From contig NC_042997.1 in assembly GCF_006345805.1 (NCBI RefSeq), forward strand, positions 183,458,001-183,522,000: DNA of 64,000 nt, given 5' to 3'. Each line of letters opens with the position of its first letter. The first letter of the stretch is position 1. Below, one piece after another: positions 1-64,000 of the stretch. Source of the stretch: Octopus sinensis. Taxonomy: Eukaryota. The notes under the pieces are model-generated. The model did no database searches and had not been told where the DNA came from. It was given only the letters and a program-made list of their open reading frames with translations. A program made the translations under genes and the position numbers.

Positions 1-192
1 GATCAATGGATTTAAAAAAAGTTAAAAAGAAAGAATCCAGGAGGAAAAGTAAAATATTCTCCGCAGAAGTTTTTAAGCATAAAGAATACATGCTGTTCAT
101 AACCACAGTTTAACAATTAAATAAATTGAGTAAATTTGTCGGCATTTTCGCCAGTCAGCTGCCAATAAATTATTTTGCCTGTCTGCTTTTGG

Positions 193-396
193 TTAGTTAT
201 AATCTAAGGAACAAATAGGAGTTGAAGGTGCACTGTTATAAGGACAGCTTTCTTCATCATCACTATGATTACCAATGCATTCAACAATAGGTACATGACC
301 ACTGTCCCACATTCCAGTACCACAAAGAGAGCAAAGTCCGTGCAGCGTACAAGGAATCTTAGGAATTTTTCGAAACTGGTGCAAAAGTCCACGAGC
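193..396 (-). CDS. TBC1D16: TBC1D16 terminal coding exon 10 (stop TAA 193-195); 3' UTR runs off the window
   Basis: ARGLLHQFRKIPKIPCTLHGLCSLCGTGMWDSGHVPIVECIG...SCPYN, matching recalled human ARSLLYQFRLLPRIPCSLHDLCKLCGSGMWDSG; acceptor ttttattttag|. Confidence 0.93.
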   Translation of the reverse strand, partial: ARGLLHQFRKIPKIPCTLHGLCSLCGTGMWDSGHVPIVECIGNHSDDEESCPYNSAPSTPICSLDYN

Positions 397-724
397 CTAA
401 AATAAAAAAAATTATAAATTGCATAAACAAACGTGTCACTGATAATTCTGATATTCATGTAAGTATTACAAATTCTTTCATTATTTTATTTGTTTCACTC
501 ATTTGACTGTGGCCATGCTGGAGCACTGTCTTGAAGGGTTTTTGTTGAATAAATTGCCCTCAGGATTTTTGTTTTTTAAGCCTAGTATTTATTCTATTGG
601 GCTCTTTTGCCAAACCACTAAGTTACAGGGATGTAAATACACCAACACCGGTTGTTAAGCTGTGATGGAGGGACAAGCACAAACACAAAAGCACACATAC
701 AGATTATATATATATAAACGATTT

Positions 725-968
725 TTTTTGTAGCCGTTGCCAGTACCGCCTGACTGGCCCTCGTGATGGTGGCATGTAAAAGCACCCACTACACTCTCAG
801 AGTGGTTGGTGCTAGGAAGGGAATCCAGCTGTAGAAACTCTGCCAGATCAAGATTGGAGCCTGGTGCAGCCATTTGGTTCACCAGTCCTCAGTCGAATCG
901 TCCAACCTATGCTAGCATGGAAAGCAGACGTTAAACGACAATGATGATGATGATGATGATGATGATGA
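725..968 (+). mobile_element. RTE-LINE 3' UTR/tail fragment (multi-copy), inserted in a SINE remnant at ~485-720
   Basis: ...ggaagggaatccagctgtagaaactctgccagatc...gctagcatggaaagcagacgttaaacg(atg)n. The same sequence follows the RTE ORF at 57991-58920. Other copies at approximately 1800-2100(-), 8445-8702, 10278-10402, 15868-16155, 20490-20860(-), 21075-21325, 29010-29285(-), 37738-38152, 38800-39210 and 59045-59117. Confidence 0.8.
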
Positions 969-1037
969 TATATATATATATAATTGATTGATTGATTCTA
1001 GTTTCAGCTCACGAGCTGTGGCCATGCTGGGGCACCA

Positions 1038-1079
<42 letters not shown>

Positions 1080-1080
<1 letters not shown>

Positions 1081-1425
1081 CATGGGGTGTGATGGGTAAA
1101 TTGTCGCCATGTTATATTTTTAATTTCATGCATGAGCATAGTTTTTTTTATATTTTGTTGACTACATAGTATAGCAGGGTTAGTTGGACACTGTCTGTGA
1201 GAAAAATAGCATCATGACACAATTCACTCTGCCAGAAATTTGGAAATGACATGCTGTACTGCTTGGTATTTGCGTCGGAAGCTCCAATATGAACACTTCA
1301 GAGTGTTTGGGTGTCAATCTGAGGACATGTACTGAGATTGATGAAAATCAAACATCCAGTCAATATTATGGTGTTTGGAGTGATCACTAGTGATGGTGAT
1401 GTTAAGCCTCCATTTATCTTCACAC
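1080..1425 (+). mobile_element. Tc1/mariner-superfamily transposon remnant (maT/DD37D-like)
   Basis: Residual translation KHPVNIMVFGVITSDGDVKPPFIF resembles the MVWG-I motif of Tc1/maT transposases; begins next to a TA tract. Confidence 0.5.
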
Positions 1426-3065
1426 ATATCTATTTGGTTGGTGTCTTATGATACTAATTGAGGTTTTTGTGATCTCTTGGTTAGTTAGAAGGCAAGTGCT
1501 ATGCAGAACCTGCCTTCTGACCAATTGAAAAATCACAAAACTCTAAGGTGCACCATAAGGCACCAACCAAATATACACACAAGCAAAATAAGAAGTTGGT
1601 AGTACACTAAATTTAGCCTAGTGTGCCATATCCCAGCCTAGTACCATTAAATATCTTAGTAATCATGTAACAATTTACCATATGACCAAAGATGAAATGA
1701 TGGTTTTTTTTTTACAGACTGTTAAGACAGATAGAACTTATATCTTATGAAATAGAAATTACCATAAATCCTTCATCATAAAAAAAATAACTTACTGATC
1801 ATCATCATCATTGCTTATCAATCACCTTCCATGATGGCATGGGTGGGATGTTTGACAGGAGCTGACAAGGCAGAAGCCTGCACCAGGCTTCTGTAACTGT
1901 TTTGGCAGGATTTTTACAGCTGGATTCCCTTCCTAACACCAACCACTCAGCAGAGTGGACTTAGTGCTTTTTACATGGCACAAGCACAGGCATGGTCAGT
2001 TTTAGTAAGGTTTTTACAGCTGGATGCCCTTCAAAATGCCAACCACTTTACAGTGTGGACTGGGTGCTTTTAAGTGGTACCTGCACTGACAGGGTCATCA
2101 AGTACTTGTAAGACAAAAAAAAACTTTTGTGAGGAGAGAGGACACTGGAGGAGGTGATCTTGTGTCAGATGATGAAAGGTTATAGTGAGACAGAGAGACA
2201 GAAACAGGTGTCTTGCTATTTATCATAAAATAGTATCAAATTATATATTGTGCCTATGAAATAATGTTATTTACTATACTGTGCTCAACAGACTAAATAG
2301 AGTAAAGCACATCACAAAAGGACACAACACAACTACATAAGAATCAATAGTCTAAAACTCTCGAATGAAATAAGATTAGGTGCCTTGAATATCAGAATTC
2401 CCATCTCTCTCAAGGCATACAAACATTCTTTATTTTGTTTTTTTTTCTTAACATTTACCAGTGTAGTGTCTGCTCATCATGTATATTGAAGCAATCAAGT
2501 TATTGCTTCAATCAAAACATTGTCCAATCTGACATTAGCCAAGGCCCAAAACCCTTGTTTTAGGCTTCTGATAGGAGACAGGATTTGAACTAGCATCCTA
2601 TCTGGTTCTCTAACAATTCTACCTATTCACCACACTGGATAGATACTTTGTTTATTCACCATAAAAGGGTAAAAGTGGGATTTGGACTCAAAGTACAATA
2701 TATATTATCTAGTGCCCCAAACATTAAGTCAATTCATTGCCATAACTTGATTTCTATTAAGTAAAGACAAAATGATGCAAGATTTGTGCTTTGACCTTAG
2801 TTCACCTAAATTTGTTATTCGTCCTGCAGTTTGTTGTTGTGGGTGTTCTGGTGATTAACTGTATCATATCCAAGAAGAGATTAATTTCTAATCTGTTTAA
2901 AGCTACAGAATCTTGAATTAAGCATTAATTTTATAACTCCCACTCTGACTCATTCTATGAGGTGGATTTGAGACGTATGTAGTTTACATTTTATCAAACA
3001 CATCACATGAAAACATGAAATGCAAAAGTTTTGAATGAAATACTTAATTCAGAAAATATTCTCAC

Positions 3066-3294
3066 CCTTCGTAAGACTAAATCACCATTCATATGCATTG
3101 CCAAACTGCTAAAGTGTAGAAGGATTTCATCTTCAGGCAGACATTGTTCAACAACATCTTCTCCATAGATACTGACTATAGCCACACAAATAAACAGATG
3201 AAAGTAGTCAGTTTGGTAGTGGGCCCAGCAAGATTCCCATATGCGAAGGGCATCTATTTCTGGAAATTCTCGTTTGAAACACAGTAATATCCAT
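3066..3294 (-). CDS. TBC1D16: TBC1D16 coding exon 9
   Basis: WILLCFKREFPEIDALRIWESCWAHYQTDYFHLFICVAIVSIYGEDVVEQCLPEDEILLHFSSLAMHMNGDLVLRR; acceptor ctgtcttttag|, donor AGG|GTGAGA; phase 2 to 0. Confidence 0.95.
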
Positions 3295-3404
3295 CTAAAA
3301 GACAGAAAAGATTATTAAGCATATATATAAAAAAAAAACAAAAAAAACTTTCAATTGTGTGACTTTCTTTTTCTTTACATGTATAACCCTCATGAAGGTA
3401 GTCA

Positions 3405-3849
3405 ATCAGTGAAGGCTGGAGGTGTTCGACAATGACTGTCTCCGCTGCATTCTTTGGGTTCCTACAGCTGGTCTTCGTCATCACATGAATCTCCGGCCCC
3501 TTCCTTCGGTGCTTCTGCAACGGCACTTATGGTGGTTTGGACATGCGACCTGGCGTCCAGAGGGTGAGCTGACTTGTGATGTCCTCCTCCCACCTCCACT
3601 TCCCAACTGGCGCAAACGCACGGGTGGGCAGCTGAAGACCTGGGCAACGACGATAAAGGAGGACCTCTCCTAACTCTCAGGTCCGCAGGTGGTTGGTCTG
3701 CACAGATGGAACAGCGAATGGCTTGCTATCTCCAGTGACCTCACACAGGACTGTCGGGCGTGGGCTGCCATGGTTCATGATGCCGTCAGGACCAGAGAAG
3801 AAGCCAGATCAACCCACCTTAGGTGAATGCCGTCACAAATAAGTAAGTT
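3405..3849 (+). mobile_element. RTE-clade LINE, 5'-truncated 3' end
   Basis: ORF FDNDCLRCIL...LQRHLWWFGHATWRPEG...WRKRTGGQLKTWATTIKEDL is typical of the RTE ORF C-terminus (RL.W.GH, R..G.P.KTW...IK.DL); short (aagt)n tail at ~3840-3849. Confidence 0.8.
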
Positions 3850-3864
3850 ATATGTATAAGTAAT

Positions 3865-4170
3865 GTGTGAAGGCATGTGGCTTAGTGATTAGGGTATTCA
3901 GCTCATGATCATAAAGTCGTGAGCTCAATTTCCAGTGACACATTGTATCCTTGAACAAGGCACTTTATTTTACATCCATTCAGCTGGCAAAAATAAGTAT
4001 TACCTGTATTTTAAAGGGCCAGCCTGTGTCATGCTGAATTTCCTTGAGAACTACATTAAAGAGTATATTAGTCTGTGGAGTACTCAGCCATGTGCATATT
4101 AATTTCACAAGCTGGCTGTTCCATTGATTGGATCAACTGGAACTCTTATTGTAATAAGCAATGGAATACC
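3865..4170 (+). mobile_element. tRNA-derived SINE, degraded (related to 60098-60435)
   Basis: Head gtgaaggcatgtggcttagtgattaggg (A box) and body tccttgaacaaggcactttattt, shared with the copies at 32490-32830 and 60098-60435. Confidence 0.6.
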
Positions 4171-4792
4171 AGTTATATAAGTGGTGTAGCATCAGGTAAT
4201 TTAGTTTAATTCCTAGTTGAACTGTTTCAGTTCACTTATTCTCAGTGTCTCTGATTTCTGGCTAGAGATAATCTTGGAAAAGTAGACACACTGCAGAGTT
4301 GACTGGCACTTGGCTTACTTCATGAAGGCAAAGTAATATTTGAAGGTGACAGCAACTCATAAAAATTTCCAAAGAGTTTTGCTTGTCTTTTTTGTTTTTA
4401 ATCTATAGCAAAATACAAAACTTATTTTGTGTACTATTAAATCTTAAGGATTAATAAACACAATGATTGGAAGCACATTTTTATATGTATAAAAAAGCAT
4501 ATGGAAATGCCCCTGATAACCTTAATGGGTTATTGAGTCATTGACAAATACTTTGCTTTTGTATAAATTTTTAGAATTAATAAAACTAATATTTTCCCAT
4601 CAGTTTGTATAATGAAAATTTTATAGATTTCTTTTTTCAAGGAAGAGTCAAGTTTTAGCTGCTAAGAAAGACTTCCTTATTGAAATTTTAACAACAACTA
4701 TAAAAACTCTGAGAACTACAAATGAAACTTTAGAAAAATGCTGTATAATTTTATTGTCCTATATTTTTTTAATGTTTAAGAACTCATGCTAT

Positions 4793-5015
4793 TAATTCTT
4801 TAGCATTTAAACCAGCCATATCCAGTTTAAATATTGTACTTTTTTTATGTTGAGATCAGCCACATCTAGTTTCTCACACCTACCATACAATGCCATTTTA
4901 AAAGTGAACTATCACATCATCAAAATCTCAAAGCCACAAGATAATGCATGGTTAATTAAAAATGATGTGAATAAATAAGCTTTAATTTGATAGAGTAATC
5001 TGAATGCTGAAGAAG
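4793..5015. mobile_element. piggyBac-like MITE, degraded (second copy inverted at ~62915-63137)
   Basis: Ends ttaa-ttctttagcatt ... aatgctgaag; the body is the reverse complement of 62915-63137, which ends aatgctaaagga-ttaa. Confidence 0.55.
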
Positions 5016-5215
5016 ATTATAACTTAAAAATTTGCTAATATAACCAAATGCAATCATAATTATAGATTCAAAATTAGATCTATAGTCAGAATATAGAAAA
5101 TGTTGGCTCAGAGTTAATAATGTTCATAAATGTTCTCATTTGATTTTGATCAAGGTGTTCATAGGTAGCTGATTTCTACAACAGTTTTCTATGTATAGAT
5201 TACTATATCATTGAA

Positions 5216-5540
5216 GGTGGAGGCACAATGGCCCAGTGATTAGGGCAGCAGACTCGCGGTCGGAGGATTGCGGTTTCGATTCCCAGACCGGGCGTTGTGA
5301 GTGTTTATTGAGCGAAAACACATAAAGCTCCACGATGCTCCGGCAGGGGGTGGTGGCGACCCCTGTTGTACTCTTTCGCCCCAACTTTCTCTCAATCTTT
5401 CTTCCTGTTTCTTGAGTAACGCTGCGATAGACTGGCGTCCCATCCAGCTGGGGTGGGGTGGGGAATACATACGCCATAGAAACCGGGAAACTGGGCCCCT
5501 GAGCCTGGCTAGGCTTGAAAAGGACGCATAAATAAAAAAA
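5216..5540 (+). mobile_element. tRNA(Arg)-like SINE with a V-SINE-type central domain
   Basis: A/B boxes tggcccagtgattagg / ggtttcgattccc, anticodon-arm-like gactcgcggtc, motif ctgcgatagactggcgtcccatccag (recalled V-domain consensus), A-rich tail. Related copies at 6514-6817(+) and 16615-16937(-). Confidence 0.8.
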
Positions 5541-5787
5541 TATCATTGAAGAAGTTTTTTTACTGAAATACTCAACTGATATTTTTTGTGTTGTAGAACA
5601 TAAATTTCTACTTTGGCCTATTTTCTAAGTAAAACCCCAAATCAGGTATTCAAGTTTACTCTACAGCATTGTACAATCATTGTGAGGGAAAATAAAATGA
5701 TCATATTTTGCATTTTTAAGACCATTTGAATCACAAAAGAAAAATAAAACATAAGGAAACAATAAAACGACAAAAAAATGTATTAAC

Positions 5788-5885
5788 CGATGGCAGAAGA
5801 GTAGTTCCATGGCATCAGCTCCGAGTTTTTCAAGGTGTTCATAGAAAGAAGGCTGCATTAGGTGTAATAGCTCACGCAGATAGTT
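5788..5885 (-). CDS. TBC1D16: TBC1D16 coding exon 8
   Basis: NYLRELLHLMQPSFYEHLEKLGADAMELLFCH(R); acceptor ccatttcag|, donor CG|GTTAAT; phase 0 to 2. Confidence 0.92.
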
Positions 5886-5947
5886 CTGAAATGGTAATAA
5901 CAATAGTAATTTATAATTTTGGGACAGGTACAAATTTTAGGTTGGGA

Positions 5948-6462
5948 GGTGCAGGCATGGCTATGTGGTAAGACTTTTGCTTCCCAACCACATGGTTTTG
6001 GGTTCAGTCCCACTGTGTGACACCTTGGGTAAGTATCGTCTACTATAGCTTTGGGCCAAACAAATGTTGTCAATGTGTTTGGTAGAGGGAAACTGAAAGA
6101 ATCCTGTTGTGTGTGTATATATATGTATGATTGAATGAGTGTGTGTATGTATGTATGTATGATTGAATGAGTGTGTGTAAGTGTGTATGTGTATGTGTGT
6201 GCATGCGCATGTTACCATGTTCTTACTATGACACTGCTTAGTAGCTATAAAACAAGGGTCATGGTCATGCAAGTAGTATTCATCATTTTCAACCTTCCAC
6301 GAAAATATATTTGGTCAGAGGGAAATTTACTGTACTTGAGAACTGATAAGGGTTGGTGACAGGAAGAGCATCTGGCTGTAGAAAATTAGCCTCAATAAAT
6401 TCTGTCTGCCCCATACAAGCATGGAAAAGTGGATGTTGAAACGAAGATGATGATGTTGATGA
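5948..6462 (+). mobile_element. Composite SINE: tRNA head, internal microsatellite, RTE-like (gat)n tail
   Basis: Head as in 22517-22930 but the tail ends ggttggtgacaggaagagcatctggctgtagaaa...gcatggaaaagtggatgttgaaacgaagatgatgatg. Similar copies near 43935-44265, 55930-56325, 56560-56800, 63500-63670(-) and 63700-64000. Confidence 0.7.
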
Positions 6463-6513
6463 GTGTATTAAATTGATTAGTTCCAAATCTTGTTACTTTA
6501 TTCTGTCAACTGT

Positions 6514-6817
6514 GTGGAGGCACATGGCCTAGTGGTTAGAGCAGCGGACTTGTGGTCAAGGGATCACAGGTTCGAATCTCAAACCGGGCGATGTGTGTGT
6601 TTATGTGTGAAGCACCTAAGTTCCATGTGGATCTGGCAGAAGGTAATGGCGAACTTCTGCTGGCTCTTTCGCCACAACTTTCTCTCACTCTTTCCTCCTG
6701 CATCTTGCAGCTCACCTGCGACGGACCAGCGTCCCGTCCAAGTGGGGAACCTATACGCCAAGGAAACTGGGGAACCAGCCCTTATGAGCCAGGCATGGCT
6801 CGAGAAGGAACAAACAA
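6514..6817 (+). mobile_element. tRNA-derived V-domain SINE
   Basis: gtggaggcacatggcctagtggttagagcagcggac...ggttcgaatctc head; ctgcgacggaccagcgtcccgtcca; homologous to 5216-5540. Confidence 0.8.
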
Positions 6818-7040
6818 TATTCTGTCAACTCCCAGAAGTGCTAAAAGACAAAAATGACTCAGGCAGGATTTCAACATAGAACTTAAAGTGATGTAAATAG
6901 ATACTTCAAAACATTTTGTCCACTGTTTTACGGATTTTACCATCAACCACTTAATAAGAGTCACAATAAGATTGATAAATAATTAATTGATAATTAATAA
7001 AATCATTTATGAAAAAACTAAAATATTCAGACAAACTTAC

Positions 7041-7227
7041 CAACTGTCTATCCATATCACAATCTTTTGGTGAGCTAACAAAAATGGTCCGTTGCATTAA
7101 TCCAACAAAACACCAATAGGCATCAACTTCATGTTGAATTTCTGCTAAAACAGGAGCCAGTAAATCACTCATGCCTTGTGTGTAACCCATTCGGGGATTA
7201 GCAATGGCATAATTCAGTAAAATATTT
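7041..7227 (-). CDS. TBC1D16: TBC1D16 coding exon 7 (TBC glutamine finger)
   Basis: NILLNYAIANPRMGYTQGMSDLLAPVLAEIQHEVDAYWCFVGLMQRTIFVSSPKDCDMDRQL; acceptor tttttctccag|, donor TTG|GTAAGT; phase 2 to 0. Confidence 0.95.
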
Positions 7228-7402
7228 CTGGAGAAAAATACATAAAATACCGTTAATATATGGAATCCATAAACACTAAGGTGGGAAAAGAAGTAAGAAT
7301 GAAATAAATAAAATTGTTCTGTATATGACAATAGATAAAATTATTATAACTTCTTCACTAGTTTGCAACCAAAATAACAACATTACTTTCTCTCTCTTCC
7401 TA

Positions 7403-7436
<34 letters not shown>

Positions 7437-7438
<2 letters not shown>

Positions 7439-8317
7439 GACAATATGAAGAGCGCAATGTGATTGTAATAGATATTTTATTGGTTGAATGATATTTTGAC
7501 ATTTTGCCTGTCAAGTTCAAAATGAAAAGTGATACATAGAAATTCAAATTCAAAATTTCAAAGAGGGCGACCAGCATTCCCACATTGATAAAATGACATC
7601 ATCAATTTTCAATTTTCAAATTTACAACTGGCAAAAAGAAAAAGAAAGAAAAAAGAAAAAAAAGAAAAGAAAAAAGAAAAGGAAAAAGAACAATATTTAA
7701 TGAAACAGTATTGTGTAAATATGGTGAAATTCTCTTGTCATTTTATTCATACCTTCAGGGTGTAATGTTCATAGCTTACAAACATATTTCTCCTCATGCA
7801 TTTTGAGTACTGAATATTTTCTGAGAATATGCACTTTCAAGTCCTTTTCGAAATTGCAACCGTTTGATGTAAAATGTTTGGCAAGTTCTGTTGAACTGCT
7901 GTTATTGAGCCTGACATCATATCTGTGCCCACTGAAAATATTCAGAATCTGCTACACTGTCAGTCCTCAAAGTGCATGAGGAGAAATATGTTTGTGAACT
8001 ATTAACATCACACCCTGAAGAGATGAATAAAGTGACAGGAGAATATCATCATATTTACACAAAACCATTCCATTAAATATTTTTCTTCTTTTTCCTTTTC
8101 TTTTTTTTCTTTTTTGCCAGTTGCAAACTTGAAAATTGAAGACTGATGATGTCATTCCATCAACATGGGAATGCTGATTGTCCTCGTTCAAATTTTGAAT
8201 TTGAATTTCTATGTATCACTTTTCATTTTGAACTCGACAAAGACAGGCAAGCTGTCAAAATGTCATTCAACCAATAAAATATCCATTGTAATCACATTGC
8301 GCTGTTTGCATTGTCTA
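7437..8317. mobile_element. Fold-back element/MITE with ~370-bp imperfect inverted arms
   Basis: 7437-7813 is the reverse complement of 7960-8317 (e.g. gttcaaaatgaaaagtgatacatagaaattcaaattcaaaattt / aaattttgaatttgaatttctatgtatcacttttcattttgaac); flanked by (TTA)n and (TAA)n. Confidence 0.85.
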
Positions 8318-8351
8318 ATAATAATAATGATAATAGTAATAATAATAATAC

Positions 8352-8383
<32 letters not shown>

Positions 8384-8899
8384 CATAATAATGATGATGA
8401 TGATGATGATGAAATCGAAATCAAATCAAATTCGCAAATTTGATGACTGGCACCTATGCCAGTGGAACGCTAAGAGCACCATCTGAGTGTGATCGCTGTC
8501 AGAGCAGCTGACTGGCTTCCATGCCGGCAGCACGTAAAAGCACCCACTACACTCTTGGAGTGGTTGGCATTAGGAAGGGCATCCAGCTGTAGAAACTCTG
8601 CCAGATCAGATTGGAGCCTGGTGCAGCCATCTGGATCACCAGTCCTCAATCAAATCATCCAGCCCATGCTAGCATGGAAAGCAGACGCTAGACGATGATG
8701 ATAATATATTGTCTTCTTTGAAGTTCACTTTTTACGCTATTACTATATCATAACTTGTCCCTTTCATCTGTAGAGAAATCAAAACAAAAACAATGGATGA
8801 AGTTTCCATTGTACATAAAATTTCTGATGTACTGTCATAAAATACAATGACATTTGAAACCAAAAAAGAATTTATATTTTAGGAAATAAAACAACTCAC

Positions 8900-9034
8900 T
8901 TTAAGACCTCAATATTTGGATTATTTTCTCCCTTGAAATAAGGATGACTACGATCGGTTCGAACAACATCTTTTTCAACGGTACATTGGATATTTCGCCA
9001 GAAGTCACGGTATTCCTCTTCACTCATTGTTTCT
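8900..9034 (-). CDS. TBC1D16: TBC1D16 coding exon 6 (TBC arginine finger)
   Basis: ETMSEEEYRDFWRNIQCTVEKDVVRTDRSHPYFKGENNPNIEVL; acceptor caaatttcag|, donor AA|GTGAGT; phase 2 to 2. Confidence 0.95.
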
Positions 9035-9147
9035 CTGAAATTTGAGAAAATATATTGGATAAAATATTGATATATTTTTATCTGTTTGAAAACCAAATGT
9101 AACCAAATAAAACACTTTTGAAAAAAAAAACATCTCTCAATAGTAAT

Positions 9148-9362
9148 ATTGGTTTCAAATTTTGGCACAAGGCCAGCACTTTCAGGGGGGGGGGGAGTTG
9201 ATTACATTGACTCCAGGGCTCATCTGGTATTTATTTTATTGGCCTTGAATGGCTGCAAGCAAAGTCACCCTCAGCGGAATTTGAACTCAGAACTTAATGA
9301 CAGACAAAATGCTGCTAAGAATTCTGTCCTGCATGCTAATGATTCTGCCAGCTCGCCACCTT
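9148..9362 (-). mobile_element. tRNA-derived SINE (family with ...gcctttcatcctttcggggtcgataaa... core), tail variant B
   Basis: Reverse complement begins ggtggcgagctggcagaatcattagca...gagttcaaattccgc and ends ...ccttgtgccaaaatttgaaaccaat. Similar copies near 36280-36495, 44281-44495, 52995-53215, 53230-53445 and 54240-54460. Confidence 0.8.
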
Positions 9363-9702
9363 CTCTCAGTTGTAATATTAATTACTTCTTGAGCCCCATA
9401 TCAGTCCTGATCAAGCAGGCCACCTAAGATTAAAGACATTCCAAATGCAACCATCTAATATTTTCCCTGAGCACACACTGTGCATCCAGGACTAGATTAT
9501 TCAATACATGCTTCTTTTCTAATATGCAATGAGGTGTGATTTAAAGGAGAATCAACTGCTATTTCTAATGGTTACTGCAACTGAATAGATTCCATTTAAT
9601 GAGAAATTTTCGATTGAACAGGGAAGCCCTCATTAAATGGAATCTATTCAGTTAGACTAATCAAACAACATTCCATTACATGGTGACTTTATTCCCTTTA
9701 GT

Positions 9703-10122
9703 TACTCTTTCACTCTTTTATTTGTTTCAGTCATTTATTTGACTGTGGCCATGCTGGAGCACCACCTCTAGTCGAACACATCGATCTTAGGACTTATTCT
9801 TTGTAAGCCTAGTACTTATTCTACCAGTCTCTTTTGCTGAACTGCTAAGTTACGGGGGACGTAAACGCACAAGCATCGGTTGTCAAGCAATGTTGGAGGG
9901 ACAAACACAGACACACAAACATACACACCCACACACACACACATATATATATACATACGACGGGCTTCTTTCAGTTTCTGTCTGCCAAATCCACTCACAA
10001 GGCTTTGGTTGACCTGAGGCTATAGTAGAAGACATTTGCCCAAGGTGCCATGCAGTGGGACTGAACCCGGAACCATGTAGTTCGTAAGCAAGCAACTTAC
10101 CACATAGCCACTCCTATGCCTA
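9703..10122 (-). mobile_element. Full-length tRNA-derived SINE with internal (TA)/(TG) microsatellite and CORE-like segment
   Basis: Reverse complement of the family at 22517-22930: head ggagtggctatgtggtaag...ggttcagtccc, ggcaccttgggcaa, tail aaatgactgaaacaa. Confidence 0.85.
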
Positions 10123-11004
10123 TAATCTAGTTAATCTAGAATATATTTTTTTATTTAATTTGAAAGGGAAATCAGTTTGGACATCAATTTGATGCAGCAC
10201 CATATTGCTACCATGCACATTATCAATTCTGTTATTTCTTATATCTGTGTTAAAATAACCATTTAAATCCCATATTCGTGGCATTAGGAAGGGCATCCAG
10301 CTGTAGAAACCTTGCCAGATTAGATTGGAGCCTGGTGCAGCCTTCTGGTACGCCAGTCCTCAGTCAAACCATCCAACCCATGCCAGATGATGATGATGAT
10401 GATTCAATACACTTTCCCTTCATTCTTCATCAGAACTTTGTCTACATGGAACTCCTTTCCTATTTATGTTATCCTTTATAATTACTAACAAAAACAATTT
10501 GAATTGAACCTCATCCTTACCCAATTGTTCTATCCAAGTCTTAGAGAACTTAAGAAAGAAAACTTAAAGAACCTCTTCTTCTCTACAGAGTAAGTATCAC
10601 AGTCTTCTTCTGAAGACTATATTACTTCAAATTTCATTTATATTTGTAAGATTACACTCAAAATACATTACATTGAATTAAAATCCCATTACCAAACAAA
10701 AACAACAATATAAATACTAAATGATTTGTGTATTGTTTTTCTTTTTATTGATGCTATATTGATAAATCTGATTTATTTAAGCTTCTGTCATGAATTAATG
10801 TAATTAACGCCCTTTAAAATATCTTATATACAGAGTGTTGGCAAAATAAATTGCTTACTGACAGATTTAATCAAAAGTTCTGGAAGAATTTAGTAAAGTA
10901 ATTTTGTCATGGCTAAGTTGCAGTTTGGAATATAACTTATCAAAAAGAGTTTTACATAGCACAATGAAAGAAGGAGGTTTTAATAGACACACATATATAT
11001 ATAC

Positions 11005-11153
11005 CTGAGTTTACGTATATCTTGATACTGAATAAATTTGTCATTTCTTATATGTTCACGATCCAAAAATGAGGAATCAAAAGGATAATAATGTAATAAG
11101 AAAGGCCATGCTTCATGTCTTAAATTAGCTTCAACACCACCAAAGAATATTGC
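11005..11153 (-). CDS. TBC1D16: TBC1D16 coding exon 5 (start of TBC domain; absent from the ORF track)
   Basis: Manual translation AIFFGGVEANLRHEAWPFLLHYYPFDSSFLDREHIRNDKFIQYQDIRKL(R); acceptor tttctttttgccag|, donor CAG|GTATAT; phase 0 to 2. Confidence 0.93.
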
Positions 11154-12166
11154 CTGGCAAAAAGAAAGGAAAATAATGTGTGTTACAAGTAATTAATATT
11201 AACTAAATTGTTACATAAATACACACATATAATTAATAGAATAAGGGGAAAAAATTAATAAAAATAATGAGAATGTAGATTTGAAAATTCATGGCAGTAA
11301 TATAAATGTTACAAAGGATCTTACATAACATAATGAAAGGAAGTTTTAATTTAATTATGAACAGTTTAAAATAAGGGGTTTTGTCTCAGGTAAGTTCATA
11401 TCAAAGTGGTTAGGAGATGCTGTTACACAGTCAATCATACATTTTTTGAAATCATTGACTGTAAGTAGATATTTGTTGCCGAGGTACAGCAACAAATAAG
11501 TTAAGACAGAACTGTCAGATGTGTAATGTTAACTCATAAGGCATAGTAAAGCAAATTAACAGGAGAAGTGATTTGGTAACAATAGCATTAGCTGATGTAT
11601 GCAAGAAAAATGCATTGGTGTGGATGTTTAACATCATATGCTTATTACAAGGTGTGAATTAACAATGGAAATTAACTGTGGTCAGCTGTTCCTTTCACAA
11701 AACTTTGGATAGGATGCTTTGCCATTGTAATATATGTTGGCTCCTTGTATCCTAAATAAGCTGAGGTAATTATATATTAAATGTTTTTCTTAGACACCAT
11801 TAAAGCCCTGAAAGGTATAAACTCATCATTATTCTTATTTACTCACATATTTTCAAGAGTGGATAAATCAATGTAAAAGTATATTCAAATATATATATAC
11901 CACTTATCTAAACTAAGGTAGGAGTGGACTAAGGAAAATTTGAAGTGTTAGGTGAAACCTGAAAATAAAGAAGATGTATGACAGAGGCTGAATAGAAAAA
12001 TATGTATTAGAGACCCACATAACTCATGACAGCATGGAAAACTGGACATTAAGATCAAAATCATAATAAAAATGAAGAAGATGATAATGATGATGGAGAT
12101 AAATTAATGACGATGGCAATGAGAATATGGATTTTCTTGCTGTTAGAAAAGAAGGGAGAGAATTAC

Positions 12167-12331
12167 CTTTCTAAGTTGAAAATCATCTTCTATTTGACCA
12201 TCAATATTCATATGTTGCTGCCAAATTTCTTCTGTAACTAAACCATAGACACCTTCTTCTGGATGGCACTGACTGTCCATTAATGTAGGTTGGACAATCA
12301 GAAACTGGCGATAAGGCGATTCATCTTTACG
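12167..12331 (-). CDS. TBC1D16: TBC1D16 coding exon 4
   Basis: RKDESPYRQFLIVQPTLMDSQCHPEEGVYGLVTEEIWQQHMNIDGQIEDDFQLRK; acceptor tgtttgcag|, donor AAG|GTAATT; 165 nt, phase 0 to 0. Confidence 0.92.
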
Positions 12332-12374
12332 CTGCAAACAATTTATAATTCCAAAATATCAATTATAAAGATTA

Positions 12375-13828
12375 GAAATATCAGATCTGGTTAGTTTGGC
12401 TGCCAGCATCAATTTAGTTGAAATTGATTTCATATTCAGTGTAATGATGCTCTTTTATTGGCTAATGGCGTGAAAATCATTTTCGCGATAAATCAATAAA
12501 TAAAGAGTTAAAGTTTGAAAATTTTGGTATTTTTAGCCAATTGTAAGTCACAGATGCATTCATGCCTGTTGCCATAGTAACAAGCAGAACACGAGAACAC
12601 TTTTGTCTGTGAGAAAGCACGTGTTGATAAATACATTGAAACCACTTGTTTTACCTATCTGATGACAATTGAACATGTGAATTTATGTAGCACAGGAGAT
12701 ATGAAAATTGTGATTTATTTGAGAAATTGATTGAATGCATTTTTAACTTTTATTTTTAATGAACTGATCAAGAAAATGTTTTTTAAAAGTATTTAATTTG
12801 TAATGTGCTATTTTGTTTTTAGATAAATCTTTTAAGTTTGCGCTATCGCATTAAATGCATATTGAGTGCTTAAAACTACAAAACACATGTTGTTTACTCT
12901 TTCTTTTTTTTTTGTTAACCCGAAAGGTGGTACTCACACTCAACAAGTGGAGATGACGTGGGCCTCTGTGAAGCAAGTAATAAACAACACTGTGGCACTC
13001 ACCGTTCTATGGTAGATTCATATCTCTGTGAATTTATGAGGCACATGAGATATGAAAATTGTGATTTGAGAAATTAAGTGAATGTATTTCTAACTTTCAT
13101 TTTTAATTTTAAAACTATTTTGTAATGTGTTGCTTATAGCATGCTTAAATGTTTGTTTTTTAAGCATATTTTGCTCACTCTTTTATTTTCATTTATAACA
13201 TATAAATATGTACATCTTTTAGAACATTGTCATTGTATAAAATTTTGCTGGCAAATCTTTAAATTAACATAAGCATTTATTTACATGAAAGAAAATTACC
13301 AGAGAACTTTCATCTCATTCTTCCAAATATTTCTGTTAAAACTGTATTGAAACCATTTGTGGGGAAAAATTGTAATGTGTTTATTGCATGTAACATATTG
13401 TTCATTGCATTTGCATTAAATGCATATTGAATGCTTAAAACTACTTGTTTACTCATTTCTTTTTGTCATTGAGATATACTAAAAATAACAGCTAAATAAC
13501 GTTTTTTGGATAAAGCTATCACATTAAATGCATATTGAATGCTTCAAACTACAAAACATGGGTTGTTTACAAATATTGACAACACGTGCTATTTTCAGGA
13601 TGTTGATGACAAAACATGCAGTCACATACGAAATGACAGCTTCCAAATCCTGTTTCCTGACTGGGTGAAAATGACCAAACTTTAAACCTCTATAACTTTT
13701 TTCTGGAAAAAGTGAAATAACTCCAGCAATTCAGCTTGGAAAAGTATATAATTGTGCCAAATTAAAAAATTTTCAATAAATTTAATTTTTGAAATGTTGG
13801 CAGCCACACCAACTAGATCCGAAAAATC
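12375..13828. mobile_element. Non-autonomous DNA transposon, ~1.45 kb, ~35-bp imperfect TIRs, putative TA target duplication
   Basis: Left gaaatatcagatctggttagtttggctgccagcat versus right atgttggcagccacaccaactagatccgaaaaatc. Internal direct repeats (gtgaatttatg...gagatatgaaaattgtgattt twice; gcattaaatgcatattga-type three times). No ORF. Confidence 0.65.
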
Positions 13829-13861
13829 TATGTAATAAACATCAGGATAAATACTCTAGAG

Positions 13862-14438
13862 CCGTTGTTCTCAACCATTTTTTATCTATGGATCTCTTTG
13901 ATTACTATTTAATTCTGGCAGACCCCCATAACCATTCAATGCTTAAGAACTAGTTTTATAGATACTTCTTTCAAAATTCCTATTTTGTCTTCCTCACATT
14001 TTATAAAACATTAAAAAAAAACCAAGCTGTTTCTTGTGGTATATACCAATACATGTCTAAAGCAAGATATTTTCAGAAGGCCTTAAAATACTATTGGGAT
14101 CCCCAATTTGCTATTATTACATGGACCCCTTTAATTACTATTTCACTCTGGTGGACTTCCATAGCCATTCGATGTTTCAAAACTAGTTTATAGAAACGTC
14201 TTTCAAAATTTCTATTTTGTTTTTCACACATTAACTTGTGTAGGTTGAACTATGTAAAGCATTAAAGAAACCTAGCTGTTTCTTGCAATACATACCAATA
14301 CATACATCTAAATCAAAATTTTTTCAGGGCCCCTTGAAATACTATTGTGGATCCCCAATTTACTATTTTGTTGTGTGGAGCCCCAAAAATCTTATATGGA
14401 CCCCCAGGGGCCATATGGACCTTGGTTAAGAACCACTG
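13862..14438. mobile_element. hAT (Charlie-type) MITE with perfect 8-bp TSD CTCTAGAG
   Basis: CTCTAGAG at 13854-13861 and 14439-14446; termini ccgttgttctcaacc / ggttaagaaccactg; internal ~240-bp tandem duplication. An NTCTAGAN target is the known Charlie preference. Confidence 0.85.
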
Positions 14439-14495
14439 CTCTAGAGAAACCATGATAAATTCAATGCTATGGTTTGATATATATATATATATATA

Positions 14496-14774
14496 CCACC
14501 AAATAAGTTAGGGGTTGTGGATCCAACCCACTAAGGGATAATACTTATCCAATATACTTTGGTATGCTACCCAAATTATTAATACATAAGTGTTTTTAAT
14601 TGCAATGCAATGAACTCACTTATTGTATTAAATGGGTGTAGGTAAAGAAATATTTTACCATTAATTTATATTACAAATAAGAAAATGGAGAAACACATTA
14701 GTTGGACAACATTCTAATATCCTAAAGCTGATAAACCAACTAATGTGTTTCTCCATTTTCTTATTTGTAATATA
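14496..14774. mobile_element. Probable Penelope-like fragment in a (TA)n tract with a 39-bp perfect inverted repeat
   Basis: 14667-14705 is the exact reverse complement of 14736-14774 (30-nt spacer); bounded by TA repeats. The class is inferred from the architecture only. Confidence 0.5.
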
Positions 14775-16295
14775 TATATATATATGCTAATATATAGTAA
14801 GGCGAAAGGAAGAAAAGAAATTTGCACATATTTTGTGACACAAGGATCAGAGACAGGCAGTGTTTCACATTGCTAGATAGAGTACTAGACAAAATCATGT
14901 CGTTGTTGAGGAGAAGTGTATGTGAATTGATGCTGGTACACTTGCTCTCACTGATGCTAATATGAAAAGAAGCATGGGAGTGTACTGACTAAAATAATTA
15001 CAATGCAATTGTCTGATTGTGTGTGTGCATGGATATTGGTACACTGTATCTATACATGTCATAAGAGGCAACTGAAAGAGAAGCATGACATAAACAGTTT
15101 TGAAGACTGCAAGGTCCTGCTCTAACAGGGATTAATCTTGTTGTGTATCTCTTTATAGGAACTGGAGATGACTGAGAAGGGGTATGTCTATAGGTGGTGG
15201 ATAGTGGAATGGCCTTGAGATTGAAGGTTAGCAATATATAAGGCCTAGAAAAACAGTCATAAACCAATAGTGGTGGGTTTACTTGTGGGGGAGGTGTCAG
15301 CAGGTGACACAACTGATTTGTGAAAACTCTCAATCTCAAGGCGGCCATATTTACCTTGTGATAACGTGAGTGTGGCTGTCTTTAAATAAGCACAGATAGA
15401 ATGGGGCAGTGGTTGTACTAGTATATGTAGCTAGTGGAAGAGTTGAAATGTTTGGTCAAGGGTGGTTATAGAACAGCAAGGACAAGTCAGTAATGTTGTG
15501 GCCCATGTACTCTGGTACTCAGTGGGCTGACAGAAGAAGGTATTCACAAATCTGAGTACTTGGCTACTTACTGCAGTTGATACAACCTCTGTTGTCACAG
15601 ATTCATTTGTGCCAAGGATTTAGGCTAAGGTCAATTGTGTTATAGGATTTTTGACACTGCAGTCAACTGACATCAATCAAATAAATGGCCACTTCAGCTT
15701 TGAGCAAGAATGTTTCAATCAAATCTGGGCCTTTACACTTGAGAGCCCATTTTAGAAGATGAAATAAAAACAATTGAAGTGAGACAACCTCTTGGATTGA
15801 AAAAAGGCACAACAATGAAAATAATGATGTTGAGGGGAAAATGATCTTAAAACATTGTTGTATACCAACGTTACCAACATCGCCTTACTGGCACCTGTGC
15901 TGGTGGCATGTGTAAAAGAATTCGAGCGAGGTCGTTGCCAGTACCGCCTGACTGGCCCCCGTACCGGTAGCATGTAAAAAGCACCCACTTCACTCTCGGA
16001 GTGGTTGGCGTTAGGAAGGGCATCCAGCTGTAGAAACTCTGCCAAATCAAGATTGGAGCCTGGTGCGGCCATCTGGTTCGCCAGCCCTCATTCAAAATCA
16101 TCCAACCTATGCTAGCATGGAGAGTGGACGTTAAACGATGATGATGATGATGATGGACATGGAAATGTTGTGTGTGTATGTATGTATGTGTATGCATGGG
16201 TGTGCGTGCTGTGTATGAATTGTGTTGTGTGTGTGTAAAACCAGCAATTAAAAGAAGAAAGATCAAGAGATAAGAAAACTCATCTGGTTCTGTAC

Positions 16296-16468
16296 CCTTT
16301 CTCTTGCATTTGCAAACAGGTTCCACTCTTCAAATATTGAAGCTAACTTGTCAAGTCCACTGTGATGGAAATGTAAAATTTTATACTGGCTTTCTCGGCT
16401 TGCGATGACAACTTGACCCCGCGTACATTCTCGGTCATTATAAAATAGCCGCAGGGAACGCATTTGTG
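16296..16468 (-). CDS. TBC1D16: TBC1D16 coding exon 3
   Basis: (A)QMRSLRLFYNDRECTRGQVVIASRESQYKILHFHHSGLDKLASIFEEW, strongly like TBC1D16 MRSLRLFF...GQLVVASRESQYKVFHFHHGGLDKL. Acceptor ttttttttgcag|. The donor AGG|GTACAG is weak but gives the required phase 0; the 3' boundary is less certain (see findings). Confidence 0.88.
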
Positions 16469-16614
16469 CTGCAAAAAAAAGATAAATATATAAGAAAATT
16501 TATAACAAAAATGTCAAAAAATAAATTCCTGGAAATGTTTTCAGTTTTTAAATTAATTTCCTTATATCTGATATTGTAAGTCTTAATCATGATCCTCACA
16601 AAATGATGGGAATG

Positions 16615-16937
16615 TTTCTTTCTTTCTTTCTTTTCGCCCTTATCAAGCCTAGCCAGGCTCATGGGCCCGGTTTTCCAGTTTCTGTGGCACATGCGTTCCC
16701 CCCAGCTGCACGGGACGCCAGTCCATCGCAGCGTTACTCAAGAAACAGGAAGAGAGAGTGAGAGAAAGTTGTGGTGAAAGAGTACAACAGGAGTCGCCAC
16801 CACCCCCTGCCGGAGCCTCGTGGAGCTTTTAGGTGTTTTTGCTCAATAAACACACACAACGCCTGGTCTGGGAATCGAAACCGCGATCCTCCGACCGTGA
16901 GTCCGCTGCCGTAACCACTGGGCCATTGCGCCTCCAC
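16615..16937 (-). mobile_element. tRNA-derived V-domain SINE (relatively young, CpG-rich copy)
   Basis: Reverse complement of 5216-5540 along its whole length. Confidence 0.85.
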
Positions 16938-17502
16938 ATGGGAATGTTTACAAGTTTAAAGATCATTATTAAAATGAATTACAAATAAAGTTGGCTCATA
17001 TGAAACAATACTGATTTCTTTATTTGTAACAGAAGAAAATTAACCATGATAACAGTACACTTCAACAGAAAGGAATGTATGAAATTTAACTTTCTATATA
17101 TTATATAATTCTGTTGTTAGTGACTTTGAAGTTACCCCAATGGTGACTTATTCAAATTACTTCAGTTTGAATAAGCCATCAATGTTAAAACTTGAAAGTC
17201 CCCATCAGCAAAATTATACTAGACTCAACACATGTATTGCACATTTTATTTGGTAAATGTCTCTTATCTTTATGCATTTAAATATTTATTTTTCAACACT
17301 ATTTATATACATACGTGTGTGTTTGTGTGTGTGTGCATGTGTGTTTGTGTGAGTGTAGGCATGGCTGTTTGGTTAAGACCTTTCATTTCTGATTGCATGG
17401 CACTTTAGGCAAATGTTTCCTTCTGTAGGCCCAATTCAACCAAAGCCCTGAGTGGATCTGGTAGTCTGGTAAATGGAAATTGAAAGAAGCCTGTTGCATA
17501 TA

Positions 17503-17559
<57 letters not shown>

Positions 17560-17684
17560 GTATGTATGTATGCATACAATTATGCATACAGTCACACATA
17601 TTTATACAGACACACATATGCTTAAGCACTCCGAAAATTTTCCCATGGTTATATTTATGGCTGCCAAAATACACATACCTATTT

Positions 17685-17897
17685 CTTTACTACCCACAAG
17701 GGGGACAAACAAGGACAGACAAATGGATTAAGTTGATTACATCGACCCCAGTGCGTAACTGGTACTTAATTTATCGACCCCGAAAGGATGAAAGGCAAAG
17801 TCGACCTCGGCGGAATTTGAACTCAGAACATAACGGCAGACGAAATACGGCTACACATTTCGCCCGGAGTGCTAATGTTTCTGCCAGCTCGCTGCCA
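17685..17897 (-). mobile_element. tRNA-derived SINE, tail variant A (core recalled as Meta/Sauria-SINE-like)
   Basis: Minus strand ggcagcgagctggcagaaacattagcac...gagttcaaattccgccgaggtcgactttgcctttcatcctttcggggtcgataaattaagtaccag...tgtgggtagtaaagaaat. Copies near 35955-36184, 37495-37712, 50750-50985(+), 51615-51847, 55095-55330(+) and 62170-62590 (tandem dimer). Confidence 0.85.
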
Positions 17898-18734
17898 TAT
17901 ACACACACCAGGAACTTCATTAATACTGTTTTTGTCCAAATATGCTACACAAACATTCACTCCTACCCCAAAGAAAAAAAAAATCAACTAACCAAGTTAT
18001 ATATATTCTTCCTAATTAAATTTTTAAGGGTTACTAAAGATTCTAAGAAACCCCTAATCATACCACAGATTATAGTTTTCTCAATTTGCTGGATGTTGAA
18101 ATTTAGTACTGTTTCAAAACAAACAAATTTTTTTTTATTATATTGGGTTCATCATTCAGTTGTGGCCATGCTGGAGCATTATCTTCTAAGGTAGAGTTAA
18201 TTATATCAACCTCAGGATATATTTTATTGATCTGAGGAAGATGAATGTTGACCTGGGTGAGAAATGAATTTACAATGTGGAGTGATGTAAAATGGATACA
18301 ATATCAGGCCATTATCCCTCAAACCAGGAATATGTTGTACAGCTGGCATTTAACTCAACATACCAGAGTACATAATTTAAATAAAAAATAGGTAATATTT
18401 ATTCCCACTTAAATGTGGATGTTCTGTTAGAACAAACTATACTGCGGCAGGCACCATGAAAGAAATTCTCATATTGGCTTTTGGCGCAAAATACACTCTT
18501 GTTTATATTGCTAGTGGGGAGATAAATCTCTACCACCTTTAGCACTGAGACCACTACATCACAGGATTTTGACTTTCCTTAGTTGTGACGATGATGGATG
18601 CTCAACCGCTAGAGATAGCAGTGACTCATCTCCCCACTAGCAATATATAGAAAACCCGTGCCAGAACAGGGGCTGGATAAATATTACCTCTCAGTACTAA
18701 TACTGCCTCTGTTGCTAATATATAATTCTCTCTT

Positions 18735-19125
18735 TCTCTCTCTTTTGTTTCAGTCATTTGACTGCAGCCATGCTGGAGCACCGCCTTTAGTCAAGTAAAT
18801 CAACCCCAGGACTTATTCTTTGTAAGCCTAGTACTTATTCTATCGGTCTCTTTTGCCGAACTGCTAAGTTACAGGGATGTAAACACACCAGCATCGGTTG
18901 TCAAGCGATGTTGGGGGGACACACAAACATATATGCACACATACATACATATATATATACATATATGTGACAGGCTTCTTTCAGTTTCCGTCTACCAAAT
19001 CCACTCACAAGGCTTTGGTTGGCCCGAGGCTATAGTAGAAGACACTTGTCCAAGGTACCACACAGTGGGAATGAACCCGGAACCATGTGGTTGGTAAGCA
19101 AGCTACTTACCATACAGCCACTCCT
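18735..19125 (-). mobile_element. Full-length microsatellite-containing SINE
   Basis: Reverse complement of 22517-22930 across head, microsatellite and tail. Confidence 0.85.
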
Positions 19126-20285
19126 GACAAGAAATCTTAATATATTGAAATTGTTGTCAAGTTTGTGCTTATTGAAAGTAATGAATACTAAAAGCTATTT
19201 AATCATTCTTTATTTAGTCTATTATAATATATGCCTTACAAAGACATTATATTGGGGAAATAAATTAGATTTACAATGGCACTCAATTTGAAAATCTTTA
19301 GGATATTTTACTTGAAAAGCAAGCAGTTCAGTAATTAGTTTAAAGCTGTAAACATTTCTTTATTTTATTTTTCATGCTTTTTTTGTTTCATTTAGAGGCT
19401 ACACAAAGTTACACTATTTAAACTAAAGAATAGTTATTTAGCTGTGACATTGTTATTTTTATAATAACCTTTAAGTGGGATTTAGACAATATATAATCTA
19501 TATTTATATAATATCCACAATTATCTAAAGCTATATTGAACTGAGGTTAAGCTACTCTTGCCGACCAAAATGTAACTGAATAGTTTAAGTATTTTGCTTG
19601 AAGCCTTACCAATTTGACCAAAAATGTATGACATCATCTAATTCTACCTCCTATTTCATTCTACCAGCTTGCAGCTTTCCTTATTATTAATAGCAATTAA
19701 AAGGGCAGTGGATGGCAAACTCTGTAGAACAACAGGCAAAAATGCTTTTGCATTATTTATTTACTCCCTTTATGTTCAGTTTTGTTTTTCATTCTTTTGG
19801 TTTTAATAAAATAAGTACCAGCCAATGAATGTGGTTACTTAAACTGATTATGCATCTTAAAATTTGTGGCCTTAAGCCAATGTTAAAAATTAATATTTAA
19901 TACATCTGTTCTTTATAAATCTTAATACTAATAGCATATTTATTATACAGCATTTTAGGCTCTCATTCTTCAGGGGTGAATAATGCAAGTATCAGACAAG
20001 CATTCGGGTTGATTACACTGACTACACTCCTCCCTTCGAGTTTATGCCCTCCATCATTATCATCCTTTTAATGTCCATGTTCTATGCTAGCATGAGTTGA
20101 ATACTTTGACAGGATCCAATGGGTCCAAAGACTGCATCATGCTCTAATGTCAGCTTTGGCATGGTTCCTATAGCTGGATGCCTTTCCTAATGCCAACCAC
20201 TTTCCAACATGTACTGGGTGCATTTTTGTGCTACGAGCACTAAAGAGTTTGCCATAAAGCTGGCAAAACCACAAACCCTGAGGTA

Positions 20286-20316
<31 letters not shown>

Positions 20317-21479
20317 TGTGTGTGTGTGTGTTTGTGTATGGGTGTGTGTGCACACGTGCGTGCATATGTGTGTGTGTATGGTTGTGTGTGCACATGTGCA
20401 TGTATGTGTGTGTATAGAATTAACAGTGTCAGGAAAAATACCTTGTGGTATTTAGTTGTAATGTTATAAACCATTATTGATCATTATTATCATAATTGTT
20501 TAACATTCTCTTTCCAAGCTGGCATGGGTTAGATGGTTTGATCGAAAACTGGTAAGCTGGGGGCAGCACCAGGTTCCAATCTAAGTTGGCAAGTTTTCTA
20601 CGGATGGATGTCCTTCCTAATACCAACCACTCCGTGAGTGTAGTGGGTGCTTTTTACATGCTACCAGCATGGGTGCCATTGACCTGACACCACCATCGGC
20701 CACAATTATGGCCTCCTTTGGCTTGACAGGTCAACATAAGCATGGTATATCGCCAAGGATCTTGGCCACCTGTCACTGCCTCCATGCAGCCCATGCTTTT
20801 TACATGCCAACCAGCTCCATGAGACCCAACATTCAAATGGTGCTTTTTACATACCAATAACATATTTTATCAAATCCTTACATATTCATATACTTGTATA
20901 TCTATGATACTATAAGTTATCAAGAGTTATATGTAAAATCGTAACTATGTTCTTAGTAATTGAGGCTGGTAAGGAGTTCAGAAACCATTTGTAATAGACT
21001 ATTCAAAATAGATATCTCTAAAATAAGTAATGCTTGTTATAATTTGATTTGTTAAGAATAATTGTAGTTATGATACCCGTGCCAGTGGCACGTAAAAAGC
21101 ACCAACCAATCGTGGCCGTTTGACAGCCTTCTCTGGCTCCTGTGCTGGTGGCACGTAAAAAGCACCCACTACACTCATGGAGTGGTTGGCGTTAGGAAGG
21201 GCTTCCAGTTGTAGAAACACAACCAGATCAGACTGGAGCCTGGTGCAGCCTCCTGGCTTCCCAGACCCCGGTTGAACCGTCCAACCCATGCTAGCATGGA
21301 AAACGGACGTTAAACGATGATGATGAATTATGATATTGTGAACTGAGGTTAGTACATGTCCCTACATTAAACACTAAATTCTTCTGCTAATATTAAGTGA
21401 CTTACAAATTACCTTGTGGAAGTAGGAAAAAATAGTACAGTTAAAATAATAGAAACAAGTTATAATTCCTAATTTGAAG

Positions 21480-22140
21480 AGATGGCATAACAGGTAGACT
21501 GTAATTGATAATACAATTGCCTGGCAAGTAATATATATGTTGTTTGAATCGCATCAGTGATTGTCTTTCTTATTTCAACTTCAAATAGGTACTTGTAATG
21601 TTCAATATTAGCAAGGATGTTGTGACAACTCCAATTTGCTTTTCTGTAGTTTGCATCAGTTCTCACAGACAGTAATATACCATCAATGGTAATATACCAT
21701 GGTGCATCAAAGAATGAAGTTATTTAGTGTCAATGAAAACAAAGTGGGAGGAACAAACAAAAATGGGGTATATGCATACAAAGCAACTCTTCTAGGTGGG
21801 CATTAATACCTCTGTGGAGGTAGGAGAAAAAAGATGATAGCTTGTCATAGAATAATATGTATGCACACTATTTAGTTATAGTGTACATTGGAAGGAATTT
21901 CATAATGTGTACAACATGAATATGTACTGGTAGCTACTGAAGAAACCAGGTGTGAAAGAGAACAGTTGAAATCTAAGTTGTCTATTCAACTTATTTGCAG
22001 CTATGCCTCTGAAATTTCTTTCTGAAGTCACTTATTCTGAGTGTGAACAAGCAAACTACTAAACAACCATATATGATTACCAAGAGAAGTGTTACAGATG
22101 TGAGTTAAAGGCCAAATAAAAGTAAGGTGAAATAATTTGG
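21480..22140 (-). mobile_element. Highly decayed LINE reverse-transcriptase remnant (tentative)
   Basis: Scattered minus-strand pieces (LTHICNTSL, WSCHNILANI, YKYL) fall in the order expected for a non-LTR RT; many stops and frameshifts. Confidence 0.3.
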
Positions 22141-22516
22141 TAATTCACTCTCAATCATATAAAAATTATATATAATCATTAGCATTCAGCTAAAACTAAA
22201 AGAATAAGAAAAAGTAATAATAATTATAGGAATAATAGTTCTAATTATTATATAACTATTACTATTATTAAAAGAGCTGTGAACTAAATGCCTAGCAATG
22301 TTCAGTCTCTCAATGTTCGTACGCTCAAAGCCTTCGGGTGTTGACTTTTCCTCAAAAGTCAGTAAAATAGAACCAGGCTGTGTGGTATGAATTTGCTTTC
22401 CAGCTACATGGTTCAGGGTTCAGTCCCACAGCAAATGTCTTCTACTAATAGTTCTGGGCTGAACGAAGCCTTATGAATGGATCTGGTAGATGGAAACTGA
22501 AAGAAGGCCATCATAC

Positions 22517-22930
22517 AGGTGTAGGAGTGGCTGTGTGGTAAGTAGCTTGCTTACGAACCACATAGTTCCGGGTTCAGTCCCACTGCGTGGCACCTTGGGC
22601 AAGTGTCTTCTACTCTAGCCTCGGTCTGACCAAAGCCTTGTAAGTGGATTTGGTAGATGGAAACTGAAAGAAGCCCATCATATATATGTATATATGTATA
22701 TATGTATGTGTGTGTATGTTTGTGTGTCTGTGTTTATCCCCGCCAACATCGCTTGACAACCAATGGTGGTGTGTTTACGTCCCCGTAACTTAGCAGTTTG
22801 GCAAAAGAGACCGATAGAATAAGTACTAGGCTTACAAAGACTAAGTCCTGGGGTCGATTTGCTCAACTAAAGGTGGTGCTCCAGCATGACTGCTGTCAAA
22901 TGACTGAAACAAGTAAAAGAGAATAAAAGA
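22517..22930 (+). mobile_element. Full-length microsatellite-containing tRNA-SINE nested in an older copy of the same family (~22375-23230)
   Basis: Head aggagtggctgtgtggtaagtagcttgcttacgaaccacatagttccgggttcagtccc, then (TA)(TG)n, then tail ...aaatgactgaaacaagtaaaagag. A degraded head precedes it and a degraded tail follows it. Other copies near 45198-45790, 53468-53822 and 57828-59295. Confidence 0.85.
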
Positions 22931-23447
22931 GAAAATATTTGCATGTCTGTGTGTGTACACGTATGTGTATGTGTATGTGTGTGTGAGAGAGAGAGAGAAA
23001 GAGAGAGACAGAGTATCTTTGTGGTTGCATTTGTCCTCCCCACCATCGCTTGACAACCAGTATCAGTTTGTTTATGTCACTGTAACTTAGCAATTCAGCA
23101 AAAGACACCGATAGAGTACGTACTAGGCTTTAAAAGAATAAATACTGGAGATGATTTATTTGATTAAAATCCTTTCAACATAGTGCTCCAATATGGCTGC
23201 ATTCAAATGAATGAAACAAGTAAAAGATCAGTGAATCTGTAAAGCCAACTGGTGAAAGAAATGGATAGGTTTTGGTCTTATTAGATCTTTTCAGCAAAAC
23301 ATATTCTACTGAATTGGCAAATGATCAGTATATATATATATATATAAATATAATAAAATATTATTTGAGACAAAACCACTATTTTGCAAAACAAACAAGG
23401 AAAGACTTAATCAATACATAAAATTTAATAAATAGTCAAAAAAACCG

Positions 23448-23490
23448 CCACTACAATCGTTTCTTGTCTTGATCGACAATCTTCAGGTGG
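23448..23490 (-). ncRNA. Minimal type-I hammerhead ribozyme motif (mirror copy, sense to the TBC1D16 pre-mRNA)
   Basis: Exact reverse complement of 23552-23594 within the palindrome. Confidence 0.8.
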
Positions 23491-23551
23491 ACTTCCAATA
23501 ATTCAGTTACAAATTATGAAGTTCATAATTTGTAACTGAATTATTGGAAGT

Positions 23552-23594
23552 CCACCTGAAGATTGTCGATCAAGACAAGAAACGATTGTAGTGG
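23552..23594 (+). ncRNA. Minimal type-I hammerhead ribozyme motif
   Basis: CCAC-CUGAAGA-UUGUC(gaucaa)GACAA-GAAAC-gauu-GUA-GUGG: stem I CCAC/GUGG, canonical CUGANGA and GAAA boxes, 5-bp stem II, very short stem III, GUA cleavage triplet (cut after 23590). Confidence 0.8.
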
Positions 23595-23777
23595 CGGTTT
23601 TTTTTGACTATTTATTAAATTTTATGTATTGATTAAGTCTTTCCTTGTTTGTTTTGCAAAATAGTGGTTTTGTCTCAAATAATATTTTATAATATTTTAC
23701 TATAAAATTGGATTTAATCCTAAATCTGATTTTTTTTCCCTGTAAATTTGGATATATTCCCTAATATTTATTATTTA

Positions 23778-23990
23778 TATATAAATATATATATATATAG
23801 GGAGAATTCACGAAAAAAACAAAAGATGAAGACAGGTGGTGTAGAAAACAAACAGATGTATTAGTATAACGCTCGGGAATTGAAAAAGTCTTTTATGTTT
23901 CGAGCCTACACTCTTCCACAGAAAGGAACACAGAAAGAAACAAGGAGAGCAACAAGGAGAGAAAAAAATGTGTATAGTAGCTATCATGGC
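23778..23990 (-). mobile_element. Penelope-like terminal fragment with a variant hammerhead-like motif (second copy ~45400-45580)
   Basis: Two copies begin tatagggagaattcac...; the minus strand carries CUUU-CUGUGGA-A-GAG...CUC-GAAAC-AUA-AAAG; both abut (TA)n. Confidence 0.5.
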
Positions 23991-24188
23991 AACTGCTGGA
24001 CATAAGGGTTACTCAATGCCAGCAGGGTGGCATCATCTGAAAGCTACAATAATGCGAGGAAGTACATTGTGAACAGTGGTGTGTATCAACATTTGATAGT
24101 CAGATTGCTACAGTGATATAATATACATACATATGTGTGTGTATGTGTGCATGTGTGTGTGCAAGTGTGTGTGTGTGTGTGTGTATAA

Positions 24189-24394
24189 TTAAATAAAGAT
24201 AGTTATGGCTGGTGTATGGAGTTACCCTGGGTTTCACATCCATAAAGTGCTTAGCTTTATAGTGTTTCTTAAGACCCTAATGGGGTTATCAGCCACTGGC
24301 CATTAGGATCTGAAGAAACATTGTAAACCTAAGCACTTTATGGATGTGAAACCTAGGGCAACCCCATAGACCGTCCATGACTACCTTTATTTAA
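24189..24394. repeat. Imperfect hairpin with ~95-bp arms
   Basis: ggtttcacatccataaagtgcttag / ctaagcactttatggatgtgaaacc exact core; arms extend with mismatches; ~16-nt loop. Confidence 0.8.
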
Positions 24395-24797
24395 ATACTC
24401 CACTGCTCTATAGCCTAGAGTGTGCTTCTCTCTCAGATTTATGATTTACTGATGATATATATACCTATATATATATATATATGTACAAACATTTGACTCT
24501 GCAACACTGTATATAAATTCTCTACTGAGAATGACCTAGTTTAAAATTCTGCTGGATCTCACTCATTGCTTACATTGCTTATAAACTCTATATTTGGAAG
24601 GAGTCATATTAAACCCTGTTGGACTTTTGGATTTTACTCAAAGGATATTGGAATATTGCATATATACAATTATGCATATAAAACGGATTTACAACTTCAA
24701 TACCCATACATATCTTACATCTATTTTCTTTCCTCCACCTCACTCTCTATTTTGTATCACATCTAAACTAACTATGACTTAATTTTCCTCTCACACC

Positions 24798-24849
24798 GTC
24801 TCCGATGAAGGGATATTATTAATTAATATCCTAGAAACAGCTGTAAGAC
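24798..24849 (+). ncRNA. Type-I hammerhead-like motif (core variant CCGAUGA) within a ~580-bp probable Penelope-like fragment (24482-25060)
   Basis: GUCU-CCGAUGA-a-gGGAUAUUA(uuaau)UAAUAUCCu-a-GAAAC-AGCU-GUA-AGAC. The palindromic stem III ACAGCUGU is typical of Penelope hammerheads; U4-to-C deviation. Confidence 0.6.
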
Positions 24850-25072
24850 CTTCTATCTATAAATGCTCTAATATCTATACAGCCTTGGTTTTTTTTATCT
24901 TATTACGCAAAAAATTCTTATATACACACACTGATATAGAACCAACGTTGAACCCTTTATTCACAATATTACTGAATCTGGAACTTAACTATGGTCTGTC
25001 TATAGCACTTATTCAGCATTACCTGACACCTTTGGGTCTCAATGACACCATTATCTATTATAATATATATAT

Positions 25073-25105
<33 letters not shown>

Positions 25106-25345
25106 GAATGAATGCATGAATTATAGTAACACTGATTAGAATATGAAAAATATGGCTAAGGGGCTACATTCTGTATATTAAATACAAATATGCATCAGTT
25201 TCATATATAATCATACTAATCAGATAACTTCATTATTACTGACTGAATGCCTTTTGAGTATTTCAAGTTGTAAACTACAGTAATCTTTGTTGCTTGCCTA
25301 ATGCTGGCAATATTATAGAGTCAGTAAAATAATTCATTGAATTAA

Positions 25346-25565
25346 CCCTTTCATTGCTGTATTTATTTTGAGATGCTCTGCGTTTCTTTCAATTACTTTA
25401 AATATAACAAAGAATTTAGTAAAATAATTTAGTTATCATTCAGTTAGTATTAGGAGCATAAATTGTGACTAAAGTTTGGTGGAAGATTTTAATTAAAATC
25501 TTATGAAAACAAGACATTTGTACTCAGAGCCAGAGCTGGTTTCAGCCAGGTTGGTAATGAAAGGG
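25346..25565. mobile_element. piggyBac-type MITE, 220 bp, TTAA TSD
   Basis: ttaa|ccctttcattgc ... gtaatgaaaggg|ttaa; an inverted second copy of the same length lies at 56845-57064. Confidence 0.85.
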
Positions 25566-26433
25566 TTAAACATTTTGAAAAATGTCTCTTTACTTGTTTT
25601 TCTTGTCTTCTCAAAGCAATACACAAAAAAAAAAAAAAAGGAAAAATGCTGGTTACACCTGTTTTACCATTTATTCCAAAATTGAAAGGTTTGAAAATGC
25701 ACATCTGGTGCTGTTAACAATCAAAATAATCATTTCTCAAATTGCTATAATTTTGCTGAGCAGGATTAATAATAATCAGTTAAATTGAACAAGTATATAA
25801 CTGTCAGAAGGCTGAAAGGCAAATCAGATCATGGCTGGATTTAAACTCAGCATGTTGAGAAGACTAAACTATGATATTGAAAAGTCTTTAATCTTGTGCT
25901 TTAATATATCTGCTGTACCACAAACTCACTAATAATGATAATAATAGAGAAAAGATGAAGGAGATTGCTAGAGAAGGGGAAATAAAATTTATGATTTCAT
26001 GATTTTCCAAAAGGATGAAGTGAAGTGGTTCTGAACAGAAACTGAAAAACTGGTTCCTCCTGCATTTATTTCTACTTAGTGAAATTTGCTGCATATAATA
26101 TAACAATAACAGTTATTGTAACAACAATAGCATTAGCTTGTTTTTCTTTAGCAAAACTCAATATTTAGTATCTAATTTCCTTAGCAAAAACCCAAGTAGT
26201 TTTTATATTATTTGTGTCGAAGGAAAAATTGCATTGCATGTAAAATGTAAAATCCAATTTATTTTTCTAGGTCTGAAGCCTTACATAAAACAGTAATTTC
26301 CTTATATAGCATGAAACATTTAAGTTAAAGTCAGAACAAAGATTGTTCATAAACAACCATTTAATTGAATTGGCTGCACTATACTCATTTGCTGAAATGG
26401 TTTCCACACAGATTTAGCAACAACTGACAGATA

Positions 26434-27266
26434 CAAGAGGGTACCCAAAAGTAACCGGGAGCATTTTCTGTAGGACAAGCCCATTGTAGTTCGGTCTTCC
26501 ACTGCTAGAAGCCACTTGATGCAACCCTCAGGCATCAGTCTTGTGACCAGCATTGTTGGGTTAGGTCATACTGCCACATGGTGTGTCTTTGTTTTGATGT
26601 GCTTCTCTATTTGTCAATTTTTGTGATGGCTAAAATGAAGGAACAGCATGCTTCTGTGAAATTCTGTTTTCTGCTGGGGAAAACAGCAGACAAAACAATT
26701 GTCATGCTTCAAACAGCCTACAAGGACACTGCCACAAGCAAAATACAAGTTTATGAGTGGTTTCTACACTTTAGGAATGGTTACTTGTTGCTTGAAGACC
26801 AACCTTGTTCAGAGCAACTGTCGACCACCCGAACAAATGAAAATTCATGAACTGATCTTGGAGGACCATCACTGAACAACTAACAAACTTGTTGATATGA
26901 TTGGTGTGTCCTGGAGTTCGTGCTAACGAATTTTGAGTGAGGAATTGCGAATGAAAAGAAATGTAGCAAAATTTGTGCCTTGCTTGCTCACAGAAGATCA
27001 AAAGCAGTCACGACTGAATGTGCATTGTGAACTGAAAGAACAGTTGGAAATTGATCCAGTCATCACTGGTGATGAAAGATGGTGCTATGGAATTTGCAGA
27101 AGTGGAAGAGGGGAAGACAAAACGATGGAGGCGTCAAAAGGCATCACTTTGCAAGAGTCCCAGCACTACTTTCAAACAGTGGAAAACGCATCTGGACATA
27201 TAAACATGGAAAACTAAGTGAATAAATAGCATTGCAAAATTCTGGTTTCTTTGGGGTACCATGTCA
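26434..27266 (+). mobile_element. Mariner transposon, internally deleted, pseudogenised transposase
   Basis: ORF pieces EQHASVKFCFLLGKTADKTIVMLQTAYKD...VYEWFLHFRNG...LEDQP and AKFVPCLLTEDQKQSR...ITGDERWCY (HTH, WVPHEL-like linker, first catalytic D); TIRs caagagggtacccaaaagtaaccgg / ctggtttctttggggtaccatgtca; TA flanks. Confidence 0.88.
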
Positions 27267-28650
27267 TATGTAAAGTAAGCAGAATGATGTTCATTTATTC
27301 CATTTGTAGCTTTTCATGTTATCAAGGGTGTGTTATGAGTTATGGTTATTAGATATGTGGTTACTAATTGGTCCTAACATACATTTTTTAAGATTTGATA
27401 ATTAGGGTAGAAAATATTAAGGGATTTGATGGGATGAGGTGACTGTGTGATAGTGAAAAGGACAGTTATATGATCCTGGCAACTGTCCTTTAAAATAACT
27501 TTTGTTTTAGAGATTAGCCAGAAGAAGAGCTTAAGAATTTTTTGCAGAGTCTCCTTCGACCGGTGAGAGGAAAGGAGGAAGATTTTGATATCCACAAACA
27601 GAGATGTGGTCTGAGCCACTGCATTAGACTGGACTCTATGAAAAGCACCTAACTTAGGGGCCAAACTGTCCATCAGATGGTCATCTATAGTTTCCAGTTG
27701 TCCATTTTCACTCACAATTGTCTCCTACCATACCCAAGGTTTTAGTGGAAGAAACTTGCCCAAGGTGAGGTTGAACTTAAAGCTGTGTGTGTGAGAATCA
27801 AACTTCTTAACCACACCCATGGATGAAGTGAACTGAAGCTAAAAATGTAATAAACATTTTTCAATTTTCACAAGAATGCTAGTCATATAAAAATATTGCT
27901 TACACACACACACACACACACGCACGCACACACACACATGACAGGCTTTATTTTGTTTCTTGTTTACCAAATCCACTCATAAGGCTCTGATTGGCCTGAG
28001 ACTATAGCAGAAGGCACTTGCCTAAGGAGCCATACAGTAGGATTGAACCCAGAACCGTGTGATTTTGAAGCAAGCTTCTTACCACACAGCCACACATGCA
28101 CCTATATATATATATATATATATATAGTAAAGAAAAGAAACACTGGTTAAAAACCAAATGAGTATGCCTTGGAACAACAAAGGAAAAACTTACCATAACT
28201 ATTCTATTTAAGAATGTCTTTATTTTATTTCACTTTTTTTGTTATTAGTAGTGGGAGGTAAACCTTTCAGAAATATAAATCTTGATACACGCTATTAAAG
28301 TTATTTATCAAAGAGTAGAGATTTCTATCTTTCAACTACTCAAAAATGCTTTTAAAAATAGACAACTGCCGTTAGATGAAAAATACGAAAAGAAAATGTG
28401 TGCACATAGCTTTGCCAATACTAAATTAATTACTATGATTATCTGTCTGATATTAGAGTTTAGATTACTTCACTGATTACTAAATAGGATGTATGTAGCT
28501 AAAGTTAAAATGACTCTGTTATTATTTGTATGTTTGTTTTTCAAGTTATTCCACCTTGTATCTTAACAATTAGTTTTGCAAATACACAAATTCCCTGTTA
28601 CTCTCTCTCTTTCTCTTAGAAGCGTTTGTAAGTGCATATACTCACCACCC

Positions 28651-28689
<39 letters not shown>

Positions 28690-28702
<13 letters not shown>

Positions 28703-28990
28703 TAAATTAGAGAAAAACCACTATTATGTGATTCAAACAATGATAGACATAACCAAATCATAAAGAAAAAAAAAATATTATAAAACATATAACTAGATCA
28801 CAAAAAGTACAAAAAGTCTTTATGATTTGGTTTATGTCTATCATTGTTTGAATTACATAATAGTGGTTTTTCTCTAATTTATATATATTATATATATATA
28901 TATATGTATATTTATATTGTGAAATTTGATTTAATACTAAATTGAATTTTTCCCTGTAAGTTTGGAGTTATACTCTCTGTTATTATTATT
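28690..28990. mobile_element. Probable Penelope-like fragment with ~70-bp inverted arms, same family as 23353-23780
   Basis: 28701-28766 is the reverse complement of 28817-28883. Shares aaaaccactatt and ...ttttccctgtaa.tttgga with the 23.4-kb palindrome; lies in (TA)n. Confidence 0.65.
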
Positions 28991-29434
28991 ATATATATAT
29001 ATATATATTATCATCATCATCATCATCATCATCATTTAGCGTCTGCTTTCCATCCTAGCATGGGTTGGACGGTTCAACTGGGGTCTGTGAAGCTGGAAGG
29101 CTTCGTCAGGCCCAGTCAGATCTGGCAGTGTTTCTACGGCTGGATGCCCTTCCTAACGCCAACCACTCCGTGAGTGTAGTGGGTGCTTTTTACGTGCCAC
29201 CTGCACAGGTGCCAGACAGAGCTGGCAAACGGCCATGAACGGACGGTGCTTTTACGTGTCACCGGCACGGGGCCAGGCGATGCTGATATGTATATATATA
29301 TTAATACCTGGTATATGTAGTCGAGGCAACATTTAATTAAAATATTCATCTATGCATCATACATAATGCGTACACATTGTTGCTAGGCCACTGACTGCAG
29401 TTTCTTGACCTGAGATAACATCTCAGTACTGCAA

Positions 29435-29631
29435 CAACTTTATAAGATCTTATACGTATATTTGATGTCACTTTCTTATTGTTTGGAGCAGACTATCCAC
29501 TTGCATGATCCTAATCAGTGCCTAGACCAGAATCTGTTTGTGATTTATTACTGAGTTCATATTTTTCTTGGTAGGAATCATAGACACTGATTTCTTCCCA
29601 AGACCCAACTGAAATTTCTGAGCATAAACTG
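29435..29631 (-). pseudogene. Intronic direct duplicate of part of TBC1D16 exon 2 (source 30749-30945)
   Basis: Gap-free alignment at offset 1314 with about 16 mismatches in 197 nt (counted by eye); a TGG codon has become TAG. Confidence 0.92.
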
Positions 29632-29863
29632 GGAATCAAACTTACAACCTTATGATCATGAACTGAATACTCTAACCACTAAGCCATACACTTTCAAGTA
29701 TATCATATATGTATATATATATGTGTGTAAATGTGTATATGTGTGTATGCAAGTAAGTAGATAATATGTATACGTGCATGTTTGTTAGTGTGTATTTGTG
29801 CATTTCCATAAATATTTTGTGACACAAAATAAAAAATCTTTTAGAAAGTTCAACAGTACATAC

Positions 29864-31208
29864 CGAGATCAACTGAGAATACACCACAAATTTGCTCTTT
29901 GGGGCTGCGTTTTTCTTTCCTCTTTGATATATAGGAAACTGAATTTTCTGGGAATGAAAGATTATGTGCTAATGAGCAAGAACTGCTTCCAGACAATGAA
30001 TCTTGTTGCTGCCTTGGTGAAGAGGGTAAGGAATGGTCTGGTGATAAATAAGGAGTAGGTGGATGTGAATCAGGACCAGATGTGGATGTGGATGAAGATG
30101 ATAAACGGAATCGTGTGACTTCAATATCAGGTGTAGATATCGACAAGTCTTGGATATTATTGTCACTGGTGTTTAGTCGATCTATTGACTGAGGTGGGGT
30201 GACTGGAGGATCAGCAGCTACACCTGAACGGTTTTCTAAGCTAAATGAATTGAGGCTGGGTGTTGCAGAAGGTACATTTTCACTTTGTATTAAGTCATTA
30301 TTCCCATTCGTCATGGATTCATTGAGCCTGTCATTGAGTTCAGCACATTTCCTTCGTAGTTCACCAACCATTAATCGATAATGTTCCCCTGTGGGACTTG
30401 GGTCAGATGAATCAGAGCTAATGCTTGTCTGATCAAAGTCAGTTGATGGGGAACTTTCAATATCACTTTTTTTATTACTTTCAGGAATATTCAGGTTAAG
30501 CTTGCTATCTTCCTTAACAACAACAAGATTATCTCCTTCCATTTCAATACTAAGCGAGTGATTGGATCCAAGACACTCGCGAGATTTTCTATAGACCTTA
30601 TTCTTCTTTAGCATTGCTGCCAACTGTTCCTCAGGAGTAATGCCTTCACTTTCAGTTGAAGAACTGTCATATTTTGAAGACTTGGAATAAGAATCAGCAG
30701 AATCAATATTCTTCTTGTTTTCTTTGGTCAAGTCATTGACATTAATCCCAACTTTATAAGATCTTATACGTATATTTGACGTTACTTTCTCATTGTTTGG
30801 AGCAGATTGTCCACTTGCATGATCCCAATCAGTGCCTAGACCAGAGTCCGTTTGTGATTTATTACTGGGTCCAAATTTTTCTCGGTAGGAATCATAGTCA
30901 CTGATTTCTTCCCGAGACCCAATTGAAATTTCTGAGCAAAAACTGCTGTCATCTCGTCGTGATCTTTGCCGTTGCTCAATCCATAGAGATTGTTCACTTC
31001 CTATTGATGCTAAGGAATTACGAGGAGAGACACTTGGAGACGGAGTGGTCAGATTGTCTGAACGGGCATAATCTTGTTTTGGAGTTCGTCTTGGACTTGA
31101 CTTTGGACTGCAAATAGCAGAACGGTTAGGACTATTTTCAATGCTACGTGGATTTCTTTTTAATGTTGTATTTGGTATCCATGTTAGTATTAGAGTGGGA
31201 CCAGTGAG
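29864..31208 (-). CDS. TBC1D16: TBC1D16 coding exon 2 (1345 nt, long Ser-rich low-complexity region)
   Basis: Within the 455-aa ORF. Begins LTGPTLILTWIPN and ends KEQICGVFSVDL (human recalled as LGATLILAWVPN...LEQICGVFRVDLG). Acceptor tttttgtttcag|, donor CTCG|GTATGT, phase 0 to 1. Confidence 0.93.
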
Positions 31209-32489
31209 CTGAAACAAAAAGATATATATGAATTAGAATTCTTATTTCTAATTACCTTAATGACATCAACAAGTGTATATAGAATCAAATCATAACATTT
31301 AAAAAAACAATACAGAAAGAACAAATTACGATGAACATGGTATTAGTTTAATGCTTGAAATGTGTATGGAGTATGTTGATGATTTTGATATTAGATCTTC
31401 AGAAAAATACGAGATGAAGGAGAGGAGTAGAGACAAGAAAAGGGAGATAGAAAGAGAAGATGAGAAAGGGAGAGATAGGAAATGGAAAGGGAGATGGAAG
31501 AAAAGAAAACAAAGGAGAGAGGGAGAAATATATGCTGAATACTGTTTTCTTTTGTTTGTTCATTTACTTGTACGTGTATGCAAAAGCATGCACATGCACG
31601 AATGTGCAACCACCCATGTTATTCCTGAAAAGTTCTACTGTAGCAATGTATTCTGTAATCTTTAAACCTCTTTTTCATTGACTCCAATGATATGTAGATG
31701 TCAAAAGGAAATTAAATTTCCTGCTACTGTAAGAATCTGAGGAACACAATGCTTCCGACATGCAGTAGATGCCCATATACGTATATACATCCATACATAT
31801 ATATATGAAATCTTTAATATATATTACAAAAATTGAAAAAATTTATATCTTTTGAGTAACAAAAACACACAACTTAAAAAAAAAATTTTTCTTAGCATTT
31901 GAGAAATATTCAATATATTTATTTATTTATATAAATTTACACAAATTTTTACTGTTGTCATTTTGAAAATGTATTAGAAACAGCAATGTATATATAAAAG
32001 TTAAGTTTTTTCTTGAAATTGAATTTGAAAGAATATTTCAGGAATATTAAAAAATATGTCACAAAACAGTATGCAGGCAATATTTTATGCCACATTCATA
32101 AAATAACCATGCATATTAAATGCTTAAGCCATTAAAATATACTTTATCTCTCAGTTCACTTTTCTTTTATACACACAAATGTTATTTTCTTTCTTTAAGT
32201 ATAAGTTTAAAAGCTGAGTCAACAGAGAGAAATTACAACTAGATGAAATCTCCAAGTGGTTTAATTCCAAGTAGTTAAAGTGTCAGCAGAAGGGCATCCA
32301 AGAATCGTGAACTGGATGTGGCCTGGCTCCATTACAGTGTAAGAAGTTAAGGCCTGAATCATTTACCTGAGCAGGGTTTCTTCTCTGAAGACCTGCTGTT
32401 TAACTCTCTTGAGAGTTTCTTATCACTTCTTTTCTACACACACACACATGTAGCATATAATACATGAAAAAAGCTTCTAAAATAAAAGA

Positions 32490-32830
32490 TAAAGGGTAAA
32501 GATCCCCTTTGGTCATGAATGACCATGAGATTGCACCTAGAAAGTTCCCCTCCAAGACACATGTATGGACAAGGTTGTTTATGGAAGAACAGCAGTTGCC
32601 CATGCATATTAGCCTCCCCACTCCACGCTACTGATGTTATCCAAGAGAAAGGCAAAGGCCAATACAGCTTGGCACCAGTGAAGTTGCAATTCATTTCTAC
32701 AGCTGAATCAACTGGAGCAATGTGAAATAAAGTGTCTTGCTCAAGAACACAACACAACCCAGTCCAGGAATCAAACTCACTACCTCGTGATTGTGAACCT
32801 GATACTCTAACTACTAAGCCATGCACCTTA
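32490..32830 (-). mobile_element. tRNA-derived SINE (same family as 60098-60435)
   Basis: Reverse complement of 60098-60435 along its whole length. Confidence 0.8.
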
Positions 32831-33526
32831 AGAATATAAATATTAATCAAAAGTGTAGTATAGATCAACGAGGAATAAAAGGTTGAGAAAATATATATTA
32901 CTTAAAAAGCAGTAATATAAGGAAAAATGTTAAAATTCTGAGTAAGAACATATGTTCTCATTGTAAATTGGTTATAAATGTATAGAAGCTCATTTCATAC
33001 ATTTGGTTTGGTGACTCTTTAACATTTCCTTTAAGTTACATCTGGCCAAGCCAATAGAAAGCTATATCTTGTCAGTAATACAGCAATAGTACTGTATTCT
33101 TGGCCGAGACACCTAACTTTCTAATTAGGCATAAAGCCAGCTTTTTAAGAGGGTGTGCGAAACTTATTTCATTGACCAATAGGAGCTAAAAGATGAATCA
33201 AACTGGCATGATTTCAATGCAGAAGCAAGGTAAATGAAATTAAAAACTACCAAGTATTTAGCCTAATAATCTACTGTCTTGGCGAGCTGTCACCACCCTT
33301 TGGCTTGCAAATAAAACAATGAAATCATTTATATTAATTCATACTGTTATACCTTATGAATCAAACCTTTTTGTACAAGCTAATCTTTTTTCTGGGACAA
33401 AAGGCCAAATATAAAGACGGAATAGTTACAATTAAGGATAAAAATCTTCAAACAGATGAATTTTAACCCATTAGTTACCATATTTTTGTCAAAATATGCT
33501 GTCTTTATTTCAGTTAATTTTGAAAT

Positions 33527-34804
33527 TAAGGCAGTTTGTATGAAGTTGAGTTAAAAGTTTTTTTTTCAAATTTTCACTGATAGGTTTTGGCAACTTGTAT
33601 CTCTGTGTTTTATCATTAATTTGATGCAATTTGTTCAATTATTTGCTGAGTTGTTTAGTCTTTGTTTACATATATAACCTAGAAACATTAATTGTTTATC
33701 CTTTATTTTACAGCTTTGATAATGGGTGGTGAAAAATATGTAATTAGAGTCATTTTATGCAAGGACCAATTGCAAGGACAGTGGAAAAAGAAACTAATGA
33801 TGTGGAAATGCCAGTATCTGTCAATGAACATGTGGGCACAAAACTGTTTAAGATGTCTCAAGGAAGGGAGACCAACCTTGAAGACAAACCAAGGTCAGGG
33901 AGACTGTCTGTTGTGGAAGATGAGGCTTTGTTTGAAATGGTTGAACAACAGCCAAGCACAAGCGATTATACATTGTTAGCAGAACTTGGTCCTTCACAAA
34001 GCACCATCAACTGACACCTTCATAAGCTTGGCCTTGTGAACAAACAAAGTTGAGAAGTTCCTCATAACAGACCAATGATCAGGCTCAATGATATATGAAC
34101 ATTTGCAAACAGCTACTGGCAAATCCTCAAAATGCTTGTTTTTGGTGTCAAATTATAACTGTGGATGAAATGTGGGTCTATATTCGTAACCTTATTAAGA
34201 GAAATTCCAGCTATGCTTCAGAAGCTGTTGTCAAACAAGGGCAGTTTGGACAGAAGATAATGTTGTGTGTTTGGTGGAATTTTGAGGTGGGTGTTGCTCT
34301 TTGAGCTTGTTACAGATGGTCATGCTATGAATACTAACCTTTATGCTCAACAACTGAAGCAAGTAAACGATGCTTTGAAAACCCGCTATCCAGCATTGGA
34401 TAATCAAAGACATGTGCTCCTACAGCATGATAATGCCCTAGCACACATGGCCAATGTGACCCCATGCAAACCTGAGGAATTTGAGGGGCTGGAAATGGTG
34501 CTGTCTCACCCTGCCTACAGTCAGATTACGACCTTTTCCAAGCCATGCTACATTACTTGCATGGATGGAGGTTCAACAATGCGGATGAGGTTGAAAATGG
34601 GTGCAGGGACTTTCTTGCCTCTTAACCAGCCAAATAGTATAAGCATGGAATTAAGCTTCTGGCATAATTATGGCAACAGACAATACAATATGAAGAGATA
34701 TAGTTTGATAAATAATTGCTTTCTGTATGTAATTTGTTTGAACTATTAATTAAAGCTTGAAATATGAGAAAAACTTTTGACTCAACCTGACAAAATAGCT
34801 TTAT
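33527..34804 (+). mobile_element. Near full-length (~1.28 kb) decayed mariner element
   Basis: Frameshifted transposase motifs LEDKPRSGR, IITVDEMWVY, KIMLCVWWN, LLQHDNALAH and SHPAYS; TIRs gttgagttaaaagttttt / aaaaacttttgactcaac. Confidence 0.9.
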
Positions 34805-35038
34805 AATTATTAATAATGGTATCTCAAACATAAATTAACATATTTTGATGAAATGTCTTAATTTAAATCGGTTTCAAACATATGTCACAATGACCACAAC
34901 TAACAATTGGAGAGTTGCTTGCCCCAACAGTTGGAGAGTTTCTGCTGCTGCTAACCCAAACACCAAGCAGTTTAAAATAAAGTTTGTCTCATAGGTCCAG
35001 GGGCAGTTTTGGGTGGGTTAATATTAAAAGGGTTGAAC

Positions 35039-35335
35039 GAGAGGTTCCAAAAGTAGATGGCACTCCCCTCATCTCCCCGTGGGAGATGAGGACAGTGGAA
35101 AGATCCAGGTGGGGGCGTTGAAGGAAAGTCGGGTGATAATGAGGTGGTCAAAAGGGGGTGATGTATGTAAAAAAAACCTCCAAAATAATGGGTTAAGTTT
35201 TATTTGCGAAATACAGTTGTTTTGAATTTGCTACAGAAAGTGATCTGTTTGTGGTGGTGAGTTGGGGGCAGGGGCGCTAGGAATGTGGCCTGGGTGTCAA
35301 GGGGGCAACAGCCTGAAATAATTTGGGAAGTACTG
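35039..35335. mobile_element. Degraded hAT-type MITE
   Basis: Flanked by ggttgaac / agttgaac (8-bp TSD, one mismatch); termini gagaggttccaaaa / tttgggaagtactg. Confidence 0.5.
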
Positions 35336-36874
35336 AGTTGAACATAATCCAAAGAAAAGCAGATAATGATTCTGTGAAAGAATACTGTTGTAGATTGTAT
35401 ACAGGTGGCTCATAATTTATGATTTTCTTTTACATTTTTGTAACGCTTTACATTTTACACAATAATGTAGGTTAGTTAGATCTGCAAATTAATTATTTAG
35501 ATATTTATGTAAATTGTGATAACAAGTATGGTTAAAACACTTTTTAACACTAATCATTCACCCAAAAACTTTTTCAAATTAGATAATTGAATGAAACAGA
35601 TTAACATAATTTTTTGGCATAAGTTGACCAAACTTCACAGCCAAAAAAAGTAGGTTGACTTATACGCCAAGACAGCTTTTGGAGGGCCAAAAATTCCATG
35701 TGAAATGCAGCAGGATTTGGAAAGATAGTGACAATGTTTGAATGTTTACACTACATGTTTTTCACTATATTCTATGTCGCCTTGTATGCTGGAAAGTATA
35801 GTAATGTTCCTTTTCGAGGGATGTAATGTTATGACAGTGATTATCACCATACATATGAATTTTAGTTTAGAATAAATAAATAAGGTTCTGAATAATGAAC
35901 ACAAAGTATTGGTCACTTCAGATATTTGTCACCTCCCATTTGGAATATGTTACTTTATTTCTTTATTGCCCACAGGGAGTGAAACATAGAGGGGACAAAC
36001 AAGGACAGACAAAGAAATTAAGTCGATTGACCCCAGTACGCAACTGGTACTTAATTTATTGATCCTGAAAGGATGAAAGGCAAAGTCGACCTCGGTGGAA
36101 TTTGAACTCAGAATATAGTGGTAGACGAAATACAGCTAAGCATTTCACCCGGCATGCTAATGTTTCTGCCAACCTCGCCACCTTAATTTGGAATATGCTA
36201 CTGATGTGCTAGTATTGAAAAATCCCTTTATTATCTTGCAAAGGGCTATTAACTTCACCTTATAGAGAATTTATTAATATTGGTTCCAAATACTGGTACA
36301 AGGCCAGCAATCTTAGAGGAGGGGATAAGTTGATTACTTCACCCCCAGTACTCAACTGCTACTTGTTTCATCAACCCTGAAAGGATGAAAGACAAAGTTG
36401 ACCTCAGTGAAATTTGAACTCAGAATGTAAGGATGGATGAAATGCTGCTAAGCATTTTTGCTTGGCCTGCTAATGATTCTGCCAAATCACCACCTCTGAG
36501 AATTGATTAATGATCTTTTCAGGAATGGGTCACGAGGACATCCAAGGACATGATCTTCAATAATGTAATCATACCAAGGATAAGAACCATAGAATAGAAC
36601 ATGAAATTAGGTTCATTTAAAGCTAAGTGAATCATTTAGAAAACTATCTCCACCCACACTACTTTTGCCAATTACACATTGATTTCTTACATAGGCACAA
36701 GACCACAGATTGGTGGTGGTGGTGGGGGGTGGAAGAACAATCGATTGTATTTACTATAGTACTTGGCTGGAATTTATTGATCTAAGGAGGACAAAAGGTA
36801 AAGTTGGCCTCAGTGTGGTTTGAATATAGAACTTAAAGGGCCAATGTTGTGATGACTCTGGCAATCCATCAACC

Positions 36875-36940
<66 letters not shown>

Positions 36941-36966
36941 CACACACACACACACATATATATATG

Positions 36967-37000
<34 letters not shown>

Positions 37001-37440
37001 ATATTATTACACTACCCCTGTAATATTTTGTATATTTATATATAGTCTTAGCCATAATGAGTAAAAGTAACTAAAGAACACATACACACATATGTATGTG
37101 AATGTATGTATGTTAGTAAGCATGCATGTGTATATATCTATATATATATCACTGTATCACTGTATTGATCAGACTATCAGCTATTGTGTTACAGGTCAGT
37201 GTCCCAATGTGCTTCTTTGCATTGTGTCACCCTGACAGGCAGGCCAACGTTCTCTCTGAGCAGAATACCAGTCCATTGCAGAGTTACCCATCTACAACTG
37301 AATGGACTGGATCAACATGAAATGAAGTAGTTTACTCAAGAACTCAAATGCACTGCTACTCTGGGAATTTAAACCATGGTCTTGCAACCATAAATGCGAC
37401 ATCTTAACCATCAGACCATATTCTATCACATACATACATG

Positions 37441-37487
<47 letters not shown>

Positions 37488-40400
37488 TACCTATTTCTTT
37501 ACTGCCCACAAGGGGCTACACACAGAGGGGACAAACAAGGACAGACAAACGGATTAACGACCCTAGTGCGTAACTGATACTTATTTAATCGACCCTGAAA
37601 GGATGAAAGGCAAAGTTGACCTCGGCAGAATTTGAACTCAGAACGTAGCAGCAGACGAAATATCGCTAAGCATTTCGCCCAGCATGCTAATGTTTCTGTC
37701 AGCTCGCCGCCTTTATATATATATATATATATATAAGAGTACCATCCAAGCATGATCGTTGCCAGTGCAACAAACTGGCTTCCCTGCCAGTGGCATGTAA
37801 AAAGCACCATTCGAGCGTGATCATTACCTGCGTCACCTTACTGGCACTTGTGCTGATGGCACGTGAAAAAACATTTGAGCAAGGTCATTGCCAGTACTGC
37901 TGGACTGGCTCCAATGTAGGCACATAAAAAGCACCATTTGAGTGTGGCTGTTGCCAGTACCGCCTGACTGGCCCTCGTGCTGGTGGCACGTAAAAGCACC
38001 CACTACACTCTTGGAGTGGTTGGCGTTAGGAAGGGCATCCAGCTGTAGAAACTCTGCCAGATCAGATTGGTGCAGCCATCTGGTTCGCCAGTCCTCAGTC
38101 AAATCGTCCAACCCATGCTAGCATGGAAAGCGGATGTTAAACGATGATGATTTATATATATATATATATATAAATAGATGGATGGATACAGAATATGGCT
38201 TGTCAGAAATAGCTTATTATTATGTTTACAAAGAAGTGAAAATCAGAAGATAAGTGTAATTATCGTGAAGGAATATTAATGACATCTTAAATTACAAACT
38301 GGATTCTTCTTTTAACATGATATTAATCTAAATTCTCCCACACACTGCATTTTGTCAGTTTATTAGATAATGAGTTAAGTTGAATGTTGAATAATGAATG
38401 CTCTTATTATGCTTGATGGTATTGATTAGAAACTAAGCATACACTCAATATCAATAAATCTCTGTACTTAATGCTAATGCAATATTTGCAACAACAGCAG
38501 CAGTTAGAATAAGAATTTTAATTAATCCAATAAAATCTTAGAAAATCTCTTATAGGTTAGTTCTTATATGATTGGGTTACTGGTAAGTGGTCTGATTTTA
38601 AACAATATTTCCTTTAAAAGGAAGTATGTATTTAGAGAAAGCTAACTCTTAGTGTTTGCAGATTCTCTTTTCTTTTTCTGTAATGAGCATAAAAAATGTG
38701 CTGAGCTATAGAAAATTTTAACCTACTGAGTAATATCATTTTAATCATTTTGATTGCTCCCTCCATTAAATATGTCAGCACTAACTTAACTATTGTTTTT
38801 CAGAGCAGCCAACTGGCTTCCGTGCCAGTGGCACATGAAAGGGCACCATTCGAGCATGATCGTTACCAACATCGCCTTACTTGCACCTGTGCTGGTGGCA
38901 TGTGTAAAAGGATTCGAGCAAGGTCGTTGCCAGTGCCGCTGGACTGGCTCCTGTGCAGGTGGCACATAAAAAGCACCATTTGAGCGTGGCCGTTGCCAGT
39001 ACCTCCTGACTGGCCCCCGTGCCAGTGGCACGTAAAAAGCACCCACTACACTCTTGGAATGGTTGGTGTTAGGGAGGGCATCCAACTGTAGAAACTCTGC
39101 CAAATCAAGATTGGAGCCTGGTGCAGCCATCTGGTTCGTCAGCCCTCAGTCAAAATCGTCCAACCCATGCTAGCATGGAAAGCGGACGTTAAACGATGAT
39201 GATGATGATGGTATTAGTGGATAACTGACCTCAATGATTTATTTCTTAAAATATCTGCCTACCCTTATACAATGCTGTACACCTATATAATGATTCTTAC
39301 ATCACAATTTCAGCAAGTATAGTGAAGTCTATGCTTTGCTGAGATCTATTAAGATAAAAATATGCCCAGAGTTGTCTTTTCTCTGTACTCACCAAAATGA
39401 TTAAAATAATCTTAGTCATTGAGCAAATTTTGTCTTTTCCTCACAACATAAGTACTTCTAATTAGTAATTAACTACAGTGATTTAGATAAGGGAAAGATA
39501 TTGGCTCAGAATTATTGGCTGAGCCATTAGAAAGTCAGACAGAACACATTATGGTATTTGTTCTGACTCTGAGTTCAAACTCTGCCTACTAAATAGGAGT
39601 GTTCAATTCTGTGTGAAGAGGTTGAAGTTATTAGTCATTAGATTGTAGATCTATTTACAAGTATTTTCTCATGGTTTTATGTTTTATTAAGTATATTAAA
39701 TATGTAGATTCGTGATGACATAATTTCAGGCTATAATCAAGTGGATCACTAACTTATTTTAGTGTTATTGTTATTCAATTAACCCCAGAAAGATATAACA
39801 TTAAACTGACCTTGGCAGAACTTGAAACTATTAGGTTCCAGACCTATTCCTTTTTTTTTAAATTTTAAATTTAAAGATGCATGAACTATGTTAATGATGA
39901 TGGTGGTGAAAGCAGTGGTAGTGATAAGATCCAAATATTAGTACATTCCCTTAGTTTACTAATAGAAAGTTATCATTTGTTATCTAATGGCAAATGATGA
40001 CATCTACTAAACCTGCAAAAACTCCTGGATAATTTTTTGCAATCAAAATCTGGTAAATCTGGTAATGTTCTGGATCTATGAGCAGGATATCTCAAGAACC
40101 TAATCATCAACGAACCACAAAAATACAATAAATAACCAATCAAATGGTTTCACATTCTACTGTACAAACGGTAGAAGTAGGAACACTCTATACATCTTTG
40201 AATGAGACAACCTACCTCATCATCAAGTGGCAGTGAAGGATGGGATGGTTGAGGGGTGTATTGATAGGATGAGTAGCAAAAACTGAGGATGTGAGACATA
40301 CAACTTAGAGTCTATGTACCGAAGAGTTATTAATATTGCCTAGGTGCAAATAGTCAGCATGAAACCAACAGCAACATTCTGACTAGTTATATGCCTTAAC

Positions 40401-40683
40401 TAGTAATATATTACTCAATGATAAATAAAAATATAAAAATACGTCTATTACTTTTATTGAGTGGGTTTTTTCTGACTTATGGACAGCTAACTAATTATAT
40501 ATACATTACAGTTGAAGAAAAATGAAGTTGACTTTTCAATTATGTACTGTACATTTCCACAAGAATGGTTACTTCTTGTTTAGCAACAGATCACACAATG
40601 GAACAAAATAACCAAACCACTTCACCAGACGTGACTGGAATTATCAAAACACAATTCAAATTGATTTGATAATTCAAATCACA

Positions 40684-40874
40684 GCTAGGTTGACTCTAAG
40701 GCCCTTCAATTCTAATCCTTGTTTCCACACTTGAAACTTCTCTAGTTCTGATAGAGACTCAGCAATTAGAGCAAGGTCATCAGCATAGAGGAGCTCCCAG
40801 GGGCATCCTGCCTTGAATTCCTCCGTTATTGCCTGGAGGACTATGATAAATAGGAGGGGGCTGAGGACTGAACC
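40684..40874 (-). mobile_element. Internal RTE-LINE reverse-transcriptase fragment with YADD motif
   Basis: Stop-free manual translation GSVLSPLLFIIVLQAITEEFKAGCPWELLYADDLALIAESLSELEKFQVWKQGLELKGLRVNL. Confidence 0.88.
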
Positions 40875-40932
40875 AAGTACAGATCATAATATGAATTATT
40901 GAATGACAAGGGAATAAATATTACATAATCAA

Positions 40933-41074
40933 CTTCATTAGCTTACAGCTGTTTCTGCAATATGAAGCTGTGCACTCAGAGCTGAGTGCTTGTGCAATAT
41001 CTTATAGCTTCCTCAGAGCACTCAGCTCTGTTTGCACTGATTCTTGTAGCAGAAACAGTTGTAAGCTAATGAAG
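40933..41074. repeat. Nested inverted repeat carrying the hammerhead 3' half GAAACAGCUGUA
   Basis: cttcattagcttacagctgtttctgc / gcagaaacagttgtaagctaatgaag, with an inner pair cagagctgagtgct / agcactcagctctg. Confidence 0.7.
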
Positions 41075-41170
41075 CTTAATTCTTGTTGCCTTGTCATCCA
41101 ATAATTCAAATGATAATAATAATATCATTTAATGATAATAATGATGATGAAGATGATAATGATGATGATG

Positions 41171-41205
<35 letters not shown>

Positions 41206-41594
41206 ATAATATATAGGACAGTATTGTTATTAGTAAGAAATACAAATAGAAGCATTAGGAGGGTAAAATGATATTGTACAGCAATGCCAGGGCTGAATTA
41301 AATGAAGCAAGAATTATTCCCAAGCTCCACTGCTTATCTGTACTTTAAAAAAAATAAAAGGATCAGAGGTTAGAAATTAGACTTTATGGCTTCAGATATT
41401 AAATTATGCGGACTACTTGAAGATACGCAAAGAGATATGCTACGATCCCTCCAAGCATGGGAACAAATTGCTGGCACATTGCAGCTACTGTATGATTGGA
41501 TTTGGCCTGCCATATCACTAACTCCTGTGTGGGCATTTGAGAAAATGCCAAATTATATGCTATCAACATAACAGTGAAAAATACACTCTAAAGG

Positions 41595-41599
41595 ATGAA

Positions 41600-41647
<48 letters not shown>

Positions 41648-41750
41648 CAGCAGCAGCAGCATGATGATGATGATGATGATGAGGATGATAGTGATGAAGA
41701 TGATGGTGATAAAGAAGAAGATGGAGGTGATAATGGTGATGGCAATAATA
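41595..41750. repeat. Compound trinucleotide microsatellite (GTA)n(GCA)n(GAT)n
   Basis: Directly visible. Confidence 0.9.
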
Positions 41751-42587
41751 ATCAAATTAACTTGCATAGTTTAGCATAGATTTCCAATGCTAATACTATA
41801 ATATAAATCAACTGGCACCTGTAAATTCTGGTAGTGACAGTGGCCCTATAATAGAATTTCATTTGTTGATTCTCTCAACATTTGTCTTGAACTGTTTTTG
41901 GGCCAGCAATGAAAAAAAAAACTCTATTTCTTGCTTGACCTGCTAGACATAGCAGCAACATCACTCTCAAATCAGACATTCTATCAGCTTACATGAGAAC
42001 GGTACATATTGGTCCTATGTACTGATGTAGTCCTATGTACCCTTAAAAAGATAAGGTGGTGACAGCCAGAATTCTTTGTATCATAGGTCTACTGGACGTA
42101 AAGGTTAATCTAGGATTAAACAATAACAAGAACCACTACTCCCACTGCCACCACCACATATTCAAGCAGACTGTTTCATGTATTATGTATAATGTGAATG
42201 ATGATGATGGAAATGCTGATGATAATGATGATGTTGAGGATGATGAATATAATGATGGTGGTAGTGGTGGCAGTGACAAATGCATGTTTTTATTCCTTGT
42301 TTTACAATAGAGTCAATTACGGTTATATTTTATCAATGGATTACTGCTTGGGTGGTAGACTTAACCAGCTGCATACTTTAACATCACCATCTGGAACCTT
42401 GGGTGTCTTTAGTGAAGTCCACTCTGTTACAAACATTCATATGAGGTCAACAGTTAAAGGATACCTCTCTTACTCTCTCCCATCAGTCTGGGAAGCCCTG
42501 TAAAGGGTCATAAGCATTGCCTTTCCACTTGATTGAAAGACGACAAAAAAAAAAAAATAAATAAATAAATAAAAATGAGCAACTTAC

Positions 42588-42785
42588 CGAGTCATTTTGT
42601 GAACGGATGGTGAGGTATCCTGGATGATGTTCCACATCCAATGACAAAGGTGCTGGCGGATGAACACAAACATTATTCTTACTATAGACTATTTCGCCAT
42701 CAAGTGGTGGAGGCCTTAAGGTATCAGTATTACTGAAACCCAAGAAATTTGATGCCTTGCGGAACATGCTGCCGAAGCCAGCCAT
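42588..42785 (-). CDS. TBC1D16: TBC1D16 coding exon 1 (ATG 42785; the exon extends to the acceptor at 42892)
   Basis: Translates MAGFGSMFRKASNFLGF...LDGEIVYSKNNVCVHPP...EHHPGYLTIRSQNDS, matching the recalled TBC1D16 N-terminus (LDGEIIYSKNNVCVHPP...EHHPGYL). Acceptor ttttacgcag| at 42893-42894; donor TCG|GTAAGT, phase 0. The frame is open back to the acceptor, so the true start could lie further upstream. Confidence 0.88.
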
Positions 42786-45364
42786 ACTGGGTGTAAGGCT
42801 GCCACTTCTTACCTTTTCATTAAAACCCGATGGTGATTTGGAATCGGCTGGTTCTTGCTTTTTTGCAGGTGATTCATACTTTTGCCGGGGCGCTGCGTAA
42901 AATGAAAACAAAAAGAAAATTTTTTTTTAATTATAAAATTAAGATAAATATATAAATCCATCAATGTGTTTCTTTGTGTATAAATGGTCATGTGTGGATA
43001 ATAAAAAGGTAGTCTGAGGAAGCAGGTAATGATTTGTAAAAGCTAGAAATTCTTTAAATAAAGTTAACAAATTTGGGTACATTTGAATGTTTTGGGGAAA
43101 GATGAATATTAATGATTTGAGGAAAGATCCTACTTTAGAGAGATAAATTTAAGCTGTTTAAGGTAACACAGAGTAAATAAGTTTTGATTTATTTGCTCAG
43201 TTTTATCCCAAACACTTATATTTCTCTCTCTGAAGAAGGGCTACTTTGCTCAAAATGTCAGTACTCACATATTCCCATATGAGCTTACCCAAACTTGGAA
43301 ACTCTATATAATATGTGTACATATGTGTACATTCAATTATAGAAGAAGCTAAGTAACACCAGAATATTGTCAGTAGAGAGAAGGGTAATGATTTAAGAAA
43401 TACAGTAACACATATACACATTTTATTTTATCATTCTTTTTTTTGCTAGCATTTTGAGAAGAATGGTTGCTCTTAGTCTAGTGGGGAGGGTGAGAGTTTT
43501 TATACAAAAAAGAGGAGTAGTATAAGTAAGATTCAATTAGTTAATATGGATTTAGATGTCTGAAAGTCGATAGGTTGCCTGGCCAGGTTTGTGATGGTTT
43601 CGGCTCTTTCAGAATCATCCATTCTCCTTGGAATGAGGGAGAATATAGGTTTTGCACTATAAACAGTTAACTGCAAATGTATCAATTTTTTGTTACAAAG
43701 GTTTTCAAAGTACCTTCATGATAATTAAAGAAAATGCTGCCAATAATCTAAAGAAATTCAGGAAGAATAGACTGTGAGTTTCAGCCATTAGATTATTGAA
43801 ATCCAAACTCCAGACAAGTTGCACCATCGGAGAGAATACACTTCTAAGTTTGTCTCCATCTCCTAAGCTGAAAACACAATCTTTTGCAAGATCATGCTTG
43901 AGTGGTTAATGGTTCAGTTGTTATATATATAACATGGTTGTGTGTTTAACTAGTTTGCTTCACACCCACACACTTTATGGTCCAGTATCACTCTGCAGTA
44001 CCTTGGGCAAGTATCTTTTATTATAGCCCCTAATATGCAATGGTAGACAGAAACTGCTTGCGAGTATGCATGTAAATATACATGAATGCAAATACTCCTT
44101 GGCTTTACTCCTTAGTATTATGACTGCTTGCTCCAAACTTTTAAAGTCTTGAATAATAATTTAAAAATCCCTTACTTGAAAACAGGTACGGGTCAACAAT
44201 AGGAAGAGCATCCTGCTTTAAATAAATACTTGTCCAACCCATTCTAGCATACTAAAACAAATGAGTGAATATATTATATATTGGTTTCAAATTTTGGCAC
44301 AAGGCCAGCAAGTTTGAAGGTTGGGGCAAGTCAATTATATCGACACCATGCTCAACTGGTACTTATTTTATTGACCCTGAAAGGATGAAAAGCAAAATCA
44401 ACCTCAGCAGAATTTGAACTCAGAATGTAAGGATGGATGAAATACTGCTAAGTATTTAACCTGGCATGTTAACAATTCTGCCAGCTTTCCACCTTAAATG
44501 AATATATTATATATTACTGGTCATACCTATCTTAAAATGATGAAAAGCAAAATTGGTCAAATTGTGATCTGAACCCAGAACAGTGAGGTACCGATTAAGT
44601 TACTACAGTAAAGATAGTCCGATACTCTGTTGCCACATCCATATCAAACTTATTGATTTCTTCTGATTTGGCAAGAGGCCAATTCTTCGAGGAGAGGGGA
44701 TATAGTAACTTGAATATATATTTGTGTAGAATAGATATTTATTTTATTGTCCTTGGAGGAATTAATGGAAGACTCAACCTTGGAGTGAGATATTAGCAAG
44801 ATACCAAACAAGTTATGGCAGAGTGAGTAGTCTAGCACACTACTACATCTACTAAACCCATTTTCTAACATATTTTTTTTCCTTTCTTGGACCATGAACA
44901 AAGAACTTATATAGGAGTGGTGATGAGCAGTATGATTTCATGCCTTTCTCAAGAGCATTTGCAACCCAAGTGTAGTTTGCTTCTGCTGAGGTGTAGAACT
45001 GCTTCTCATTCTGGACCTACTGCTTACTCTATAATGTTCTCAGTTCCAAAGTACATACCCATCAACCTAATATGTTGTAAGTATAACTAGCATTGTGTGT
45101 GAGACATATATGTGAGCAAAAGTAGATTTAAATTTCATATTTTCCTAAATGTGGTATTTTTTTTCACAAAAAAGAGAAAAAAAAAAGCAGTCAATAGGCA
45201 CAGACATGGCAGTGTGGTAACAAGTTTGTTTCCCAACCACATGGTTCTGAGTTCCAGCTCCACCGTGTGGCACCTTGGGCAAGTGTCCTCTACTATAGCC
45301 TTGGGCTGACCAAAGCCTTGTGAGTGGATTTGGTAGATGGAAACTGAAGGAATTCTGTTGTATA

Positions 45365-45397
<33 letters not shown>

Positions 45398-46184
45398 ATA
45401 TAGGGAGAATTCACAAAAAAAAAGCAAAAGACAAGTGGTGTAGACAACAAACAGACGTATTAGTTTAACGCTCGGGAAGTGAAAGAGTTTTTAATGTTTC
45501 GAGCCTATGCTCTTCCACAGAAAGGAACACAGGAAGAAACAAGGAGAGAAAATAAAGAATGTGTAGTGGCTAGCGATCTAGTGTGTGAGAGTCTGTCCCC
45601 CACCACAGCTTGACAGCTGGTGTTGGTGTGTTTATATCCCCATAACTTAGCTGTTTAGCAAAAGAGGCTGATACAATAAGTACCAGGCTTTACAAAAAAT
45701 TATTAAGTACTGGGGTTAATTTGTTCAATTAAAATTCTTCAATGCAGTACTCCAGAATGGATGCAGTCTAATGAGTGAAATAAGTAAAAGATAATCAGAA
45801 ACGAAAAATATTTAAAACAATTTTTCATTTAACTTCTTATCTAATTTTTCAAGCTGTAAATTCTCATTTGGAAATTTTGATACCTGGTGGTCATAATTTT
45901 TTTCTTTCGATAATTACATTGAAACATTATTAGTAACAAGTAATATCAATGAATAAATAAATAAATAATTAAACAAATAATAGTAATAATAATTCTCTTT
46001 AACAAAATTAATTTAAAGAAGACCTTAAGAAATATTTAAAATAATAAATATTCAAATGTTTTAAATACTCTGCTGGCTGGTACAAAGAAAAAGAAGAAAT
46101 CTAAAGTGTGCCCCACCACACACTCATACAAATATATGAGTGTGTGTGTGTGCACATAGACATGCACACACACACTCATATGAG

Positions 46185-46197
46185 ATATATATATATA

Positions 46198-46266
<69 letters not shown>

Positions 46267-46393
46267 GGTATATACATATATATATATATATATATGGTAT
46301 ATACATATACATATATATATATATGGTATATACATATACATACATACATATATGGTATATACATATACATACATACATATATGGTATATACAT

Positions 46394-46442
<49 letters not shown>
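46185..46442. repeat. (TA)n-derived minisatellite with recurring tatggtatatacata units
   Basis: Motif recurs about six times at roughly 28-36-nt spacing; source of the spurious YI-repeat ORFs. Confidence 0.9.
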
Positions 46443-46445
<3 letters not shown>

Positions 46446-48384
46446 ATGAGATATACACACACACACACATATATACATACAACCAAGAACCACAATAACA
46501 AGAATTAATAGACAAATAAAAACAGAAAAAAAATACTTGTAAAGCCATATGACCAACTTAAAAGAAGCAAAATTTCAATATTATCAAAGTTTTAACAAAA
46601 TGTTTTTAAAATATAAAAAATAATTACAATATTCAATGAGACTTGCAGAATGATTAAAAGTTTGTGAAGGTAAACACACAGATGTCTGAAATATCCATTT
46701 TGTTGTTGTTGTTGTTGTTACTGATATTTTTGCAGAAAATTTGTTAAAAACCTAACAAATTAAACTAAATTTTGAGGTTTGGCTCACCACGTAGAGTTAT
46801 GAAAATGTCAACGTTTTAATTTCAATGTTTTGTCCAACCCATGCCAGCATGGAAAACAAATGTTAAATGATGATGATGATGTTCTTGTCTTTTGGATTTA
46901 CAATCTAGGGATGAGGAAGGGATGAGGTTTATCGAGTGAAAAAAAAAGGACAGACTACTAAAATATTTTGCTTTACTTCACTCACTACCATCAACAGTGC
47001 TGGACCATGCATTTGTTGTTACAAATCATCAAAGAATACCACGTACAATATGCTGGTTATGTTAGTTTACAAGCTGTTGCTTTTCCGTTTTATGAATCTC
47101 CTTAAAGAATCCGTGAGAGAGAAAGAGTGAGGAAGTAGGAAGTGTGTGGTGAGGTGGAATAAAGAAAGAATAAATCAAGACAGAATAGTAATAAGAAACA
47201 GAGACAAACAAAATAACGAGTGGGGAGGGGGTCCGAAAAAAAACAAAAAGGATTGATTTGTAAGAAACTTAAATTTATGATTTTAAACAAATATCAACAA
47301 AACTCTTTTTAAAAATTTCAGTCATGTTTTCTTCCAATTATTGGTATAAAAAATATAAATAAAAAAATAAAATGAGAGACAAAAAAAAAAATGACAAAAT
47401 ACACTTTGGAAAGTAATACTAGATCACTAGAATACTACAACACGGACTACCCACTGTCAAATCTGGAGAGTTATTGATTTTTAGCACAAGCAACAACCAA
47501 CCAATCAATATAAGTGCCAGTGGTAAAGCAGTGAAGAGAAAATTACTATAAGACACAACAGTGAGAGCAAGAGGAGGAGGAGGAGGAGGGAATAATTCAG
47601 TAAAATTTACAACTAAGTCTTGCTGTTGTAAGGCTAATGATGCCAATATTACTATGTCTTTCTCGCCTGCTTATTGAGGTATATTAGTACTTATCTCACT
47701 ATTCTAGAGAAATCTAGTTGAATTAAAAAGTTACTTATGATTTAATATAATGAATTTGCTTAAACTAATGCTTATTTACAGTTAGGGGGTTGAGAAATTC
47801 GTATCAATCACTTTACAAATTAACCTCATTCTTGGTTGATCCAACAAAGTGACCCTTACATGGTCACTTAAACTGCTAAAAACAGCAGCTAAATCTCTCT
47901 AAAATCACAACCTTGTTCTCTTAAAGAAAGCAGAACACATTGGATATAATGTGATCTTAGAAACAGTATATCGGAATAAAAGCTGAGATAGTTGAGGCTG
48001 GAATAGCTATGACCATATGTTTGCTGGTCAGAGCTGACCTGAGGGTAAACTGCTACATTCTTAGTATGAGAAAATATTAGTAAGGCATAGAAAAAAATGC
48101 CCAAGAGATTGCTTTAAAAAATTTGAAAGGAATAGAAAAAATATAACATATAAATATTTAAAAAAATATATTCAAAGTATAAGACAAATAAGAAACAAGA
48201 AAATAACAATATATATACATATATTACTGAGATAAGTAAGGATAAAAAATTAACTAAAAATTAGTTTCTCATTTTGTATATATCTAATTAAGGATTTCAG
48301 GGTTTTTAATGGAATACATTTCCAGCCTGTTGCTTTTACACCTCTAGAAATTGCAAACTGTGTCCCAGCAAATAAGATAGCCTC

Positions 48385-48608
48385 TCTGTAATACAGTTGC
48401 TTGATCTGCTGAAAATAGCAGCCAATCTCCATCAAATCACACCTAAAGTCTTAACAAAAAGGGACACATTGGATAATATAATCTGGGGGTATACTTTGCC
48501 TGAAAAAAATATAATGTAAAAACGACAGGGCGGTCATGACTGGAATGCTTTTTATCATAGATCATCTCAGTCAGGGCCGACCTGGTGTTAAACAACAACA
48601 ACAACAAT
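48385..48608 (+). mobile_element. Unclassified old interspersed repeat ending in (caa)n
   Basis: gaaatagcagcca...caaatcacacc...ggtcatg.ctggaatg...gacct...aaacaacaac recurs at approximately 9385-9590(-), 41925-42125, 47850-48055, 49995-50160, 51010-51200 and 51230-51405. Confidence 0.65.
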
Positions 48609-51600
48609 AACAGAATCAAAAAAACTTTCTGCAATATGGACCACTGAAAATTCAACAAAGCCGACAGTTGTCACAAGATGTTTCAATAGGAAATGGGCAA
48701 GGGTGATTAAATTATCATGTGACTTATACAGCACATTGGAATAGATGGAGAAAAAATGAGTTAGGAAATGTATTTATGAAGAAATTGATTGATTTAGTCA
48801 TTAAGTTACAGTGGTTTTCTTTTGTAATTTATAAAGATGTTCAATCAACTAATATTATAATACTTATGACTACTTACTGAAAAAGCTTAGAAAATAGCTG
48901 TCCATTTTTAAGCCTCAGATCTTAACATTTGTTCTTATAGTACTTTAGCTGGATATGTTATTTGTACTTCATTAACAGGACATAACTGAATGAGAAACAG
49001 TGAGTAAGAACATTTAATATAAATGGAATAAATATACGACACCATTCTAATTATTATTCTTATACCCAGTAATATTCCTCAGCCCGTTGTCCAACATCTC
49101 TCCACTCCTTTAACTTCATCATCACAAACATCTCTACTAGAAATAATAAATAACACAGCTACCACCACTACCTCCAACATCATCATTACTACCACGGCTG
49201 ATACTCGCAGCATCATCACCATCATCGCTGTCTTCGCCAGCACTACTATCAGCATGAGCACACTCAGCACTATCACCACTTCCACCACCACTACTGCCTT
49301 CATCACTAGCACTGCCACCATCAATACTGCCCACCCAATATTATCAATAATTATGCTACCCTACAAACATCTTTCTCTTCCATACCCTTCCATAACAATG
49401 ATTATTCTATTTTTATTTCCAAATACACATAAATATTACAATTTTGTAGTAGCCATGCTATCCTACTTAGGACTGCTTAGGATATCTAATACAATATTTA
49501 GGACATATTTAAAAGAAGATATTTATTTATAATCACTACTGCATAAATATGTAACTTATTTTGTATAGATTTCCTTACGTGTCACGGTTGGTTAAATCTG
49601 ATGTTCTTTGGTATTTACTGGTAGGAAGGAAACATTGGATTTAACTTACCATCACACTCAGTAACATAAACATATTGCACTCCCCCAAAATCAAAATATT
49701 AGGAATTAGCTACAACTCTTCTACAACATTCACATCGCACATATAAGACATAGTAAAAAAAAAAAGGGGTGAAGTGATGTACAAGCTCACCAAAACCAGA
49801 AAGAGGCATTGCTTTTAATGCACACAAAGGAATAGCAACACTAAAGCACAAACAATACATTAGACCCGTCATAGATTATGCACCCAATCTCTCTGCAACA
49901 AGCTACAGAAAACTACATATTCAAAACTAGATATTGTGCCTTAATGCAGGTTGCACACATACCACTCACACAATGAAAGAAAAATATTCTGCATCGATAA
50001 GGAAGCTTCTATGTAGTTGCTTGACTAGCAAGAAATTGCAGCCAAATTTTCCTCAAATATTACCCTACCATAAAAAAAAAAGATAAAGAAACAGGGTAAA
50101 TTAATATTGTATATAATATGCTAGAAATGAATATGGGATAATCACTGAAGCATGGTCAGAAAATTTTTCATTTTCTATTTCTTTTTTTTTTTTTTTTGCC
50201 ACAGAAATATTTTTCCATTGCATGTAAACACAGCCAGAGAATGACAATGATTATAAAGCTATGACTCTGCACGAAATGGCTTATAAACTGCAGAGGGATA
50301 GCAGCTGTTGAACTCTTAGTTAACATTGCTTGCTTCTACTGTGGCCACTGCACAGAAATAGATGGGATAGTGGAAAGAGATCAACAAGTGTAGACTGTCA
50401 TGCTACACTCCCCATGAGTCATCACAGTATGGTAGAATGTGCAGCATGGACTTCAGTTCGGTGAAGGCATGATACAACTTGAAAGATCTACACCTCATTG
50501 TTTATCCAACTATCTGTGTGCCTTAAGTTGACTTGATCAGAGCAGAACTGGGACTTTACAGCAACAACAAAAATATTTCAAATGTAAATCCTTTTGCTGC
50601 TTCAAACTGCAACCATTATGGTACCTGCTACTATAACCACCCCAAACACCCAGGCACAGTTACAACACCCAAACACATTTGATACCTTCCAGCTACATTT
50701 ATACAACCCAAATACATTAACAGCTCTCCAGAAATATTAACAATCTGTGACCTGGCAGAAACGTTAGTGCACCGGGCGAAATGCTTAGCGGTATTTTGTC
50801 TGCCATTACGTTCTGAGTTCAAATACCGCCAAGGTCGACTTTGCCTTTCATCCCTTCGGGGTCGATAAATTAAGTACTAGTTATGCACTGGGGTTGATGT
50901 AATCAACATAATCCATTTGTCTGTTTTATCCCCTCTTTTTATCCCCTCTAAGTTTAGCCCCTTATGGGCAATAAAGAAATAAGAAACATTAACAACACCA
51001 TGAAACAAGAAGGAAGCCTCTCTATGGTTACTCAACAAGTTAGAAATAACTACCAAATTTTCCTCAGATCACACCCTACTGTCTTATGAAAGATGCATTG
51101 AACAATGTACTCTCTGATATACAAAAAGATGAGATGGTTACAACTTTGACATCCTTGATCATAAGTCTGCTCAGTCAGGGCTGACAACTATAACAACTAC
51201 ATAGACAAAATAGTTACATGGTAGCCCAGCCTGAAAGAGAAATTGCCAAATATCCTTCAAATAACACCTCACCATATTAAAATAAAAAAAAAAAAAACCC
51301 ACATTAGATAATATAGTTCTAGCTGCATTGTATGCAACACTTACATGGGATGGTCATGGTTGGAATGTTTAGCTCAGTAAAGGTGAACTGAGCTAAACAA
51401 CAAAAATGACAAAGCTACATCAAAAGCATTACCTCCCCCACCCCCACACACACACACAATCCACGAAATAAAGCATAAAGAATATAAAGAACAACAGCTG
51501 TATCAATAACTTCATTAGACCCAAACAATGTTTTGGGATGCTTCTCTGTACCCAGAATTAAATGCGTATGAACATTAAATGTAATATACTGATTGATTCC

Positions 51601-54600
51601 AACTTGCCACTTCTTATTTCTTTATTGCCCACAAGGGGCTAAATATAGAGGGAACAAACAAGGACAGACAAAGGAATTAAGTCGATTACATCGACTCCAG
51701 TGCGTAACTGGTACTTGATTTATCAACTCCGAAAGGATGAAAGGCAAAGTCAACCTCGGCGGAATTTGAACTCAGAATGTAAAGACAGACGAAATATTGC
51801 TAAAAACTTTGCCCAGCGTGCTAATGTTTCTGCCAGCTTGCCGCCTTCTTTCTACTTCTGTTGTGTTCATCCTCCCAGAACTTATTGGTGTATAGACTAG
51901 ACAGTTGTACAAAATCAACGCATTTGTGCTACCATATGGTACTTCAGATTTTGGGTAGTTGCAGCTGAAACTGGACATATAACTATGATGTAATAGACTT
52001 CATCAATTATTTAAAAGTTGATAAAAGTAATAATTTAAATTACAACCAAACATGATAGTAAGCAAATGGTATTCTTAGTTTATCTTTGGGTGGGTGCCAG
52101 AAAGTAGAGTTAAACTTTTGGCATGCTAAGCAAAGACTGACCTTTCTCTTCAGGACTAGAAAATACTTTAGCACCTTATCAACTACTCACTCCCTACAAG
52201 GTTCACGTGAGACCCACAATGGTGTCTCCCACATCTGAGACAGTAATACTGCTATAGGCATTCCAGATCACATCTAGAGAAAGGTTACTCAACTGATTGA
52301 TATGAAGTCACTTACAAACATACCCCAGCCGCCAACCCACAGACATACTGTCTCGCCTCTCTACCTTTACTACTATAACTACAATGGTTTCTGCTCTTTG
52401 GAGTTGGCTGGTCCTGTGTCACACTCAATTCACTCATCTCTCCTACTCTCATTACTCCATGTTATACCCATCTCCCTGCTGCCTTGTGTGGTAATTAACT
52501 AAGCTTTTAGAAAAAGGCTAAGGGAGTAAAACCCTAAAGAAAATTCAGAGGGAAGTACTCAAAAGCAGATGGCTTCCTCTGTGATTTCATGCATGCTGCA
52601 AATATACAGCTTACTTTTTCTATTGTGGCTTATCCATGAGTGGAGAGGTGGTTAGTGTACTTGGGACCAGGTATTCGCTTCTGGAAACAGCCTAGGCATT
52701 TGTGAAGGTTAAGTTATTGTTGCTGCAATACTTTTAACCAAAAACGAACACTGAAAGAAGCCTATCGTATGTGTGTGTGTGTGTCTGTGTGCATGCGTGT
52801 GTATTTGTCCACCCTCCCTACATGACTACTGATGTTGATTTGTTTACATCCTTGAAAGATAGCAGTTTGGCAAAAGAGACCAACAGAATAAGTACGAGAT
52901 GTTAATTTGTTCAACTAAACCCTTCAAGGCAGTACCCCAGCATGGCCACAGCCCAATGAGAGAAATGAGTAAAAGATAAAAGATAGCAGAAATATTGGTT
53001 TCAAATTTGGACACAGGGCCAGTAATTTCAGGGGAGGGTGTAAGTTGATTATATTGACCCCAGTGTTGTGTTTAACTGGTAATTATTTTACTGACCCTGA
53101 AAGGATGAAAGGCAAAGTCAACCTTGACAGAATTTGAACTCAGAATGTAAAGGTAGCCAAAATGCTGCTCAGAATTTTGCCTGGTGCAGTAACAATTCTG
53201 GCAGCTCACTGCCTTAAAGAGAGTAGAAATATTGGCTTTAAATTTCTGGCATGAGACCAGCAAGTTTGGGGCAGAGGGTAAGTCAATTACATCGACCCCA
53301 GTGCTCAAATAGTATTTATTTCACCAACCCCAAAAGGATGAAAGACAAAGTCAACCTTGGTGGAATTTGAACTCTGAATGTAAAGACAGATAAAATGCTG
53401 TTAAGCATTTTGTCTGGTGTGTTAATGATTCTGCTAGCTCACCACATTACAGAAATATTAAATAATGTAGTGGCTGAGTGGTAAGAAGCTTGCTTACCAA
53501 CAACATGGTTCCAGGTTCAAAGCTGACCAAAGCCTTGTGAGTGGATTTGGTAGACAGAAACTGAAAGAAGCCCGTCGTATATATGTATGTATATATGTGT
53601 GTGTGTGTGTGTTTGTGTGTCTGTGTTTGTCCCACAACATCGCTTGACAACCGATGCTGGTGTGTTTATGTCCCCGTAACTTAGCGTTTTGGCATAAGAG
53701 ACGAATAGAATATGTACTAGGCTTCCAAAGAATAAGTCCTGGGGCTGATTTGCTTGACTAAAGGCAGTGCTTTCAATATGGCCGCAGTCAAATGACTGAA
53801 ACAAATGAAGGAGCAAAAGAGTAATGTTATGAAGCAGAGAAATTCAAAGATGGCCATAGCAAAATATCTTAATCACTTGAAAGTGCCAGTGTTTACACAG
53901 TGAAACAAGTTATTCCCTGTAACAAGTGAAAAAAAAAAAGTAAGGTGTGAATAATAATAAAAAAAACAACATATAATATACATACACTGTATTTTAGATA
54001 TGAATATAGCTGCCTCATTCCATGTGGTTGATAGTTTCTGCCACCTAAGTGACCTAATTAGTGCTGGGTTGGCTTTTAATTCTTTTTAAAAAAAAAAAAA
54101 TTTTTATATCACATTTCATGAACAATAGTGTTGTCATTTGTTACAGGTTTACAATGAAGCAGTGACTGGTTCACTGCATTTGGAACACCAGTTAACAATG
54201 ACAAAGGAGTGCCTGTGCAATTTGTGTCAAATGAATATGTTGGTTTCAAATTTTGGCACAAGACCAACAGCTTTGAGGGGAGGGGCAAGTTGATTACATC
54301 AACAACCTCCTCCCCCAGTGCTTGACTGGTACTTATTTTATCAACCCCAAAAGGTTGAAAACCAAAGTCAACTTTGATGGAATTTGAACTCAGAATGCAA
54401 GAATGGATGAAACGCTGCTAAGCATTTGCCTGATATGCTAACGATTCTGTCAGCCTGCCGTACAGCATATTTTAGTTCAAAAGCACCAGTTTATCAGTTT
54501 TCTTGCCAATGTTTACATCTTTTGCCAACACACAATAGTGTAAAACACACATATGCACACAACCCACCCCCATTTTGTTTTTGCAATGTTTTCGCAAGAA

Positions 54601-55324
54601 TCTTGATGTTAAATTGTGGGTTGAAACAGATACTGCTGTATTTGTGCACATGAATACCAACAAATACACATGCACCAAAATCTCTCTTGTAGCTCTGCAC
54701 CAGGTAGTGTAGACAAGGAAGTCAATGAAAAAGCTTTTGTAGTGAAATGAATGATTTTCACAAACCAGTCAATTGACTAATTAATTGATTAATTAGTCAA
54801 TTAGCAATAAAAAGGAATGAGTTACATCCAGTACCTGTGATTTTATTGGTAGAATGTTATGCCTAAAGTATAACAGTGTATACATATACATTCCCACACA
54901 CATATAAATGCATACATACACATATATATACATATATATTATATATGTATGTACATACATATATATTTATTAGCAACAGAAACAGTATTTATACAGAGAG
55001 GGAATATTTATCCCCACTTAAACGTGGATGTTCTGTTAAAACAAACTATACTGCAGTATACCTCCCCACCAGTGATATATATAGAATAATAGAAGGCGGC
55101 AAGCTGGCAGAACCGTTAGCACGCCGGGTGAAATGCTTAGCGGCATTTCGTCTGTCTTTATGTTCTGAGTTCAAATTCCACCGAGGTCGACTTTACCTTT
55201 CATCCTTTCGGGGTTGATTAAATAAGTGCCAGTTATACACTGCGGTTGATATAATAGACTTAATCCATTTGTCTGTCCTTGTTTGTCCCCTCTGTGTGTA
55301 GCCCCTTGTGGGCTGTAAAGAAAT

Positions 55325-55634
55325 GAGAATAACAGTGCCAGAACAGATGCTGGTGTTGCAATTAGCCAATGAGCTTGTTAAAAGATATTTATTAGTGACA
55401 GAGTCAGTATTAATGCCAAGAGGTAATATTTATCCCCACTTAAACATAGATGTTCTGCTTGAACATGCTATACTACAGCAGTTACCATAAGAGAAATTCT
55501 CATATTGGCTTTTGGTGCAATATTTATTCCCACTCAAATGTGTTGATAAATATTGACTCGGTTGCTAGTAAATATCTTTTAACAAGCTCACTGGCTAATT
55601 GTGACACCAGTGCCTGTTCTGGCACTGTTATTCT
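55325..55634. repeat. Hairpin with ~85-bp arms, from a repeat family also seen at 18388-18720 and 55000-55085
   Basis: agaataacagtgccagaacag...gagcttgttaaaagatattta / taaatatcttttaacaagctc...ctgttctggcactgttattct; the loop contains ggtaatatttatccccacttaaa...gttctg, shared with 18391. Confidence 0.75.
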
Positions 55635-56055
55635 TTATATTGCTGGCGGGAAGGTGAATCACTGCTATTTCTAGTGGTCAGGCATCCATTATTGACAAGA
55701 TCAAGGAAGGTCGAAATTATGTGATCTGGCGGACTCACTACTGGAGGTGTCTGGTATTTTTATATATGTAAACGTAATCTGTTATACATGTATGTATATT
55801 ATTATAATTGTTTAAAATAAATAAATAGACATAATATAATGTCTAACAGTTGATGAATACCAACCACCTCCTGATCCCCTCCATTTTCTTCTTGCTATAT
55901 ATATATATATATATATATACATGGTCATGGATGTATAGTTAAATAGTTAAGAAGGTTCCTTCCAAACCATATGGTGTCAGGTTCAGTTCCACTGTGTGGT
56001 ACTTTGGACGAGTGTCTCCTGGTTGACAGAAATTGGAAGAAGCCAACGACGTGTA

Positions 56056-56118
<63 letters not shown>

Positions 56119-56844
56119 ATGCGTGTGTGAATGAAAATGTGTATGTGTACCCTTGCCTTGACATCATGTTGTTTGTTTCCAGGCTTCCATGAAAATCCTG
56201 TCAGGCAAATATTACTTTGCTTTGAAACAGGTAATGATTGGTGTAGGAAGAGCAACTGGCTGTACAAAATCTGACCTATGCAAGCATGGAAAAGTGGATG
56301 TTAAACATGATGATGATGATGATAGTGGGCTTGTACTGAAGTTCCATGCAATGCAATGAAATCATGTTGTTTTGAACCTAACTTCACAATTGCACAACAA
56401 TAATCTCAGTGTAGTGAAAGTATCAAAGCAAAAGTAAAAAAGACCCAAAGAATTATCTGAGTGAATAAGTGAGTGAGTAAATGAGTGTGAGTGTGTGTGT
56501 GTGTGTGTGTGTGCGTATGCGCACATGTGTGTTTATGTTTCTTTAGCTTGACATTGCATCCTATTTATAAATAAACATAACCATCCTCCAATTGGGGTCA
56601 TTTTCTGGCAATCTACAAAGAAAATACATCTAACTATTGTGTTTGAAGGACTAGAGAAAATAATTTACTTTGCTTAGAAACAAGTGAATGTTGGCAACAG
56701 GAACAGCATCTGGCAGCAGAAAATTTGCCTCAACAAATTGATCCATGCAATTATGGAAAAGTGTACATTAAAATGATGATGATGATGATGATAGTGGTGG
56801 TGATGATGAATATATAATGTGATGGATCTTATTCTAGTGTTTAA

Positions 56845-57064
56845 CCCTTTCGTTACCAGCCCGGCTGAAACCGGCTCTGGCTCTGAGTACAAATGTCTTA
56901 TTTTCATAAGGTTTGAATTAAAATTATCCATCAAACCTTAGTCACAATTTATGTTCCTAACACTAGCTCAATGATAACCAAGTTATTTTACTAAATTCTT
57001 TGTTATATTTAAAGTAATTGAAAGAAACACAGAGCATCTCAAAATAAATGCAGTAACGAAAGGG
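56845..57064. mobile_element. piggyBac-type MITE, 220 bp, TTAA TSD
   Basis: ttaa|ccctttcgttac ... gtaacgaaaggg|ttaa, perfect 12-bp TIR. Confidence 0.88.
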
Positions 57065-57990
57065 TTAAGGTATTGTGCAGGTGAGACAGTTTCCAGCTGT
57101 GGTTATAACATTTATGTCTCAATCACAAGTTCTGTTCAAAAAAATTTGGGATCTGTGAGGCTGGTTAAAAAAAGTTCTCATACATTGCATGACATACTAA
57201 ATGTATAAATCAGTGGAGCTGTCCTTGTTTATGGTGTATATTTACAACCAAGTGAAATGGACCATCGAGAACTCAGTGTATTTTGATATGGACACAAAAA
57301 CAGCATTGGAGACAGGATGTATGTTATTTCCACTTAAGATGGTGAAAAGATTAACTGGACGAGTAAATGCATGTATTGCATTCATCTTTTTAAAATAACT
57401 GAATACTTTTATGTCATTGACTTTCTAATAGGGAAATGAGTGTGGTGTATATTTTTTCAAGTTAGATAGACTGAGGTTTAAAGAATGACATATCTGTACC
57501 TATTGTGCTTGTGTCTAGTAAAAAGAACATACCTTTATTTATTTATAGATAACGCTGTTGATGCACATATATTTAAAATCTTTAAAGACCATTTGTGCAT
57601 TAATGACCTACTTGCTATTATTTCTTACAGCTTACATTCCTATATAGTTCATATCATGCTTTGTGTCTCTTTAACTTTGCACATATAGCATGATACATAA
57701 GTAACTTAGATACCACATGCCAAACATGCATTGCATTTATAAGCAAAACATGTCTGAAAACGTATTTTAATTAAAACATGACAATGAAATCTTATTCAAC
57801 AATACTAAGGCAAAATCAATTCACATATAGGCGCAGGTGTGGATGTGTGGTAAGTAGCTTGCTTACCAACCGCACAGTTTCGGGTTTATTCCCACTGCGT
57901 GGCACCTTGGGCAAGTGTTTTCTACTATTGCCTCGGGCCGACTAAAGCCTTGTGAGTGGATTTGGTTGACGGAAACTGAAAGAAGCCCGT

Positions 57991-58915
57991 CATCATCATC
58001 ATCATCATCATCATTTAGCGTCCGTTTTCCATGCTAGCATGGGTTGGACGTTCTACTGGGGTCTGTGAAGCCAGAAGGCTTCATCAGGCCCAGTCAAATC
58101 TGGCAGTGTTTCTACGGCTGGATGCCCTTCCTAACGCCAACCACTCCGTGAGTGTAGTGGGTGCTTTTTACGTGCCACCCGCACTGGTGCCAGACAGAGC
58201 TGGCAAACGGCCATGAACGGATGGTGCTTTTTATGTGCCACCGGCACGAGAGCCAGGCGAGGCTGGCAACGGACACGAAACGGGGCGGTGCTGGCAACGG
58301 TCGCGAAACGGAAAGTTCTCTTACATGCCACCGGCACTGGTAACACATCTGCAATTTCCATTGATCGATTTCGATTCTGATCCTCACTTGCCTCAATGGG
58401 TCTTCACAAGCAGAGTTTCGACATGCCACCGGCACTGGTAGCACATCCGCAATTTCCATTGATCGATTTCGATTCTGATCCTCACTTGCCTCAACACGTC
58501 TTCACAAGTAGAGTTTTGTGTCCCAAGAAGGGAAGGTATGCATACGTAGGCTGGCTCCATCCCATGTAGAAGGCCACGGGTTGTGGACTCACTTGTCCTG
58601 CCGGGTCTTCTCGCGCACAGCACACTTCCAGAGGTCTCGGTCTCTAGTCATTTCCTCAGTGAGACCTAAAGTTCGAAGGTCGTGCTTCACCACCTCGTCC
58701 CAGGTTTTCCTGGGTCTGCCTCTTCCACAGGTTCCCTCAACCGCTAGGGTGTGGCACTTTTTCACACAACTATCTTCATCCATTCTCGCCACATGACCAT
58801 ACCAGCGCAAACGTCTCTCTTGCACACCACAACTGATGCTTCTTAGGTCCAGCTTTTCTCTCAAGGTACTTACACTCTGCCGAGTGTGAGTACCGGCATT
58901 ACACATCCATCGGAG

Positions 58916-58920
<5 letters not shown>
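57991..58920 (-). mobile_element. RTE-clade LINE, 5'-truncated (ORF C-terminus, repeat-containing 3' UTR, (gat)n tail), inserted in a SINE (57828-59295)
   Basis: MLRWMCN...RERLG-like LREKLDL...VQERRLRWYGHVARMDEDSCVKKC...VEGTCGRGRPRKTWDEVVKHDL...DRDLWK, then stop at 58589; UTR and tail run to 57991. The SINE head lies to the left and the SINE microsatellite and tail to the right. Confidence 0.9.
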
Positions 58921-58959
<39 letters not shown>

Positions 58960-58993
58960 TTATATATATACATATGTGTGTGTGTGTGTATGT

Positions 58994-59044
<51 letters not shown>

Positions 59045-60097
59045 CTCAGTCAAATCATCCAACCCATGCTAGCATGGAAAGCGGACGTTAAATGATGATG
59101 ATGATGATGATGATGATGTCTGTGTTTGTCCTGCAACATCGCTTGACAATCGATGCTGGTGTGTTTACGTTACCCCTAACTTAGCGGTTCAGCAAAAGAG
59201 ACCGATAGAATAAGTACTAGACTTCCAAAGAATAAGTCCTGGGGTCGATGCACTTGACTAAAGGTGGTGCTCCAGCATGGCTACAGTCAAATGACTGAAA
59301 CAAGTAAAAAGAGAAAAAGAAAATATCAAGAAGATATTCTTTGCGTATGAGCAGAAATATAACTAAAGCCCTCACAGTCATTACAAATATCAAATTTTAT
59401 ATTCTCTGATTATTTCTTATGATGGCCTTACATACATGATATTGTTACAATTGCATCTGAGGGTCAGAATATAATACTTGGCTTTAATAAATTGCTGACA
59501 CTTTACAAAGCTCAGGTGCAACCCAATTTTGAGAAACATTGATATCTTTGAGACAGCCTACATAAAAACTTTTAAGACAGCATTCAAAATAAGGTCACCC
59601 AGAAAAATACTACTACTAGGACTGCTTCACCTTTGAAGAAAAGGTGTTCTTACCTAATGAAACATCAACCTGTGTTGCATATCTAGACATGCTCTTATAT
59701 ACTTAAATGATAAACTTCTGGAAAGTTTTACAGATTTTTACAGTTCAAGTGATGGCTTGGATCTGTAATCTTCGAATCAACTTTCTCCTTTCTGGTTTTG
59801 AGAAGCCTAATTTCTCATGATTGCTATAGCCTAGTCGTGTTTATCTGCATCAGTGTTTCCATATCAGCTCACCTGGATTTCTCTAATAGCCACACTTTAC
59901 CTCGTAGACCTAGTGCTTGATAAAGACTTCAGAATTTAAGTTCGAATTTTTGAGCACTACTATGTTTTCTATACTGAGCCGCTCTCTAGATCTCGTCTGT
60001 TGACAGTATACATATACACACAAACACACACATATACAGATACATACAAGGACAAATAGACACACACTCACATATATGTACATACATATATACATAT

Positions 60098-60435
60098 AGT
60101 GAAGGCGCATGGCTCAGTGGTTAGAGCGTCGAGCTTACAATCGTGAAGTTGTGAGTTCGAATCCCAGACCGGGCTGCGTGTTGTGTTATTAAACAAGACA
60201 CTTTATTTCACGTTGCTCCAGTTCACTCAGCTGTAGAAATGAGTTGCAACGTCACAGGTGCCAAGCTGTATTGGCCTTTGCTTTTCCCTCGGATAACACT
60301 GGTGGTGTGGAGAGGGGAGGCCGGTATGCATGGGTGACTGCTGGTCTTCCATAAACAACCTTATCCGGACTTGTGCCTGAGAGGGTAAGTTTCTAGGTGC
60401 AATCCCATGGTCATTCATGACCGATGGGGGTCCCA
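60098..60435 (+). mobile_element. tRNA-derived SINE, fourth family
   Basis: gtgaaggcgcatggctcagtggttagagcg (A box)...gagttcgaatccc (B box); non-tRNA body; inverted copy at 32490-32830. Confidence 0.85.
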
Positions 60436-60917
60436 ATATACATATACATAAACATATCCATTTCTGTTATATATATGTGATGAATAAAGTGGCAAAGAAA
60501 ATTGAATAATAAATTTGTAAGAAAAATGAAGATAGATGAGAAAATAATACAAGCGAACATGAACATGCTTCACCCTCATCAATAGCCAACCAAATACCAT
60601 AGCAAATTCAACACCTTTAAACAATGTCCAATTTGGTGGGGTTAGTAATGTGGAAACAACTGTGACACGCATGCACACATACACACACACACACACATTT
60701 AAAAAATTAATCAAAGACAGGGAAAAAAGGCAAAGAATAAATTGTTATGGAAAAAATAGTTTCCTGATCAAACCATAAATTAAGACAAGGGGAGAAAAAT
60801 AGGAAAAAAAATAGATGAAACAAATGTATATACAAATACATAAAATTACTTGCAACAAAAGGACAAAATTAAAAGGAGTTTTGGGATGTATAACATATGC
60901 ATGTGTGAGTGTGTGTG

Positions 60918-60957
<40 letters not shown>

Positions 60958-63713
60958 TGTGTGTGTGATTATAACAAAACGTACCCAACTTTTCTCATCA
61001 GCAAGATTTTGAGATTAAATCAAGGTACTTACAGGAATCTTGACATTTTTTAGGAAATGATTTTGTTCTTTTATTCTTCCTACTCAGCTCCTTCTTACAA
61101 TCAATCTTTTGTTGTGGGATATCTGCAGCATTGAAACAAGCAATAGCATGCTGATCTTCAGCTTTCTTATTCTCACTGGTTCCCACATCAGCCAGTCATG
61201 AAAAGACAAACCGAGATTCTAATGCTCATTTGTTCTTCAATGAAAGAAAAAAATTCAGTTTTTTTTTCTACTTCCATGGCTGCTACACTGTGTTTGTTGT
61301 AGTTTTGGAGCTAACACTGACTCCAACTAAGTATAATAAAAGAGAGAGAGAGGGAAAAAAACCCAACTCCTCTAAGAAAAACCAATGTCTTAACTCTTTC
61401 AAAGTCAAGAAATAAAATGGCCTAGAAATATACTTGCTTTTCTTCGTCTCATAAATGAAAATATAAACGTATCCAATTACATATTAACATTCTATTTTCG
61501 TATCCATTTGTGAACTACGATAAATAAATGAATATCTACAACAGTTAGATGACTGCTTTGTATTTTGACAATGATCAGCTGTTGTTTATGAACTTTCTAA
61601 CAGCTGGCATTATATGAAATATTTATTGAAAAAAAAAACAAAAGCAAAAAAAGCATTAAAAATGTAATAAATAAAGACAAAAAAGCAATAATATGTATTA
61701 GTCTGTTTGTGTTTGTGTATGCATGTGTGTGGACATGTGTAATTTTTGTGTTCATTTCTCCATGTTTTTATGAGGTGGGCATATCTTCTGCTACACGACC
61801 TCCCACTATTTGTCATGGGCAGACAACCTCTCCTTCAGGTTTAGTGTCCTGAGTTGAGTCTTTGCCATTTCTATCCATGTCTTCCTTGCCTCCTACTTTT
61901 TTTTCTTTTCATAGCTGACATCCTCCATGTACATCACAGATTTATACCAGTGCAGTTACTTGCACACTATATACAATGTCTTTTATACTGTTTTATTCCC
62001 ATCTCATTCCAGCATTCATACACACTAATACTACACATCCAACAGAGCATGCTCACCTCATCTTTTTTTTAGCCTACAAAGATCCTCTACATTTATTATC
62101 CATGTTTTGATTCTATGCAACATTTTCCATCTGATTCTTACATTGGCTGCTATGCTTTCAAAGTACCTACCTATTTCTTTACTACCCACAAGGGGCTAAA
62201 CACAGAGAGGACAAACAAGGACAGACAAACGGATTAAGTCGATTATATCAACCCCAGTGCATAACTGGTACTTATTTAATCGACCCTGAAAGGATGAAAG
62301 GCAAAGTCAACCTCGGCAGAATTTGAACTCAGAACTTAAGGGCAGATGAAATACCTATTTCTTTACTACCCACAAGAGGCTAAACACAGAGAGGACAAAT
62401 AAGAACAGACAAACAGATTAAGTCGATTATATTGAACCCAGTGCATAACTGGCACTTATTTAATCGACCCCAAAAGGATGAAAGGCAAAGTCGACCTCGG
62501 CGGAATTTGAACTCAGAATGTAGCAGCAGACGAAATACTGCTAAGCATCTCACCTGGCGTGCTAACGTTTCTGTCAGCTCACCGCCTTTCAAGGTACCTA
62601 CCTTCACTGCTACTTAGGTCGTCGAGGTAAGAGAAGCTATGAACTATTTCTATGGAGCCTTCTGACCATTTGTAAGAATATATTTCCTTGAATGCTTTCA
62701 CTGTTGACAAGTGTTGTGCATGAAGTCTTTCTTTTTTGTGAGCCTGCCTATTATTTCACTTTTCTTCCTGAGCACCCATGAAGCATACCATATGGAATTT
62801 GCATTTGCTCCTTTTTTGCATATTGAGTATGACCATCAACCAGTAGAGTCTTGTTCCCTTTCTTGCTAAATCTTTTTTTTTGTTTTGTTTTGCCAAAGTA
62901 TATTTTGCCTAGCACCACTTTAGCATTCAGATTATTCTGTCAAATATATGCTTATTTAATCAGATTGTTTCGAATTAATCATGCATTATCTCATAGCTTT
63001 GAGATTTTGATGGTGTGGCTTTGTTTTTAGGATGACATTGTAGGGTAGTTGTAAAAGGCTTGACCAATTCAGTTTGAATGATAAAACAGGTAGAATATTT
63101 TGGCCACACATGACCAGTTTAAATGCTAAAGGATTAAGCTTAATATGCACACACTACACCGGTATGGAGATTCTAGGCATTACACACACACATACATACA
63201 TGGGCAAAGTTTTCTATGGTCAAATCCCTTCTTGACAGCAGCAATCCATTTCTGCTTCCAGACAAGATAATAATCTCCCAGTTTATTGAACAAAATGCCC
63301 AGACATGGCTATACAGGAAACTACCCACACATTTCTATTTATATAGACCGCTCGGTTCAGAGTCTCCCTGGACCACAAGTAGCCTGAACTCTTTACACGA
63401 ACACCACCCTGTACATAACTCCATGTCCCCCTACATGGCCTTGCTTTTTGCTTTTTGAGCCAAAAAATTAACTAACTAACTAACATATCATCATCACCAT
63501 TATTTAATGCCCCCTTTCCTTGCTTGCATGGGTCAGACAAAATTTGTTGAGCAGATTTTCTACAGCCAGATGTCCTTCCTGTTGCCAATCTTCACCTGTT
63601 TCCAAGTAAGGTGGTATTCCCCATGACCAGGCATGTTTTCATGGAATATTGGAAATGATGGGCACTGCTTTGTGTGTGTGCGCATGCACATGCATGTGTG
63701 TGTGTGTGATTGT

Positions 63714-63744
<31 letters not shown>

Positions 63745-64000
63745 TGATTGTATATTCTCTCTCATGATATATGTAAGCTGACTTTAAACAGAGTCATTCT
63801 TCATACAAACAGTCTTGCTATTTTATAATGCTTTGTGAAAGCATGTCCAGACCAGGAGAAATATTACCTCGCTTAGAAGCATGTGAAAGCTGGGAATATG
63901 AAGAGCAATAGGCCACAGAAAAGTCTACCTCAAGGAAGGCTCTCTCTCATCTGACCTATGCAAGCATGGAAAAGTGGTTGTTGAAATGAGGATGATATTT

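Follow-up and report, generated by a model that had tools for sequence, protein, structure and literature searches.

The window, by which we mean the whole 64-kb stretch of octopus DNA that was analysed, contains the gene TBC1D16 on the minus strand. In one of its introns (16470..29861, minus strand; placed by a tblastn exon map made with protein P0085, with the GT donor and AG acceptor visible in the sequence) lies a long palindrome. The original prediction named the host as intron 2 of TBC1D16; the host intron stands, and its number counts from the first matched exon, which begins at residue 18 of the Argonauta protein, and may in truth be higher. Protein P0078, which carries an octopus label at its source, matches this genome at 100%. 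When aligned, the arms of the palindrome (23353-23520 and 23522-23690) differ only by one extra T in a T-run, and 83 bp on either flank of G23521 form a perfect palindromic core; the other near-spacerless palindromes in the window reach at most 25 bp, and every one of them is an AT repeat. A palindrome with a single homopolymer difference had been predicted and is there, but the insertion does not end with it at 23690: blastn to a master copy of the source element (locus L091) carries the right arm about 90 nt further, to about 23781. The flanks of the palindrome are unique and have no mirror copy.

With the leader of the source element numbered from the first base of its exon 1 (+1, the inferred start site), the short arm occupies 23353..23522 on the minus strand and covers +1 to about +171, and the long arm occupies 23522..23781 on the plus strand and covers +3 to about +250-260, matching the master at 99% over 23543-23781. 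Both the sequence and a survey of junctions place the head-to-head join of the two arms at 23519..23524, with a 1-nt overlap; G23521, first described as a 1-nt loop, can alternatively be taken as base +2 of the short arm. Only the long arm has the one-sided tail of about 80-90 nt (23691..23781, plus strand), whose limits are fixed by alignment of the copies and by blastn. A (TA)n-rich target lies to the left of the insertion (23329..23352) and a (TA)n target to its right (23782..23799). No target-site duplication is readable at TA-repeat insertion sites, and no tandem array was found at this locus. Each arm carries an exon1-exon2 splice junction from which a 1.33-kb intron is absent, at 23499..23500 on the minus strand in the short arm, where the match to the master ends at 23499, and at 23542..23543 on the plus strand in the long arm; the GT donor and AG acceptor of that intron are present in the masters L048 and L091. 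Elsewhere in the window we noted an older imperfect inverted repeat in another TBC1D16 intron (7509-8239, with arms 7509-7813 and 7960-8239 that are 84-86% complementary), broken reading frames at 33748-34749 with a resemblance to mariner-type transposase, and, just within the host intron, an 82%-identical second match to TBC1D16 residues 208-272 (29436-29630), possibly an exon duplicated in part.

Back-to-back hammerhead ribozymes, one per strand, had been predicted in the arms, and the full conserved core can be read in each (C3 U4 G5 A6 A7 G8 A9; G12 A13 A14; A15.1-U16.1; GUA cut triplet). They are minimal type I hammerheads with three stems, stem I being CCAC/GUGG, stem II 5 bp and the self-complementary stem III 2 bp, and both are the same exact 43-mer: one lies at 23552..23594 on the plus strand (predicted cut 23590|23591), the other at 23448..23490 on the minus strand, which is the pre-mRNA strand (predicted cut 23452|23451). 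The proposed check with Rfam did not serve, since its models miss both ribozymes: over the window no family reached its gathering score, and no hammerhead family figured in 34 matches at E<=10, among which the microRNA matches were discarded as generic hairpin resemblance below gathering scores. The claim that the motif is of the kind that cleaves as a dimer gained support from RNA folding, in which two free arms co-fold, unconstrained, into the dimeric ribozyme at a modelled -21.4 kcal/mol. A single arm folded as a ribozyme no better than shuffled sequences (z 0.52), a score that is uninformative for a motif of this dimer-forming kind. Across the genome there are 1,607 occurrences of the exact 43-nt ribozyme (0 of its reversed control), and the 43-mer is exact in 45 of 51 ribozyme-covering arms found without a ribozyme query; the family is therefore young. 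In three other families of Penelope-like elements (PLEs) of this genome the sequence of stem I varies with its pairing kept, and stem III is palindromic.

A query with the right arm returned 1,476 candidate places in the genome. One of these, on another chromosome, is identical to the arm at 179 of 179 nt, which supports the recent insertion that had been proposed and removes the need for the arm-to-arm conversion offered beside it, because youth alone explains the identity of the arms. The suggested origin from a PLE pseudo-LTR was upheld when the genome search tied the arm to the L091 unit, a repeat of 5,613 bp that comprises exon 1, a GT-AG intron, the hammerhead, a reverse transcriptase (RT) ORF and a GIY-YIG-type domain. 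The masters L048 and L091 share the order promoter-like DNA, TCACTTC, 23-nt exon 1, 1.33-kb GT-AG intron, ribozyme-bearing exon 2 and ORF; by the Inr consensus, we take TCACTTC to be Inr-like. A TCACT Inr-like site has been noted for PLEs (PMC3846280). The ORF of L091 has the motifs IKWK, SDKT and LYRDD, the last within a 519-aa RT frame, and is frameshifted downstream of the RT domain; a fully unbroken copy of this family was not among the copies analysed. [quoted passage not shown] There are 84 homologues at E<=0.001, many with PF26215, and each motif is common to 42-47 of the 48 homologues of at least 650 aa (RWK-type 43/48, DKT 47/48). A direct Pfam search of the ORF gave no RT or GIY-YIG match and a PDB sequence search also missed the RT, so that assignment to the EN+ PLEs rests on motifs and homologues: a single ORF with a PLE-type RT plus a GIY-YIG endonuclease at the C terminus, and copies with partial-tandem pseudo-LTRs, an inverted 5' copy and a one-sided tail. 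Within this group the RWK-type motif (here KWK), DKT, the CxCX5C linker, CxxC/CxH, the (TA)n target and the canonical hammerhead core place the source as a 5.6-kb Hydra-clade PLE, as far as motifs, target and ribozyme define that clade. Long asparagine-rich inserts between RT and endonuclease are found in L091 (6600-7200) and likewise in L248, L287 and L288; public databases name proteins with such inserts 'GATA zinc finger domain-containing protein 14-like', and inserts of this kind have been described for Adineta PLEs (PMC3846280).

Because both window arms carry the exon1-exon2 junction without the intron, their template was spliced sense RNA. Exact acceptor junctions genome-wide are spliced in 670 cases and intron-retaining in 608, and the state of the promoter follows that of the intron: among 159 distinct exon-1 junctions, upstream promoter DNA is absent from 119 of 120 spliced ones and present in 38 of 39 unspliced ones (37 by pattern and one variant read by eye). 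The sole spliced junction that keeps promoter DNA (L203, G000:C2:13264864) ends early, at about +109. A second difference concerns the base before +1, for which G and C alone were queried. Among the matches listed (100 of 428), all 80 unspliced junctions have the genomic C there and 18 of the 20 spliced ones have G (Fisher p 6e-18), and in L1 an extra G is a mark of cap copying (PMC11702581). Most of these junction Gs double as a base of the opposite arm, and in a set of 40 junctions, selected in part for G, only about 3-4 have a G that does not come from the other arm; the extra G likely creates the 2-nt overlap behind the commonest junction. The window junction itself has no extra G. At L015 a spliced copy runs on as far as the ORF and abuts a pseudo-LTR that is inverted, unspliced and still has its promoter, a layout that would be expected if one transcript were spliced at its front and unspliced in its downstream pseudo-LTR.

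The anatomy of the copies was surveyed at 246 loci, which gave 344 distinct matches and, after 28 exon-1-only or locus-edge-cut matches had been dropped, 316 arms. The arms end at two fixed positions, 157 of them at about +171 and 143 at about +250, with 14 continuing into the ORF and 2 other fragments, and TA repeats adjoin 298 of the 300 fixed ends. Long ORF-bearing insertions are bounded by the same outer ends as short ones. The window copy is one of the head-to-head pairs, 94 of 96 of which consist of one long and one short arm; the short arm extends further 5' than the long arm in at least 7 pairs. Within pairs the two arms show 49 differences over 11,256 sites, whereas comparisons between loci show 6,099 over 357,135; both arms belong to the same subfamily in 83 of 87 pairs, and 6 rare variants are common to both arms in 5 pairs. 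This closeness suggests that the two arms of a pair had one template or one source locus, although the rare variants common to both could also be due to a source locus that they share, to conversion at a later time or to polishing of the assembly. Junctions are highly varied overall; the commonest is present in several subfamilies and in both polarities, with 10 long-arm and 7 short-arm cases (17 of 40 pair junctions reaching +1, in the set partly chosen for G). Two further arrangements were observed, namely an array of ~243-bp units that lack the ribozyme, lie in either orientation and span +120 to the beginning of the ORF (L101, G000:C2:128738173-128739703), and short palindromic insertions duplicated in tandem with their flanks at periods of 453 bp and 577 bp (L032-L034 and L026-L027), which are either segmental duplications or an assembly effect.

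The window insertion is thus of an ordinary kind, one of hundreds of young short PLE insertions: it has its source element in the same genome, splice junctions in both arms, two fixed 3' ends set in TA targets, and a long arm paired with a short one. We consider it very probable that the palindrome is a short, promoter-less Hydra-clade PLE insertion whose arms are copies of the spliced leader, likely synthesised as two separate cDNAs on the capped sense mRNA, with the cap-side ends of the two then likely joined to each other. In the mechanism that we propose, the GIY-YIG endonuclease would nick both strands of a (TA)n run, each nicked 3' end would prime reverse transcription within the RNA, one at about +250 and the other at +171, both cDNAs would extend to the cap, and the cDNA ends would anneal through 1-3 nt of microhomology, with host repair filling in; the same reaction, started from the unspliced pseudo-LTR copy further downstream in the transcript, would account for the long insertions that keep the intron. 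Some of these steps are reported for the Anolis element Poseidon (PAc; Frangieh et al. 2024, PMC11167929), whose protein in vitro nicks and extends both strands of an AT-rich target from two internal start sites that bound the tail.

Other origins of the palindrome fit these observations less well. Self-priming on an antisense template, put forward for PLEs generally by Arkhipova et al. 2013 (PMC3846280) to explain head-to-head junctions together with intron retention, is very unlikely here, as both window arms are spliced at a sense-strand GT-AG intron and spliced copies go no further than the sense start site, where an extra G is often present; antisense RNA would show neither mark unless it had itself been copied from spliced RNA. 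One junction sequence and similar outer ends are common to many copies, as they would be if the palindrome moved as a unit, either as a fold-back or MITE-like element or through a non-autonomous palindromic master. We nevertheless think this improbable given the wide variation of the junctions, the occurrence of the commonest in both polarities and several subfamilies, and outer ends that are unequal and also bound long ORF-bearing insertions; fold-back and MITE DNA transposons have equal terminal inverted repeats copied as DNA, and the present copies have unequal ends and a spliced-out intron. Perfect palindromes can also arise from chimeric long reads, but an assembly or fold-back read artefact would copy the flanks and stop at random, and the flanks are unmirrored while the inverted part ends at +171 copy after copy, so that this explanation deserves next to no credence. 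Fold-back of a single cDNA is rejected on account of the pairs whose short arm extends beyond the long one in the 5' direction, and it fails together with the copying of a master palindrome because the commonest junction exists in both polarities.

The 5' ends of the arms bear on the ribozyme. They were examined in a sample not chosen by 5' end, that is, matches to a pattern of +137 to +171 (among the matches listed, 100 of 641), from which 32 intron-retaining arms and 6 internal tandem duplicates were excluded. The 62 remaining arms start at +1 to +12 (19 arms), +25 to +71 (3), +79 to +107 (37) or later (3). The predicted cut lies at +71|72, so that 37 of the 62 start 8-36 nt 3' of it, and only 3 of 43 truncated ends fall within +25 to +71 (p 4.5e-7 against a uniform distribution). 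In the 19 pairs kept for a pair test, 10 were cut/cut, 8 full/full and 1 mixed (p 1.2e-4); the test left out 8 of 27 pairs (5 with tail fragments, 1 with a duplicate piece, 2 with a middle end), and all 96 pairs include 10 full/cut ones. Unpaired arms joined to TA repeats likewise start at +80 to +103, so that the cluster cannot be put down solely to palindromes that lost their centres at a later time. Arrest of the RT at the U-run or at stem I, in place of cleavage, is a live alternative, for it predicts the same 5'-end region, and the majority of the cluster ends lie 8-25 nt beyond the cut and not on it. A second Hydra-like PLE family of this genome has no cluster at the cut site among its 86 arms (p 0.72, fitting uniform truncation): 49 pass the aligned region, 28 end at -251 to -8 and 9 at +13 to +81 relative to the cut. 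Cleavage by the ribozyme, judged from these end positions, has in our view a little better than an even chance of being behind the cluster, which would then be a mark left in vivo by a cleaving PLE hammerhead. For PAc, uncut RNA was the dominant template in vitro and RNA-seq showed no ends at the ribozyme cut (PMC11167929), whereas many octopus copies begin just 3' of the predicted cut.

The same second family, seen at L277:3168-3280 (G000:C26) and also L282-L286, repeats the two fixed ends, with 46 and 40 of the 86 arms about 170 nt apart. It has 363 exact matches to one leader pattern, unbroken 960-aa ORFs in L248 and L250, and a hammerhead whose stem II is very long and whose stem I is 2-3 bp. 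Two further PLE families (L287:8221-8308 and L288:5408-5495) have hammerheads in which stem I is varied with pairing kept and stem III is a perfect palindrome.

We advance tentatively, at somewhat short of an even chance, a broader proposal: that the stubs are an in vivo record of the PLE cycle, in which one capped sense transcript serves a dimeric RT-endonuclease for the priming of two cDNAs that overlap, splicing removes the 5'-UTR intron from the cap-proximal copy alone, and much of the template is RNA that the hammerhead has cleaved. Were this true, 'intron retention' in PLEs would be mere copying of the unspliced downstream pseudo-LTR.

It had also been proposed that ADAR, by editing the hairpin in the intron, could either release the ribozyme or wreck its core, as an editing-gated self-cleavage switch; TBC1D16 would then be regulated by it. 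Some of its premises hold: in the pre-mRNA the antisense arm is transcribed first and the ribozyme second, the ribozyme on that strand has an intact core, and a 168-bp duplex within a transcribed intron is a good ADAR substrate. In folding models, however, the pre-mRNA segment folds at -289 kcal/mol, and the penalty for imposing the ribozyme fold is 80 kcal/mol without editing, 55-76 kcal/mol at 50% editing (inosine taken as G or as non-pairing; 55-70 kcal/mol when edited As are unpaired) and still 40 kcal/mol in the extreme case in which every A outside the ribozyme is non-pairing; folding of the ribozyme is thus at least 40 kcal/mol uphill throughout. Heavy editing would also strike the five essential core As, which in the model are all intact in only ~3% of molecules at 50% editing. 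Besides, the ribozyme belongs to the dimer type, the one partner it has in cis is antisense, the insertion is identical to copies elsewhere in the genome, and A>G changes are not in excess among rare changes in short copies (4 of 83), a count that probes the source RNA and not the TBC1D16 pre-mRNA. We therefore regard the switch as highly improbable. In TBC1D16 pre-mRNA the copy is predicted to form a hairpin of 168 bp in which the ribozyme cannot take up its fold, and editing or dicing of that hairpin would be plausible. With the same layout in hundreds of copies, a special role of this locus finds no support; the insertion is most likely a neutral passenger, probably irrelevant to TBC1D16 function.

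Several elements of this picture are known from other systems. There are reports of inverted pseudo-LTRs that have a tail on one side, of TA targets and of hammerhead pairs on opposite strands (PMC8557442, PMC3846280, PMC4209133), these pairs lying 100-700 bp apart (PMC4209133). The C-terminal-EN PLEs of the Hydra clade (Craig et al. 2021, PMC8557442) share with the octopus family the RWK-type motif, DKT, the CxCX5C linker, CxxC and CxH around conserved E and N with no CCHH, the hammerhead and the (TA)n target. Their usual unit, however, is below 3 kb against 5.6 kb with an N-rich insert here, and the octopus family stands apart in its more than 1,600 ribozyme copies and in having about as many spliced as unspliced junctions, although the supplements of that paper may include mollusc families near to it. 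PLE insertions with an inverted pseudo-LTR (PMC3846280, PMC8557442) have the same head-to-head copy, extension at one end, microhomology joins and Inr-like TCACT start, whereas the octopus stub lacks the ORF body, has both arms spliced and is cap-ended; their tail measures 30-40 bp, against about 80-90 nt here and about 170 nt in the second family. The minimal hammerheads that metazoan PLEs carry (Cervera and de la Pena 2014, PMC4209133) likewise have a 4-bp stem I, a stem III that is very short and has a self-complementary loop, and an intron that ends just upstream, but the octopus ribozyme is without their extra base before stem II. Non-LTR retrozymes (10.64898/2026.07.22.740005) are likewise short, non-coding, PLE-derived and endowed with a type I hammerhead; they form head-to-tail tandem arrays in which each unit has a hammerhead, whereas the octopus stub is a head-to-head pair with no tandem units. 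Twin priming of L1 (PMC11702581) also yields two cDNAs from opposite DNA ends, a microhomology join and a cap-derived extra G, but the inverted pieces of L1 copy adjacent, nearly non-overlapping parts of the RNA, and both octopus cDNAs copy the same 170 nt. Our literature search found neither this octopus PLE family, nor spliced cap-ended PLE stubs, nor the split between a spliced front and an unspliced downstream copy; supplements and subscription papers, which lay outside the search, could list the family.

The origin of PLE inverted repeats, the keeping of introns and the role of the hammerhead are stated open questions for these elements (PMC3846280, PMC8557442, PMC4209133, PMC11167929). 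The octopus copies carry marks of their template, namely the splice junction, the start site, the extra G, the two start points and possibly the ribozyme cut, and these marks point, with exact positions, to a sense spliced template. Altogether, this PLE family has seeded hundreds of near-perfect 170-bp hairpins in the octopus genome which, where they are transcribed, are a possible source of edited or diced RNA.
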